A DNA stretch of 64,000 nt from Caldilineaceae bacterium (GCA_011523365.1 WTGY01000005.1:5651-69650); one strand, 5' to 3'; counted from the stretch's first letter, positions 1 to 64,000 are shown. A program made the numbers and translations. The notes: generated by a model not told the origin, from the letters alone.

Positions 1-1
1 G

Positions 2-769
2 GTGACTGATGAGTTCGTTCAACTCAGCGCCAGCGTCACCGAGCATACCGACGTTTTTGACCTGGAGCCGGGCCACACGCCCGAGTCGCCCAAGCTGCGC
101 AGACTCAAGGATCCGGTGATGCAGCACAAGGTGTACGAAGAATGCCTCAGGCACCCAGGCATCCTCGACATTGCCGAGCAGCTCGTGGGGCCGGGTGTGC
201 GGACGAACGGCAACAAGCTGAACATGAAGTCACCGGAATACGGCAGTCCCGTCGAGTGGCATCAGGACTGGGCTTTCTATCCGCATACCAACGATGATTT
301 GCTGGCAGTCGGCGTCAGTATGGACGACATGATGTACGAGAACGGCTGTCTGCTTGTCATTCCCGGTTCACACAAGGGCCCGATTTACACGCATCATCAG
401 GACGGACACTTTGCCGGCGCGGTAACGGTTGAGGTGCCGGACGCGGACAAGGCGGTGCCGATAGAATTGGAGGCTGGCGGCATCTCGATCCACCATGTGC
501 GGACGCTGCATGCTTCGGCAAAGAACGTCTCATCCCGTCCTCGAAGATTGCTTCTTTACCAATACTGCTCGGTGGACTCCTGGTACCTACAGGGATACCC
601 CAACTGGGAGGCATATGCGGATTCCGTGTTGCGCGGTGAGCCTTGCAACCGTCCGCGGCTGGCTGACGTACCTGTGTTGATGCCTTATCCGGAGGCACTG
701 CGCGGGGGCTCGATTTACGAGACGCAGACGATTCTCGAGAAGCCGGTTTTCGCGGGCGCGATGAAATAA
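2..769 (+). CDS. phytanoyl-CoA dioxygenase (PhyH) family Fe(II)/2-oxoglutarate oxygenase, probably 5'-truncated by the window edge
   Basis: 255-aa ORF opening at the window edge. VEWHQDWAFYPH (HxD) and SIHHVRTLHAS motifs are typical of PhyH-type dioxygenases. Confidence 0.8.
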   Translation: MTDEFVQLSASVTEHTDVFDLEPGHTPESPKLRRLKDPVMQHKVYEECLRHPGILDIAEQLVGPGVRTNGNKLNMKSPEYGSPVEWHQDWAFYPHTNDDLLAVGVSMDDMMYENGCLLVIPGSHKGPIYTHHQDGHFAGAVTVEVPDADKAVPIELEAGGISIHHVRTLHASAKNVSSRPRRLLLYQYCSVDSWYLQGYPNWEAYADSVLRGEPCNRPRLADVPVLMPYPEALRGGSIYETQTILEKPVFAGAMK

Positions 770-773
770 GACA

Positions 774-1622
774 ATGATAATCGACAGCCATTGCCACGCC
801 TGGGAACGCTGGCCGTACGAGCCGCCGGTGCCGGACTTTCACGGCAAGGGCCGCTTCGAGCAGCTACTGAACGAGATGGACAACAACGGTGTGGACCAGG
901 CCTTCCTGGTCTGTGCCGCGATCGAGCACAATCCGCACAACAATGACTATATCGCCCGGATGAGCGACTTGTACTCCGGGCGAATTCGTCAGGTGGCGGA
1001 CGTAGATTGCAGCTGGTCGGAGACCTACCACACGCCGGGGGCGGCCGACCGGCTACGGCAGGCTGCGGAGCGCTGGTCGTTGCAGGCTTTCACGCATTAC
1101 ATGAAGCCGGATGACGACGGCAGCTGGCTGTACGGAGAGGACGGGCTGGCGTTTTTCGGGACGGCGGTTGAGCTGGGCCTGATAGCCAGCATCGCGTGCT
1201 CGCCGCATCACCATGCCGCGATACAAAGGGTTGCAGAGCGGTTCCCACAGTTGACCATCTTCATCCACCATTTGGGACATCCCGGGGTCGGTGAAAAAGA
1301 GAGGCTGGCACAGGTTCTGGCCTCGGCGCGTTTTTCCAATATCGGCGTCAAGGTATCAGGATTTTACTATTCGACGAAGCAGGCGTTCTGGGATTTCCCT
1401 TACGCGGATTCGATTCGGGAAATCGTTCGACCACTGTACGACACGTTTGGTCCCGAGCGGCTGTATTGGGGTTCCGACTATCCCGTCTGTTTGCGCAACA
1501 TGACCTATCCCCAGGCGATCGAATGCTTCCGAAGCCATTGCAGTTTCATTGGGGAGGCGGATCAGGCACTGATCATGGGTGAGAATCTGCGCCGACTGCT
1601 CGACTCAGACGGTGACGGGTAG
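774..1622 (+). CDS. amidohydrolase-2 family metal-dependent hydrolase
   Basis: 282-aa ORF. N-terminal IIDSHCHAW metal-binding motif, IHHLGHP and WGSDYP motifs of the PF04909-type TIM-barrel hydrolases. Confidence 0.8.
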   Translation: MIIDSHCHAWERWPYEPPVPDFHGKGRFEQLLNEMDNNGVDQAFLVCAAIEHNPHNNDYIARMSDLYSGRIRQVADVDCSWSETYHTPGAADRLRQAAERWSLQAFTHYMKPDDDGSWLYGEDGLAFFGTAVELGLIASIACSPHHHAAIQRVAERFPQLTIFIHHLGHPGVGEKERLAQVLASARFSNIGVKVSGFYYSTKQAFWDFPYADSIREIVRPLYDTFGPERLYWGSDYPVCLRNMTYPQAIECFRSHCSFIGEADQALIMGENLRRLLDSDGDG

Positions 1623-3419
1623 GGGGCGGACAGTAGAGGTCCACTCCAACTGTTGTTCGACAACCGGCTCCTGCTCCTGCGCATTCAGACGAGACTGTAC
1701 AAGATTGAGATGGCGGTAGATGCCGTCTACCGCCATCAGTTCGTCATGGTTGCCCTGTTCGGCGATGCCTTCGTCCTGCAGCACGACGATTTGGTCGGCG
1801 TTACGGATAGTAGAAAGCCTGTGGGCGATCATCAGCGTCGTGCGACCGGCCATCAGGCGCTCCAGCGCCTGCTGAATCAGTTGCTCCGTTTCCGTGTCCA
1901 CTGAAGAGGTCGCCTCGTCGAGGATCAGAATGGGTGCGTCCTTGAGAATGGCGCGGGCGATGGCGAGGCGTTGTTTCTGGCCACCTGAAAGTTTCACACC
2001 CCTTTCGCCGATCAAGGTATCGTAACCATCCGGCAGCTTGTCTATAAACTCGACTGCATTGGCGACGCGCGCCGCCTCCTCCATCTCTTCGTCACTTGCG
2101 CCCGGCCGTCCAAAGAGGATATTGTCACGAACTGAGCCGTGGAATAGGAAGACGTCCTGAAGGACGATGCTGATCTGCCTGCGCAGACTCTCCATGGTCA
2201 GGTCGCGGATGTCATGCCCGTCCAGCGAAATCCCCCCTTCGTTCACGTCGTAGAAGCGGGGGACCAGACTTGCCAGTGTACTCTTGCCCACGCCGGTCGG
2301 TCCAACGAGAGCGGCCACGGACCCGGCGGGTATCTCCAGATCAATGTTGCGCAGAATGGGCCGGTCGGTCAGGTAGGAGAAACTGACATTGTCAAAAAGA
2401 ATGTTTCCCTGCGCCCGCCCCGGGTATTCCAAAGCACCAGGCCGGTCAACAATGTCCGGCTCCTCATGGAGCAGTTCGCTAACACGCTCCGCTCCGGCCA
2501 GTGCCTCCTGAATTGCCTCCCAGGCATGGCTCAGATGGCGCACCGGCTGGTAGAACAGCTCCAGGTAGAGGAAGAAGGCGACGAGGTCCTCGATCTGCAG
2601 TTCGCCTCTCAGGGCCAGTCTGCCGCCGAAATAGATAACGACAACGACACCGAGGGCCGATGCGAAGTGGACAAATGGCTCAAAGGTGGCCAGCAACCTG
2701 AGGGCGTGCAGGAGGGAGCGTTTGTAGTTATCGATGCGGACACCGATTCGCTCTGACTCCATCCTTTCACGGGTGAAGGTCTTGATTTCGCGAATGCCGG
2801 AAAGGTTGTCCTGCAGGATTGCGTTGAGTTCACCCAACTCGGCCTGGCGCTCTCGAAAGGCTGGGCGCACATACTTGGCAAAGCCTCGCATTGCCAGGAC
2901 GATAAGCGGTATGGGAACCAGTGTCAGTAGCGTCAGCTGCGCGTTCATAATCAGCAGCATAGTACTGACGCCAACCAGGGTGAGGACGTTTACGAGCACA
3001 TCGGGGACGGCGTGGGCGATCAGCTTTTCCAGCAGATCAGAGTCGTTGACCACGCGTGACATCAGCTGGCCGGTCTGTTTGTCTTCGTAATAGTGCAAAG
3101 ACAGCCGTTGCAGATGCCGGTAGATTGCGACCCGAACATCGGCCACCACACCCCAACCGGCCACATGGGCCATATAACTGCGGAGGAATTCCAACCCGGC
3201 CCTGGCGGCGTAGATGGCCAGGGCATAGAGCGCGAGTCGACCAATCAGGCTGTAAGAGATTGAATCCGAGTTCCCGGCGCGTACGGTTGCAATCAATTCA
3301 CGGATAAACCAAGGCGCAAACAGTTGCACGCCCACCAGAAGGACCATGCTTACAACCGTTGCCAGCAACGGGATTCGGTAGGGAAGGGTAAATCTGAAGA
3401 GTGTCTTGGCAAATTCCAT
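1605..3419 (-). CDS. ABC transporter ATP-binding/permease fusion (MsbA/multidrug exporter type)
   Basis: 604 aa. Hydrophobic N-terminal half, Walker A GPTGVGKST, signature LSGGQKQRLAIARA, Walker B ILILDEATS. Confidence 0.9.
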   Translation of the reverse strand: MEFAKTLFRFTLPYRIPLLATVVSMVLLVGVQLFAPWFIRELIATVRAGNSDSISYSLIGRLALYALAIYAARAGLEFLRSYMAHVAGWGVVADVRVAIYRHLQRLSLHYYEDKQTGQLMSRVVNDSDLLEKLIAHAVPDVLVNVLTLVGVSTMLLIMNAQLTLLTLVPIPLIVLAMRGFAKYVRPAFRERQAELGELNAILQDNLSGIREIKTFTRERMESERIGVRIDNYKRSLLHALRLLATFEPFVHFASALGVVVVIYFGGRLALRGELQIEDLVAFFLYLELFYQPVRHLSHAWEAIQEALAGAERVSELLHEEPDIVDRPGALEYPGRAQGNILFDNVSFSYLTDRPILRNIDLEIPAGSVAALVGPTGVGKSTLASLVPRFYDVNEGGISLDGHDIRDLTMESLRRQISIVLQDVFLFHGSVRDNILFGRPGASDEEMEEAARVANAVEFIDKLPDGYDTLIGERGVKLSGGQKQRLAIARAILKDAPILILDEATSSVDTETEQLIQQALERLMAGRTTLMIAHRLSTIRNADQIVVLQDEGIAEQGNHDELMAVDGIYRHLNLVQSRLNAQEQEPVVEQQLEWTSTVRPLPVTV

Positions 3420-3623
3420 CGGCGATTTGGATTGAAGTGGGCACTGAGACGTTGCGCCGCTATCACTGTGGCGGCGCCATGGTTGAGAATCAGATCGTTT
3501 GAGAGCCAGCCATGCTCACTCGAAGGTCGTGAAGCTTTAGCCGTTGTCAGGCGACTCTTTTGGCGGCGGAGGCAGAGGCCTGGAGCCGGTCGCTAACGTA
3601 GCTCACTGAACTTCAGAACGAGT

Positions 3624-5456
3624 TTACTGCTGGGTGCGCAGTTCAACAAAGGTCATTTCGCCGTCACGTACTGTGATCTCCTGCCTGACTTCCTCACCAT
3701 TCACGGAGCCCGTCAAGAGATAGGTGCCGACGGGGATATGGCTCAGGGCGCCGTTCTCGCCCCAAGACGGGTCCGGTCCGATGCTTTCCTGTTCCGGATA
3801 GGTTTCGACTACGCGATACCAGCTTACCCCGGACTCCTCATACCTGTAGAGGGAGAGTTGAACGCCCGGCCAGGTGCGGCCTGTTGCGGACAGGAGCCGG
3901 ACAGCGACTGTACCGGTAAAGGCAGCGGGACGCATCCACAAGGCGGGATTGACCGTGTGCAGGTAACTGTTTTGCCCGATGCGGACTTCCATGTGCAGAT
4001 GGGGTCCGATGGCGATGCCGGTCATGCCTACGCCGCCCAGATAATCTCCTGTCCCCACCCATTGACCTTCCTGGACCTCCACACTGACAAGATGGCCGAA
4101 GAGGACAAAGACGTCCTGTTCTCCGCGAGAGGTATTCAGCTTTCGATCAAGGCGGATGACTACCGTATTACCGTAAAAGTCATTGTAGGGCCCGAGAAGC
4201 TCCGGATTGTCCGGTCCGGCATGGATAACCTCTCCGGATGCGGTGGCGAGTACAGGCGTGCCGACCGGGTTGCCAATGTCGACGCCGTGATGGATTCTGT
4301 AGCGGCCGCCGCCGGTGCTGCCGAATTGGTAGCCAGGGCTGTAGAGTTGATTGAATCCACCTGGAAAAGGGGGCTCGAGCCAAAAGTGTGCGCCGCTGAT
4401 AGGGCTAGGGGGATCGAAGGTCGGCCAGAGGCTGCCGGGACCGCTTGGTGAACGCGGGCCCAGGCCGGGATCGGCGCCTACTTCGACTTGAGTCGACAAT
4501 GAAGTACGGGCCTTGTCGATCTCTTCACGCAGGAGATTCAGTCGGCCCATAGGGGGTCGGGAAACAAATCGCGGCGCGGCGTCCTCAGAAGGGACAGGCG
4601 TACTCAAGGCAGTTGGGTAAAGGAGGCTGAGCCCTGTCATGGGCGGTCTCGACACGAACTCGTCACGAATCGTGGGGTTGAGCTCGTCTCTGTAGGGCTC
4701 GGGGAGCAGAACGCCTTCTGCCTCGAGCTGGGTCAAGGCCTCGGGATCGTAACGGTAGATGGGATCGATGTTGGCAGGGCCAGCCAATGAAGCCGCAGTG
4801 TTTGAAGTAGGGACGCGTAGTGTCGTAACGTCAATTGCTGTCTCATCACTGTCTGCGTCCTCACGTTGCGCGATCGCAGGCGCAAGTGGCGCGAGTTCTA
4901 CGGTAGGCCGATCGGATGGTTGCGAAAGAGGCGCAGGAATCAGTTGGGCGACCCGAGTTGAACCGGCAGAGGAAATGGACCGCGAGTCTTGACTTTGCGT
5001 GCTGGCAACAGTGAGGGCAATGGCAGACGTAGGAGCGGGCACGGGTACGGGAACCGGCCTGAGCCCCTGGGAAGCTACCGGTGCAACGAGGCGGCGGGGC
5101 AGATAGAGGCAACCGACGAGAACGACGGTCAGGGCGATTGCAAATTGGGAACGGAGCGGAGTGCGTCTACGTTGCAAGCGCCCCAGCCAAGTGCCGGTTT
5201 CGCGGGCTTCGACTGTCTGCCGGTCCCGCGGTTGTGCTACAATGAAGGAACGAAGTCGCCGCAGGAACTGCTTCCACCTGTTGGGCCTGGGGCGATGGAA
5301 ACTGCTCTCCACCACTGAATCCGCCAGCCGCCGGAAATAAGCCAGCCCCAGGGCGGTCAAGAGGAAATCATGGCCCAGAGTGACGTTCTGGAGCAACAAG
5401 CGGATGACGAGTCCGATAAAGCCTGTGTTCAAGAGGAGGCTCCTCGCACCATCCAC
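3624..5456 (-). CDS. M23 family metallopeptidase (LytM domain) with one TM helix and a long Pro/Ser/Ala-rich linker
   Basis: C-terminal HHGVDI and GPHLHMEV motifs of M23 peptidases. The start is uncertain because the annotated 5' end overlaps the trmD 5' end by 87 nt. Confidence 0.75.
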
Positions 5457-6311
5457 TTCGACGTATTCACCCTGTTTCCGCGAATCGTTTCGGGGGCCCT
5501 TTCAGAGAGCATTCTGGCCCGGGCACAGAAAAAAGGCATTCTTCAAGTAACGCTCCACAATATAAGAGAGTACGCAACAGATCGACACCACACCTGTGAC
5601 GGCTATCCCTACGGCGGGGGCGGGGGAATGGTGATGCGTCCTGAGCCGGTCGTACGTGCGGTCGAGACGGTTCTGAGCCGGCCCTCCGGCTGGCAGTTGC
5701 CGGAAGAAGCGGCGCACGTCGATTTGCCGCCCTGGAATCCGGACGAACCGCCAAGTCTGCGACAGCCTACGCCGATTATCCTGTTGACACCCCAGGGTCG
5801 CCGATTCAATCAGGACGTTGCCGAACAACTCGGCAAACATGGTCGTCTGGCGCTTGTGTGTGGACGTTATGAAGGCGTCGACGAACGGATCCGTACCCAA
5901 TTGACTTCAGATGAACTCAGTATTGGCGACTTTGTGCTCAGCGGAGGTGAAATCGCTGCACTGGCGGTCATTGATGCTGTGACGAGAACGCTGCCGGGCG
6001 TTCTCGGTCATGAGTCGGGCGCTAAGTATGACAGTTTTTCGGACGGTCTGTCCGGCCTTCTAGAAGGGCCACAGTATACGCGACCCACTGAGTTTCGGGG
6101 AGAGGCCGTACCAGAAATACTGTCCAGCGGACATCACGCCAAGGTCGAGCAGTGGCGGCGCGAACAGTCTCTCTTGCGGACGCTCAAGAGGCGTCCGGAA
6201 CTCCTGATGCGAGCGGCGGAATCCGGGCGACTGACGCAGGAGGACCGCCAATTTCTGTCCAGTCAGGGTTGGCAGTTGCCAACTAATGCTGAAGGCCTTT
6301 TCCCCACTTGA
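5370..6311 (+). CDS. trmD: tRNA (guanine37-N1)-methyltransferase
   Basis: [33 protein letters not shown] and GDFVLSGGE motifs are typical of TrmD. It carries an N-terminal extension and an internal ~30-aa insertion relative to canonical TrmD. Confidence 0.85.
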
Positions 6312-6620
6312 CCGGACAAGCGAAGCCGCAGTTTTCCCTTTCATTTTGCTACACAGCAAGACGGGACGGGCGCTTTCTGCCTGCCCAGCCCTCAGACTCT
6401 ATCCACTAAAGAAGAGTCCGTGAGCAGTGCCATTTTACCACTGCGGATCGGCCGGATCCAAATATAATTTATACGCATCTTGACGACAGAATGACTACGA
6501 ACGCAACTCAAGCGGTACGGAACGCGGGCGAAGTAGCGATTGAGTAGGCGCGGCCCCATTTTGGGTGCGTCGCAGTTTATGGATGGTTGCGGTTGGGCGG
6601 GGAACGGATGTAAGCGGTGC

Positions 6621-6980
6621 GAGGAATTGCTCTCAGGCTTGGGGAGAGAGGTACTGGGCAGGCACAGGGCCGGCACATACGGGGATCTGATGGGACTGAC
6701 GGGACGTGGTCTGGCTCGACACCTTCGATCAGCCACCCGTCACCAATATCGACACCCGGTCGATGAGGCATGTTGTTGGGGGGGCGTTGCGGGGGCGGAG
6801 CCCCCGCACAAGGGAGGGCCGAATAGGCCCGACCGCCCAGAAAAGCAATGGTCAGTGGTCAGTAGTCAGTGGTCGGTGGTCAGAGAAGGGGCTAACTCTG
6901 ACGCAGATTTGATCTCGAGAAGGTTGGGGCTCCGCAGCGACCTGAGGCATGGGGAAGTTCGCCCGAATATTGGGATGCAC
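6621..6980 (+). repeat. intergenic repeat, subfamily A, copy 1 (core double hairpin 6778-6839, heptad tail 6849-6883)
   Basis: Aligns by eye with 44981-45320 along its length. The core is shared with 23975-24034 and 55462-55521. Hairpins are GCGGGGGC-GGA-GCCCCCGC (6789-6807) and GGGCC-GAATA-GGCCC (6816-6830). Confidence 0.85.
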
Positions 6981-7218
6981 GCCCTGCTTTTGGAGTGGTA
7001 GACAGAACGGAACAAAAGAGGCATACTAGGGGCCATCGGAAACGGGACACCACTGAAAAGCGCCACTGCCGTGGATCAGAAACGAATGTTTGAAATCGTG
7101 GAGAGGAAGAGTACGTGAACTGAATCATTTCGCCTTCAGGTTTCTCCAGACTTCAAGATAGGCCGGGACGGTTACGCGGTGCGCATTTGGGTGGAGCACG
7201 GGTCGGGGAGCCAATCAG

Positions 7219-7515
7219 ATGACCAAGCGCATTTATGTGGGCAACTTGCCCTACTCGGCGACTGAGGAGGAGGTCCGGGATCTGTTTTCCCAACACGGTG
7301 AGATCATCAGCGTCGCTATGATCACCGACAGGGAAACCGGTCGATTTCGTGGATTTTGTTTTGTAGAGATGGATGACGACGCGGCTGATGCTGCGATCGA
7401 GGCCCTGAATGACCAGGAGATGGGTGGGCGCACGCTGCGAGTAAATGAGGCGCGTCCGCGGGAGGATCGCGGTAGCCAGGGCGGGTATCGGGACCGCGGC
7501 AGCAGCCGGTGGTAG
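7219..7515 (+). CDS. RRM-type (RNP-1) RNA-binding protein with Gly/Arg-rich tail
   Basis: 98 aa. RNP2 IYVGNL, RNP1 RGFCFVEM, SD-like GGGGAG upstream of the ATG. Confidence 0.9.
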   Translation: MTKRIYVGNLPYSATEEEVRDLFSQHGEIISVAMITDRETGRFRGFCFVEMDDDAADAAIEALNDQEMGGRTLRVNEARPREDRGSQGGYRDRGSSRW

Positions 7516-7554
7516 GCTCAAACCCATAGTCATTCTTTCATCCATACCGGATTG

Positions 7555-7593
7555 GCCGTCTCTTGTCGTTGCCTGGAGGCGGCTTTTTGTTTC
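7555..7593 (+). terminator. rho-independent terminator of the RRM protein gene
   Basis: Stem GCCGTCTC / GAGGCGGC (8 bp including one G-U pair), 13-nt loop, followed by TTTTTGTTT. Confidence 0.65.
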
Positions 7594-7640
7594 AATTGGA
7601 AGCGGATGACTCGGTCTGTCCGCGTAGTGGAAGTGTGTTC

Positions 7641-8306
7641 ATGGAATCAGATCTTCGTTTGGCAACGCAGCAGGACGCTGCAAGCATTCGGGCGATCTAT
7701 GCACCTTTCGTTCGCGATACGCCAATTTCCTTCGAGGTTGTGCCACCCTCGGAGGAGGAGATGGCCGCCCGGATACGGAAAACTTTGACCCGCTACCCCT
7801 GGCTTGTTTGCCGCGCTCGGGGGAGACTGCTGGGCTATGCCTACGCGGGCGGACACAGTGAGCGGGCCGCTTACCAGTGGTCGGTCAATGTTTCGGTGTA
7901 TGTCCATGGCAGGGCGAAGCGCATGGGAGTAGGGCGTGCGCTGTACGACACGCTGTTTGCCATTTTGCGCATGCAGGGCTTTGTTCGCGCTTACGCCGGA
8001 ATCACACTGCCGAATGTGGAAAGTGTCGGGTTTCACGAGTCTTTCGGCTTCACGAAGGCGGGGACCTTTAGTCGTGTGGGCTACAAATTGGGGGTATGGC
8101 ACGACGTGGGTTACTGGCAGATGGCGATTCAGTCCAGTACCGGTCGCCCGGCCCCGCCTCAGCCATTGCCTGCCTTGCTGAATGAGAGGCGTTTGCAAGA
8201 GGCTTTGACCGCAGGCTCGATGAAGGTTGGCAGGGATATCGAGACCGTTGTGAAAGCAGTCGATGCCGAAAACTTTGCCGAGACAGGGGGAGAAACGGAG
8301 AAATAG
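7641..8306 (+). CDS. GNAT family N-acetyltransferase (phosphinothricin/L-amino-acid acetyltransferase-like)
   Basis: LRLATQQDAASIRAIYAPFV N-terminus and RMGVGRALY acetyl-CoA loop. The ORF-track start at 7563 lies inside the upstream terminator, so the ATG at 7641 is preferred. Confidence 0.8.
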   Translation: MESDLRLATQQDAASIRAIYAPFVRDTPISFEVVPPSEEEMAARIRKTLTRYPWLVCRARGRLLGYAYAGGHSERAAYQWSVNVSVYVHGRAKRMGVGRALYDTLFAILRMQGFVRAYAGITLPNVESVGFHESFGFTKAGTFSRVGYKLGVWHDVGYWQMAIQSSTGRPAPPQPLPALLNERRLQEALTAGSMKVGRDIETVVKAVDAENFAETGGETEK

Positions 8307-8335
8307 GGACTCACCAATTGAGACCACGGCCGCCT

Positions 8336-8365
8336 TTGGCTTAACACATGTTTGACTGGTAGAAT
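8336..8365 (+). promoter_or_regulatory. candidate sigma70-type promoter with extended -10 for the fdrA block
   Basis: TTGGCT (8336-8341), 18-nt spacer, TGgTAGAAT (8357-8365). Confidence 0.4.
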
Positions 8366-8456
8366 GCCCGCGGAATCCTCTCGTGTTCGAAACGAAAGGC
8401 CCCAGTTAAAAGGAAGAGACAGTATAGCGGCCGCCCCAGTGCATTGGAGTGCAACT

Positions 8457-10277
8457 GTGGATGACCCATCGGTTCCGGACGACAAGGCCGTTGCGAGCCC
8501 CATTGCAACTTTGGCCGAGATTCGAGCCGGCTCCTATTACGATTCGGTCGTGCTGATGCTGCTTCAGCGCGCGCTGGCCGAGCTGCCCGGCGTTTTGGAC
8601 GCGGGTGTAGTCATGGGCACGCCGGCCAACAAGGCGTTGCTGGCTCAGAGCGGTCTTTTGACCAACGCCCTTCAAGGTGCCGCGCCGGAGGACCTCATCC
8701 TGGTTGTCAAAGCTGAATCGGAATCTACCTGTCGCTCGGCTTTAGCGCGCGTGGACGAATTTCTGGCCACCCGGCGATCGAATCAGACCGGGGCGTATAG
8801 ACCCAAGAGCCTGGCATCTGCAACACGGATGATTCCTGAAGCGGAGTGGGTTCTGACCTCAGTTCCGGGCCGATACGCGGCCGGCGTCGCTCGCGAGGCT
8901 CTGAATCTGGGCAAGAACGTTTTTCTCTACAGTGATAATGTAAGCGTTGAGGACGAAATTTCGCTAAAGGATACGGCCGCAAGCAAGGGTCTACTGGTGA
9001 TGGGGCCCGACTGCGGCACGGCCCGAGTTAGTGGAATCGGACTTGGTTTCGCGAACAGGGTCCGCAAAGGCAGGATAGGAATCGTCGCTGCTTCCGGTAC
9101 GGGGTTGCAGACGGTGATGGTTGGTATCCATCGCCTTGGCTGCGGCGTGTCACAGGCATATGGGACGGGCGGTCGCGACTTGTCGGCCGAGGTGCGGGCG
9201 AGATCGGCGAGACATGCACTGGCCCTGTTAGAGGAGGACGGGGAGACCGATGCAGTCGTGATCGTGTCCAAGCCACCCGAGGCCTCGGTTGCACAGGAAC
9301 TGCTGTCTGAAGCGGCATCATGCAGAAAACCGGTGGTCATTAATTTCATCGGCTATGTTTCTAATGAGGACCGGAATAGTGCCCCTTCCAACATTCGGTA
9401 TGCCAGAACCCTGGACGAGACGGCGGAGATTGCAGTTCGTCTGACTTCAGCTTCAGGCTCGCAGGGCAGCTATGGGAAAGGGTCATTTACCTCTCAGGCG
9501 ACGGCGCCGCTTTCTCGCCTTGTGCCATCGCCTGAGCCGCAAGGATTCCTGCGCGGGCTTTATTCCGGGGGAACTTTGGCGTACGAGGCGCTGTTCCTGT
9601 TACAGGATTCGCTACCTTTGGTCAGGTCCAATGGGCCGCTGCCGGGAGGCAAGGTTCTGGACAACCCACACCGCAGCGAGGGGCATACGATCATCGATTT
9701 GGGCGGAGACGCGTTCACGGTCGGACGGTTGCATCCCATGCTTGACAACGAATTGCGAATTCGGCGCTTGTTGCAGGAAGCGCAGGATCCTGAGACAGGA
9801 CTCATCGTTCTGGATGTCGTTCTGGGCGACGGAGCACACGAGGACCCGGCCAGTGAGCTGGCACCGGCTATTGAAGAGGCAGTAGCAGCCGCTGCCCAGG
9901 ACGGGAGAACTCTGCCGGTCGTCGGCGTGGTCATCGGGACCGACGCGGACCCGCAAGGACTATACAGGCAGGTCGAGCAGCTGGAGGGGGCAGGCGCTTA
10001 CGTCTTTACCAGACATGACGATGCTATGCGTGCGGTGGCGTGCGCATTTGCAGGCGGCGGGGAAGGACGGCATCACATCCCGCCAGAGTTGAAACTCTGC
10101 GTTTCGAAATCGACGGGGGACGTGAGCAACTCCTCCGCGTTCGCGGCCATAAATGTTGGTCTTGAATCTTTCACGGACAGCCTGCGCGACCAAGGCGCTG
10201 AGGTTGTGCACGTCGACTGGCGCCCTCCTGCGGGAGGCGACGAGAGACTAGCCAACCTGCTAACCCGACTCAGGTAA
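8457..10277 (+). CDS. fdrA: FdrA family protein (succinyl-CoA synthetase alpha-like; AllF-type subunit)
   Basis: YYDSVVLMLLQRAL N-terminal FdrA signature and CoA-ligase-like central domain. The GTG at 8457 follows GGAG. The ORF-track start at 8352 sits inside the predicted promoter. Confidence 0.8.
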   Translation: MDDPSVPDDKAVASPIATLAEIRAGSYYDSVVLMLLQRALAELPGVLDAGVVMGTPANKALLAQSGLLTNALQGAAPEDLILVVKAESESTCRSALARVDEFLATRRSNQTGAYRPKSLASATRMIPEAEWVLTSVPGRYAAGVAREALNLGKNVFLYSDNVSVEDEISLKDTAASKGLLVMGPDCGTARVSGIGLGFANRVRKGRIGIVAASGTGLQTVMVGIHRLGCGVSQAYGTGGRDLSAEVRARSARHALALLEEDGETDAVVIVSKPPEASVAQELLSEAASCRKPVVINFIGYVSNEDRNSAPSNIRYARTLDETAEIAVRLTSASGSQGSYGKGSFTSQATAPLSRLVPSPEPQGFLRGLYSGGTLAYEALFLLQDSLPLVRSNGPLPGGKVLDNPHRSEGHTIIDLGGDAFTVGRLHPMLDNELRIRRLLQEAQDPETGLIVLDVVLGDGAHEDPASELAPAIEEAVAAAAQDGRTLPVVGVVIGTDADPQGLYRQVEQLEGAGAYVFTRHDDAMRAVACAFAGGGEGRHHIPPELKLCVSKSTGDVSNSSAFAAINVGLESFTDSLRDQGAEVVHVDWRPPAGGDERLANLLTRLR

Positions 10278-10376
10278 GGTATTGGGTCCGAATCCGCGTT
10301 TGCCGGGAGCGAACCAGTGCCGCCGGCAGAGTATCGAATGGACCGCCGACAGAACTGCTCCGCCCGGAGGGGCAAC

Positions 10377-11627
10377 ATGGCAACCAGTATAGACAGCGCC
10401 AACACAAAGGCCGTAGAACGAATGGTTGAGGCCCGTCCTGTTCTGACAGGGATGGGGAAGGCGCTTGATCTGATTCCCGGCATGCATGAAAACCTGCTGC
10501 TTCATGCCGGCCCACCGATTGCCTGGGAGCAGGCCTCAGGTCCGCTGCGAGGCGCTCTGATTGGCGCGTTGATTTTCGAGGGGAGAGCCGGGGACGAGGA
10601 GGAGGCCGAGCGACTGATTGTTAGCGGTGAAGTCAGCCTTGCGCCCTGCCATCACCACAGCTCGGTCGGGCCGATGGCGGGCGTCGTCTCGCCCTCGATG
10701 GCCGTGTATGAGATTGAGAACAGGACGCACGGGAACCGGGCCTATTCGAATCTCAACGAAGGATACGGCAAGGTTCTTCGATACGGGGCCTATAGCGAAG
10801 AGGTGCAGGAAAGACTGCGTTGGATGCACGAGGTGATGGCACCGGTGCTTGGGGCGGCGATCGAGTCCTGTTCAGGCGTGGACATACGGGCCCTGCTGGC
10901 CGAGGCGCTGCACATGGGTGATGAAGGCCACAATCGCAACAAGGCAGGTTCGGTCCTCTATACGAAACAGCTGGCGCCGCATATAGCGAAGGCAGCGCCC
11001 GACGCGGCCACGGCCGCCGACGTGATTGAGGCTTTGGGGGACAATGCACTCAGTGTCCTGAATCCGGTCATGGCGGCCTGTAAGGCGATGGCAGACGCAG
11101 GGAGCGAGGTCGAGCACAGCACGATAGTCACGACAATGGCGCGAAACGGAACCGAGTTCGGAATACGCGTCAGCGGGCTGGGTGGGCGCTGGTTCACGTC
11201 ACCCTGTCCGCAGCCGGTCGGTCTCTATTTCCCGGGCTTCAGCGCGGAGGACGGGAACCCGGACATTGGTGACAGCACGATAACGGAGACGGCCGGGCTA
11301 GGCGCATTTGCGATGGCGGCGGCGCCGGCGATCGTGACTTTTGTGAGCGGAACGCCCCAGGATGCGCTCAACGCCACTCTGGAAATGTACGAAATCACGG
11401 CAGCGGAGCACAGTTCCTTTACGATTCCGCAGCTCGACTTCCGGGGCACGCCGGTGGGTATCGACCTGAGAGCAGTGGTAGAAACGGGTATCACGCCGAG
11501 GGTCAACACTGGTATTGCTCACAGGGAGGCCGGGGTCGGCCAGATCGGCGCCGGGCTGGTTCGCCCGCCGCTGGCGCTCTTCACTGAAGCACTCGTTAGC
11601 TTTGCAGAGGAATACGGATTCCAATAG
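10377..11627 (+). CDS. DUF1116 domain protein (YlbE/AllG-like)
   Basis: Always-paired neighbour of FdrA. The ATG at 10377 is preceded by GGAGGGG. Overall resemblance to YlbE is recalled from memory. Confidence 0.7.
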   Translation: MATSIDSANTKAVERMVEARPVLTGMGKALDLIPGMHENLLLHAGPPIAWEQASGPLRGALIGALIFEGRAGDEEEAERLIVSGEVSLAPCHHHSSVGPMAGVVSPSMAVYEIENRTHGNRAYSNLNEGYGKVLRYGAYSEEVQERLRWMHEVMAPVLGAAIESCSGVDIRALLAEALHMGDEGHNRNKAGSVLYTKQLAPHIAKAAPDAATAADVIEALGDNALSVLNPVMAACKAMADAGSEVEHSTIVTTMARNGTEFGIRVSGLGGRWFTSPCPQPVGLYFPGFSAEDGNPDIGDSTITETAGLGAFAMAAAPAIVTFVSGTPQDALNATLEMYEITAAEHSSFTIPQLDFRGTPVGIDLRAVVETGITPRVNTGIAHREAGVGQIGAGLVRPPLALFTEALVSFAEEYGFQ

Positions 11628-11677
11628 CAGTAACTGACTGGATAGCCGACCACAATTGAATTCAGGAGAACAGGGCA

Positions 11678-12466
11678 ATGATCCCTTATGATCTTTCACA
11701 ACCCCTGAACGCAGATTGCTCATTCTGGCCGTTCTACCCCCCTTTCGAGGTCAAGTACTTTAAGCGCAAGTCGGAACACGGCGTCAATGCGCAGTATATT
11801 CAGTCGTCGAATCACATGGGCACCCATTTGGATGCACCGCGCCACTTTGTTACGAACGGCAAGACGATCGACCAGATCCCATTGGACTGGCTTTACGGTG
11901 ACGGCGTAATCGTAGACTTGAGCGACATGCTCGACGAGTTGGATATCTTTCGTCCTGAGGATATTGAAGAGAGAGTTGAGGTGCGAAAGGGAGATATTCT
12001 CTTCATCAATACGGGCTGGCACCGGTACTCCTTCCTGTCTGAGGAGGGAGACGAAGAGAAGTACATTCTTCGTCATCCAGGACCCCATCACAGCATTTGT
12101 CAGTGGCTGCTGGACAAGGAGATCCGCATATGGGGCGTGGACATGATTTCGACCGATCATCCGATGAACCTGCCGATTGGGCGTTTCCTGGGCAGGGGCG
12201 GCCTGGACCAGTGGGAGCGCGTTCGTAAGCAGTGCGAAGAGAAATTCGGCGGCTCCGATGCCGTTGACGAGTTGTTCCCTGAGGAAGCCTACCAGCTCAC
12301 GCACAACGCGCTTTTCCCTCACGACTGCATGCACGTAGAGAACATGGGCGGCCAGATCGGCGCGCCGGAGCTGCAGAACAAGCGGCTAACGGTAGGCGTC
12401 TTCCCCTGGTTATTCAAAGGCGGAGAGGCGGCTTTCTGCCGGGCGGTCGCGTTCGTGGAAGAGTAG
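11678..12466 (+). CDS. cyclase family protein (kynurenine formamidase-like metal hydrolase)
   Basis: NHMGTHLDAPRHF matches the HxGTHxDxPxH motif of the putative cyclase family. Confidence 0.8.
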   Translation: MIPYDLSQPLNADCSFWPFYPPFEVKYFKRKSEHGVNAQYIQSSNHMGTHLDAPRHFVTNGKTIDQIPLDWLYGDGVIVDLSDMLDELDIFRPEDIEERVEVRKGDILFINTGWHRYSFLSEEGDEEKYILRHPGPHHSICQWLLDKEIRIWGVDMISTDHPMNLPIGRFLGRGGLDQWERVRKQCEEKFGGSDAVDELFPEEAYQLTHNALFPHDCMHVENMGGQIGAPELQNKRLTVGVFPWLFKGGEAAFCRAVAFVEE

Positions 12467-12537
12467 GAGACGGTGGAACGTTTTTCGCTTGAAATACAGG
12501 CCCTTCCTGTCTGCTGCCGGAGACGGGGGCGGGAAAG

Positions 12538-13419
12538 ATGAAACCAGCGGCCTTCAGTTACCACGCGCCGCGCACGGTCGACGAGGCGCTGGCGCTGCTC
12601 TGGAACTATGGCGACGAGGGCAAGCTCCTGGCCGGAGGGCAGAGTCTAGTGCCGACGATGAATTTTCGCTTGGCCCAGCCCACGGCGCTGATTGATCTCA
12701 ATGGCATCGACGAGATGTTCTTTATTCGAGAGGACAACGACGAGCTCCGGTGCGGGGCGATGACACGACAGCGTGCCGCGGAGCGTAGCGCCCTGGTGAA
12801 ACGGAATGCACCTATGCTCCACGAAACGATGCCCTACGTTGCCCATAGTCAGATTCGCAATCGCGGAACCATCGGGGGAAGCCTGGCACACGCCGACCCG
12901 GCGGCGGAGCTACCCGCAGTGGCGGTTGCCCTGGATGCCCGGATGTATGTGCGGAGCGTTACAGACGCGCGCTGGGTGGCGGCGCGAGACTTCTACGTAG
13001 GACTGTTCGCAACCGCGATGCTGCCGGAGGAGATGTTGGTCGAAGTAGCCTTTCCGCAATTGGGCTCTGGCAGTGGTTGGGCATTTGCGGAAGTCGCCCG
13101 CCAGCACGGCAACTATGCTATGTGCGGCGCTGCGGCCGTCGTCGGACTGGACGGCAAAGGGGCGGTAGAGAACGCGAGGCTCGTCTACTTCAGCGTCGGT
13201 GAAGGTCCGGTCGTAGCAAAGCAGGCTACGGCTCTGCTTGTTGGAGAACAGCCCAAAGCAGAGGCTATTCGGGCAGCCGCCGATACTGCGGCAACGCAGG
13301 ACATTGACCCGGTGGGAGATATCCACGCCGGGCCAGCGTACCGCCGTCACCTGGCGGGCGTGCTTGGGGAGCGTGTACTGACCAGGGCCTGCGAGAGGGC
13401 AGCCGGGACCGGAGGGTAG
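12538..13419 (+). CDS. Mo-hydroxylase FAD-binding subunit (CoxM/XdhB-like)
   Basis: 293 aa. KLLAGGQSL FAD-binding motif and GGSLAHADPAAE motif. Confidence 0.85.
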   Translation: MKPAAFSYHAPRTVDEALALLWNYGDEGKLLAGGQSLVPTMNFRLAQPTALIDLNGIDEMFFIREDNDELRCGAMTRQRAAERSALVKRNAPMLHETMPYVAHSQIRNRGTIGGSLAHADPAAELPAVAVALDARMYVRSVTDARWVAARDFYVGLFATAMLPEEMLVEVAFPQLGSGSGWAFAEVARQHGNYAMCGAAAVVGLDGKGAVENARLVYFSVGEGPVVAKQATALLVGEQPKAEAIRAAADTAATQDIDPVGDIHAGPAYRRHLAGVLGERVLTRACERAAGTGG

Positions 13420-13439
13420 TAGGGGAACAGGATCGAGTT

Positions 13440-13922
13440 TTGGACCATACGATTTCGGTTACGGTGAATGGCCGCAGCTATGAACGCTCGGTGGAGCCGC
13501 GGCTGTTGCTTAGCGATTTCCTGCGGCACGAACTTGGCTTGACAGGCACGCACGTAGGTTGCGAGCACGGTGTGTGCGGTGCATGTACAGTGCTGTTGGA
13601 CGGCGTGGCCGTCCGCTCCTGTCTACTGTTCGGGGTACAGGCGGATGGACGAGACGTTGCTACAGTTGAAGGCCTGGCCGATGGCCCACAAGCGTTACAC
13701 CCGTTGCAGCACGGTTTTTGGGAAAAGCACGGTCTTCAGTGCGGCTTCTGTACGCCAGGCATTCTGATGTCGCTGGTCCCTTTCCTGGAGGAGAATCCTG
13801 ACCCGACGGAAGAGGAGATTCGCGAGCAACTTTCGGGGAACATATGCCGGTGCACGGGTTACCAAAAGATCGTAGAGGCCGTGCAGCTAGGCGCTAGATT
13901 GATACAGGAGAAATCCGCGTGA
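13440..13922 (+). CDS. Mo-hydroxylase (2Fe-2S)-binding small subunit (CoxS-like)
   Basis: CEHGVCGACTV, CGFCTPG and CRCTGY cysteine clusters. TTG start. Confidence 0.9.
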   Translation: MDHTISVTVNGRSYERSVEPRLLLSDFLRHELGLTGTHVGCEHGVCGACTVLLDGVAVRSCLLFGVQADGRDVATVEGLADGPQALHPLQHGFWEKHGLQCGFCTPGILMSLVPFLEENPDPTEEEIREQLSGNICRCTGYQKIVEAVQLGARLIQEKSA

Positions 13923-15268
13923 ATTCCTTGTTTTTGCAGGGCTTAGTGTTTTCCGGACTGGCAATTGGCGTCTTGGCATTCCTGGCCTGGTGGTTGTACC
14001 TTTCGCCGATGAAGGATTCGGGGCGTGAAAATTCGTCAGATAACCCACATAGTAGGAAAGCCATTTCCACATCGCCCCGACTTTCCAAAGTACTGGCGCT
14101 TCTGGTTGGCATTGGCGCTCTACTGATCTGCATCGGGGGATACTGGGACCTCAGCGAGCATGTTGTCACAGGAATCGTTCCTGGCGGAGAGGACTTTCTG
14201 TGGCCGCCTCACCTGATGATATACGCGGGCTTTCTGGTTGCATTTCTCGTCGCAATTGGCGGACTGTCAGCCCTGGCCATTCCCAATCTCAGAGTGGGTG
14301 TGAGAGATCCTCGGCGTTGGGTCCGACGAAGTCCTTACGTTGGCGCCATCGTGCTCGTGGCCGGCTACGGTCTTTTTTCCATTCCCGGGGACGCCATATG
14401 GCATGAACTCTATGGCATTGATTTGACAGCCTGGAGTCCTCCTCACGTCTTCATAGCGATGTCTTCCGCGAGTCTCCCCATGTTCGCCGTCGGGCTCTTA
14501 GCTGGCGGCGGGAATATGGTGCGTCCCTCCAGACGAGGGGCTGAGGGGCGCAGTCGCAGACATCTGCTTTCCAGGTTGCGGTTTGCAGAAAAGCTAACAT
14601 GGCGCTCTCCTGAAGGAAAGCGCCCGAGGACCGATTGGCGCAGCTTTGTCAACCTGTTTTACCTCGCAATTGCTCTATGCCTCGTTCTCATAATCGGCAC
14701 GACAGAATGGGAGATGGGTAAGGTGGACGGTTATGTGGCACAGCGCCCAGTCTGGCTCTATCCAACGATTATTGGTGTTTCCTCATTCTTCCTGGCAGTC
14801 CTGGCGAGGCGGGTTGCCCCCGGTCCCTGGTCTGCAACGGCATTCGCGCTCTTCTATTTTGGGTTGAGAATTGCGACGACCAGTTTTGCTGACATGGTCA
14901 GCGGGGCTACTCCAAGATTGACTCTTGTCTTCATCCTTGGTGCAGTGCTCCTGGACTTGACATACCAGTGGATGGCGCGGTTCGGCTTCAGGCCAAGTGA
15001 CTGGCAGGTCAGACTGGCTGCGGCGGGGGGTTATATGGTTGGCTTTTCGATCGTTGCCCAACCAACGATCGCGTTCCAATATCTACAGTTCTTTCCGTCA
15101 TTCACGGTACCGGACCACCTTATAGCCGTTCTACTCGTGTACGTACTGAACATTGCAGTCTATCCGGTCGCAATGGGACTGGGAAACTGGTTGAAGTCCT
15201 CCAGAAACGAAGACGCAGAGGAGCTCCAGGAGGATCTTGATGCTGTAACGGTTCCTGCAAAGAGCTGA
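13919..15268 (+). CDS. polytopic integral membrane protein of unknown function, embedded in the Mo-hydroxylase operon
   Basis: 449 aa with roughly 10 hydrophobic segments. Its GTG start overlaps the coxS-like stop (GTGA). No family recognised. Confidence 0.6.
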   Translation: MNSLFLQGLVFSGLAIGVLAFLAWWLYLSPMKDSGRENSSDNPHSRKAISTSPRLSKVLALLVGIGALLICIGGYWDLSEHVVTGIVPGGEDFLWPPHLMIYAGFLVAFLVAIGGLSALAIPNLRVGVRDPRRWVRRSPYVGAIVLVAGYGLFSIPGDAIWHELYGIDLTAWSPPHVFIAMSSASLPMFAVGLLAGGGNMVRPSRRGAEGRSRRHLLSRLRFAEKLTWRSPEGKRPRTDWRSFVNLFYLAIALCLVLIIGTTEWEMGKVDGYVAQRPVWLYPTIIGVSSFFLAVLARRVAPGPWSATAFALFYFGLRIATTSFADMVSGATPRLTLVFILGAVLLDLTYQWMARFGFRPSDWQVRLAAAGGYMVGFSIVAQPTIAFQYLQFFPSFTVPDHLIAVLLVYVLNIAVYPVAMGLGNWLKSSRNEDAEELQEDLDAVTVPAKS

Positions 15269-15424
15269 GGAGGCGGCAGATAAAGGTGCGACGCAGCGCC
15301 AGACCCAGAGCAGACGCGAAGTCCATTCCCTGCGGTGAATGACAGCGAAGGTTGGCTGGCGGAATAGCAACCACTCCCTTGCACTGCGTGCAGGTTTCCA
15401 CATACTCCACGATTCTACGTATCA

Positions 15425-17776
15425 ATGTCCACACGCCAATTCGGTCAACCGATAAAGCGCAACGAAGACCCGCGGCTTCTGGCTGGACGAGCGCTCTTCA
15501 CAGACGACGTGCAACTGGCTGGTATGTTGCACGTTGCCTTCCTGCGCAGCGATCTGGCCCACGCCCGCATCCGCTCAATTGATTTGGGTGGAGCCAAGGA
15601 ACGCCCCGGCGTCGCAGCCGTCTACACCGCCGACGACCTTGGAGAGTATTGGCAGCCGGGACCGCTCCTGGTGCCGCCACCCCCTGTGGAACAACTCGTA
15701 TTCCACCCGCGCACGCAGGTACCGCTCGCAAAAGACAAGGTACGCCATGCCGGCGAGGCAGTTGCAGTTGTTGTGGCCGAGAGCCGCTACCTTGCCGAAG
15801 ATGCGCTGGACGACATTTTTGTCGATTACGAACCGTTAGATGCGGTTGTCGATCTGGAAGATGCACTGAAAAGCGGCACACCTTTGGTCCACGATGATCT
15901 GGGACACAATATCAATGCGCGCGGAACGCAGACGAAGGGGGACTGGGCACGGGCCGAAGACGCGGCCGATCGAGTTATCCGTCGCCGCTTTCGCTACGAT
16001 CGCGGCACGGCCGCGGCGATTGAGAACAGGGGCATCGTTGCCAGTTGGGATGACAAGAGCCAGCAACTGACGATTTGGGACACGACCCAGGCTCCAATCG
16101 CCATTCGCAACGGACTGGCGGGCATGCTAGGGCTTTCGGAACACCAGGTGCGGGTTATCGCCCCGTTCATCGGCGGAGGTTTCGGTCCCAAGATAATGAT
16201 GTTCTACCCGGAGGAGGTCCTGCTAGCCTGGGCCACGTTGCAACTGGGCCGTCCGCTCAAATGGATCGAAGATCGGGAAGAAAACTTCTACGCAACCACT
16301 CAGGAACGCGGGCAGGTTCACGACGCCACAATGGCACTCAAGAATGACGGCACTGTGCTCGGAATAAAGGACGTCTTTCTTCACGATGCCGGCGCCTACG
16401 CTCCGTACGGTTTGACACTTCCCATCAGCAGTCAGTGCACTCTTCTCGGCCCTTATGTTGTGCCCGACTACCATTCGGAGTTCACCAGCGTCTTTACCAA
16501 TAAACCGATCGTAACTCCGTACCGCGGGGCGGGCCGTCAACATGGTGTATTTGTGATGGAGCGTCTGTTAGACATAGCCGCTAAGGACCTGAGTATTGAC
16601 CCAACCTCGATTCGCCGCAAGAACTACATCCAGCCCGACCAGTTCCCTTATTCGAACGAGATCATATTTCAGGACTTTACCCAACTGACGTACGACAGCG
16701 GCAACTACGAACCGGCTTTGGATCGCGCGCTGGAACTGATCGGCTATCAAGATTTCATTCGTGAGGATCAGGCCAGGCGGGAGGCCGTTGGCGAGCGGGT
16801 CGGAATCTCCGTCGTCAGCTATATCGAAGGCACCGGCATCGGCCCTTACGAGGGCGCAAGGGTGACTGTCGAGGCCAGCGGAAAAGTGAGCGTGGCAACT
16901 GGTGTGGGGACGCAAGGCCAAGGCCATTACACCAGTTTTGCCCAGGTAGTGGCCGATCAGATCGGCGTGACCGCTTCCGACGTCCACGTCGTCACCGGCG
17001 ACACAGACCTCTTTTACTGGGGGGCGGGAACGTTTGCCAGCCGGGGCGCGGTCGTCGCGGGAAACGCCATGCACGCGGCCGCGACCAAGGTGCGGGACAA
17101 AATACTTAAGATGGCAGGCGAAAAACTGGAGGCCGCCGAAGAGGATCTGGAACTGATCGAGGGGCGTGTGCAGGTCAAGGGCGTACCGCAGACTTCGATC
17201 TCTATCGGCGAACTGGCGGTTGAAGCCAACCCGATGCGTGGTGCCGTCCGACCGGGGACGGAGCCGGGACTGGAGGCCACAGAGTATTACGGGCCGGAGC
17301 GGGGCGCGACGGCATCCGGCGTTCACGCCATGACAGTGAGGGTGGATCCGGAGACGTTTCTGCTGGAGATTGAGAAGTACGTTGTTGTTCACGACTGCGG
17401 TACAGTGATCAACCCTTTGATTCTTGATGGGCAGATCCAAGGCGGAGTGGCTCAGGGCATTGGCAATGCCTTCTATGAGCAGCTGCACTTCGACGAAAAC
17501 GGTGCGCTGCTCAACGCGTCGCTGATGGACTACCTTCTGCCCACCGCCGCCGATGTTCCGAACATCGTTAGCGACCACGTGGAGACGCCGTCGCCGTTGA
17601 ATCCGCTGGGGGTGAAGGGGGCGGGGGAGGCCGGCGCGATCCCGGTTGGCGCGCTCTTTGCCCAGGCACTCGACAATGCCTTTCGGGATATCGGATTGGA
17701 GGTGCGCGAGATTCCCCTCAGTCCTAACCGGCTGTTCGAGTTGGTGACAGAGGCTGCAGCCGGGAGGAACGCATGA
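15425..17776 (+). CDS. Mo-hydroxylase molybdopterin-binding large subunit (xanthine dehydrogenase/CoxL family)
   Basis: 783 aa. N-terminal a/b hammerhead region (RNEDPRLLAG) and the GGGFG molybdopterin-domain motif. Confidence 0.9.
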   Translation: MSTRQFGQPIKRNEDPRLLAGRALFTDDVQLAGMLHVAFLRSDLAHARIRSIDLGGAKERPGVAAVYTADDLGEYWQPGPLLVPPPPVEQLVFHPRTQVPLAKDKVRHAGEAVAVVVAESRYLAEDALDDIFVDYEPLDAVVDLEDALKSGTPLVHDDLGHNINARGTQTKGDWARAEDAADRVIRRRFRYDRGTAAAIENRGIVASWDDKSQQLTIWDTTQAPIAIRNGLAGMLGLSEHQVRVIAPFIGGGFGPKIMMFYPEEVLLAWATLQLGRPLKWIEDREENFYATTQERGQVHDATMALKNDGTVLGIKDVFLHDAGAYAPYGLTLPISSQCTLLGPYVVPDYHSEFTSVFTNKPIVTPYRGAGRQHGVFVMERLLDIAAKDLSIDPTSIRRKNYIQPDQFPYSNEIIFQDFTQLTYDSGNYEPALDRALELIGYQDFIREDQARREAVGERVGISVVSYIEGTGIGPYEGARVTVEASGKVSVATGVGTQGQGHYTSFAQVVADQIGVTASDVHVVTGDTDLFYWGAGTFASRGAVVAGNAMHAAATKVRDKILKMAGEKLEAAEEDLELIEGRVQVKGVPQTSISIGELAVEANPMRGAVRPGTEPGLEATEYYGPERGATASGVHAMTVRVDPETFLLEIEKYVVVHDCGTVINPLILDGQIQGGVAQGIGNAFYEQLHFDENGALLNASLMDYLLPTAADVPNIVSDHVETPSPLNPLGVKGAGEAGAIPVGALFAQALDNAFRDIGLEVREIPLSPNRLFELVTEAAAGRNA

Positions 17777-18600
17777 CGAGCGCGCAGTCCCGTTTCATCG
17801 AGGGGCTAACTGCGAAAGTCGCAGCCGACGCGGCCGTTCGCGCCGCCTGGCTGACCGGCAGCTTCGGCAAGGATAGGGAGGACCGTTGGAGCGACGTTGA
17901 TGCACACCTGCTGATAGATGCCGCCAAGTTCGATGAATTTCACAGCAGGGTAGAATCGTGGCTGTGCGAGATACGTCCCCTGGTCTTTATGCGCCTGATG
18001 TTCGAGGGCCGGATGGTCAACGCAATGACTGACGAGGCGATGCGCCTGGATGTTTGGCTACACAAAGGGAAATCTCACGAGGTAACGGCGGGTGAGACGC
18101 GGGTGCTGTACGAGGAAGAGGGGGCCCTTGACTGGCTGCCTCGGCCCGGCGACGGGCTTACGCGGAAAGCGGCGGAGGAGCTGTTGCTCAGGGAGGTTCC
18201 TGAATTCTGGCGCTGTATCTCGATGACGCCTGTCGTCGTAGGGCGCGGGGAAAAACTGGTGGGTGCAGCAGGCAACTCCATTATCCTGCTGGCGCTCACG
18301 AATGTACTTTGTGCGGCGAGCGGAATCCGTCGGGATCGCGGCGTCAAAGCCTTGAACGGTTTCCTACTTCCACACCACCGGAATTGTGTGGAGGAGACCG
18401 TTCTGAGAACAACCGCATCCCTCGATGAGACGATTCGCATGCCCATGCGCTTAGCGCGGATCATGCGGGAGCACGGGCCTGCCATTTGCGAACAGTGGGA
18501 GGTGGAGTATCCGCGTGCCATGGAGGAGGCTGTTTTGCGGTATGTTTCGAAGGAGTTGAGTGCGCTGGGGTATGGATCCGTACTTGAAGAACTGGGTTGA
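17773..18600 (+). CDS. Pol-beta-superfamily nucleotidyltransferase domain protein
   Basis: GSFGKDREDRWSDVDAHL matches the GS-x(n)-DxD nucleotidyltransferase motif. Its ATG overlaps the large-subunit stop (ATGA). Confidence 0.55.
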   Translation: MTSAQSRFIEGLTAKVAADAAVRAAWLTGSFGKDREDRWSDVDAHLLIDAAKFDEFHSRVESWLCEIRPLVFMRLMFEGRMVNAMTDEAMRLDVWLHKGKSHEVTAGETRVLYEEEGALDWLPRPGDGLTRKAAEELLLREVPEFWRCISMTPVVVGRGEKLVGAAGNSIILLALTNVLCAASGIRRDRGVKALNGFLLPHHRNCVEETVLRTTASLDETIRMPMRLARIMREHGPAICEQWEVEYPRAMEEAVLRYVSKELSALGYGSVLEELG

Positions 18601-18723
18601 GCCCGGCATGCCACCGGAGTCAGTTGCCGCTGAATACTTCTGCCAGTCACCGCTACCATCAGACTCAAGATGCAGGTAGACCAGAGAACTCTCTACTCCG
18701 GCCAATTGACAGGAGGACCTTGT

Positions 18724-19596
18724 ATGTCCCGCATTGTGCGCGGCGCGTTGCTCCAGGCTACCTGGAGTGGTGACCATGAGTCCATGATCCAGAAGCATGA
18801 GCGATACGCCCGGGAAGCGGCTGAACAGGGCGTGCAGGTCTTCTGCTTTCAGGAACTCTTTCACGGGCCTTATTTTTGCCAAGTGCAAGACCCCAGCTGG
18901 TACGGTCTTGCCGAACGGGTGCCTGATGGGCCGACCACCGAACGGATGCAGAAGCTGGCCTCCGAGACGAAGATGGTGCTGGTTGTTCCTCTGTATGAGG
19001 AGGAGCAACCCGGGCTTTACTACAACACTGCCGCGGTTATCGACGCTGACGGCACCTACCTGGGCAAGTATCGAAAGACGCACTTGCCTCACCTTCCCGG
19101 CTTCTGGGAGAAGTTCTACTTTCGCCCGGGGAATCTCGGTTACCCGGTCTTTGACACGGCCGTTGGTAAGGTGGGCGTATATATCTGTTACGACCGTCAC
19201 TTTCCGGAAGGCGCCCGGATGTTGGGACTGAACGGCGCCGAGATTGTTTTCATTCCGTCCGCCACTTCGCGCGGGCTGTCACAGCACCTTTGGCGGATCG
19301 AACAGACCAGCCACGCGATTGCCAACGGATACTTTGTAGGCACCATCAACCGTGTCGGCGTCGAAGCGGAACTTGGCGACAACGACTTTTACGGACAGAG
19401 TTACTTTTGTACGCCGCGCGGTGAATTTGTGACCACGCTCGGTGTTCGCGATGACCTGCCGGGCCAGGGCGATCCATTTGAGGAGGAGTTGATCATCCGC
19501 GATCTGGATCTGGACTTGATACGGGATGTGCGGGACACCTGGCAGTTCCTCCGGGACAGACGGCCGGACATGTACGACAAGATTGTGGCGGACTGA
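18724..19596 (+). CDS. nitrilase-superfamily N-carbamoyl amidohydrolase (beta-ureidopropionase / N-carbamoyl-D-amino-acid hydrolase-like)
   Basis: FQELF (Glu), YRKTHLP (Lys) and ICYDRHFPE (Cys) form the catalytic triad context. The ATG at 18724 is preferred over the longer ORF. Confidence 0.8.
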   Translation: MSRIVRGALLQATWSGDHESMIQKHERYAREAAEQGVQVFCFQELFHGPYFCQVQDPSWYGLAERVPDGPTTERMQKLASETKMVLVVPLYEEEQPGLYYNTAAVIDADGTYLGKYRKTHLPHLPGFWEKFYFRPGNLGYPVFDTAVGKVGVYICYDRHFPEGARMLGLNGAEIVFIPSATSRGLSQHLWRIEQTSHAIANGYFVGTINRVGVEAELGDNDFYGQSYFCTPRGEFVTTLGVRDDLPGQGDPFEEELIIRDLDLDLIRDVRDTWQFLRDRRPDMYDKIVAD

Positions 19597-19680
19597 CGTT
19601 CGCGCGGCGCGCGTCATTTCCACTTGTATTCAGACGTATACTGAACACGAAATCTGATAGGATAGGAGCCGAGCCCACAA

Positions 19681-21087
19681 ATGCCAACTCTGATCAAGAA
19701 CGGAACGATTGTCACCGCGGCTGATAGCGTGAAAGCCGATCTCCTGATTGAGAACGAGCGGGTTGCGTTGATCGGGCTCGATCTGCCCACTGAAGGAGCT
19801 GATGTGATCGATGCCGATGGCAAGCTGCTCCTTCCTGGAGGCATTGACGTTCATACTCATCTTGAACTGCCCTTTGGCGGCACAGTCTCCTCAGACGACT
19901 TTTTCACGGGCCATCGGGCGGCGGCATTCGGCGCCACGACAACGCACATAGACTTTGTCATCCAGCCGGTCGGCGGAACGCTCAAGGAAGGCATAGAAAC
20001 GTGGCATGCGAAGGCTGAAGGCAAAGCGGCGATCGATTACGGTTTTCACGTTGCAATCACCGACCTGCGAGACGATGTGATGGCTGAAATCCCTTCGGTT
20101 GTCGATGAGGGAATCACCAGTCTGAAGTTGTTCATGGCATACAAAGGGCTCTTCCAGGTTGACGACACGACGCTCTTCCGCGCCATGCAGGTTGCCGCTG
20201 AGCACGGGCTTCTAGTCATGGTACACGCTGAGAACGGAGATGTGATCGCCGACCTGACGAAGAGGCTTCTGGACGAAGGGAAGACGGCGCCGAAGTACCA
20301 TGCCACGGCCCACCCTGCCATGGCTGAAGCCGAGGCGACTGGGCGAGCAGTCGCATTAGCAGGGATCAGCGGGGCGTCTTTGTACGTCGTTCACATGACT
20401 TGCGAAGAGGCGGTCGAGCAACTTGCTCTTGGGAGGGCCAAGGGCTTTCGCGTGATGGGGGAAACCTGCACACAGTACCTGTTCATCTTTGAGGAGGACC
20501 TGGGCAAGCCCGGCTACGAGGGGGCGAAATATGTCTGTTCGCCGCCGGTTCGGCAGCCCAAGGACGCAGTGATACTTTGGAAGGCCCTGGCAGACGGGGG
20601 TTTGCAGGCGGTTTCCACAGACCACTGCCCGTTCTGGTACGAAGGCGGCGTCGATGGACGCATAGCAGGCAAGGAGTTGGGCAAGGAAGGCTTTCACCAG
20701 ATCCCCAACGGCATGCCAGGCATCGAGGACCGTATGCCGGTCATGTGGCATGCGGGCGTGGGCGGCGGCCACTACAGCGCCAACCGTTTTGTTGAGATTT
20801 CAAGCACAAATCCGGCGAAGATCTTTGGCCTGTATCCCCGCAAAGGCACAATTGCTGTCGGGTCGGACGCTGACATCGTCATCTGGGATGCGGACAAGGA
20901 GCACACGATTTCGGCGGCCACGCATCATATGAATACGGACTACAACGTCTACGAAGGTATGCGAGTTCGGGGCTGGGCCGAGAAGGTTCTTCTGCGGGGG
21001 CAGGTGATTGTGGACGGGGACAGCTGGATTGGGGCTGCAGGCGGAGGGCGCTTTCTGCGGCGAAAGCCTTTTGCGGAGGTAATGTGA
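19681..21087 (+). CDS. hydA: dihydropyrimidinase / D-hydantoinase
   Basis: LIKNGTIVTA..., GGIDVHTHLELPF, and the carboxylated-Lys region SLKLFMAYKG are typical of the cyclic amidohydrolase family. Confidence 0.9.
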   Translation: MPTLIKNGTIVTAADSVKADLLIENERVALIGLDLPTEGADVIDADGKLLLPGGIDVHTHLELPFGGTVSSDDFFTGHRAAAFGATTTHIDFVIQPVGGTLKEGIETWHAKAEGKAAIDYGFHVAITDLRDDVMAEIPSVVDEGITSLKLFMAYKGLFQVDDTTLFRAMQVAAEHGLLVMVHAENGDVIADLTKRLLDEGKTAPKYHATAHPAMAEAEATGRAVALAGISGASLYVVHMTCEEAVEQLALGRAKGFRVMGETCTQYLFIFEEDLGKPGYEGAKYVCSPPVRQPKDAVILWKALADGGLQAVSTDHCPFWYEGGVDGRIAGKELGKEGFHQIPNGMPGIEDRMPVMWHAGVGGGHYSANRFVEISSTNPAKIFGLYPRKGTIAVGSDADIVIWDADKEHTISAATHHMNTDYNVYEGMRVRGWAEKVLLRGQVIVDGDSWIGAAGGGRFLRRKPFAEVM

Positions 21088-22001
21088 AGTTCGCCAGATT
21101 GTCGTCGCTGAAGGCAGTCCGCTATTTCATCCTGATCGTCCTGCTGCTGGCGTTGTTCTGGGAGGCCTATAAGCTGCTGGGCGCGCCTGGGGGTGCGTAT
21201 CTGCGAGGAACTGTTCCGGTCCAAGCGGACGGAGGCAAGCCAGTCGGAGTCCTGTGCGGCTCGGTCGGCCTTTGTGAAGTGGAACTGCCTGTGCGGGCCG
21301 ATGACAGGGCGATGCCGCACGTGTGGGACATTCTGCAGACGATCTTTGAGCCACCGCGGCGGGGCAGCGACACAATCCTACTGACGATATTGCTGCGGGC
21401 GTCTCTCTTCACTTTACAGGAGGCCGTGTTCGGCTTTCTCTTCGGCGGGTGTCTCGGCTTCGTCCTTGGCGTCGCGTTCGCGCACTCAGGGCTGCTGGAG
21501 CGGGGCTTGCTGCCCTATGTGGTGGCGTCGCAGACCGTTCCTCTGCTGGCAATAGCGCCGATGGTGGTCATCTGGCTGGGGGGCAGTTGGTTTTCGGTTG
21601 CGGTGATCGCGGCCTATCTGACTTTTTTTCCGGTAACGATCAATACTTTGCAGGGGCTACGCTCGCCGGAACCGACCGCGATCGAGTTGATGCACTCCTA
21701 TGCAGCCACACGCTGGGACATTCTCTGGAAGTTGCGGGTCCCGGCTGCCTTGCCTTACATTTTCACTGCTCTCAAGGTTTCGGCCACGGCCAGCGTGGTT
21801 GGCGCCATCATCGGCGAACTGCCGAGCGGCATCGCCGACGGACTTGGCCGGGTCATTCTCAATTTCAACCAGTACTACGCCACGGGGCCGGAGAAGCTGT
21901 GGGCCGCGATTCTCTTCGCATCGCTAACCGGCATGGTATTCTTCCTCGTTATTTCCCTCCTGGAGCGCCTGGTCGTTCAGAGGCAGGTCTCCGATTCGTA
22001 A
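21084..22001 (+). CDS. ABC transporter permease (NitT/TauT family)
   Basis: 305 aa, multi-TM. The start overlaps the hydantoinase stop. Paralogous to 25317-26264 (shared LMHSYAA..ILWKLR/ILFKLRIP motif). Confidence 0.8.
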   Translation: MKFARLSSLKAVRYFILIVLLLALFWEAYKLLGAPGGAYLRGTVPVQADGGKPVGVLCGSVGLCEVELPVRADDRAMPHVWDILQTIFEPPRRGSDTILLTILLRASLFTLQEAVFGFLFGGCLGFVLGVAFAHSGLLERGLLPYVVASQTVPLLAIAPMVVIWLGGSWFSVAVIAAYLTFFPVTINTLQGLRSPEPTAIELMHSYAATRWDILWKLRVPAALPYIFTALKVSATASVVGAIIGELPSGIADGLGRVILNFNQYYATGPEKLWAAILFASLTGMVFFLVISLLERLVVQRQVSDS

Positions 22002-22022
22002 CTGCCGGCTCACGAAACATTT

Positions 22023-23510
22023 TCATCTCCGCCTGTCGGTTTCGTGCGGAACAACGTCGCTGGTTTCCATATACCATTGCAACATGCGCTCTGTGAGAGA
22101 CGCCAGTACGTCCCCATAGGCGGGATCGTCGACGAGATTGCGCGATTCCCGCGGGTCTGCCTGCAGGTCGTAGAGTTCGTCCTGCTCGTAGAAACGCCTG
22201 ACATACTTGTGTTCAGCGGTCCGGCACATGGCAGCCTTGGTGTGTTCCGGGCCTTCGCCCGTCTGCAGGCGTAGACGCGGCCAGTAGAGGAAACCGGGGC
22301 GGGCGTTGCTCTCCAGTTCCATGCACTGGCGCTCGCCTTGGCGCCGGCCGCCCTCGCAGAATACGGCATCGCGGTGGTTGTCGGTCTCGCCGGCGAGGAG
22401 AGGAAGCAGCGAGCGGCCGAAGTGGTCGTACCCGGCCTCGATTCCGGTGAGCGCATACACGGTGGCGGGAAAGTCGATCAGCTCCACCAGCGCATCGGTG
22501 ACGCGCGGCGACACGGGCGTCCCCGCAGGAGGCTTGACCAGGAGGGGAACGCGGGTCAGACAGTCCTGAAAGGTGTTCTGCGTCTTTTCGACCAGGCCAT
22601 AGTCTCCTGTAAAGTCCCCGTGGTCGGAAAAGAAGAAGACGAGGGTATCGTCGTAGATGCCGGCCTTCTTCAGGGCATCCAGGACCATGCCGAACTGGTG
22701 GTCCACGCGTGCGCACATTCCGTAGTAGGTTCGCCGCAACTCTCGCAGGCGCTCCTCCGACCAACCCTGCATCTGCTGCCCGTCATAGATTCCATTCATC
22801 AGGCTGGGATAGCCATCCCAGCCGCCCGTGTTCTCATCTGGCGTAGCGGTGCGTTCGGGAATTTTGGCCGGGTCGATCTGGCTGTACCAGGGGTCTTCGA
22901 CGGCGTAAGGCGGGTGGGGATATGAGAGGGGCAGATATATGCAGAGGGGCTGTTCAGACGGCGCGTTTTCGATCTGTTCGATCGCGCCCTCAACCATGGC
23001 CCAGTCGGAGTCGTAGGCCACCGACTCGCCATCAGGAATCTCACTCCGGCCCACGTAGAAGGAGTAGTAGTTGTCGCCGTCGGGGTCGCCCCGCCACTCG
23101 GCCAGCTGGTGAGGGTTCGACATGAGACGCTCCGGCTGGGGCGGGGAATATTTCACATCGCAGTAGCCGGCATACCCGTTCTGGGCCGGCACGACATCGT
23201 TCTTGCCACCCCACCAAACGAAATAGCCGTTTTGGCGCAATTTTTGTAGAAGCATTGGCTCGTCCGGGCGCAGCATGTGGAACATGGTGCGATGGCCGCG
23301 CACGTGGGGGTACCAGCCGGTCATGAAGGAGCAGCGGCTGGGGGTGCAGACGGGATTCTGGCAGAAGGCGTTGGAGAAGGATACGCCTTCGGTACGAGCG
23401 AACCGGTCCAGGACTGGGGTCACGGCGCCGGGGTTGCCCATATGGCCGAGAACGTCTCCACGCCACTGGTCGGGATTGAAGATCAGTATGTGCGGCAGTC
23501 TGTCAGGCAT
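22023..23510 (-). CDS. sulfatase (formylglycine-dependent arylsulfatase family)
   Basis: CTPSRCSFMTG matches the C-x-P-x-R formylglycine motif. 495 aa. Confidence 0.9.
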   Translation of the reverse strand: MPDRLPHILIFNPDQWRGDVLGHMGNPGAVTPVLDRFARTEGVSFSNAFCQNPVCTPSRCSFMTGWYPHVRGHRTMFHMLRPDEPMLLQKLRQNGYFVWWGGKNDVVPAQNGYAGYCDVKYSPPQPERLMSNPHQLAEWRGDPDGDNYYSFYVGRSEIPDGESVAYDSDWAMVEGAIEQIENAPSEQPLCIYLPLSYPHPPYAVEDPWYSQIDPAKIPERTATPDENTGGWDGYPSLMNGIYDGQQMQGWSEERLRELRRTYYGMCARVDHQFGMVLDALKKAGIYDDTLVFFFSDHGDFTGDYGLVEKTQNTFQDCLTRVPLLVKPPAGTPVSPRVTDALVELIDFPATVYALTGIEAGYDHFGRSLLPLLAGETDNHRDAVFCEGGRRQGERQCMELESNARPGFLYWPRLRLQTGEGPEHTKAAMCRTAEHKYVRRFYEQDELYDLQADPRESRNLVDDPAYGDVLASLTERMLQWYMETSDVVPHETDRRR

Positions 23511-23737
23511 GGCGCCGTCTCCCTCATTCTTTTAGCGAAGCAGTTGTCGTTCAGGGACCTGGTGCAGGGGGTGGACAGTGTTTGCTTTGAGCGGTTGGGG
23601 CTCGATTGAGCGTTTCAGATTGGTCAGGTTGCGGACAAAGGAGTTGCCTCGTGCAATTTCATGCACTTTGTAGACAGGGTACATTATCTGACGAATCTTC
23701 ACATAATTCGCGTACTTTCATTCGAGGTCACTTCTAC

Positions 23738-24075
23738 GCCATGCTGTGTGTCCTGTGTGCGGTCTGTCCGGGCGGAATGTACCGTCAGTGTTTCTGTAGC
23801 GGGCTCTCGATGGTCATGGCGGTGAACGTTGGGGGATATATGGGAGCTGCCTCGCCTGCCTTGATTGGGCTGGCACATTTTCGGTACCCATCAGGAGGTG
23901 GGGGGAAGTTCTGGTCGCCGCGGGGCGCCAAGGTCATATTGCCACACACTCGATGCGGCGGGGGTTGTAGGAGAGGGGGCGTTGCGGGGGCGGAGCCCCC
24001 GCACAAGGGAGGGCCGAATAGGCCCGACCGCCCATAACTGCAGTAGTCAGTGATCAGTGGTCAGTGGTCAGTGAA
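23738..24075 (+). repeat. intergenic repeat, subfamily B, copy 2 (core 23975-24034, heptad tail 24044-24071)
   Basis: Aligns by eye with 55254-55560 and has a ~26-nt extra segment near the 5' end. The core is identical to copy 1 over 60 nt. Confidence 0.85.
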
Positions 24076-24420
24076 AGCAGCAGTTGATGGGTGATAGGTG
24101 TGAGAGGAGAGTTAAACTGGCTCGCCACGTTCAGCGTCGCGAACTTACTATGGCAGGGTGGTCACCATTCGAGAGACCCACGGACAGTCATTTCCAGAGG
24201 GCTTTTGCCATTTGACGTTGTGTTTGGAGTTTACGTGCCGCCCACTATGCCTTGAGGTCTGGAGAACTGGCTATTGAGAGGTCGCTTGCCAAAAGAGAGC
24301 TGTCGACTTGATTTCATTGCCACTCCCGGGCTACAGGCCTTGCGCAATCGGGTGCTACTAAACATTAAAAATATTCCTCCGTTTGAAGTGTTATGGCCGA
24401 ACCGGTGAGCCTTTCTGTGA

Positions 24421-24450
24421 TTGGCTTCCTCTCCTGGCGTATGCTACAAT
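24421..24450 (+). promoter_or_regulatory. candidate promoter of the ABC importer operon
   Basis: TTGGCT, 18-nt spacer, TACAAT preceded by TGc (extended -10). Confidence 0.3.
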
Positions 24451-24516
24451 CGACACCACCTCTGGGCCGGATTACGCAGACGTGTTCCAGCCGCCTCTCC
24501 CGTGTAGAGATCACTC

Positions 24517-25320
24517 ATGACAGAACCTGTTGTCGTTCTCGAAAACGTCGATATGATCTTTGGGGAAGGCGCCGCAGACCAGGTACACGCGCTCAAGGAA
24601 ATCGATCTACAGATTGAACAGAATGATTTCATTTCGCTAATCGGTCCGTCCGGTTGCGGAAAGTCCACGCTTTTGCGCGTTGTGGGTGACCTGATTCAGC
24701 CCACTTCGGGCATGGCCACCATAAACGGGAAGAGCGCGCGCCAGGCCAGGCTCGATCAGGACTATGGCATCGTCTTCCAAGCCGCCACGCTCTACGACTG
24801 GCGCACTGTTGCAAAAAACGTACAGTTGCCGCTGGAGTTGATGCAGTTCAGCCGCACGGAAAAAGACCGCCGCACGCAGGCCATGTTGGAGCTGGTAGAG
24901 TTGACTGACTTCGCCGGACATTACCCGTGGCAGCTGTCCGGCGGCATGCAACAAAGGGTAGCCATCGCGCGTGCGCTCTCTTTCGAACCTTCGATATTGT
25001 TGATGGACGAGCCGTTCGGTGCGCTAGACGAGATGACTCGAGAGCGTCTCAATTTGGAGCTTCTCAACATCTGGAGGAAGACCAACACGACGGTACTCTT
25101 CGTTACGCACAGCATCACTGAAGCCGTCTTTCTTTCCACCAGGGTGATCGTGATGTCCGCCCGTCCGGGCCGCATCACCGCCGATATAGCCATTGATCTG
25201 CCCCAGCCGAGAAATGCGGAGACCCGCAGCAAGGTGCGCTTCTTCGAGTTGGAGACAGAGGTAAGGGAGGCGCTGCGCATCAGCGAAGGTGGCCAGGAAA
25301 GCAACAGGGCGCCTGCATGA
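24517..25320 (+). CDS. ABC transporter ATP-binding protein (NitT/TauT family)
   Basis: Walker A GPSGCGKST, signature LSGGMQQRVAIARA, Walker B ILLMDEPF. Confidence 0.9.
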   Translation: MTEPVVVLENVDMIFGEGAADQVHALKEIDLQIEQNDFISLIGPSGCGKSTLLRVVGDLIQPTSGMATINGKSARQARLDQDYGIVFQAATLYDWRTVAKNVQLPLELMQFSRTEKDRRTQAMLELVELTDFAGHYPWQLSGGMQQRVAIARALSFEPSILLMDEPFGALDEMTRERLNLELLNIWRKTNTTVLFVTHSITEAVFLSTRVIVMSARPGRITADIAIDLPQPRNAETRSKVRFFELETEVREALRISEGGQESNRAPA

Positions 25321-26264
25321 GCGAGAGCAGGCAGCGTATCTGGGCACCGGTCCTGATTCTGGTTGCGCTCGTTTTTTTGTGGGAAGCGCTGGTGACCGCC
25401 TTCAACATCCAGCAGTTCCTGTTGCCGAAGCCGTCGGCGATCGCTGGCAATCTCTTTCAGGTGGTCGTACTCGACGGGTCGGCTTCTCGAGGAGACTCGG
25501 ACGCAGAGCTATCCTTAGATAACGGTTTCATCGTACTTTTGTCTGGCGAACTGACGCCTGAAGTCCGGGCGACCATGCAGGAGGCGCGCTGGCTGGAGTT
25601 CGGACTTGGGGGCCGCAGTGTCTCGGTATTGAAGGGAAGAAACCTGACGCCAATCCTGGCGGCCAGCTGGTTCACGTTGAAGGAAGCGTTGGGGGGCATG
25701 GCGATGGGCACGCTGGCAGGCATCGCGGTTGCGCTAGCCACGACCCGGTGGAGCGCCACGCGCGAGGCCCTGCTTCCCTTTGCCATCGCGGCAAATTCAA
25801 TGCCCATCATTGCTTTTGCGCCGATCATGAACAACTGGTTTGGCATCGACAATCCGTTTTCGAAAATGGCAATTGTAACGGTCATGATCTTCTTTCCAAT
25901 CATGATCAATACTTTGCGCGGTTTGATTTCAGTCGACAGCCGTTCGCTGGAACTGATGCACTCCTACGCAGCCAGCGACTCCGAAATTCTGTTCAAACTA
26001 CGGATCCCCAGCGCGCTGCCGTCACTGTTCAGCGGCTTGAAAGTAGCAGGGGCGCTGGCCATGATCGGGGCGATCGTGGGCGAGTATTTCGGGGGCCCCC
26101 GCATTGCTCTGGGCGTCTTCATTACGCAGGAGGCGGCGCTGTTCCGTTTCGCATCGGCTTGGGCTGCCATTCTCGTTGCTTGTCTAATTGGAATCACAAT
26201 CTATCTCGTCATCCTATTTGCGGAACGTTTGGCCCTGCCCTGGCATCCGACTTTCCGCGCCTAG
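25317..26264 (+). CDS. ABC transporter permease (NitT/TauT family)
   Basis: 315 aa, multi-TM. ATGA overlap with the ATPase gene. Confidence 0.85.
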   Translation: MSESRQRIWAPVLILVALVFLWEALVTAFNIQQFLLPKPSAIAGNLFQVVVLDGSASRGDSDAELSLDNGFIVLLSGELTPEVRATMQEARWLEFGLGGRSVSVLKGRNLTPILAASWFTLKEALGGMAMGTLAGIAVALATTRWSATREALLPFAIAANSMPIIAFAPIMNNWFGIDNPFSKMAIVTVMIFFPIMINTLRGLISVDSRSLELMHSYAASDSEILFKLRIPSALPSLFSGLKVAGALAMIGAIVGEYFGGPRIALGVFITQEAALFRFASAWAAILVACLIGITIYLVILFAERLALPWHPTFRA

Positions 26265-26307
26265 ACAGAGCGATTTCACGCAATTCACAGTTCATCGGGA
26301 GGATCTC

Positions 26308-27447
26308 ATGAAGAATCGAACATCACTTTTACTGACTGGATGTGTACTCCTGATCCTTGTTTTGGGAGCCTGCGTGCCTGCAGCACCGGCAGCGGATTCC
26401 GGCGAGGAGATGGCGCCGGCAGACGAGGGTTGCGCCGAAATGGCGGAGGTCAAGCTGCAACTCCAGTGGGTGGTCCAGTCCCAGTTCGCCGGCTATTTTG
26501 CCGCTGTCGATCAGGGCTTCTATGCGGAGCAATGCCTGGACGTGACCATTCTTGAAGGCGCGGTCGACATTGTGCCCCAGCAGGTGGTCGCGTCCGGACA
26601 AGCCGAGTTCGGTCTGGCCTGGGTGCCCAAGGTGCTGGCATCGCGGGCTGAAGGGGCAGATCTGGTGAATATCGGCCAGGTATTCCAGCGCAGCGGCACG
26701 CTCGAGGTCTCCTGGGCCGACGCGCCGGTGGAAACCATCGCCGACATGGCCGGCAAGAAGGTCGGAACCTGGGGATTCGGCAATGAGCATGAGCTGTTCG
26801 TGGCGATGCGGGCAGAGGGCATTGACCCGAACAACCCTGACGATGTCACCATCATTCAACAGAGCTTCGACATGCTGGCTCTGCTCAACCGGGAACTCGA
26901 CGCGGCGCAGGCGATGATCTACAACGAGTACGCCCAGGTGTTGGAGGCTGTCAACCCTGAGACGGGTGAACTCTATCAGCCGTCCGATCTGGTGGTCATC
27001 GACTTCAACGACGTCGGCACTGCCATGCTTCAGGACCATGTCTTTGCGCGTGAAGCCTGGCTGGCAGAGGAAGGGAATGAGGATATCGCCATTCGATTCC
27101 TGGCTGCCAGCTTCAAGGGCTGGCAGTTCTGCCGAGACAATTTCAACGAATGTGTGCAGGTGGTTCTGGACAATGGTCCTACTCTCGGCCACAGTCACAT
27201 GAGCTGGCAGTTGAACGAGATCAACAAGCTGATCTGGCCTTCACCGGCAGGAATCGGCGTGATGGACCAGGGGCTGTGGGACCAGACAGTACAGGTGTCG
27301 GTTGACGGCGGCGTCATTTCCGAAGCGCCGAGCGACGGCGCATTCCGCACGGACCTGGCTGAAGCGGCCCTCGAACTGCTGGATGGCGACACGATGGGGG
27401 ACAGCTACACACCCATCGAAGTCGAACTGGTCGAGGGCGGCGAATAG
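26308..27447 (+). CDS. ABC substrate-binding lipoprotein (NMT1/THI5-like)
   Basis: MKNRTSLLLTGCVLLILVLGAC lipobox preceded by GGGAGG. The QLQWVVQSQFAGYF motif is typical of NMT1/THI5-like binding proteins. Confidence 0.8.
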   Translation: MKNRTSLLLTGCVLLILVLGACVPAAPAADSGEEMAPADEGCAEMAEVKLQLQWVVQSQFAGYFAAVDQGFYAEQCLDVTILEGAVDIVPQQVVASGQAEFGLAWVPKVLASRAEGADLVNIGQVFQRSGTLEVSWADAPVETIADMAGKKVGTWGFGNEHELFVAMRAEGIDPNNPDDVTIIQQSFDMLALLNRELDAAQAMIYNEYAQVLEAVNPETGELYQPSDLVVIDFNDVGTAMLQDHVFAREAWLAEEGNEDIAIRFLAASFKGWQFCRDNFNECVQVVLDNGPTLGHSHMSWQLNEINKLIWPSPAGIGVMDQGLWDQTVQVSVDGGVISEAPSDGAFRTDLAEAALELLDGDTMGDSYTPIEVELVEGGE

Positions 27448-27549
27448 TCGCTTGATCATTTGAAAAACAGCGAGTCATGAGTGGCCGGTAACTTTCCGGG
27501 TTGCCGGCCACTTAGCGCGGCTGTCTGCATTCGGAAAAGGATAGGATAA

Positions 27550-28158
27550 GTGCGGAAAGTGCGGGAATCGGTGACAGCTATATATGAAACACAAACTGTG
27601 CAGCTTCCGGCCGGGGGCGTGTGGACGTATGAGGACTATGCCCTTCTCCCAGATGACGGCAAGCGCTACGAAGTAATCCGGGGAGAACTCTATATGTCGG
27701 CGGCGCCGAGACCTTTGCACCAGCGAGTCATTACACGTCTATCATATTTTTTGGAAGGATTTCTTGAGAGTTCTGACATAGGAACAGCATTCGTTGCCCC
27801 CATTGACGTAATTCTTCCAGATAGAATTGGTGACCCTGTGCAGCCTGACATTGTCGTCATTCGCCGTGAAAGTCTCCATATCATCGACGAACTCAACATT
27901 CAGGGCGCGCCTGACCTGGTAGTTGAAGTGCTGTCCCCTTCCAACCCTGCACATGACCGTAAACTGAAGTATGATCTCTACGCTGAGGCTGGAGTGGAGG
28001 AATACTGGATAATCGATCCCCACGGTCGGTCAGTCGAGATTCATGTCTTACAGGATGGAACTTACGAACAGCACGGAAAATGGGGTGAAGGGGAAACTGC
28101 CAGTTCTGTTGTTTTGAAGAGTTTTTCCGTTCCCGTCAATGAGATAATTCCCACATGA
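27550..28158 (+). CDS. Uma2 family endonuclease (DUF820)
   Basis: YEVIRGEL, PDIVVI, PDLVVEVLSPSN and EYWIIDP motifs of the Uma2/DUF820 PD-(D/E)xK family. Confidence 0.85.
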   Translation: MRKVRESVTAIYETQTVQLPAGGVWTYEDYALLPDDGKRYEVIRGELYMSAAPRPLHQRVITRLSYFLEGFLESSDIGTAFVAPIDVILPDRIGDPVQPDIVVIRRESLHIIDELNIQGAPDLVVEVLSPSNPAHDRKLKYDLYAEAGVEEYWIIDPHGRSVEIHVLQDGTYEQHGKWGEGETASSVVLKSFSVPVNEIIPT

Positions 28159-29000
28159 TCCTAGTGACAGGCGCGGCCGGCAAGTCCGGGAGGGCTGTCC
28201 TTGATGCGCTGGCCCAGACTGGACGGCCGACGCGCGCCTGGCTGCGACGTCCCGAGCAAGTCCACGGCCTGCCTGCAGCCGATACGGTTGTCGGCGACCT
28301 GGCGGATGCGCGGTTGTGGACGGAGGCGTGCATCGGGGTGGATGCGCTCTATCTCATCTGCCCCAATATGTATCCACGCGAGCTTGAGGTCGGCCGGTTG
28401 GCGATGGAGGCTGCACGAACAGCCGGCGTCAGACGCATTGTTTACCATTCGGTACTGCACCCGCAGACAGAAGAGATGCCCCATCACTGGCAGAAGCTGC
28501 GTGTGGAAGAGGAGATTTTTCGCGGCGGCATGCCATTCACAATTCTCCAACCTTGTGCATACATGCAGAACGCGCTTGCCTACGTGGATGACATTTCGAC
28601 GAAAGGCAGGTATGTGTTACCTTACAGCGTTCAGGCTCGCTTCGCGCTCGTTGACCTGGTTGACGTTGCCCTGGCCGCTGCACGCGTGCTGACCGAATCC
28701 GGCCATGATGGAGCGATTTACGAACTGGCCGGGCCCGCGAATCTCTCCTCGGAGGAGATAGCCCAGGCTTTTTCGCACCGCTTGCAACGACCGGTTGAAG
28801 CCGTTGAAACACAACTAGAAAAGTGGGAGAGTTCGGCCAGTGCCAGCGGGATGCCCTCCGAGACGATGGAATACCTGGCCGCGATGTTTCGATATTACGA
28901 CCGCTACGGACTGATAGGCAATGGAAACGTCCTGGGCTGGTTGCTGGGCCGCCGTCCGACTTCATTTGCGCAATTCGTGACGAGGGTCGTTCCCGTTTGA
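28155..29000 (+). CDS. NmrA-like NAD(P)-binding protein
   Basis: MILVTGAAGKSGRAV Rossmann motif. ATGA overlap with the Uma2 gene. Confidence 0.8.
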   Translation: MILVTGAAGKSGRAVLDALAQTGRPTRAWLRRPEQVHGLPAADTVVGDLADARLWTEACIGVDALYLICPNMYPRELEVGRLAMEAARTAGVRRIVYHSVLHPQTEEMPHHWQKLRVEEEIFRGGMPFTILQPCAYMQNALAYVDDISTKGRYVLPYSVQARFALVDLVDVALAAARVLTESGHDGAIYELAGPANLSSEEIAQAFSHRLQRPVEAVETQLEKWESSASASGMPSETMEYLAAMFRYYDRYGLIGNGNVLGWLLGRRPTSFAQFVTRVVPV

Positions 29001-29074
29001 CGTTGCCCCTGTGACGGCCCGGCCGTCTTGCATACTGGTGTCAGGCGCAAGCGACACCTGTTGAGAGAACAGAC

Positions 29075-29917
29075 ATGCGATTCATCCTGTCCACCGGTTC
29101 CCTGTACAACTACAGCATTGACCGCGTCTTTGCCTTTGCTGCTGAGGCAGGCTTCGACGGCATCGAGATGCTCATCGATCATCGCTGGGACACTCGCCAG
29201 TCCGACTACTTGCAACACCTGATGGAAAGCCACTCGTTGTCCATCCCGGCCCTCCACAGCCCATTCAGCCGCAACTGCAGCGGCTGGGGAGAAACAGAGC
29301 ACGGCGCCATTGCCCGCACGGCAGAACTGGCCACGGAACTGCGAGCGCAGGTGGTGGTCCACCACCTCCCCATGCGTTTCGGATATGCGTTTCTGCAGAC
29401 GGCGGGGCGCAGTCTCTTGCTGCCGAATCCTTTCGATTCCGGCCGCCAGTACGCGACCTGGCTTTCTGAAGGTTACGCGGCGCTCCAAACCTCTACGGAC
29501 ATACTGCTTTGCATCGAAAACCTGCCTGCCGCCCGCTTTTTGGGCAGGCGCGTCAACCCGGCCCGTTGGAACGCGCATAGCCGCACAACACTCGACGACA
29601 TCACTCGCTTTCCTCACATAACCTTGGACACGACCCACCTGGGCACGTGGGGACTTGACCCGCTGGAGGCCTATGATCGCTGGGGGCAGCGCGTGAAGCA
29701 CGTGCATCTGAGCAACTTCGACGGCAGCGAACACCGCCGCCCCGAGGACGGCTCGCTGCGGCTCAACGCATTGCTGTCTCGCATGGCCGCGGACGGTTAC
29801 CCCTATTCCATTTCGCTGGAATTGCATCCCGACGCCCTGGAGGCGGGTGCGCCTGACAGCCGGATTGTGGACCTACTGCGTGGCAGCTTGTATTACTGCC
29901 GGAAAGCGGTCGGGTAA
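29075..29917 (+). CDS. sugar phosphate isomerase/epimerase (xylose isomerase-like TIM barrel)
   Basis: 280 aa. AAEAGFDGIEM and the HVHLSNFDG context are typical of the AP-endonuclease-2/TIM-barrel family. Confidence 0.8.
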   Translation: MRFILSTGSLYNYSIDRVFAFAAEAGFDGIEMLIDHRWDTRQSDYLQHLMESHSLSIPALHSPFSRNCSGWGETEHGAIARTAELATELRAQVVVHHLPMRFGYAFLQTAGRSLLLPNPFDSGRQYATWLSEGYAALQTSTDILLCIENLPAARFLGRRVNPARWNAHSRTTLDDITRFPHITLDTTHLGTWGLDPLEAYDRWGQRVKHVHLSNFDGSEHRRPEDGSLRLNALLSRMAADGYPYSISLELHPDALEAGAPDSRIVDLLRGSLYYCRKAVG

Positions 29918-29946
29918 ACGAAAAGAGCAGCCGTGTGGCTGCTCTT
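29916..29946. terminator. hairpin terminator between convergent genes
   Basis: Perfect 10-bp stem AAGAGCAGCC / GGCTGCTCTT with a GTGT loop. On the - strand it is followed by TTTTCGTTT. Confidence 0.55.
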
Positions 29947-29974
29947 GAAGTATCAATCGTGTCAGGTCTCGTCC

Positions 29975-30955
29975 TCATTCCATCGGGTAGCGCAGCCCCC
30001 AGTCTTCGCGCAACCCGTCCATCAGGCGCATGATAGCCAGAGACTCGTCCAGTGGCATGAGCTCGTGTTCGGTGAGGCCCTCACGCAGGCAGCGGCCGCA
30101 TTCGACGGCCTGATAGTTCCATCCATTGCCAATATAATCCGGGCGTACCGTTTCCTGCTCGTGGCCGTCGCGACGGATTGTGAACCCTGACGGGGCCCAC
30201 CAGCGGTCATGAGCGCGAATCTCGCCCTTTGTCCCGCTGATGTGCAGCGAATGGGGCGTGTTGGCGCGGACCGCAGTTGACATCACGGCAAGAGCGCCGT
30301 CCTCGTACTGGAAGAGCATGCCGGCCAACTCGTCGACGCCGGTCTCGCCCAGGTGCGCCAGCGACGCGATGCGGGCAGGGCCCCCCAGCAGGTGATGGAC
30401 CAGCGAAATCGGATATACACCGATGTCCAGCAAGGCGCCGCCGCCCAAGTCGGGGTTGAAAGCGCGGCTTCCCGGATTGACCGGGGCGCGATAGCAGAAG
30501 TCTCCCTGGAAGAGGCGGATGTCGCCGATCTGCCCGTCTTCGATGCGACGAACCATCTCGCGGATGTGAGGGAGGAAACGCGTCCACATCGCCTCCATCA
30601 GGAAAATGCCATTGGCGCGGGCGCAGTCGATCATCTCCTGTGCTTCGGCGCTATTGATGGCGAAGGGTTTCTCGCACAGCACGGCCTTGCCGGCGTTCAA
30701 GCAGCTGATTGTATTCTCTTTGTGCAAGGTGTGCGGGGTGGCGATATAGATGATGTCGACATCTGGGTCGGCGGCAAGTGCGTCGTAAGTGGGATGCCGA
30801 TTCGGGATTCCGAATCTGTCGGCAAACTCGTCTGCGGTGTGCTGCGCACGCGAACCCACGGCGACGATTTCGGCATCGGACTCGGCTGCAAGCCCGGTTG
30901 CAAAGTCTCCGGCGATGCGTCCGGTACCCAGAATACCCCATCGAATTCTGTCCAT
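29975..30955 (-). CDS. Gfo/Idh/MocA family oxidoreductase
   Basis: IRWGILGTGRIA Rossmann N-terminus and the EKP motif (LCEKPFA). Confidence 0.85.
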   Translation of the reverse strand: MDRIRWGILGTGRIAGDFATGLAAESDAEIVAVGSRAQHTADEFADRFGIPNRHPTYDALAADPDVDIIYIATPHTLHKENTISCLNAGKAVLCEKPFAINSAEAQEMIDCARANGIFLMEAMWTRFLPHIREMVRRIEDGQIGDIRLFQGDFCYRAPVNPGSRAFNPDLGGGALLDIGVYPISLVHHLLGGPARIASLAHLGETGVDELAGMLFQYEDGALAVMSTAVRANTPHSLHISGTKGEIRAHDRWWAPSGFTIRRDGHEQETVRPDYIGNGWNYQAVECGRCLREGLTEHELMPLDESLAIMRLMDGLREDWGLRYPME

Positions 30956-31158
30956 ATTCTTAGACTCCAGAGTTTTTCATGTTCGGTCGGAACAGTTCGG
31001 GAAGTTAAACACGACTCCCGCAGACTGTCAACCGCCCGGCCCTATGTTATACTGGTCGCGCTTGCAGAGGAACCCAGGAGGGCCGGAAATGATGGTGCGC
31101 GCCGGGTTCTTCCTGGTCGTAGTTTGGATGATTGTCGGACCGTAATGGAGGTAGATGC

Positions 31159-32436
31159 ATGACAGCGAAAAGCGCGTCGCGGCTTGCCATAGACGGTGGG
31201 GCGCCTGCCCGCAGCAGAAGGGATTCGTCGCTGGCCCCCGGTGGGCAGGCTATAGATGAGGCGGAAGAGCAGGCCGTTCTCGACGTATTGCGCGCAAAGC
31301 GACTGTTCCGCTTTTCGGGCCATGAAGACGGCGAATCGAAGGCGGACCGGTTTGAGCGGGCGTTTGCGTCATCGGTCGGCACAATCCATGCACTGGCGGT
31401 CACGTCCGGCACCGCGGCGTTGATAAGCGGACTGCAGGGGATTGGCATTGGGCCGGGTGACGAGGTGATTTTGCCGGCCTACACGTGGATGGCCTCGGCT
31501 ACGGCTGTCCTGGCGGTCGGAGGGATTCCGATCATTGCCGAAATCGATGAATCATTGACGCTCGACCCGGCCGATGTGGAGCGCAAGATCAGCCCGCACA
31601 CCAAGGCGATCATGCCGGTGCATATGCGCGGGGCGATGGCGCGGATGGACGCCATTCTTGAGATCGCCAAGCGTCACGGGTTGAGGGTGATCGAAGACTG
31701 TGCCCAGGGAAACGGGGCCAGCTTCCAGGGCCGCAGGCTCGGTTCTATGGGCGACGCCGGCTGCTTCAGCCTGCAGTTCAGCAAGATCATCACGACGGGT
31801 GAGGGGGGCATGGTGACGACCAGCGACCAGCAGGTCTGGCAACGGGCATTCATGTTTCACGACGTGGCCGCGTGGAACCGGCTGGAGATAGCGGACGTTG
31901 AGGTACTGTGGGGCGCCAACTTTCGGATGGCGGAGATGCCGGCGGCTATCGGCCTGGTGCAACTGGGACGACTGCAGGGCATTGTAGAAGCCGCCCGGGC
32001 AAGGAAGGCGATGTTGCTGGCCGGTATCAGTTCGACCGCCGCGAGTAGAGGTGTCACTTTTCGAGATATTCCCGATCCTGAGGGAGACAGTGCCATCACA
32101 CTGGCGATGTTCGTGGAAACGCCTGCCAAGGCCCAATCGGTCGCGCACGCTCTGAACGCTGAGAACATCTCTGCGGGCGTGCTTTACCGGCCGGAACGGC
32201 AGGATATCCACGTGTACGCACACTGGCTTCCCATTCTTTCGAAACGCACGTGGACGGAAGCCGGGGGACCCTGGCGCTGGGCTAGACGAGATATTGCCTA
32301 TTCACCGGACATGTGCCAGCGTTCGCTCGACATTCTTGCCCGATCGGTCGTACTTAATGTGGACCCCTACATGGGTAATTCGGAAGTGGAGGAGACCATT
32401 GACGGCGTTACGAAAGTGCTCGATGCTCTTGCCTAG
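31159..32436 (+). CDS. DegT/DnrJ/EryC1/StrS family PLP-dependent sugar aminotransferase
   Basis: The FSLQFSKIITTGEGG region contains the PLP-lysine. The ATG at 31159 is preceded by GGAGG. Confidence 0.85.
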   Translation: MTAKSASRLAIDGGAPARSRRDSSLAPGGQAIDEAEEQAVLDVLRAKRLFRFSGHEDGESKADRFERAFASSVGTIHALAVTSGTAALISGLQGIGIGPGDEVILPAYTWMASATAVLAVGGIPIIAEIDESLTLDPADVERKISPHTKAIMPVHMRGAMARMDAILEIAKRHGLRVIEDCAQGNGASFQGRRLGSMGDAGCFSLQFSKIITTGEGGMVTTSDQQVWQRAFMFHDVAAWNRLEIADVEVLWGANFRMAEMPAAIGLVQLGRLQGIVEAARARKAMLLAGISSTAASRGVTFRDIPDPEGDSAITLAMFVETPAKAQSVAHALNAENISAGVLYRPERQDIHVYAHWLPILSKRTWTEAGGPWRWARRDIAYSPDMCQRSLDILARSVVLNVDPYMGNSEVEETIDGVTKVLDALA

Positions 32437-32468
32437 TCCTCTAAACTGAAGTTTCCGCCCTCTTTGCC

Positions 32469-33788
32469 ATGACCAAGATTACCTTTTGTTCTGTTGTACT
32501 CGCCCTGCTTCTGGCCGGCTGCGGCCGGCTGGATGTGGGCTTTGGGCCGCTACTGCGGGACGTGACAGTGGCGCCGGATCAGATATCTCCCAACGCCGAC
32601 GGCGACACCGACGTTACCGAGATTCGCTATACCCTCAGCCGCTCCGCTTACGTCAGCATCTTTTTTGAAAATGAGGAAGGCGACCTGTTCTACTTTCGCA
32701 AGGACCGACGCCGCTCTCCCGGCAGCTACATTGTGCTGTGGGGAGGTGTGATGGATGAACCACTGATTGAGCAGATGGACGGCGGGACCAATGAAGTCCT
32801 CAGCCGTGTCTTGCCTGATGGAAAGTATCGTTGGTTCGTTCAGGCGTTGGACGACAGCGCCAACACGGAAACTGCGGACGGCACAATCACCCTGGAGAAC
32901 GGCGACACGGAAGTGCCGAGATTGGAAAGCTTTGCGGTCATGCCCACGGTATTTCGTCCCAATCTGGATGGGTTGCGGGACGACTGGGTGAGTATCTCCT
33001 ACAACCTGACTAAGGAGGTGCAGAACATTCAGGTCTACCTTGTGGACCCAGACAGGCCCAGCCTGAAGGTGCATATCGCGGAGGGGCCGAGCACTATCGA
33101 ACCTGAGGAAGCTGGCAATCACACATATAAGTATTTTGGCGGCGTGGACTTAAATGCAGAACCTCCTCCTGACGGCGATTACCTGGTGGTTGGCGAGGCA
33201 AACGACCTTGCCGGGAATCGCGTGCGAGTGACTCGGACTCTAACGATAGAAATGGGAGGCAGGCCGCGGGCTGACGTAGTTCAGGGCGAGATCGACTGGG
33301 TTAACGAAGTCAATCGAGTCGTTAGTGTACCGCTCGGTCAGAAGCTGTGCTTCAACGCCCTTGTGAAAAATGAAGGCGACGTGCCTGTCCGCACCAATGG
33401 TCCCTGGCCGGGGCAGGAGTACCACTTCCCCGAGGACTTCATCAATGAGACGTTCAACACTATCGCTTCGAGGCCAGAAAACCTGGGCAAGTACTGGTTT
33501 GAACGGCCCGGTGTGTTTCGGTTTGGACTCAATTTCAGCACAACCGGGTATCCCTATCCCTTCCGGTGGGCTATCGGACGCCAGGAGGACCTGGAAAACC
33601 TTGAAATCGAAGGTGAAAGTGCCTGGTATCTGATGCCCGGAAAATCAGGCGCGGTCAGCGGCTGCATACTTTTCGATGGGAGGCCGCCAGGTGGGAACGT
33701 TTTGTGGTGGGGCGGGTTGATTCATGAGGCTTACGGCCACCCCAATGATTTCATCGACCGTATCACCGTAAATGTTGGAACGGAGTGA
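32469..33788 (+). CDS. lipoprotein with FlgD-Ig-like repeats, function unknown
   Basis: LALLLAGCG lipobox. Two ISPNADGD / FRPNLDGL segments resemble FlgD-Ig-like domains. Confidence 0.6.
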   Translation: MTKITFCSVVLALLLAGCGRLDVGFGPLLRDVTVAPDQISPNADGDTDVTEIRYTLSRSAYVSIFFENEEGDLFYFRKDRRRSPGSYIVLWGGVMDEPLIEQMDGGTNEVLSRVLPDGKYRWFVQALDDSANTETADGTITLENGDTEVPRLESFAVMPTVFRPNLDGLRDDWVSISYNLTKEVQNIQVYLVDPDRPSLKVHIAEGPSTIEPEEAGNHTYKYFGGVDLNAEPPPDGDYLVVGEANDLAGNRVRVTRTLTIEMGGRPRADVVQGEIDWVNEVNRVVSVPLGQKLCFNALVKNEGDVPVRTNGPWPGQEYHFPEDFINETFNTIASRPENLGKYWFERPGVFRFGLNFSTTGYPYPFRWAIGRQEDLENLEIEGESAWYLMPGKSGAVSGCILFDGRPPGGNVLWWGGLIHEAYGHPNDFIDRITVNVGTE

Positions 33789-33834
33789 GCGGCGAGCCAG
33801 AAGCTTGGCGTCAGACCAACTTGAAGACAGATCT

Positions 33835-34839
33835 ATGCGCTTGGCAGTTATTGTCGTCTCATACAATGTGCGCGACCTGTTGCGCCTTTGCCTGCAGAGC
33901 GTTTTTGACTCGGCGGGGCTGAGCGTTGATTGGTTGGTCGTTGACGTAACGGTCGTCGACAACGCCAGCCAGGACGGCAGCGCGCAGATGGTGGCCGATG
34001 CGTTCCCGAACGTCAATCTCATCGCCATGAACGAAAACCTTGGCTTTACGCGCGCGAATAACTTCGCGCTCAGAGGGTTGGGTTTTGGCGCAGACAGCGA
34101 GGAACGCGCTGCCTCGGCACCCGATCTCGTTCTACTCCTGAATCCGGACACAGAGGTTGTGGACGACGCATTGGGCAAGCTGGCCTCATTCATGCGGGAC
34201 AACCCGAAGTCAGGGGTGTGCGGCCCGCGACTACATTATGGAGACGGAACGCTGCAACATGGAGGCTTTGCGTTTCCAGGACTGGCGCAAATCGCTCTCG
34301 ATCTCATACCTCTGGCGGGGCTGCCGGGCCTGAGCCGCCTGATGCATGGCCTCTTGCACAGCCGGCTGAACGGGCGGTATCCCTGGCAGCAGTGGCTGGG
34401 CGTCACGCCATTCCCGGTCGACTTTGTGCTCGGTGCTGCGCTGATGGCGCGGGGAGAGAGCATCCGAGCGGTCGGCCTACTGGATGAAGGCTACTTCATG
34501 TACTGTGAGGAGATGGACTGGTGCCTGCGTATGCGTGAGGCAGGGAAGGCGACTTATGCAGTGCCCACGGCGCAGATAGTTCACTACGAGGGCCGCAGCA
34601 GCAGCCAGGTCCGCTGGCGGTCATTCGAACGGTTGTGGGCCAGCCGTTTCCGCTTCTTCAGGATCTATGCACACCGCTATCCGCAGGGGTTTCATCTGCT
34701 TTTGCGGCCACTCGTGCGCCTAGGTTTGGCCTTGAACGGGATGGCCGCCCGCCGCCAGTTTGCCCGAGGCCTTCTAAGCGGCGATCGGTTGGGGGACCAG
34801 CTCGACGCGTATGCAAAAGTACTGAGCTTCGTCGGATAG
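33835..34839 (+). CDS. glycosyltransferase family 2
   Basis: AVIVVSYNVRDLL and DNASQDGS motifs. Confidence 0.8.
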   Translation: MRLAVIVVSYNVRDLLRLCLQSVFDSAGLSVDWLVVDVTVVDNASQDGSAQMVADAFPNVNLIAMNENLGFTRANNFALRGLGFGADSEERAASAPDLVLLLNPDTEVVDDALGKLASFMRDNPKSGVCGPRLHYGDGTLQHGGFAFPGLAQIALDLIPLAGLPGLSRLMHGLLHSRLNGRYPWQQWLGVTPFPVDFVLGAALMARGESIRAVGLLDEGYFMYCEEMDWCLRMREAGKATYAVPTAQIVHYEGRSSSQVRWRSFERLWASRFRFFRIYAHRYPQGFHLLLRPLVRLGLALNGMAARRQFARGLLSGDRLGDQLDAYAKVLSFVG

Positions 34840-34903
34840 GCACGGTAGGCGTCGTTGAGGACAGCCAGAGGAATGAGAGTCTACGCAGTGGAGGATTCTT
34901 CGG

Positions 34904-35674
34904 TTGACATTGGGTCTAACAGCAGTAATCCTCACCAAGGATGAATCTGAAAACATTGCGGACTGCATCGCCGCACTGAGGGGCTGGACAGACAAAGTCG
35001 TGGTCTGGGACTCGTGCAGTCAGGACAGGACGCGGGGCCTTGCGCAGGGGGCAGGCGCCCTTGTGGTCGCGCGTCCCTTCGACGACTACGGACGGCAGCG
35101 GCAGGCCGCGCTCGACAGCATCAACAGTGAGTGGATTCTGTTCATTGACGCGGACGAACGGGCCACGCCTGCGCTGGCACGTGAGGTCTTGCAAGCGTGC
35201 CAGGATGGGCGCCGAGCGGGCTTCTGGATTCCGCGACGAAACTTTATCGTCGGCCACGAAATGCAGGGGGGCGGGTTCTTCCCCGATTATCAGTTGCGCC
35301 TTTTGCGGAGGGGCTCTGCCCGTTACGACCTGCGCCGGGAGGTCCACGAAGTCGTCATTCTGGAGGGGGAGGACGGAGTGCTGGCAGAGCCTCTATTGCA
35401 CTACAACTACGCGAATTGGCAGCAGTTTCACCGCAAGCAGCGAACCTACGCCCGGTACGAAGCCAGGATTCTCGAGCAAGAGGGTGTTCAACCAAGGCCG
35501 CACAGCTTGATTCTTCAGCCGGTACGGGAGCTGCAGCGTCGTTTCGTCACTTTGAGGGGATGGCGGGACGGCTTACACGGGTTGCGAATCGCACTGCTAC
35601 TTGCCTGGTACTACGGTTTCATTCCCTACTGGCTGCTGATGGCTAAACCGCACACCGGGGAGGGGCAAGAGTAG
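34904..35674 (+). CDS. glycosyltransferase family 2
   Basis: TAVILTKDESENIADCI and FIDADE motifs. Confidence 0.8.
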   Translation: MTLGLTAVILTKDESENIADCIAALRGWTDKVVVWDSCSQDRTRGLAQGAGALVVARPFDDYGRQRQAALDSINSEWILFIDADERATPALAREVLQACQDGRRAGFWIPRRNFIVGHEMQGGGFFPDYQLRLLRRGSARYDLRREVHEVVILEGEDGVLAEPLLHYNYANWQQFHRKQRTYARYEARILEQEGVQPRPHSLILQPVRELQRRFVTLRGWRDGLHGLRIALLLAWYYGFIPYWLLMAKPHTGEGQE

Positions 35675-35711
35675 AGTTTCTGGCCGCGGGCCGCCAACTG
35701 TTTCCCATCAC

Positions 35712-36701
35712 TCACTTCGATTCGAACGCCTCGCGATGGGCGTCCCGCACCGCGTTGTCCTCAAGCTTTGCGTAGATGCGGGTCGTGTTGGGACTCGCGT
35801 GTCCCAGCGCTGTCTGGGTGACGGCCAGGTCGTGTGTGGTCTGGTAGATACGGGTAGCGAAATAGTGTCGGAGGGCGTGGGGGGTAATGCCCTTCGCGCC
35901 CAGGCCTGCGGCTTCGGCCAGGCGGCGGATGGTGTTTTGAATGGATTGGGTCGAGAGAGGCAGTACTTTCGAGCCGGCCCTTCTATCATGGCGGGCAAAG
36001 ACGGGCAACTCGGACAGGGGGCGACCCGTGGCGCCGTCGACCTGTTGCCTCGCCTGCAAGTAACGGTGGATCGCGTCCCAGGACCGTTCGTCGAAGTAGA
36101 CGCGCCGGACTTTGTTGCCCTTGCCGACGACCCACACTGCCCTATCCTGGTCTTCCAACTGTTTGCGTGTGATGCTGACCAGTTCCCCGACCCGCAGCCC
36201 CGTGCAGCGCAGCGTTTCCACGATAGCGATGTCTCGCAGCCTGGCAAGCCGTTCACGCGGATCATCCGGCCGGCGCAGGACGGTCTCGCGTGCTGCAGTG
36301 ACCAGGAGCTCCATCTCCTCAGGCCGTGGGGGATGGGGTATCAGCTCCGGTGGGCGTTGCGTTCTACGAACGTGCTTGATCCCTTCCTGCAGGCGCGCCA
36401 ACTCCTGCGGCGTGAACGGCAGCCAGCCCCGCACCTGCAGGTAGCTGACCCAGGCCATCATGGCGGCCAGATAGGTGGTCAATGTTCGCTGGCCGATACT
36501 GGCCGCCTCCAGGAGCCAGGTAGAAAACGCCAGGAGTCGGTCGACATCGAGGTCTTCAAGGTCCTTGACGTCCGGCGGGATCCCTTTTTCGCCCAGATAT
36601 TGGCGGAAAAGATTCATCGCGGTACGGTAGGTGCGGCGCGTATAGGCCGTACCGGTGTCCGCAGCCTCCAGATAGCTTTCGATAGTGGAAGATATCGACA
36701 T
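35712..36701 (-). CDS. tyrosine site-specific recombinase (XerC/XerD family)
   Basis: Catalytic context TGLRVGEL, GKGNKVR, HALRHYFAT, LGHAS..TRIYAKL. The ATG at 36701 avoids overlap with the upstream gene; the ORF-track start is at 36869. Confidence 0.8.
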   Translation of the reverse strand: MSISSTIESYLEAADTGTAYTRRTYRTAMNLFRQYLGEKGIPPDVKDLEDLDVDRLLAFSTWLLEAASIGQRTLTTYLAAMMAWVSYLQVRGWLPFTPQELARLQEGIKHVRRTQRPPELIPHPPRPEEMELLVTAARETVLRRPDDPRERLARLRDIAIVETLRCTGLRVGELVSITRKQLEDQDRAVWVVGKGNKVRRVYFDERSWDAIHRYLQARQQVDGATGRPLSELPVFARHDRRAGSKVLPLSTQSIQNTIRRLAEAAGLGAKGITPHALRHYFATRIYQTTHDLAVTQTALGHASPNTTRIYAKLEDNAVRDAHREAFESK

Positions 36702-36765
36702 CAGGTTGCCTGCCAAGAGGCCAGGTAGAGCTGGCCCGCCAAGTATGGTGCGGTGTCGGCTGTAG

Positions 36766-38403
36766 TTATGCTCGCCGTCCTGGACCGGAAACAATGCGAC
36801 CCGGCGTGGCTCCGGTGTGCGCGCCATCTCTGAAGACGCGTTCGCCGTTGACCCAGACATCGCGCACACCGAGGGAGAGCTGGTGCGGGTCGGTGAATGT
36901 AGCCCGGTCGCCGACTGTCTGCGGATCGAAGATCACCACGTCGGCGAAGAAGCCCTCGCGCAGCTGGCCCCGGTCAAGCAGTCCGAGCCGGTCGCAGAGT
37001 GCCGACGACATCTTGCGCACTGCGTCCTCCAGCGATATCACTTTTTCTTCGCGCACGTACTTTCCCAATACGCGGCTGTAGGTGCCGTAGGCGCGTGGAT
37101 GGTAGGGGCCGGTTGGCGCGGCCCAGGTGGGATCCAGCCCACCGGCGTCGGTGGAGATCATGATCCAGGGCTGCTGCAGCTGACGCCGCAGGTTCTCTTC
37201 ACTCATCACGAAATAGAAGGTGCTGATGCGCTGCTCTTCGGATGCAAGCAGGTCCATGGCCGCGTCAGGCCAGTCCACGCCCATTTCTGTTGCGATCTCT
37301 GAGAGGAGCTTGCCCACATACTTCTGATTTTCCTCTTTCAGGAAGCCAACTGGCATCACGCCCTGCGGTCCTACCAAGTCGGCCATTGCCTCCCAGTCAC
37401 CGGTCGGATGGAGGGCAGCTTCTTTGATCTTGGCGCGCATAGCGGTATCGCGTATGTTCTCATACAGCTTGTCGCCGGCTGCAGCCCAAGGGGGCAACAC
37501 GGAAGTCAGCCCGGTTCCTGCAGCCGGGTAGGTGTACATATCTGCAGTGACATCGATTCCATGTGACCGGGCTTCGGTAATGCGCTCCATTGCTGAGGCC
37601 ATTTTGTGCCAGTTGCGGGTTCCGGCTGCCTTCAGGTGATATATCTCTACCGGAACATCGGCATTGCGGCCGATGGAAAGCGCTTCCTCCAGCCCCTCCA
37701 TAAAGGCGTCGGCTTCCGAGCGCAGGTGGGTGATGTAGATTCCGTTGTAGGGGCGGAAGGCGCTGGCGATCTCGATGATTTCGTCGGTCGCGGCATAGCT
37801 GGAAGGCGGGTAGATCAGCGCGAAAGAGACGCCGAAGGCGCCGTCTTCCATAGCCTCGGCGGTAACCCGCTTCATCGTCGCCATCTCGTCGTCGGTGGGC
37901 GGACGCATATCCATACCCATGGCGTATTTGCGAAGCGTGCCGCCGCCGAGGAAGGAGCCGATATTGGGTGAAACGCCCTGATCAGTCATGGCCTCCAGCC
38001 AGTCGCGGAAACGGGTCCAGGAGGCCATACGGTCGGCCCATTCGGGATTCAGCAGTTGGGTGAACTGATGAACGGGCATTTCGGCGCTGTTTCTGCCGCC
38101 AACGGGGGCGGGGGTCGATCCCTCGCCCATCACTTCTGTGGTGACGCCCTGTGAGATTTTGGAGAGGCTGCGGCCGTCCACCATGAGCGACAGGATCGAG
38201 TGGCTGAGGATGTCGACAAATCCGGGACAGACTACGTGCCCGCTGGCGTCCACGACTTCGGCGCAATTCTCTGTTGGGATGGAGCCGGGTGGAGCGACTG
38301 CTGCGATGCGATCATTTGCCATGGTCACGTCACCGTAGCGCCAAGGAGAACCCGAGCCGTCAACGATGCGTGCATTTTGGATTAAAGTATTGTGTTCAGG
38401 CAT
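36766..38403 (-). CDS. N-acyl-D-amino-acid deacylase (D-aminoacylase) family amidohydrolase
   Basis: NARIVDGSG..., PGFVDILSHS and overall length (545 aa) fit D-aminoacylases. Confidence 0.85.
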   Translation of the reverse strand: MPEHNTLIQNARIVDGSGSPWRYGDVTMANDRIAAVAPPGSIPTENCAEVVDASGHVVCPGFVDILSHSILSLMVDGRSLSKISQGVTTEVMGEGSTPAPVGGRNSAEMPVHQFTQLLNPEWADRMASWTRFRDWLEAMTDQGVSPNIGSFLGGGTLRKYAMGMDMRPPTDDEMATMKRVTAEAMEDGAFGVSFALIYPPSSYAATDEIIEIASAFRPYNGIYITHLRSEADAFMEGLEEALSIGRNADVPVEIYHLKAAGTRNWHKMASAMERITEARSHGIDVTADMYTYPAAGTGLTSVLPPWAAAGDKLYENIRDTAMRAKIKEAALHPTGDWEAMADLVGPQGVMPVGFLKEENQKYVGKLLSEIATEMGVDWPDAAMDLLASEEQRISTFYFVMSEENLRRQLQQPWIMISTDAGGLDPTWAAPTGPYHPRAYGTYSRVLGKYVREEKVISLEDAVRKMSSALCDRLGLLDRGQLREGFFADVVIFDPQTVGDRATFTDPHQLSLGVRDVWVNGERVFRDGAHTGATPGRIVSGPGRRA

Positions 38404-38662
38404 GTGAATTCATCTTGAAATGTGGATAGAGGTGTTACCGGTGCATAGAAATGGTACTCGACGCCGATATATGCGTCAAGAGTTCAGGTGGTTCCGGGTG
38501 GAATGCAGATGGCAGGAAATGGCCTGCAGGTCAGCTGGTGCCATCCAGAGTTCCTTCAATGCGGACAGAGAGATAGGAACTGATGCCCCCATTGGTCTGG
38601 TGTAGGGAACGGACGAGCGGCGGGACCTCGTGGTGAGGGCCTGCTGCCTCTTGGAAACGTTG

Positions 38663-38690
38663 TAGACTGGATTTCTTGATATGATATAAT
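38663..38690 (+). promoter_or_regulatory. candidate extended -10 promoter of the S8 protease gene
   Basis: TAGACT, 16-nt spacer, TGaTATAAT (38682-38690). Confidence 0.35.
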
Positions 38691-38769
38691 CCTTGAGGCC
38701 TGTGGAACAGCGCTGAAGCGTTCGTCAGATTGTCAGAGGCGTGAGCCCAGTGCTTGCATTTTCAAACAT

Positions 38770-40260
38770 TTGGACTTACGGGGCTTTTCGGCGCTTCTTT
38801 GCTGCTTTTCAATGGTTACTTCCTCCCTTAGTCGCTCAGTTCTCATTTCACTCTGCCTCATTCTCCTGCTCCCATTGCTATCTTCCTGTTCGGGTAGACT
38901 GCGGTCTCCGAGACTGATAGGAAAGCAGGAAACATACGCGTCCGGCCGCATACTGATCAAGTTCAATTCCGGTTTTTCCTCCGTTTCGATGACGGAGACG
39001 GCTAAAGAGTATGACCTGCAACCCTCCTCGATGTCCTGTGGCTCCGTACGCTTGCACAGTGTGCGTCCGGGAACGGAACTGGAGGCGGCGGAGGCATTCA
39101 TGCTGGATCCAGCGGTGGAATACGCTGAACCGGACTATTTGATCTTCGCGGCCTCGGCTGGTGAGAATGCCGCTAAGGAGGGAGGAGTAGTCAGCTATGG
39201 CGGCGCCGGATCAAGGCTGAGGCAATCGACCTTGCTGACAGCGAATGGTGGGGGAACGCCAAACGACCCCTTCTACGACAGGCAGTGGGCGCTGGCCAAG
39301 ATCAGTGCTGAAGCGGCCTGGAAGGTTTCCACCGGCAGCAATGTAATTATTGCGGTGATCGATTCAGGGGTCGACCTGGACCATCCTGAACTGTCGGCGC
39401 GTGTTCTGGAGGGGTACGATTTCGTCAATGAAGACTCCGAAGCGGACGACGATTACGGACACGGAACCTTGGTGGCTGGGGTGGCTGCGGCCGCTGCGCA
39501 TAACGAGAGGGGCATAGCCGGCCTGGCCTGGAACGCCCAGATCTTGCCAGTGAAAGTGCTGGACAGCCAGGGTCAGGGCGTTAGCAGCAACCTTACGTGC
39601 GCGCTCTATTGGGCTGCGGACGAGGGCGCAGACGTCATAAACATCAGTATCATCAGTTTTGGCCCGTCATTTGGGATGCAGAGCGCTATCAACTACGCTG
39701 CGAATGAAGGCGCTCTCGTGTTCTCGGCGTCCGGGAACCTCTATGAACAGGGAAATCCCGTAACCTATCCTGCTGCGCTCGACAACGTGATTGCGGTGGG
39801 CGCGACTGACAGAGACGATGCCCACGCCTGGTTCTCAAGCGCGGGCACCTTTGTCGATATTGCGGCGCCTGGGGTAAGCATTTACAGCCCGTTTCCCCCG
39901 ACACATGAGGAGTATCGATCGGTGAACGGAACGAGCCTGGCAACGCCTCACGTGGTCGGACTGGCCGCCCTGATCCTGTCGGCAGCTCCGAGCTTGTCCT
40001 CAGCAGAGGTGGAAGCAGTGATCCAGCAGAGCGCGGTCGATTTGGGCGACGCCAGCAAGGACGACAAGTTCGGTCACGGGAGAATCGATGCGTCGGCAGC
40101 GATGTCGCTCACCATTTCGTCTTTGCCGGTGCAGTTGCTGCTGCCGAGCGTGAATTCCCCCTCGCCGACGGTCACGCCGACTGCCACCCAATCGCCGACT
40201 GCCGATTCGACGCCTGAACCGTCACCGACCCCCAGCCCAACTCCGACACCAAGCCAGTAG
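38770..40260 (+). CDS. S8 family (subtilisin-like) serine peptidase, probable lipoprotein, Pro/Thr/Ser-rich C-terminus
   Basis: Catalytic triad context VIDSGVD, HGTLVAG, GTSLATPHV. Lipobox LLSSC. The alternative ATG start at 38812 is equally plausible. Confidence 0.85.
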   Translation: MDLRGFSALLCCFSMVTSSLSRSVLISLCLILLLPLLSSCSGRLRSPRLIGKQETYASGRILIKFNSGFSSVSMTETAKEYDLQPSSMSCGSVRLHSVRPGTELEAAEAFMLDPAVEYAEPDYLIFAASAGENAAKEGGVVSYGGAGSRLRQSTLLTANGGGTPNDPFYDRQWALAKISAEAAWKVSTGSNVIIAVIDSGVDLDHPELSARVLEGYDFVNEDSEADDDYGHGTLVAGVAAAAAHNERGIAGLAWNAQILPVKVLDSQGQGVSSNLTCALYWAADEGADVINISIISFGPSFGMQSAINYAANEGALVFSASGNLYEQGNPVTYPAALDNVIAVGATDRDDAHAWFSSAGTFVDIAAPGVSIYSPFPPTHEEYRSVNGTSLATPHVVGLAALILSAAPSLSSAEVEAVIQQSAVDLGDASKDDKFGHGRIDASAAMSLTISSLPVQLLLPSVNSPSPTVTPTATQSPTADSTPEPSPTPSPTPTPSQ

Positions 40261-40334
40261 CCGGTTCCACTTTGCCAGCAGCGCGAATAGCAAGGAACAC
40301 CTGGAGAGCCCGAGTAGCTTGAGTTCTGGTGCAG

Positions 40335-41603
<1,269 letters not shown>

Positions 41604-41859
41604 ATTCGTCTCTAGTTGGTTCTATGCTGTGGGGACAGTTAGTTTCGATGCCTGCCAGATGCCTTGGGTGAGCCCGAGCATCTGCGTTTTCGACAGAAGC
41701 CTTTTCAGCCGATTCCACAACGGTCGGCGACTTAACCGAGCCATTGCCGGCCAACTGCACCGGCCGCGCCCAGAGCTGGTGACCTGGGGGTTGACCTACT
41801 GGGGCCTCTACGGGCCAATTCAGTCAGGCAGTTCTTTTGCTTCAAAGAACAGATGACTT

Positions 41860-43338
41860 TCACAGTACCGGTCTCCTCAGGCGCCACTCCGTACTCTGTT
41901 CGTAGGCGTAGGCCGCCCTCAAAATCTTCTCTTCACCCATAGATGGGCCGAGCAGTTGCAGGCCGATGGGCAGTTCGTCGGCGTCGAATCCGCAAGGTAC
42001 GCTGATCCCACACAGGCCGGCCAGATTGGCGCTGGTCGTAAAAATATCGGTCAATATCATCGCGAGCGGATCGGCCACCTTTTCGCCGATGCGAAACGCA
42101 GTAGTGGGCGAGGTCGGCGAAAGGATGACATCAACGTCCCCAAAAGCCTCGTCGAAGTCCTGCTTGATCAGCGTGCGAACTTGCTGGGCTTTCAGATAGT
42201 AGGCGTCGTAGTAGCCGGCGCTGAGGGCATAGGTTCCCAGCATAATGCGGCGCTTCACCTCGGGGCCGAACCCGGCGCCGCGCGTCTGCCGGAAGTGGTC
42301 GAATATTGAATCACCGTCAACGCTGAGGCCAAAGCGGATGCCGTCATAGCGAGCAAGATTGGCGCTGGCCTCTGCGGTAACGACCAGATAGTAGACAGGC
42401 AAAGCCAGCTGCGTATTGGGCAGGCCGATCGGTACGATCTCGGCCCCGAGAGAGGCGAAATGATCGATGGCAGAACGGACTGCGTCTTCGACATCCGGCT
42501 GGATGCCTTCGACGAAATACTCTTCGGGGATGCCGATGCGCATCCCCTCTATGTCGCCGGTCAAGGTTGCCGAAAAGTCCGGCGCATTCACGGGCATGGT
42601 TGTGCTGTCGTGCGGATCCGCTCCGGCGATCAGTTCAAGCAGCAGAGCGGCGTCAGCGACGTTCTTGGTTATCGGCCCTATCTGATCAAGGCTGCTGCCG
42701 TAGGCGATCAGCCCGTAGCGGCTTACGCGTCCGTAAGAGGGCTTCAATCCAACGATACCGCAGAAGGAGGCGGGTTGTCGAACGCTGCCGCCGGTGTCAG
42801 TTCCCAGTGCAGCCGGCGCCTCGTCGGCGGCCACTGCGGCTGCGGAGCCACCGCTGCTGCCGCCTGGCACACGTTCCAAGTCCCAGGGGTTGCGGGTGGG
42901 GCCAAAGCCGCTGTTCTCGGTGCTCGACCCCATGGCGAACTCATCGGTATTGGTCTTGCCCAGTATAATGGCGCCGGCGGCCTGCAGCTTTTTCACGGCG
43001 GTGGCGGAGTAGGGGGGAACAAAGCCCTCCAGGATGCGGCTGCCGGCGGTCGTCTCGATCCCGCTGGTCATCAGCACGTCCTTGATGGCGAGCGGGATGC
43101 CCAGGAGCGGCCGGGCGTCTCCGCGGGCGCGCGCGGAGTCTGCGTTGGAAGCCGCTTCGAGCGCCTCGTCCGGAGTCGTCCGCAAGAAAGCATGCAAGCT
43201 ACCGTCCACTCGCTCGATACGATCAAGGAAGGCCTTCGTAAGCTCGACGGAGGTAAAGTGACCAGCTGCCAAGCCGGCACGCGCTCCTGCCACGCCAAGC
43301 GAAGTCAACTGCTCCGTTGAATTCAGATCGCCCATCAT
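41860..43338 (-). CDS. gatA: Asp-tRNA(Asn)/Glu-tRNA(Gln) amidotransferase subunit A
   Basis: Amidase signature [13 protein letters not shown], 492 aa, adjacent to gatC. Confidence 0.95.
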
Positions 43339-43415
43339 CGTTGCCCACCTCCATGCCGGAAGCGGGCACTGGTCTGCTCTGCAACCATCAAGCCATGTTA
43401 CCTATAGGTAATCCA

Positions 43416-43715
43416 CTATGCCCCGCCGTCATCGAAAACGGCGATGACGCGGAAATAGCCGTCGTCGGAATCCGGTGCGTTCTTGACTGCCTGCGAGTTT
43501 GGAAGGCATTCCTGCGACTCGTCGTCCGCCAGCACATTGCTGAGTGGAAGGACCTGAGGCGTTGGGGCCACGGCGCTTGTATCCACTGACTGGACCTGCT
43601 GTGCGTAGGACAGAATCTGCGCGAGCTGACCGGCATATTCGTCCAATTCGGCATCAGTCAGTTGTAATTTGGCCAGTTCAGCGACGTGCCGAACCTCTTC
43701 CCTTGTCAGTCTCAC
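43416..43715 (-). CDS. gatC: Asp-tRNA(Asn)/Glu-tRNA(Gln) amidotransferase subunit C
   Basis: LTREEVRHVAELAKLQL is typical of GatC. The GTG at 43715 is preceded by GAGG. The longer ORF-track form (to 43781) would run through an intrinsic terminator. Confidence 0.8.
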   Translation of the reverse strand: MRLTREEVRHVAELAKLQLTDAELDEYAGQLAQILSYAQQVQSVDTSAVAPTPQVLPLSNVLADDESQECLPNSQAVKNAPDSDDGYFRVIAVFDDGGA

Positions 43716-43755
43716 ATCGACCTCGCGGCGGAAGAATGAGGAAGTTTTCGTCCAC

Positions 43756-43787
43756 AAAAAAGCGCCGTGGGATTTGTCCACGGCGCA
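43756..43787 (-). terminator. intrinsic terminator immediately upstream of gatC (attenuator segments 3:4)
   Basis: On the - strand: GCGCCGTGG-acaaatc-CCACGGCGC followed by TTTTTT. Confidence 0.75.
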
Positions 43788-43945
43788 TCTCTGCGTATCT
43801 TCTGCGCCGTGGCTCTCCTTCGGTGCCTACGGCGCAGTGTAAACAGCGTTACCCGCTACCGCAGCACGCGCGATGCTGCGCTAGCTGCTGCACTGTTGAC
43901 TTCAGTGTGTGAAGAGTCCGTCTGTCTGGAAGAATCCCGATGCAT
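43788..43945 (-). promoter_or_regulatory. gatC leader with alternative anti-terminator pairing (segments 1 and 2 plus an upstream long stem)
   Basis: Segment 1 is CTGCGCCGTAGG (43837-43826). Segment 2 is CCACGGCGCAG (43812-43802). Segment 2 can pair with either segment 1 or the 5' arm of the terminator. Confidence 0.55.
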
Positions 43946-43951
43946 AGTAGA

Positions 43952-43980
43952 AGGATATTCGGTGTGGCCGAAATTGTCAA
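43952..43980 (-). promoter_or_regulatory. candidate promoter of the gatC leader
   Basis: On the - strand: TTGACA (43980-43975), 17-nt spacer, TATCCT (43957-43952). Confidence 0.45.
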
Positions 43981-44009
43981 ATGTTGGCATCGCTGGCTGC
44001 TGAGGGCAG

Positions 44010-44038
44010 TTGACAGGGGTCAACCGGTGGGATACAAA
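44010..44038 (+). promoter_or_regulatory. candidate promoter of the AAC(3)-like gene
   Basis: TTGACA, 17-nt spacer, TACAAA. The -35 lies within the palindrome GTTGAC-N4-GTCAAC (44009-44024). Confidence 0.35.
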
Positions 44039-44081
44039 AGACAGAATTCGGGAAGATTCGACCACAAAGGCGAGGAGAAGA

Positions 44082-44933
44082 ATGGGGGACCCACAGACGG
44101 AGGAGAGGATTGGCGAGGCGCTACGCGTGCTGGGATTGCCCAGAGGCGCCATCGTGTTCGTACATAGCTCGCTGAGCAGCATCGGGTACGTTGAAGGCGG
44201 CGCGGAGGCCGTAGTCGATGCGTTCCTGCGAGTCCTGGGCCCGGCGGGTACCCTTGCCGTGCCAACTTTCACCTTTTCGCATTCGAGCAGCGCCGATCCT
44301 GTCTTCGACCCGGTGCTTGATCCTTCTGAAATGGGCCGCCTAACGGAGGAGACCAGAACGCGGCCGGGGGCGCGGAGAAGCTGCCACCTGTTTCACTCCG
44401 TTGCCGCCCTGGGTGCGCACGCAAAGGAGATAGCTGCCAGCCACGGGCCGTCAGCCTGGGCGGAAGACGGTCCATTCTGGAAGCTGCATGAATTTGATGC
44501 CTATATTCTTCTGCTCGGTGTGCCCTACCTTCGGTGTACATTCTTTCATTTGATGGAGCAGCTGGTACAGGTCCCCTACCGCCAGTGGCGGGAAGTGGAG
44601 GCCCAGATCCGCGACCCGGATGGGACGCAGCGGCCGTTGCCGACGTTGACCTTCGGCCCCAAGCCCGGATTCGTGGGAAACGACTTCAACAGGCTCGGGG
44701 CGATGCTGGAAGAGCGAGGACACGTCCTGGCGGGGAGCGTGGGGAATGCCGTGGCGCGACTCTTCCGCGCCAGAGATGCTTTCGATGTTGGCATGGAACA
44801 GTATCGAGTCGATCCAGACCTCTTCCTGATGGCAGGGCGAGAATATACACAGGTTGGAAGCGGCGTTCTGACTGACGAGTTGCACAATGAGAAATGGGTG
44901 CTTGACCCTGCGAACATCTACAGAAGCCCTTGA
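44082..44933 (+). CDS. aminoglycoside N(3)-acetyltransferase (AAC(3)) family protein
   Basis: IVFVHSSLSSIGYVEGGAEAVVDAFL and the GTLAVPTF motif. The ATG at 44082 is preceded by AGGAGAAG. Confidence 0.8.
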   Translation: MGDPQTEERIGEALRVLGLPRGAIVFVHSSLSSIGYVEGGAEAVVDAFLRVLGPAGTLAVPTFTFSHSSSADPVFDPVLDPSEMGRLTEETRTRPGARRSCHLFHSVAALGAHAKEIAASHGPSAWAEDGPFWKLHEFDAYILLLGVPYLRCTFFHLMEQLVQVPYRQWREVEAQIRDPDGTQRPLPTLTFGPKPGFVGNDFNRLGAMLEERGHVLAGSVGNAVARLFRARDAFDVGMEQYRVDPDLFLMAGREYTQVGSGVLTDELHNEKWVLDPANIYRSP

Positions 44934-44980
44934 AACAGACTGGTGTTAACGGCAGTACACGACCAAGCCGGAATCTCCAA

Positions 44981-45320
44981 GAGGATTCCTGTGGGGAGGG
45001 TGCGAGGGCAGGCACAGGGCCGGCGCCTACGGGGATCTGATGGGACAGGCGGGACGTGGTCGGGCTGGACACCTTCGATTAGGCACCTGTTACGAATATC
45101 GACACCCGGTCGGCGACGGATGTTGTTGGGGGGGGCGTTGCGGGGGCTCCGCCCCCGCACAAGGGAGGGCCGACTAGGCCCGACCGCCCAAAGGCGAGGA
45201 GAGAGTGGAGAGGAGAGAGGAGAGAGTGCTCTGATTGGCCTAGAGAGATAAGATCGTGAACCGGTCGTGGCTCAGTCCTCACCCAAGACAGTGGAGAGTT
45301 CGCGCCAATATTGGGATTCA
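44981..45320 (+). repeat. intergenic repeat, subfamily A, copy 3 (core 45128-45190, purine-rich heptad tail 45196-45230)
   Basis: Aligns by eye with 6621-6980. Core hairpin 1 has its loop reverse-complemented (TCC instead of GGA), and the hairpin 2 loop is GACTA. Confidence 0.85.
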
Positions 45321-45432
45321 CCACTGATCGTCGGGTGGATTGATCGCGACTCTGCCCGGTGCTATACTGACAGCATCCCTTCCCTCCATAGTAACGAGTT
45401 TAGTGTTCTCCAACACCGTCAGGAGAAAGCTG

Positions 45433-46218
45433 TTGGGACATCTTCCTGATTTCGATCTTGCGGGCAAAGTGGCAGTGATCACGGGCGCTTCCAGGGGAAT
45501 TGGCGAGGCGATCAGCCGCTGCTTTGCAGCAAAGGGCGCCGCGGTCGTTTTGAGCAGCCGCAAGCAGGCAGCTCTTGACGAGGTTGCCGGGTCGATTCGG
45601 GCCACGGGCGGCCATGCGCTGGCCGCGGCCGCGCATACGGGCGACATGACGGCGGCAGAAGCTCTGGCAGAACAGGCGGTACGCGAGTTCGGCGGGATCG
45701 ACATTCTGGTAAACAATGCTGCGACGAACCCTCATTTCGGGCCGGTGCTTTCTGCGGAGGAGAGTCACTGGCACAAGATCCTCGACGTGAACGTGGTCGG
45801 CTACTTTCGCATGGCCAAAGTATGCAGTGCGGAGATGTCGAAACGGGGGGGAGGCAAGATCATCAATGTTGCTTCGATTGCCGGGAAAAGGCCGCAGCCG
45901 GGGATGGGCGTGTACTGCGTCAGCAAGGCCGGCGTGTTGATGCTTACAGAGGTGCTGGCCGCGGAGTTGGCGGCAGAGGGGATCCAGGTCAACGCGATCG
46001 CGCCGGGCTACGTGAGGACCGACTTCAGCCGTGCCATCTGGGAGAACCCGGAGCTCAATCAGACTGTGCTTGGGGTTATTCCCCAGAAGAGAATTGCCGA
46101 AACAGAAGAGATAACCGGCATTGCCCTTTACCTGGCGTCGGAAGCGAGTAGTTTCACCACGGGCGGCACGTTTCTTGTCGACGGCGGCCAGTGGGTTGAT
46201 GCCGGTCTGGGCGTGTGA
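45433..46218 (+). CDS. SDR family oxidoreductase
   Basis: [12 protein letters not shown] cofactor motif and YCVSK catalytic motif. The TTG at 45433 is preceded by AGGAGAA. The ORF-track start at 45340 would lie close to the repeat. Confidence 0.85.
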
Positions 46219-46300
46219 GCGGCCGGTCTGGAGAATGGACCCGGTCTCAAGATAGCATGCTATCGCAAGACATTTCAATGAAAGCGAATTTGACTTTGCA

Positions 46301-47488
46301 ATGACATCCGATATTCTTCCCGATCTTTTACAGCGTGTACGTCAGTTTATCGACGATGAGGTCGTACCGACCGAAAAGTTGCTGATCAGTCTGCCCTGGA
46401 ATGAAGTTGAACCCTTGCTCAATCAGAAACGGGAGATGGTGAAGGAGGCAGGCCTTTGGGGTCTAGCCCTTCCGGTCGATTACGGCGGGCAGGGATTGAC
46501 ACTGGCTGAGTTCGGACGCGTTAGCGAGGTGTTGGGGCGCACGCCCGGAGGACATTACGCTTTTGGTTGCCAGGCGCCCGACATGGGCAATATGGAGTTG
46601 CTGATTCATGCCGGCACACAGGCGCAACGGGAGCGCTACCTGCTGCCGCTCACCAGGGGCGAGATTCGCTCGTGCTTCGCGATGACTGAACCGGAACATG
46701 CCGGTTCCAATCCAACCTGGATGAGCACGACGGCGGTACGGGACGGCAGCGAGTTCGTTATCAACGGCCACAAATGGTTCACGACCGCGGCGGACGGGGC
46801 GTCATTTGCCATTCTGATGGCGGTGACGAACCCGGATGCGGAGAGCCGTCATCAACGGGCCAGCCAGATCATCGTAGATCTGGACACACCGGGGTTCCAC
46901 ATTGAGCGGAACATCTCGGTGATGGGCGAGGCCCACGGCGGCTGGAACAGCCACGCGGAGGTCTGGTTCGAAGATGTGCGCGTGCCGGTAGACAACCTCA
47001 TCGGGGAGGAAGGCAAGGGTTTTGCGCTGGCCCAGTACCGGTTGGGGCCGGGACGCATTCACCACTGTATGCGTTGGATCGGGATCTGTGAACGCGCCTT
47101 CGATATCATGTGCAGCCGGGCCGCGCAGCGGGAGGTTGCCCCTGGGCGGCTGCTGGGCTCCCAGGGGATGGTACAGGCGTGGATTGCGGAGAGCAGGGCG
47201 GAGATAGACGCGTCGCGGCTGATGGTGTTGGAAACGGCGCGTAAGATCGATACGGAAGGTGTTTTCGCGGCCAGAGACGAGATTTCGATCATCAAGTTTT
47301 ACGTCGCCGGCGTGCTGATGCGGGTGTTGGACCGTGCGCTGCAAGCGCTTGGCGGTTTGGGCATGAGCGACGACACACCGATCGCATACTGGTACCGCCA
47401 CGAGAGGGCCTCCCGCATCTACGACGGTCCGGACGAAATCCACAAGATGAGCGTCGCCCGACGCATTCTGCAGAAATATCAGTCGTGA
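46301..47488 (+). CDS. acyl-CoA dehydrogenase family protein
   Basis: 395 aa. CFAMTEPEHAGSN and RIYDGPDEIH motifs. Confidence 0.9.
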   Translation: MTSDILPDLLQRVRQFIDDEVVPTEKLLISLPWNEVEPLLNQKREMVKEAGLWGLALPVDYGGQGLTLAEFGRVSEVLGRTPGGHYAFGCQAPDMGNMELLIHAGTQAQRERYLLPLTRGEIRSCFAMTEPEHAGSNPTWMSTTAVRDGSEFVINGHKWFTTAADGASFAILMAVTNPDAESRHQRASQIIVDLDTPGFHIERNISVMGEAHGGWNSHAEVWFEDVRVPVDNLIGEEGKGFALAQYRLGPGRIHHCMRWIGICERAFDIMCSRAAQREVAPGRLLGSQGMVQAWIAESRAEIDASRLMVLETARKIDTEGVFAARDEISIIKFYVAGVLMRVLDRALQALGGLGMSDDTPIAYWYRHERASRIYDGPDEIHKMSVARRILQKYQS

Positions 47489-48082
47489 GGTTTACAGGGA
47501 TTCCGACAGGTACATAGTGAGCGTTCGCAAGCAGTCTGACGCAGGCCGTTTGATCTCCAAGAGCTGACCCTGCTAGAGTAGCAAAGTTTCGGACTACGTC
47601 ATGACTGTGCTGACAACACCACAGTCCTCCTTTTCAGGCATTACAGATCCAATCGTCACTTCCTAGCCAACACCGCTTTGCGCTCCATCGCAATCGACAG
47701 AGCGGAAGGTTTCCCTATTGCGGCGCCACTAAACTGAAGCGCTCGGTGTTTGCGCTCAACTGCTGCCGGCGAGTGCCACTGGCGTCAGAACGGATGCGCA
47801 ATACATAGGCCAGAATCCACAATTCGGGCCGGGATTAGCAGTACGCCTCGCGAAACAACGTCCACCGCATTGCCCCAATTCAGTCTCTTCCCGGCATCAT
47901 CGAATCGCGGAAGTGAGCAAGCAGCCCTTCAGGATCGCGTCCCCCTTGCCGAGCGGAGGATCCTGCGTATTTCCGTTGCTGCCCGACAAACACTTGCTCG
48001 GCGGCTTTCTGCGTACTCACGTCACTCAGTCAGTTCCACTCGCGCTGTAGGCTTCGTGCAGCATCCTGAGATTCAGCCAGTT

Positions 48083-48133
48083 GCGGAACCTCTTCAGGTC
48101 GCGCGGAACCTCTTCAGGTCGCGCTGAACCTCG
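48083..48133. repeat. 20-bp direct tandem duplication (2 exact units plus a partial third)
   Basis: GCGGAACCTCTTCAGGTCGC at 48083-48102 and 48103-48122, then GCTGAACCTCG. Confidence 0.9.
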
Positions 48134-48344
48134 CCGTCTGTACGATGTGCACAAAGAGTTGGGAGTTTACGTTGAATTTTGTGTCTTGCTCGCGACTTAT
48201 GGCTCGCGTGTCACCTTGTATATTGTGCGATTTACATAATAATCGGGCTCTGTTTTTGGCAGAATTGGCCGTGCAAACTCATGCCCCGCTGAAATATGCT
48301 TTGCTTGTTGTGAAATTCGTAACAATGAAAGGGGGCACTATCCA

Positions 48345-49958
48345 ATGCGTTCACCTTCTGCAAGCAGTATCCATTCTGCCCGGGATCACATGCCGCGGAG
48401 AAACGGTAACGGCAAGTCCAAGCTGAACAAGGTTGAATTGCTGAAGCTCAAAAAGAGTCCGCTCAGCCTCATTCAAGACATTTACCGCTGGGCCGACGAA
48501 GGGTTTGATGCAGTTCCGCCGGAGTACTACGACCTATTCAAATGGCACGGTTTCTTCTATCGCAAGCAGACGCCGGGCTATTTCATGTTGCGAATGCGCA
48601 TTTCGAACGGGATCGTCAACTCGAACCAGTTGCGTGCAATCGCCGAACTTTCGCGTGACTATGGGCGAGGCGTAGGCGACTTTACGACGCGGCAGAACAT
48701 CCAGCTGCGCTGGATCACCATCGAAGATATGCCGGGAATTGTCGAGAAGTTGCAGTCGGTCGGCCTGGGCTCCGAGCAGACGGGAATGGACAATTTCAGA
48801 AATGTAACCGGTTGCCCTCTGACCGGTCTGACGCGCCATGAGATGATTGACACGAGTCAGGTCACTGCGGCCACGGCTCTTTCGCTGTTGGGACCGCAAT
48901 TCGAGAACATTCCCCGCAAATTCAACATCTCGATCAACGGATGCCGTCTGGACTGCACGCACGCGCAGAGCAACGATATTGGGCTGACGCCAGCCACAGG
49001 ACGCATGGGAACCCGCCTTGTTCCTGGATTCAATGTCGTGGTTGGCGGACATATGGGGAGCAGGAACCCTCATCTTGCACTCCCACTAGACCTTTTCGTG
49101 CGTCCTTCGCAAGTGACGGCCTTTTGTCGGGCTGTTCTGACCGTATTTCGCGACAACGGAAACCGTGCGGTGCGGGGCAAGGCACGACTTTGGTATCTGA
49201 TCGACGAGTGGGGCCTAGACCGCTTTCGGGACGAGGTGACAGAGGCGTATGGGGAGAAGTTGCCGACAGCCGGCGCGTGCCAGCTCTACGCCAACCCTGA
49301 CCCGCTTGAACAGGACCACGTGGGCGTGCATCCGCAGTTCCAGGAGGGACTGAGCTACGTGGGCATGATTGTGCCAACGGGCCGCATCACAGCGGAGCAG
49401 CTCTTTGCGCTTGCCGGACTGGCGGACGAATACGGCAGCAGGGAGATTCGGCTGACCAACGACCAGAATGTAATCATCCCCAACGTCCCCGATCGAAGAC
49501 TCGACGAACTGCTGGCGGAGCCGTTGCTGGATGAGTGGAGCCCCTCGCCCTCGGGGGTCGTGCGGGGGCTGGTCACCTGTACGGGCATAGACCACTGCCA
49601 CTTCGCGCTTAACGACACCAAGGGAATCTCGCTGGCTATCGCGCGCAAACTGGAGGAGAGGTTGCCCGACCGTGACAAAGTGGTGCGACTGAACGTGTCG
49701 GGGTGTGTTCACGCATGCGGTCGCCACCGGCTGACCGAAATCGGACTGGAAGCAACCCGTTTGCGCCAGGACGGCAGCGTGATCGACGGATTCAACATTT
49801 TTGAAGGCGGCCGTCTGGGTGAAGACGCGAGATTGGGCGTCGAGACCCACCGGAAGGCGACGATAGAGGAGACAACCGAGCTGCTGGCCGACGTGATCGC
49901 TAACCGCTACCAGTCTGACGCGGTCCCGGACGCGATCCTGGACGCAGTTACAGCCTAA
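48345..49958 (+). CDS. nirA: ferredoxin-nitrite reductase (nitrite/sulfite reductase hemoprotein family)
   Basis: 537 aa. Duplicated NiR/SiR ferredoxin-like halves and a C-terminal siroheme/4Fe-4S Cys cluster (TCTGIDHC...SGCVHAC). Adjacent to narK and narB. Confidence 0.9.
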   Translation: MRSPSASSIHSARDHMPRRNGNGKSKLNKVELLKLKKSPLSLIQDIYRWADEGFDAVPPEYYDLFKWHGFFYRKQTPGYFMLRMRISNGIVNSNQLRAIAELSRDYGRGVGDFTTRQNIQLRWITIEDMPGIVEKLQSVGLGSEQTGMDNFRNVTGCPLTGLTRHEMIDTSQVTAATALSLLGPQFENIPRKFNISINGCRLDCTHAQSNDIGLTPATGRMGTRLVPGFNVVVGGHMGSRNPHLALPLDLFVRPSQVTAFCRAVLTVFRDNGNRAVRGKARLWYLIDEWGLDRFRDEVTEAYGEKLPTAGACQLYANPDPLEQDHVGVHPQFQEGLSYVGMIVPTGRITAEQLFALAGLADEYGSREIRLTNDQNVIIPNVPDRRLDELLAEPLLDEWSPSPSGVVRGLVTCTGIDHCHFALNDTKGISLAIARKLEERLPDRDKVVRLNVSGCVHACGRHRLTEIGLEATRLRQDGSVIDGFNIFEGGRLGEDARLGVETHRKATIEETTELLADVIANRYQSDAVPDAILDAVTA

Positions 49959-49994
49959 GCAAAAACTCGACTTTCGCTGCAAAGGAAATTCCCA

Positions 49995-51344
49995 GTGGAC
50001 TTCAAGAATAAAGCTACCAAGATCGATCTTTTCTGCTTCAGCACACCGCAGATGCGGGCATTCCATGTTACGTGGTTCGCTTTCTTCCTCTGTTTCTTCG
50101 GCTGGTTCGGCATTGTGCCATTAATGAAGGGGGACAACGGCGTCATCGCGACGATCGGTCTCAGCCCGGATCAGGTGGGTAACTCGGTCATTGCGGCTGT
50201 TTCGCTGACAATAGTGGCGCGACTGGTTATCGGTCCAATGTGTACCCGTTTTGGCTCGCGAAAGGTCTACACGTGCCTGTTGTTGCTCGGATCGCTGCCG
50301 GTCATGGGTATCGGCCTGGCCCAGACACCGACCCAGTTCATTCTTGCGCGGGTATTGATTGGCACGATAGGCGCTTCCTTCGTCATAACCCAGTACCACA
50401 CAAGCGTAATGTTTGCTCCTAATGTTGTGGGCGCGGCCAACGCGACAACGGCAGGCTGGGGCAATCTGGGCGGTGGTGTCACCCAAGCAGCGATGCCGCT
50501 CCTGCTCGCCGCAGTCCTGTCTTTTGTGCCCGCGGCGCTGGGCTGGCGGTTGGCGATGGTCGTTCCAGGGATTGCGATGCTCTTAACGGCGGCTGTCTAC
50601 TGGTTCCTGACCCAAGATGCGCCCGACGGCAATTATTGTGAACTGCGGGCGCGCGGTGAAATGCCGGCGGCGGGCGATTCTGAAGGCACGTTCGTAGAGG
50701 CCATCAAGGACTCACGAGTGGTCGCGCTATTTTTCGTCTATGCGGCCTGTTTCGGCATCGAGCTCACCATAAACGGCACTGCGGCCCTCTATTTTTTCAA
50801 CCGATTTGAACTGAACCTTGCTACAGCCGGGCTCGTCGCCAGCCTCTTCGGTCTGATGAACATTTTTGCCCGTTCCATGGGCGGTGTTTTCAGCGATTTC
50901 ATCAACCGCAGTGCCGGACTGAAGGGGCGGACGCAGTTTCTGTTTGTATGTCTTCTGCTGGAAGGGATCGCCTTGGTCTTGTTTGCAAACATGGGGGCGC
51001 TGGTGCTGGCGATTCCTGCACTGATTGTCTTCAGTCTCTTTGTGCAGATGTCGGAGGGGGCCACTTTTGCAATCGTCCCCTACATCAACAAGCGTGCGAT
51101 GGGGGCGATTGCCGGCATCGTCGGTGCAGGAGGGAATTTCGGCGCGATGCTGGCAGGTTTCCTGTTTCGGCGGGAAGCGGAGCTGTATGGCCAGTCCTAC
51201 ATGATCCTGGGCATTCTGGTGGCAGCATGCGCCTTCATGGCGCTGATGGTGCGTTTCTCTGAAAAAGAGGAGAAGGATGCTGCTGAAGAGACCGCCGCCC
51301 GGCTGGCCGCTGCCGACGAGTCGGTCTTGACCGGCGCCAACTAG
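49995..51344 (+). CDS. narK: MFS nitrate/nitrite transporter (NarK/NrtP type)
   Basis: 12-TM MFS. FHVTWFAFFLCFFGWF and GWGNLGGG nitrate-signature motifs. Confidence 0.9.
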   Translation: MDFKNKATKIDLFCFSTPQMRAFHVTWFAFFLCFFGWFGIVPLMKGDNGVIATIGLSPDQVGNSVIAAVSLTIVARLVIGPMCTRFGSRKVYTCLLLLGSLPVMGIGLAQTPTQFILARVLIGTIGASFVITQYHTSVMFAPNVVGAANATTAGWGNLGGGVTQAAMPLLLAAVLSFVPAALGWRLAMVVPGIAMLLTAAVYWFLTQDAPDGNYCELRARGEMPAAGDSEGTFVEAIKDSRVVALFFVYAACFGIELTINGTAALYFFNRFELNLATAGLVASLFGLMNIFARSMGGVFSDFINRSAGLKGRTQFLFVCLLLEGIALVLFANMGALVLAIPALIVFSLFVQMSEGATFAIVPYINKRAMGAIAGIVGAGGNFGAMLAGFLFRREAELYGQSYMILGILVAACAFMALMVRFSEKEEKDAAEETAARLAAADESVLTGAN

Positions 51345-51402
51345 ACGCTTCTTGCGGCATCGCTTCGCTGACCGCAAACAACCGCCAGAGAGGGTCAGGC
51401 TC

Positions 51403-53775
51403 GTGAATCGCGACAGAAATGGATCTGCACAGCACACGATGAAATCGAGAGAAGGCTCGCGTGGAATTGGCACTGGCAACGGGCAGATTGATCAGTGGCA
51501 CGACACTTTCTGTCCTTACTGCGGAGTCGGGTGCGGACTGAGAGTCGGTATTGGCGATGGGAAGGTTGCCAAAGTGCGCGGCAATCCCGCCCATCCTTCT
51601 TCGCTGGGAGATCTGTGCCTGAAGCCGATTCACCTGCCCAGCGCGCTGGATACGCCGGACCGGATTCGGGAGCCGCTAATGCGGATGAACGGCATGGGGA
51701 GAAAGTCACCTTCCGCCAAGTGGGCCATGCGGAGCGTGACCTGGGAAAAGGCGACATCTCACATTGCAGCCGAACTCAAGCGCATCGCCGGGGAATACGG
51801 CCCGGATGCAGTTGCCTTCTACGGGTCCGGCCAGTTTACGACCGAGGACTATTATGTCGCCAACAAGCTGCTTAAGGGGTTCATCGGTACTAACAATTTC
51901 GATGCCAATTCAAGGCTGTGCATGGCCTCGGCAGTGGCCGGGTACGTCTCGGCGCTTGGTTCGGACGGGCCGCCGCCCGCTTATGAGGACATCGACCACG
52001 CGGACTGTTTCTTCCTGATTGGCAGCAACATGGCCGATTGCCATCCAGTCCTGTTCAATCGCATTAAGCGGCGGAAGAAACAGGACCCGGAAAACGTTAA
52101 GGTTATCGTGGTCGACCCCAGAGAAACGCGTACAGCGGGCATCGCCGATCTCTTTCTTCCGCTTCGACCTGGCTCGGACGTGGTGCTACTCAATGGGATG
52201 ATGGGACTGCTCACTTCCGCAGGAATGATTGATCGGGCATTCATAGCCGAGCACACGAACGGCTTTGAGGAGTTGAAGGAAGCCTGCGGCAGCGTCTCGA
52301 CCGCCGCAGCCGCCAAGGTTTGCGGTCTCTCCGAGAGCGACTTGATTCAGGCAGCGCGCTTCATTGGAGAGGCGAACGGTGTTCTCTCTTTCTGGAGCAT
52401 GGGACTGAATCAGAGTGTGAATGGCGTTGCCAAGAACCAGGCGGTGATCAATCTGCATTTGGCAACCGGTCAGATTGGCAAGCAGGGCAGTGGACCCTTT
52501 TCCCTGACAGGGCAGCCAAATGCCATGGGAGGGCGCGAGGCCGGGGGACTGTCGCATTTATTGCCTGGCTACCGCACAGTTGCAGACGCTGTCCATCGCC
52601 AGGAGGTGGAGAGGTTCTGGGGGGCTCCCGAAGGTCAGATTGCCGACCGGCCTGGGCTGGCCGCCATCGATATGTTTGAGGCTGCGGCACGTGGCGATAT
52701 CAAGGCGATGTGGATCATGTGCACCAACCCGGTCGTATCGATGCCCAACATAGACGTAGTTGAAAGGGCCATGGAGAAGCTCGAACTGCTCGTCGTTACC
52801 GACGCCTATCACCCGACCGACACGACGCTGTACGCCCACGTTCTGCTGCCGGCGGCGCAGTGGTCGGAGCGGGATGGGGTGATGACCAATTCGGAGCGGC
52901 GAATCACTTATCTGCCGCGCATGGTGGACCCGGTCGGTCAGGCCAGGCCGGACTGGCAGATTATCGCCGGTGTGGGCGCGGCCTTGGGTTTTCCACATGC
53001 CTTCTCATACGATTCGGCGGAGGAGATCTTTGACGAGTTTACGCAACTGACCAGAGGTCGAGTTTGCGACTACAGCGGCGTCAGCGTACACAGACTCAAA
53101 GAAGAAGGTCCGCTACAGTGGCCCGTGCCCCATGCCGAGCATCCCGGCACTGTGAGACTGTATTCCGGATTGCACATCGAGCGCTCGCCGCAGTCTGCCG
53201 ACAAGCAGTTCAGCAACGGTGAATTGCCTACGGAGGCAAGGTCGAGTACCGGGACGGAGGGAGGCGCGCCGGTGTTTGCTACAGCTAATGGCAGGGCAAC
53301 ATTCAATACACCAGTGTTCGTACCTCCCGCCGAACTGCCGAACAGGAAGTTTCCTCTGCTTCTAACCACAGGCCGCTTACGCAATCAGTGGCATACCATG
53401 ACCCGGACCGGTAAGTCGGAAAGCCTTTTGAAGGGCGCGCGGCAGCCTTTTCTGGAGATCCATCCCGTTGATGCTGTGCGCCGGCAGATCGAGAGCGGCG
53501 ATGTGGTCGAAGTTCGGTCGCGCAGAGGCAGGGTTTGGGCCGAAGCGCGCGTTACGGAGAGTATCCGGGAGGGGGCCTGCTTTATGCCTTTTCACTGGGG
53601 ACGATTGGCGGGCCCTTATAGCGCTGCCAACAATTTGACTCTGGCCGAGGTGGACCCGGTTTCAAAAGAGCCTGAACTCAAAGCATGTGCGGTCGAAGTG
53701 CGGCTGCGGCCAGGTTATGAGGCCATTCGGGCTTCGAGACTGTTTCAGAGGTTGGCCAAGGCGGTGAAAAGATAG
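51403..53775 (+). CDS. narB: assimilatory nitrate reductase, molybdopterin oxidoreductase family
   Basis: N-terminal 4Fe-4S motif CPYCGVGCG. The GTG at 51403 is preceded by GAGAGGG. Alternative starts are at 51352 and 51439. Confidence 0.9.
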   Translation: MNRDRNGSAQHTMKSREGSRGIGTGNGQIDQWHDTFCPYCGVGCGLRVGIGDGKVAKVRGNPAHPSSLGDLCLKPIHLPSALDTPDRIREPLMRMNGMGRKSPSAKWAMRSVTWEKATSHIAAELKRIAGEYGPDAVAFYGSGQFTTEDYYVANKLLKGFIGTNNFDANSRLCMASAVAGYVSALGSDGPPPAYEDIDHADCFFLIGSNMADCHPVLFNRIKRRKKQDPENVKVIVVDPRETRTAGIADLFLPLRPGSDVVLLNGMMGLLTSAGMIDRAFIAEHTNGFEELKEACGSVSTAAAAKVCGLSESDLIQAARFIGEANGVLSFWSMGLNQSVNGVAKNQAVINLHLATGQIGKQGSGPFSLTGQPNAMGGREAGGLSHLLPGYRTVADAVHRQEVERFWGAPEGQIADRPGLAAIDMFEAAARGDIKAMWIMCTNPVVSMPNIDVVERAMEKLELLVVTDAYHPTDTTLYAHVLLPAAQWSERDGVMTNSERRITYLPRMVDPVGQARPDWQIIAGVGAALGFPHAFSYDSAEEIFDEFTQLTRGRVCDYSGVSVHRLKEEGPLQWPVPHAEHPGTVRLYSGLHIERSPQSADKQFSNGELPTEARSSTGTEGGAPVFATANGRATFNTPVFVPPAELPNRKFPLLLTTGRLRNQWHTMTRTGKSESLLKGARQPFLEIHPVDAVRRQIESGDVVEVRSRRGRVWAEARVTESIREGACFMPFHWGRLAGPYSAANNLTLAEVDPVSKEPELKACAVEVRLRPGYEAIRASRLFQRLAKAVKR

Positions 53776-53856
53776 ACGGGCCTGGCAGCAGGGGTGCAAA
53801 CGAGGGAACACGGCTCCTGCAGGGGATTCGTCGACCTGAGCCGCTTAAAAGCAACA

Positions 53857-54624
53857 TCATCCAGGCTTTTCGGCCTCGATCAGATAGTTCCTTGCTATGT
53901 AGACGAGCTCGCCTTGAGTCTCAAGGGTTCTCTGCAGCGCCATCAGTTGGTCTGTGTGCGATGCGACGGAGAAGCCGGGAACAAGCCAGGGAACTACCTT
54001 CAGATAGTAGACCACAGCTCCCACGTCGGTAAACACGAGTCTGCCCGACCAGTCCTTGACGTCGAGAACGTTGAATCCTGCGGTTTGCAGCCACGGCACG
54101 TATTTCTCGGGGGCTGCATCCGGCCACTGCGGCGTGGCGTCGAAGGCGGCGAGCAGGTCCTGAGCCCAGAGGCCGTGCACCTGTCGGGTGAGAAGCCGGC
54201 CCCCTGGCTCAAGTATGCGTGCGATCTCGTCGACGTTGAGCGCAGCGTGGCGGTTCAAGACAAGCGCGAACTCGACGTCCTCGAAAGGCATGGGTGTATA
54301 CTCATCGTTTTCCAGTTCGACAACGCGCACACCCAGCGGTTCAAGGCGGCGGCGGGCCAGATCGAGGTTAGGGGGATAGCCTTCGGTTACGGCAACGGTC
54401 TCCGGCCAACTGTTTCTCATCGAGAGCAGACGCTCGCCGCCGCCGGTTGCAATATCGAGGCATGAAGTCGATTCACGCATCAGTTCGCGTGCGCGTGTGG
54501 AATAGGACCATGTCGGTTTGTCCTGGAGCATTCGGCCATCAAGGTAGGAAAAGTCCCAGCCTGTGAAGGGCTGCTCCTCTTCTGCCTCCCAGGATTCGAT
54601 TAGATTTGCCTGGTGTTTTGTCAT
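53857..54624 (-). CDS. class I SAM-dependent methyltransferase
   Basis: CLDIATGGGERL matches SAM-binding motif I. Confidence 0.8.
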   Translation of the reverse strand: MTKHQANLIESWEAEEEQPFTGWDFSYLDGRMLQDKPTWSYSTRARELMRESTSCLDIATGGGERLLSMRNSWPETVAVTEGYPPNLDLARRRLEPLGVRVVELENDEYTPMPFEDVEFALVLNRHAALNVDEIARILEPGGRLLTRQVHGLWAQDLLAAFDATPQWPDAAPEKYVPWLQTAGFNVLDVKDWSGRLVFTDVGAVVYYLKVVPWLVPGFSVASHTDQLMALQRTLETQGELVYIARNYLIEAEKPG

Positions 54625-54638
54625 AGCGGCCTCAGTGG

Positions 54639-54845
54639 TCAGCGATTCAGAAGATTCAGCAGCAGGGTCAAGACGAGGCTAACGAGAATCATGGAGGTGA
54701 TCGGAATGAAGACGCTGGTCGAATCCGTCCTGATTCTAATGTCGCCCGGCAGTTTTCCAAACCAGCCCAACAGCCAAGGCGCGAATTGAAGCACAACCCC
54801 TATCAGGAGAAGGATCGCTCCCAGGATTATGAACCACTTTGCCAT
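54639..54845 (-). CDS. DUF2905 family small membrane protein
   Basis: 68 aa. The GKLPGDIRI motif lies between two TM helices. Confidence 0.7.
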   Translation of the reverse strand: MAKWFIILGAILLLIGVVLQFAPWLLGWFGKLPGDIRIRTDSTSVFIPITSMILVSLVLTLLLNLLNR

Positions 54846-54902
54846 TATCTTGACAGTTCCTTTGGCGTTGCAATCAAGACCAACCTGGGGTCAGCCCCGG
54901 TC

Positions 54903-54911
54903 ATTATATCA
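54903..54911 (-). promoter_or_regulatory. candidate extended -10 element for the DUF2905/methyltransferase genes
   Basis: On the - strand: TGaTATAAT, about 60 nt upstream of the ATG at 54845. Confidence 0.35.
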
Positions 54912-55200
54912 GATGGGGCGGCGGGGCATTGCCCTGAAGAACAGTCGGACCGCGGACTGAAAGCGAGGCGTCTCTTTGGCCATGGTTCTTGTCATGGATT
55001 TGCTTGGACTTTCTCTCGTGGGAGCCTGCACCAAGACGTGAAACGATGACGTAGCCGGATCGTAGGCAAATTACCCAGTTCGTCTTATGGGCCAGCAAGG
55101 TAACGATACACTCCGATCAGCCATGGGGTTCCAGTGTAATTGCCAGGAAAACGGCAGTAAGTTCGCCAGGATTCATTGCCAAGAATGTAAGTGAAATCTC

Positions 55201-55230
55201 TTGACTTCAACCCTGAATCGGTGCAGAATT
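55201..55230 (+). promoter_or_regulatory. candidate promoter directly upstream of repeat copy 4
   Basis: TTGACT, 17-nt spacer, CAGAAT (alternatively TGcAGAATT). It ends about 25 nt before subfamily B homology begins. Confidence 0.3.
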
Positions 55231-55253
55231 TTAATGTTAAGGGTAAATACTGA

Positions 55254-55560
55254 GCCATGTCTGTGTGCGGTCTGTCTGTAGCGGGCTCGCGATGGTCATA
55301 GCGGTGGACGTGGGGCTTATATTGGAGTTGCCTCGCCTGTCTTGCCTGCACTGGCACATACTCTGAATGTGCCAAGACGCGGGATGGGGGGGTTGAAGCC
55401 CGGCCGCCGCGGGACGCCAACTTCAAATTAGCCACACACTCGCTACGGCGCGGACAGGAGAGGGGGCGTTGCGGGGGCGGAGCCCCCGCACAAAGGAGGG
55501 CCGAATAGGCCCGACCGCCCATAACTGCAGTGGCCAGTGGTAAATGGCCAGTTGTCAGAG
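55254..55560 (+). repeat. intergenic repeat, subfamily B, copy 4 (core 55462-55521, heptad tail 55531-55558)
   Basis: Aligns by eye with 23738-24075. The core has one G>A change in the inter-hairpin linker. Confidence 0.85.
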
Positions 55561-55676
55561 AGAGCGCTTCCCCTGCCCCAGAATTGATCGCGGAATGGCT
55601 ATGGCTTAGTCGTTAGCTGTTAAGACAGGCTGGTTGTCGACGATTCCACCAGCTCATATTTTTACAGGATTTACTC

Positions 55677-57881
55677 ATGTATTCAGAACTACGTCCATTC
55701 CACAGGATTCGAGGTTGGCAAGGCTTGCTCGTCACGGCGGCCTTGCTCTTGTCTTTGCTTTCTCAAAACGCTGCTGCAGGCACATCCGATGCCATCGAGC
55801 ATGGGGGGCACGAATCGGACTGCGCGAGCTTTCACACGGTTACAGCCGGAGAGACGCTTACCGGCATATCGGTAAGAATGGGGGTCTCGCTTTCGGCCCT
55901 TGCACAAGTCAACCATCTCTCCGTTACCGACCAGGTATTGATCGGCCAGGAGCTTTGCATTCCACACGTTATCGGTGCGGCTTCTCCCGTGGCGCCGGCT
56001 GCACCGGCCCCGACACAGCGGTCCGGCACATCCGCCAGTTGGACCGGAAAGTACTACAATAACCAGGCCCTCAGCGGCGACCCGGTTCTGACGAGACAGG
56101 ATTCGGCAATTGATTTCGACTGGGATTCAGGCAGTCCGGATGCCAGCGTCACCAACGACAGTTTCAGCGTGACCTGGACGGCAAGCGTAATCTTCGAGAC
56201 GGGCACGTACCGATTTACCGCTGTCGCCGACGACGGCGTACGCGTTTACGTGGACGACACGCTGGTGCTGGAGGACTGGAACGTGCACCCGGCAACCACC
56301 ACGGTACAGGACACTGAGCTTACGGCAGGAAGCCACACGGTTAAGGTCGAGTACTTCGAGGCCAGTGGCGAGGCATCGATTTCGGTTTCGTGGGAGAAGC
56401 AGGTAGCGGAAACGCCCAGCTGTGATGTTCGGCCGCACGACAGCCTGAGCTCCTTCTGGACCCACTCTTCCTTGGGATGTGCGAGTGCAGCGGCGTCGAC
56501 AGTCTGGGCTGCCTGGCAGCCGTTCGAGAACGGCAACATGATCTGGCGGCAGAATGATGACGCGGTGTATGTCTACGCGGACAATGGGAACTGGGCCCGC
56601 TACGACGACAACTGGAACGAGCAGGACCTCAGCAACAACCGGGGCACGCCGCCGACGGGTCTGAAATCCCCGGTGCGGGGATTCGGTTATCTTTGGGAAA
56701 CGAATGACGATGTGTTCGCCGACCTGGGTTGGGCCACGGCCGATGAGAAAGGCTTTTGTGCAAGAATTCAGCAGTTTGCGAAAGGCATTTTGCTCATAGG
56801 CGATACTGTAGAAACCTGCCATGAGAACTCACACAATTTTGCTTCAGAGACAGCCTTTGCCAGGAACGCCCTACAGGCTTTGACCGGCGGAACATGGAAG
56901 TTCACCTGCAATACGGAGACTCATGGCGTATTGAAGCCCTACTGGGACCAAGCTGAACTTGGTTGTCCAGTCTCTGCGAGCAAGACTCTGTGGTCAGCCT
57001 GGCAGTCGTTCCAGACAGGATACATGTTGTGGCGGCAGGATGAGGATGCGGTTTTCGTGTTTACGGACGAGGGGGCGTGGAGTCGATTTTCGGATGACTG
57101 GGACAGCCAAACCTACACGTCGACTCGAGGTACTGCGCCCGCCGGTATGCATGAGCCTGTTCGGGGCTTTGGCTATCTGTGGGCAACGAACGACGAGGTT
57201 CATGCGGACCTGGGCTGGGCGACCGACGCCGAGAAGGGCGCCTGCACATTGACGCAGGCGTTCGACCACGGCACGTTGTTTGCCGGCGATACCGTCGAAT
57301 CCTGCTTCGAGAATGCGAACAACCTGGTGTCGGAGACTGTATTGGGCGCAAATACCATTCAGGCGCTGGACGGGGGCAGCTGGGCGTTTGCGTGTGAAGT
57401 CCCGGTGCACGGGAAACTGGAGCACCTTTGGGACTATGAGAGCTTTGGCTGTCCCGAAGCTGCGGGCGGCATCCTGTGGGCGTCATGGCAGCCTTTCCAG
57501 ACCGGCCACATGATTTGGCGGGAAAACGATGATGCCGTGTTTGTGTTTGTCAGCGGCAGTTCGTGGGACCGACATGACGATAGCTGGGACGATCAGGCCT
57601 ATACGTCGGTCCGGGGCACACCTCCTACAGGTTTCCAGGCCCCCGTGCGAGGATTCGGATACCTGTGGGAAAACAGTGACGACATCTATGGCGACCTGGG
57701 CTGGGCGACGGCTGAGGAAAGGGGCTTTTGCGCAGCCTTTCAGGCCTATGCGAACGGCTTCCTCCTATTGAGTGATCAGGTAGCTTCATGTAAAGAAGGA
57801 CACAGCAACTCAGCAACTCAGATCGACTTTGCTCTCCATTCGCTGAGCGGTCTAGACGACGGAACCTGGACGTTGAGGTAA
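55677..57881 (+). CDS. secreted LysM - PA14 - 3x(162-aa Cys-containing module) protein
   Basis: Signal peptide, a LysM segment (HTVTAGETLTGIS...LIGQELCIP), a PA14-like segment (WTGKYYNN...VEYFEASGEASISVSW), then three colinear modules. Confidence 0.8.
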   Translation: MYSELRPFHRIRGWQGLLVTAALLLSLLSQNAAAGTSDAIEHGGHESDCASFHTVTAGETLTGISVRMGVSLSALAQVNHLSVTDQVLIGQELCIPHVIGAASPVAPAAPAPTQRSGTSASWTGKYYNNQALSGDPVLTRQDSAIDFDWDSGSPDASVTNDSFSVTWTASVIFETGTYRFTAVADDGVRVYVDDTLVLEDWNVHPATTTVQDTELTAGSHTVKVEYFEASGEASISVSWEKQVAETPSCDVRPHDSLSSFWTHSSLGCASAAASTVWAAWQPFENGNMIWRQNDDAVYVYADNGNWARYDDNWNEQDLSNNRGTPPTGLKSPVRGFGYLWETNDDVFADLGWATADEKGFCARIQQFAKGILLIGDTVETCHENSHNFASETAFARNALQALTGGTWKFTCNTETHGVLKPYWDQAELGCPVSASKTLWSAWQSFQTGYMLWRQDEDAVFVFTDEGAWSRFSDDWDSQTYTSTRGTAPAGMHEPVRGFGYLWATNDEVHADLGWATDAEKGACTLTQAFDHGTLFAGDTVESCFENANNLVSETVLGANTIQALDGGSWAFACEVPVHGKLEHLWDYESFGCPEAAGGILWASWQPFQTGHMIWRENDDAVFVFVSGSSWDRHDDSWDDQAYTSVRGTPPTGFQAPVRGFGYLWENSDDIYGDLGWATAEERGFCAAFQAYANGFLLLSDQVASCKEGHSNSATQIDFALHSLSGLDDGTWTLR
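56421..57878 (+). repeat. three in-frame tandem 486-nt modules inside the LysM-PA14 gene
   Basis: Module starts at 56421, 56907 and 57393, exactly 486 nt apart. Shared motifs are LGC, W..WQ.F..G.M.WR, PVRGFGYLW and DLGWAT. Confidence 0.8.
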
Positions 57882-57897
57882 GAATAGGTAATCTGGA

Positions 57898-57935
57898 GGG
57901 AGGGGATCGTTTTGTCCGATCCCCTCCCATTCTTC
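57898..57935 (+). terminator. rho-independent terminator of the LysM-PA14 gene
   Basis: 12-bp perfect stem GGGAGGGGATCG / CGATCCCCTCCC, 7-nt loop, followed by ATTCTTC. Confidence 0.7.
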
Positions 57936-57978
57936 AGTTGCAATTGCGCTGCACGCAGGCGGTCAGATCATATTCTCG

Positions 57979-59538
57979 ATGTCCCGCACGCCGCATCTGA
58001 TCCGCTCCTCCTTTCTCGTCTTCTTCATTTTCGGGCTGGACAAGATAACGGGCTTCGTCAAGCTACTGCTGACGACCAGACTGTTTGGTACAGGTCCGGA
58101 GATTGACGCCTTTGCCACGGCCAACCAGATGCCGGAGCTCCTGCTGGCACTGCTCGCCGCGGGGGCCCTCTCGGCCGCGTTTATCCCTGTCTACTCAGGA
58201 TACCTGACGCAGTCGCGGCGCCGGGAGGCCGAATCGCTGGCAGGGACGGTGCTGACGCTGACATTGGTCGTGATGGGCGCAGCCTGTTTCCTGGCCATAC
58301 TGGCCGCGCCGTGGCTGGTCCGGGTTGTGCTGGCTCCCCATTTTCCTGCCGAGACACAGCAGCTCACAACTCAGATGATGCGGATCTTTCTGGCGGCCGC
58401 GGTGTTGATCAGTGTTTCAGGTGTGTTTGGAAGCGTGCTCCACTCGCACCAGCACTTTCTGACGCCAGCGTTGGGAAGGGTACTGATCGACCTGGGACAG
58501 ATTGCGGGGATGGTCCTGCTCGTGCCTGTTTGGGGCGTCTACGGCATGGCCTGGGGCAGCGTTGTGGGCGCGGCGCTGACGGTCCTGGTCCAAGTTCCGG
58601 CCCTGGTGCGGCAGAGAGTGCGCCTGCGATTGCAGATCAGTCTGCGGCTCGAAGGTGTGCGGGAAGTGGGGCGTCTGATGGGCCCGCGGATCGTTACGCT
58701 GGGCGCGTTTCAGGCGGTTGACCTGGTCTTCATACGCCTGGCTTCTGCTCTGCCGGCGGGCAGCATCGCGGCTTTCCACTACGCTATGCTGGTGATGCTG
58801 TCGATGCCGAAATCTCTTTTTGGCGCGGCGATATCGACGGTGATCTTTCCGACGATGGCCGAGCAGTACAATATGGGATCGGGGCGGCGGCTGCGTCAGA
58901 CTGTCACGCATGGATTGCGGGCGACGTGGCTGCTGCTGCTTCCGGCCGCGGTGGGCCTGCTGGTCCTGGGAAGGCCGGCGGTGGCATTTTTGCTGGAAAG
59001 GGGGGAATTTGGGCCTGAATCAACCGCTCTGGTCTATCTGCTGATGGCGATTTTTTCGGTTCGCCTGCTGGGGGAAGCGTCGTACGACGTGCTCGCGCTG
59101 ACCTTCTTCGCCCAGCACAATACGCGGGTACCGATGTGGGCGACGCTGGGATGGATGGTTGTGAACGCGGGATTGAGCGTTCTTCTTGTCGGGCCGTTTG
59201 GCATCGCCGGACTGGCATGGGCCACTTCAGTTGCAGGCGCGGCACTGGCGGCGGCAATGTTCGGGCTCAATCTGCGGGTGGGCGGTGTGGACGTTTCGAT
59301 GCTGGGGGCGACATTGGGACGCGCGCTTGTGAGCAGCCTGGGAATGTGCGGAGTGGTATTGCTGCTGCACCAGCTGCGGATGCCGCCTGCGCTCTTCATA
59401 CTGGCCGGTGCGAGCGGAGGCGGGTTTGTGTTTTTCGGTGTGTACCTCCTGCTGGGCGGTAGGGAGATCCTAACGGTGTTGGGGCACCTGCGGCGCGGGC
59501 TGCAGGGCGGGATCGGTTTGAAAGTTCAGACAGACTGA
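57979..59538 (+). CDS. murJ: lipid II flippase MurJ (MviN)
   Basis: 519 aa, about 14 TM segments. N-terminal GFVKLLLTTRLFG..EIDAF motif typical of MurJ. Confidence 0.9.
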   Translation: MSRTPHLIRSSFLVFFIFGLDKITGFVKLLLTTRLFGTGPEIDAFATANQMPELLLALLAAGALSAAFIPVYSGYLTQSRRREAESLAGTVLTLTLVVMGAACFLAILAAPWLVRVVLAPHFPAETQQLTTQMMRIFLAAAVLISVSGVFGSVLHSHQHFLTPALGRVLIDLGQIAGMVLLVPVWGVYGMAWGSVVGAALTVLVQVPALVRQRVRLRLQISLRLEGVREVGRLMGPRIVTLGAFQAVDLVFIRLASALPAGSIAAFHYAMLVMLSMPKSLFGAAISTVIFPTMAEQYNMGSGRRLRQTVTHGLRATWLLLLPAAVGLLVLGRPAVAFLLERGEFGPESTALVYLLMAIFSVRLLGEASYDVLALTFFAQHNTRVPMWATLGWMVVNAGLSVLLVGPFGIAGLAWATSVAGAALAAAMFGLNLRVGGVDVSMLGATLGRALVSSLGMCGVVLLLHQLRMPPALFILAGASGGGFVFFGVYLLLGGREILTVLGHLRRGLQGGIGLKVQTD

Positions 59539-59570
59539 CAGTCCGGCAATTGACATCAACGCGGGCGTTC

Positions 59571-60356
59571 CTAGACTCCAAGCACGACGCGTTGGGCTTC
59601 GCTGATGCGGGCGGCCGTCTCGGGTCGTAGCAGACCGCGCTGGTCGGTCTGCGGTTTGAGGTCGCGGCGGCAGTAGTAGCAATGAAGGGCACGGCGAGGG
59701 CTGTCCGAGCGGTTGACGGTTCCCCCGTGCCAGGTAAAGGCGTTGAAAACGAAGACCGTACCGGCTTCTCCCTGCACGAGGATTTCGTCAGGGTGGGGCG
59801 CCTTCGGATCCTCCATACCTTCGCCAGGATCCAGACCGAACAAGTGCGAGCCGGGAACAAGCCGAGTGGCGCCATTTTCAGGCGTGAAATCGCTCAGCAG
59901 CCAGATCGAGTTGCAGACGTTATAGCGCCGGCGGCCGTCTTTCAACTCGGGCGCGAAATCCGCACTGCTATGGGAGCCATCGCAGTGCAGAGCCTGCAAG
60001 CCATGGCCCGGAAGAGCGGCGCGTGCATTGAGCGAAGACAGTTTCAGATCGCCTTCGAGTACATGGGCCATGGCGGCCAACACCTTCGGGTTGGCCCAGA
60101 CTTGATCGAACAACGGATCCTTATTTGCCAGGTTGGCAAGCCGGTCGGTGCCATCCTCCTGGTGCACCTCCTTGCCGGCGTCCTCGCCTTCTTCGTCTTC
60201 CAATTCTTGTAGACGATTACGAAGCGCTTGCACCTGCGCGGGCGTCAGAATACCCGGAAGCGGCAAGTAACCGTCCTCATCGAGGGACCTTTTTTCGCCG
60301 GCCGACAGCGTGTCATCGCGCACGCCGAGAGTATACAATGCGGTTCTAATGTCCAT
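59571..60356 (-). CDS. phytanoyl-CoA dioxygenase (PhyH) family protein
   Basis: LHCDG (HxD) and NAFTWHGG motifs. The ATG at 60356 is preceded by AGAGGG. The ORF-track TTG start at 60398 overlaps the upstream gene. Confidence 0.8.
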   Translation of the reverse strand: MDIRTALYTLGVRDDTLSAGEKRSLDEDGYLPLPGILTPAQVQALRNRLQELEDEEGEDAGKEVHQEDGTDRLANLANKDPLFDQVWANPKVLAAMAHVLEGDLKLSSLNARAALPGHGLQALHCDGSHSSADFAPELKDGRRRYNVCNSIWLLSDFTPENGATRLVPGSHLFGLDPGEGMEDPKAPHPDEILVQGEAGTVFVFNAFTWHGGTVNRSDSPRRALHCYYCRRDLKPQTDQRGLLRPETAARISEAQRVVLGV

Positions 60357-60382
60357 CACCCTCTTGCCCCCATTTTCGGCGC

Positions 60383-61528
60383 TTAGCCCAACCGCCAAGC
60401 GTCTGTGTCGACGTGTTCAAGCTGACCGGAGCCGGCGGAGCGCACGCCTGCGTCCAGTATGGCCATTACTTCCAAGTTGAATTCGAGAGCCAGCGTCTGG
60501 TGCAAGGGGTCGCCGGTCTGCAGCCGGTGGATGAACTCCTGAGCGATGTCGGAACGGTCGGCAGGAAGGGGATCACAGTCGTGTAACTCGGTTCGACCTG
60601 CGCCCCTCTCTATGCGTACTTTGGGGGACTCACCGGGCTTCTCCTTATCGACCACGAGTGTGCCTTCCGTCGCGTAGACGATCGGCCCTGGGGATACGCC
60701 GTGGTCGAGGGTCGTCCAGGAGGCTTCACAGATTGCCATAGCCTGGGGGAAGCGTATGATCATGGCGGCGTTGTCCTCGGCATCGCCCCATTTGCTGTTC
60801 AGATTGGCGCGCATTCCCATGGCGGCAGTGGCGGGTTGGCCCACGAGCCAGCGGGCGACCAGCGAGCCGTAGCAGCAGTAGTCGAGCATGACGCCACCGC
60901 CGGCGGCAGACTGATGCCACCAGGTGGCGCCGCGTTCGACGCCTGACAGTTTGCGCGGGAGTTCACGGCCTTCCTCGTCGCCGCCCGGATGGGAGACGCC
61001 GGCGCCCAGCGGACCGAGGTGGCCGCCGCGGAACTTGACGGTCAACACGCGGCCAATTGCGCCGCCATCGATCAAGTCCTTGGCTTTGTGGGCGGCGGGT
61101 TGCCACGTTGTCGGCCAGTTGACGATCAGTTCGATACCGGCGGCGCGGGCAGAGCGGGCCATCCGGAGGCCGTCCTGCAAAGAGGCTGCCATCGGCTTTT
61201 CGACAAGGACATGCACGCCTCTTTGCGCACAGGCTTCCACCACCGCCGGGTGCTGCGCGTTTTCGGAGCAGCAGATTACGATGTCGAGCGACTCCTGCTG
61301 CAACATCTCGTTGTAGTCGTCATAGATTTTCGGGATCCCCAGATCGTCCACAGCATGGCGCAGGTTCCAGTCGCGCGTATAGTGGGCCGTGCGCAGTTCG
61401 GGGACCAGACGGGGCGTGTCGGCGCAGGCAGCCAGTTCGGCCTGGGGATGGGCAGCGAAGCGCTCGACCAGATGGTTGATGTGCATATGGGCAAAGCCGA
61501 CGACGCCTATACGAAAGTTGTTGGCCAT
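60383..61528 (-). CDS. Gfo/Idh/MocA family oxidoreductase
   Basis: FRIGVVGFAHMH Rossmann N-terminus, VEKPMA motif, GGAGAA SD. Confidence 0.85.
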   Translation of the reverse strand: MANNFRIGVVGFAHMHINHLVERFAAHPQAELAACADTPRLVPELRTAHYTRDWNLRHAVDDLGIPKIYDDYNEMLQQESLDIVICCSENAQHPAVVEACAQRGVHVLVEKPMAASLQDGLRMARSARAAGIELIVNWPTTWQPAAHKAKDLIDGGAIGRVLTVKFRGGHLGPLGAGVSHPGGDEEGRELPRKLSGVERGATWWHQSAAGGGVMLDYCCYGSLVARWLVGQPATAAMGMRANLNSKWGDAEDNAAMIIRFPQAMAICEASWTTLDHGVSPGPIVYATEGTLVVDKEKPGESPKVRIERGAGRTELHDCDPLPADRSDIAQEFIHRLQTGDPLHQTLALEFNLEVMAILDAGVRSAGSGQLEHVDTDAWRLG

Positions 61529-61564
61529 GAATAGTTCTCCAATTCGGGGACAGCTGATTCTTCC

Positions 61565-61777
61565 TCAGTTCGCCCTGTCTGACGCGCGAGACAGGCCCAT
61601 GGACTCCAGATCGCCTGTCCATTGCAGTTGACCACGCAAGCTGCGGACTTGCTCCTGCGATTTCAACTTTACAAGCAGACGCAAGGCGCTTTCGATCACT
61701 TCACATATTGTGGTCGCTCCTGAAAAGGACATCGCGTCCTCGATCAACTTTTCGTCAAGTTCGATGTTGATACACAT
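61565..61777 (-). CDS. VapB-type (DUF2191-like) type II antitoxin homolog, no cognate toxin adjacent
   Basis: 70 aa. NIELDEKLIEDAM...EVIESALRLLVKLKSQE...LRGQLQWTGDL resembles ribbon-helix-helix VapB/DUF2191 antitoxins. Confidence 0.65.
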   Translation of the reverse strand: MCINIELDEKLIEDAMSFSGATTICEVIESALRLLVKLKSQEQVRSLRGQLQWTGDLESMGLSRASDRAN

Positions 61778-61893
61778 TCGAATTCTTCGCTGACTATAGA
61801 TAACTCACAGTATGCGGGACAATTCTCGCTCAGACCAACCTGTTGCCGACCACGCTGTTGAATGCGCAGACGAAGACTGCGCAGGTTTAGCCG

Positions 61894-63003
61894 CTAGAAG
61901 GTCGTGCGCAAGGCCTGGGCAGTACCGGACTGCGACGAGCGGTAGGCGCCGTCGAATATCTCGATGACGTGACGGGCGTGCTCAGCGGTGGAGGTGGTGG
62001 GGATGTCCTCCCTTATCCAGTCTACGAGCTGCATTACATCCTCGTAGACGTGCGACTCCTCAAGGCCGCGATGGTCGCCCACGACGTGCGGCAGCGAGGC
62101 ACTCGGGTCGATGGCATCATCCAGTTCGCGGCCTGGGTAGTCGAACGGTTCGCCATTCAGGGTGCTACCGTTGATGACCCCTTCGGTTCCGAAAATGAGC
62201 GGACGGCCCATATTGGGGAGACCGCCAGCGGCCACGCCGTAGACGAAGGCGAAGAGACTGTCGCCAAAGTCGAGGACCATCAGCGTATTGTCATCCATGT
62301 CGGTCGGCAACATCTGGCCGTAGAATTCCCGCTCTTTGACGCGTACGCCAGAGAACGCGGTAACGGCCTTGGCAGGCCCGAGGATTCCCGTCATAGCGTG
62401 CAGGCCGTAGACGGTCATATCGTAAAGCGGTCCGCCGCCGGGTTTGCGGAAGTACCAGGCGGGGTTGACGTTGGTCAGAGGATCGTCGCCGCCGCGGACT
62501 CGCTCATTTTCGTGGTAGCGGCCGAAGGCGGCGCCGGTGACAGCCCAGGTCAGTCTCCCCAACACACCCTCCTCGATCATCTCCTTGATACGTTGATGGG
62601 CCGGCCGCAACATTTCACCGGGACAGGAGACCAGCTTGACGCCTTTGGCCGCGGCCGCGGCGATCAGTTGATCGGCCTCGTCCACGGTGGTGGTCATCGA
62701 CTTGTTGAAGTGAACGTGAAGCCCGGCATCGACACACTGCATTCCATGCTCAAAATGAAAGCCGATAGGGGAAGCGATCGAGACGGCGTCAACGGTGCCT
62801 GAATCCAAGAGTTCTTCGGCGCTGGCATAAAAGTTGGGCACGCCAAACTTGGCCGCGGCGGCCTCGGCCCTGTCCAAGACAGGGTCGCACACGGCGGTTA
62901 CGTTGACCCGGTCTTGCACATCTTCCATGGTCAGGTGAGGCAACAGCCCGCGAAGCGATATGCTGCCGGTACCGATAATTCCCAAACGGACTATGTCTGT
63001 CAT
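61894..63003 (-). CDS. Gfo/Idh/MocA family oxidoreductase
   Basis: The ATG at 63003 gives MTDIVRLGIIGTGSIS (Rossmann). The upstream part of the 565-aa ORF-track entry is out-of-frame overlap with the epimerase gene. Confidence 0.85.
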   Translation of the reverse strand: MTDIVRLGIIGTGSISLRGLLPHLTMEDVQDRVNVTAVCDPVLDRAEAAAAKFGVPNFYASAEELLDSGTVDAVSIASPIGFHFEHGMQCVDAGLHVHFNKSMTTTVDEADQLIAAAAAKGVKLVSCPGEMLRPAHQRIKEMIEEGVLGRLTWAVTGAAFGRYHENERVRGGDDPLTNVNPAWYFRKPGGGPLYDMTVYGLHAMTGILGPAKAVTAFSGVRVKEREFYGQMLPTDMDDNTLMVLDFGDSLFAFVYGVAAGGLPNMGRPLIFGTEGVINGSTLNGEPFDYPGRELDDAIDPSASLPHVVGDHRGLEESHVYEDVMQLVDWIREDIPTTSTAEHARHVIEIFDGAYRSSQSGTAQALRTTF

Positions 63004-63071
63004 TTTTTCTACTCGTAATTGTGTGATTGGACGGGATTGAGTGAACAAGGACGGTAAGATTAGGGATGGCC

Positions 63072-63958
63072 TTACAGTTTTCGCCATGAAGTGCGGTGCC
63101 GCCAGCCGACAGCCTGCCTGAGTTTCTGGTTTGACAGCAGCGATTGGTGTCCTTCGAGGCTGGCGGCCAAGGGGGCAAGCGGTGGGTTGAAGCGTTCCAC
63201 AAGCTCCTTTGTCGGTTCGAGCGCGGTGGTGTCGTCTGCGTTGAGGAAGTAGACGTCGTGTACGGGCAGGTCGGGCGCGGCCTCCATAAGCAGACGGTGA
63301 GCGCCGGCGACATCCTCGCTGCCGACCCAGCAGTAGAGCCAGGGATTCCAGGCGGCGGCCGGTTTGGCCTGGGAAGCCATTTGGCGGCGGCGCTCCGGGG
63401 GCAGACGCCGGCGATGCGGGTGACGAAGGTGCGAATGCCGTAGGAGCGGCTGAATGAGGCGAGCAGGTCTTCTCCCGCGCGCTTGGAGTAGCTGTAGGAA
63501 TCTTCGGGGAGGGTAGGATGCGTCTCGTCGATGGGCAGGAAATCGATGGGAAAGGGGGTGTCGCTGATGCGGAAGCCGTGGCCCAGGGCACAGTTGCTGC
63601 CGGCCATGACGACAGTTTTCACGCCGGCTTCGACGGCAGCCTGCATCAGGTAGTAGGTGCCGAGCATGTTGCTGCGGAAAGTGGCATCAAAAGGCAGACA
63701 TTCATCTTCGACCCGCCCTTTCATTGCCGGATGGTCGGTGGGCCAGGGCTGGGCACCGATGTGCTGGATGGCGTCGACCCCGTCTACGGCCCGACGGCAG
63801 TCGTCCCAGCTGGCCAGATCACCGCTGATCCAAGGAAACTGCGAAAACTCGGAATCGGGGCAGCTACGAGACATTAGAACGAGTTCGTATTCTTGCGCGA
63901 GTGCGCGGATAACGTAGGCGCCCAGTTTACCGCTGGCGCCGGTGATCAGTACTTTCAT
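63072..63958 (-). pseudogene. NAD-dependent epimerase/dehydratase gene interrupted by a single frameshift (or assembly error)
   Basis: The N-terminal 190 aa (MKVLITGASGKLG...YSYSK...) are in one frame. The C-terminal ~100 aa (WLYCWVGSEDVAGAH...) are in another frame (ORF 63072-63380). The junction is near the G5 run at 63397-63401. Confidence 0.7.
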
Positions 63959-64000
63959 GATGCAATTGCGGTGCGGAGTGGTGGTGTTTCGAAGATTTTA

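Follow-up and report, generated by a model that had tools for sequence, protein, structure and literature searches.

A double-hairpin module is very probably the conserved internal core of a MITE family in Caldilineaceae

The window, a 64,000-nucleotide stretch of a Caldilineaceae bacterium genome (GCA_011523365.1 WTGY01000005.1:5651-69650), harbors four copies of a module of about 60 nt, all on the + strand and differing from one another by 0-4 bases. The density is about one module per 16 kb. The 60-mer GGGGGCGTTGCGGGGGCGGAGCCCCCGCACAAGGGAGGGCCGAATAGGCCCGACCGCCCA occurs exactly at two positions and with a single mismatch at a third, while the fourth copy is changed in its loops only; the chance expectation, from 100 shuffles of the sequence, is none. 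The modules are as follows.

6780-6839, + strand: module copy 1, equal to the family consensus at 60/60 positions
23975-24034, + strand: module copy 2, 0 mismatches to the 60-mer
45131-45190, + strand: module copy 3, loop 1 flipped from GGA to TCC (the exact reverse complement), loop 2 with A>C (GACTA)
55462-55521, + strand: module copy 4, G>A in the linker

An earlier sequence-only reading of the window had described four same-strand double-hairpin copies, with copies 1 and 2 identical, copy 4 carrying one G>A, and copy 3 differing in the loops only, and this description is confirmed. So are the distances of 150-480 nt that it gave to the next + strand gene (measured as 380, 483, ~243, and 156 nt) and the lack of an adjacent transposase, reverse transcriptase, or Cas gene. 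Its closing helix and two hairpins agree with the predicted + strand fold (-41.9 kcal/mol; z = -3.8 relative to shuffled sequences), in which hairpin 1 has 9 bp, hairpin 2 has 5 bp, and a closing helix surrounds both. An almost equally good fold is predicted for the minus strand of the module. Across copies, the stems, the 5′ sequence GGGGGCGTT, and the linker CACAAGGGAG are near-invariant, and the loops vary freely; loop 1 is found as GGA, TCC, AGT, CGT, TGT, or AAT and loop 2 as GAATA, GACTA, GACCA, GGAAC, GGAAA, or GAA.

The module does not stand alone, as had been proposed, nor are its surroundings simply more diverged. Copies 1 and 3 have ~130 nt upstream in common (88% identity), copies 2 and 4 have ~230 nt upstream in common, and a period-7 tandem array lies 3′ of all four window modules; therefore, the repeated unit is far larger than 60 nt. 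When one genome per species was scanned with a pattern, at least 100 loci were found. In an all-against-all blastn comparison of 66 fully flanked copies among the matches listed, similarity reaches from about 280 nt upstream to about 200 nt downstream of the module. Two upstream subfamilies, A (44 copies) and B (18 copies), are found among these 66, together with several downstream subfamilies, and the upstream and downstream parts combine as mosaics.

Alignment of the A-type copies defines an element of ~470 nt with sharp conservation edges, which starts with GGGTGCATCCCAGATTTGGGGTG and ends with CACCCCCATTTTGGGATGCACCC, forming a terminal inverted repeat of ~23 bp. The B-type elements, likewise sharply bounded, start with G(G)TAACTACTAAGCCATG and end with CATGGCTTAGT(A/C)GTTGC, and their terminal inverted repeat is ~17 bp (GTAACTACTAAGCCATG / CATGGCTTAGTAGTTGC). 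The layouts A+..M+..A- and B+..M+..B-, in which M is the module, recur across the at least 100 loci. Elements are 375-470 bp long, lack coding capacity, and are numerous and intergenic. Their order is a terminal repeat, a left arm of 250-280 nt, the module, an array of 3-6 heptamer units, a right arm of 70-130 nt, and the second terminal repeat. A heptamer array is found after nearly every module; its sequence differs among copies, and the period remains 7. The elements of the window, in which the right arm and right end of copy 2 were defined via comparison with loci L036, L085, and L107, are listed below.

6563-6983 (~420 bp), + strand: copy 1, full-length A-type (nhmmer family-A model 2-471 of 472, E = 2e-89)
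6563-6590, + strand: left terminal inverted repeat of copy 1, degenerate (consensus GGGTGCATCCCAGATTTGGGGTG; 19/29 match the consensus)
6849-6883, + strand: heptamer array of copy 1, TGGTCAG x5 (TRF)
6958-6983, + strand: right terminal inverted repeat of copy 1, GTTCGCCCGAATATTGGGATGCACGC
6555-6563 and 6984-6992: target duplication remnant of copy 1, CCCATTTTG and CTGCTTTTG (6/9 match)
23727-24165 (439 bp), + strand: copy 2, full-length B-type with a variant right arm (B model 2-354, E = 4e-103)
24041-24074, + strand: heptamer array of copy 2 (TRF)
23719-23726 and 24166-24173: target duplication of copy 2, CATTCGAG, a perfect 8 bp
44991-45323, + strand: copy 3, 5′-truncated A-type (model 134-470), with the left terminal repeat and left-end duplication missing
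45192-45226, + strand: period-7 purine array of copy 3, GAGGAGA type (TRF)
near 45300-45323, + strand: right terminal repeat of copy 3
55243-55617 (375 bp), + strand: copy 4, full-length B-type, with termini GTAAATACTGAGCC... and ...GGCTTAGTCGTTAGC
55530-55556, + strand: degenerate heptamer array of copy 4, GGCCAGT GGTAAAT GGCCAGT TGTCAGA (read from the sequence and alignment)
55235-55242 and 55618-55625: target duplication of copy 4, TGTTAAGG and TGTTAAGA

That the module is non-coding had been claimed from the sequence and is borne out, as ORFs across the elements are frame-inconsistent, Arg/Pro-rich, and unconserved. A coding reading of a minus-strand ORF in the A-type left arm (MPHRPGVDIG...) was rejected; copy 3 lacks the ATG, and the product would be rich in Arg, Pro, and Cys. 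A mini element of 100 bp at L073:3155-3255 has A-type ends and lacks the module.

Short duplications of the target flank the elements. Of 22 A-type copies with both ends, among the matches listed, 6 have perfect duplications of 8-9 bp and ~11 have duplications with one mismatch (e.g., CTATGCGC, GCAGTTCGT, GTTTGACA, AAGAAGGG, and GGTAGATTT). B-type duplications are 8 bp, as in ACTGAATT and in CATTCGAG at window copy 2. The duplicated targets contain no fixed motif or obvious consensus.

Empty sites are found for two of the window copies. The site of copy 4, in the intergenic region from DUF2905 to LysM-PA14, is empty in L113, L114, and L116, each with a single TGTTAAGG; the empty site reads ...TTTTAGTGTTAAGGCAGG..., and the window has TGTTAAGG, 375 bp of element, and TGTTAAGA. 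One of these empty-site genomes is OZ244818.1, the LysM-PA14 protein of which is 88% identical to that of the window. Two genomes that are more distant, L111 and L112, lack copy 1 between trmD and RRM, and the L111 site holds one CTGCTTTT. Between the near-identical strains L101 and L102, no presence/absence polymorphism of copy 1 was found.

The empty sites in relatives settle the identity of the elements as miniature inverted-repeat transposable elements (MITEs). The modules very probably form the conserved inner part of one MITE family, which is specific to a Caldilineaceae clade (Chloroflexota). An IS or MITE origin, which the sequence-only reading had set against its own proposal, is what was found. 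Insertion proceeds via a mechanism that duplicates 8-9 bp of the target, as DDE transposases acting in trans do. No transposase-bearing element with matching ends was found in ~0.9 Mb of locus sequence by terminal-repeat scans and inverted-repeat/duplication scans. A duplication of 8-9 bp fits the ISL3, IS256, IS1, and IS903-type DDE insertion sequences, which are candidate kin; no transposase gene was found here. The start of terminal repeat A (GGGT...TCC...ATTT...GG) may resemble some ISL3 ends. The family is new; its basic kind is known and, given how common MITEs are, ordinary. What distinguishes this variant is a core common to two terminal-repeat classes, conservation after insertion, and a replication polarity of ~95%.

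The conservation is best seen at the insertion of copy 1, which is old, as an A-type element occupies the same trmD-RRM site in five further genomes. None of the at least 100 scanned loci is syntenic with the window; therefore, orthologous loci were obtained via neighboring proteins. Those of copy 1 were found via the neighboring GNAT protein (75-90% identical to that of the window), which makes this sampling independent of the module pattern. In most sampled copies the central 28 nt are preset by the search pattern, and the unbiased evidence for invariance is that from two loci obtained via protein synteny. At the trmD-RRM site, two of the orthologs compare with the window as follows.

Window against L107: module 56/56; left arm 67%; heptamers and right arm 48%; left and right terminal repeats 50% and 30%; host flanks 68% and 81%
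Window against L109: module 91%; left arm 50%; heptamers and right arm 54%; left and right terminal repeats 64% and 48%; host flanks 77% and 89%

At this old shared insertion, the module is 88-100% identical between species, and the arms and terminal repeats are 30-70% identical. Copy 1 equals the family consensus at 60/60 module positions and at 275/353 positions outside the module; if decay were uniform, all 60 would stay unchanged with a probability of 0.78^60, or ~3e-7. In its outer arms and terminal repeats, copy 1 differs from the consensus by 25-40%, and the inner 130 nt adjoining the module are also well preserved (116/127). The module of copy 1 is intact while its ends have diverged, so it was held constant where the transposon ends decayed. 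Purifying selection, short-tract gene conversion between the hundreds of copies, or both may keep the module invariant.

Concerted evolution of a module without function is a serious if somewhat doubtful alternative. Here, frequent short ectopic gene conversion would start from the GC-rich stretch over which copies are identical for longest, and recent bursts from a few master copies would add to the uniformity. It would explain why the arms are subfamily mosaics joined at the core, why the L107 ortholog of copy 1 has a B-type right arm and right end, and why the hairpin-1 variants of the G:C type are genome-specific, even at the old orthologous locus in L109 and L110. The preserved inner 130 nt of copy 1 would also be expected. 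However, copy 1 has evidently not been overwritten in its outer arms and terminal repeats, and its module is unchanged; conversion tracts would need to be confined to ~60-190 nt at many loci. In addition, a distant copy retains its pairing by compensatory change rather than by identity.

This distant copy (L116:850-915), which was found by chance, has both hairpins paired, an unchanged linker, and a G.U pair in hairpin 1. Its hairpin 2 reads GGGCG-CTGG-CGCCC, a C:G>G:C switch, and this compensatory change points to constraint on structure. A first such switch is found in hairpin 1, in 6 of 21 variants. When 20 pairs are counted over these 21 variants, pairing is kept in 98% of cells, and each of the six G.U cells is compatible with the + strand. 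One variant, CGCAC, carried by five sampled copies, has a mismatch in the outer closing helix. The covariation is thin, for each hairpin has a single compensatory pair that probably goes back to one event. As far as so few events allow, these substitutions favor structural constraint on the hairpins and would suit RNA and single-stranded DNA alike. The flip of loop 1 to its reverse complement occurs in three copies of different subfamilies and is the change that hairpin formation in DNA during replication would be expected to produce. The hairpins may thus matter as structure, with stems kept through compensatory and G.T/G.U changes and loops left free or flipped. The most plausible strand for such a role would be the single-stranded lagging-strand template, which would carry the module + strand.

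The orientation of the modules follows the GC skew of their surroundings. In 76 of 80 loci among the matches listed, the module strand has a positive skew over the surrounding 8 kb, computed with the elements masked (mean +0.11, p = 3e-18), yet it carries only 58% of the coding bases. This G-rich strand, presumably the leading one, bears the module in ~95% of copies. Among the matches listed, 19 of 20 loci with most coding sequence on the opposite strand and 13 of 15 loci with the downstream gene opposite obey the rule, and it is seen in A-type, B-type, and divergent carriers. In the window, the GC skew is positive throughout and the four copies are +. In two complete chromosomes, the module strand switches once per replichore irrespective of gene orientation. 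The 21 of 21 listed copies of OZ244818.1 form two strand blocks (+ at 5.46-5.76 and 0.06-1.98 Mb, - at 3.13-4.66 Mb), and 18 of 20 listed copies of CBDETM010000002.1 fit two strand blocks.

The downstream gene is co-oriented with the module in 77 cases and opposite in 19 (96 cases among the matches listed), and the intergenic setting is divergent in 29 and convergent in 4 (among the matches listed). The co-orientation is largely due to the polarity, a mild gene-strand bias, and a preference for divergent regions. An orientation set by the downstream gene was tested as an explanation and is secondary to GC skew. The position upstream of a + strand gene, to which the sequence-only reading had drawn attention, is therefore mostly a by-product.

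An orientation bias is not expected of symmetric transposons with terminal repeats and target duplications, and this counts against the MITE account. PMC3971601 describes replication-orientation bias in IS families, strongest in IS200/IS605, IS607, IS91, and ISL3, the last being among the families in which it is consistent. Gomez et al. argue that the bias of IS orientation arises at insertion and not through post-insertion selection (PMC3971601). In the present family, the polarity was most likely also set at insertion, via fork-coupled transposition, because copies with intact duplications are already all polar (15 of 15 near-intact-duplication copies with computable skew, among the matches listed).

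Alternatively, insertion could be random and the polarity could arise from selection, either because inverted repeats within a replichore lead to harmful inversions or because the G-rich core is harmful or useless on the lagging strand. The A-type, B-type, and divergent carriers are all polar despite their different termini; therefore, the polarity follows the core and not one transposase, as selection would predict. Copies that are direct within and inverted between replichores would, moreover, permit only symmetric inversions. However, the 15 polar copies are presumably the youngest, strong selection would be needed on each of hundreds of 0.4-kb insertions, and the argument of Gomez et al. 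for bias at insertion (PMC3971601) runs the other way. Selection after random insertion thus seems unlikely. If the polarity is instead set at insertion, the family would offer a clean natural system for fork-coupled transposition with terminal repeats and duplications, outside Firmicutes.

A further, speculative and rather improbable proposal concerns what the conserved module does within the MITE. It could be a mobile, strand-specific chromosome signal that a host factor for replication, recombination, or segregation reads either as a lagging-template hairpin or as a polar duplex site. Transposition would have seeded it about every 16 kb, co-oriented with replication, and selection would keep it after the ends decay. 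It would then be a transposable equivalent of the KOPS/Chi polar motifs or of primosome-assembly hairpins. KOPS/SRS and Chi show a similar near-complete co-orientation with replication that switches at replichore boundaries. However, they are immobile words of 5-8 nt read by FtsK/SpoIIIE or RecBCD/AddAB, whereas a transposon-borne 60-nt hairpin cassette is found here, at ~1 per 16 kb in the window. If polarity and conservation do reflect host use, a transposon would be distributing a polar chromosomal signal.

The three options that had been offered for the module were a structured ncRNA, a 5′-leader module, and a REP-like DNA hairpin element. The last was the nearest, although the transposon structure was missed, and the first two are disfavored. 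The module as a structured ncRNA or 5′ leader transcribed in the + sense and acting on the downstream gene is very unlikely. The stable predicted fold, the G.U-compatible changes on the + strand only, and the 77 of 96 listed cases of a co-oriented downstream gene would be in keeping with such a role. Host signals place the copies differently. All orthologs, the empty sites among them, conserve the RRM promoter (TAGACA-17-CATACT, 6999-7027), and copy 1 lies 16 nt upstream of its -35 box, outside the RRM transcript and not in a leader. Copy 4 lies 6 nt downstream of the -10 box in another conserved promoter of the host (TTGACT-17-CAGAAT, 55201-55229) and is therefore probably within the LysM-PA14 5′ UTR. 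Copies 1 and 4 thus have no consistent RNA context.

Further evidence against an RNA or leader is that no promoter-like or terminator-like sites were called on the + strand inside the elements. An A-rich spacer, not a U tract, follows the module on this strand, which is not the structure of an intrinsic terminator, and copy 4 has weak minus-strand terminator calls only, at about the rate found in shuffles. A gathering-threshold Rfam scan of the whole 64-kb window gave 0 matches, in agreement with the earlier statement that no named RNA family is recognizable, and a relaxed scan of 6300-7250 gave noise only (one miRNA model at E = 6.4). The arms and heptamer sequences vary between copies, and the orientation goes with GC skew even at the listed loci with opposite coding or an opposite downstream gene.

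Read as a MITE family, the elements are like Correia/NEMIS of Neisseria, RUP of Streptococcus pneumoniae, and Nezha of cyanobacteria in being short and non-coding, with terminal inverted repeats and duplications of fixed length. Other features in common with bacterial MITEs are the high copy number, the intergenic location, often near promoters, the empty sites in relatives, and the breaks in assemblies. In contrast to these, however, two terminal-repeat classes here have one common core, an internal 60-nt double hairpin is the most conserved part and outlasts the decay of the termini, a period-7 microsatellite is built in, and ~95% of copies are co-oriented with replication. The cyanobacterial STRR are intergenic tandem heptamers, and the pneumococcal BOX elements are built of modules, the internal ones varying in number. 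In the present family, by contrast, a heptamer array of variable sequence and period 7 has its fixed place within the transposon, beside the module.

REP/BIME and REPIN-RAYT elements are likewise GC-rich extragenic palindromes that occur in hundreds of copies and mosaics and form hairpins in single-stranded DNA. However, REPs are 20-40 bp long, carry GTAG/CGTC tags, and are RAYT-linked; neither REP/REPIN-type nor IS200/IS605-type elements are known to have terminal inverted repeats or target duplications. The present elements have repeats, duplications, and empty sites, and no GTAG or CGTC tag is found at the base of their hairpins. IS200/IS605 elements and PATEs are also hairpin-bearing and strongly biased in orientation relative to the replication fork (PMC3971601). 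Their known mode of insertion is beside a short specific sequence, 3′ of a fixed tetra- or pentanucleotide, and leaves neither terminal repeats nor duplications; both are present here, with no obvious target consensus, and replication polarity is the sole trait in common with an IS200/IS605-derived PATE. It is highly improbable that the family is REP/REPIN-like or an IS200/IS605-derived PATE that an HUH (Y1) transposase moves as single-stranded DNA on the template of the lagging strand. The high-copy GC-rich extragenic hairpins, the very strong strand polarity (as for IS200 and IS200/IS605 in PMC3971601), and the loop flips indicative of hairpin formation in DNA would suit it, but the elements have 17-23-bp terminal repeats and 8-9-bp duplications, their empty sites hold one copy of the duplicated octamer, and no RAYT/TnpA gene lies near any copy examined.

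A literature search found no report of MITEs in Caldilineaceae or of replichore-polarised MITEs. No match was found among IMG/VR viral contigs (0 matches) or, by blastn, among PLSDB plasmids and GenBank phages. JGI metagenome contigs gave 0 matches with a pattern in which the hairpin-2 stem was changed and with a looser module pattern alike; therefore, the family is absent from the JGI collection. Among the matches listed, 80 of 80 record titles are Caldilineaceae (Chloroflexota) MAGs from about ten assemblies, and several of their bin names look sponge-derived, as we read the names. Module matches occur on both strands and, among the matches listed, many lie exactly at contig ends. Two short-read contigs with the RRM gene of the window stop inside copy 1. 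The MITE family breaks short-read assemblies; Caldilineaceae MAGs are fragmented by it, and their intergenic regions are enlarged. The copies also provide a ready-made replichore marker for contig orientation and for finding the origin and terminus in these uncultured bacteria. The window itself is identical to ENA ERZ27234780 contig k141_66881.

At the orthologous trmD-RRM locus of a related species (L107), the miniature inverted-repeat element occupying the site of copy 1 has an A-type left half joined to a B-type right part, with the junction at the module. When L107 positions 3224-3400 are compared with window 6840-6983, both the right arm and the right end of the L107 element are found to be B-type. 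This hybrid organization indicates that the two MITE subfamilies have recombined or undergone conversion at their common core.

Locus L073 harbors, at positions 3155-3255, a mini element of ~100 bp that has A-type terminal repeats but lacks both the module and the arms. Thus, the A-type ends mark a MITE family that is wider than its module-bearing subset. In the more distant Caldilineaceae genome OZ242331.1, three modules are arranged in a tandem run with a spacing of 240-263 nt (L060, positions 1630-2230), and every module has its own GTGATTC-type array of heptamers together with a ~130-nt spacer that is repeated as well. Thus, tandem amplification of the core unit is also possible.

The tandem array directly 3′ of the module has a period of 7 at all loci, while the sequence of its unit varies by copy (observed units: GGTCAGT, AGTCAGT, GGTTAGT, GGGGCCA, TTTTCAG, GATTCGT, GGATAGT, and GAGGAGA). 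In most heptamer types, AG (or CG) immediately precedes the last base of the unit. G-quadruplex formation would be possible in some of the arrays, namely those of the GGGGNNN type.

Copy 1 is flanked by two blocks of host non-coding DNA upstream of the RRM-protein gene:

Window 6424-6545: host non-coding block, which includes TTGACGACAGAATGACTACGAACGCAACTCAAGCGGTACGGAACGCGGGCGAAG.
Window 6990-7218: host non-coding block, a leader of ~200 nt downstream of a conserved promoter, TAGACA-17-CATACT.

Both blocks are strongly conserved across species, with many invariant alignment columns, including in genomes devoid of the MITE. A relaxed Rfam scan of window 6300-7250 returned no match for either block. 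A small RNA or a leader with a regulatory role may be encoded in this conserved host DNA.

Across the window (1-64000), 31 of the 32 2-kb bins have a positive GC skew (mean ~+0.08), and the + strand holds most of the genes. The entire window falls within a single replichore, and the skew of the genome it belongs to is unusually strong. A separate tandem repeat, unrelated to the MITE, is located at 48083-48132 in the gap preceding the gene at 48345, and consists of 2.5 copies of a 20-nt unit, GCGGAACCTCTTCAGGTCGC, with 96% identity.

Short-read contigs often have one of their ends within the module or elsewhere in the MITE (for example, at locus positions 2-36), as observed for L103 and L104 and for many of the module-bearing loci L001-L100. 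The MITE family is thus a systematic source of assembly breaks in Caldilineaceae MAGs.
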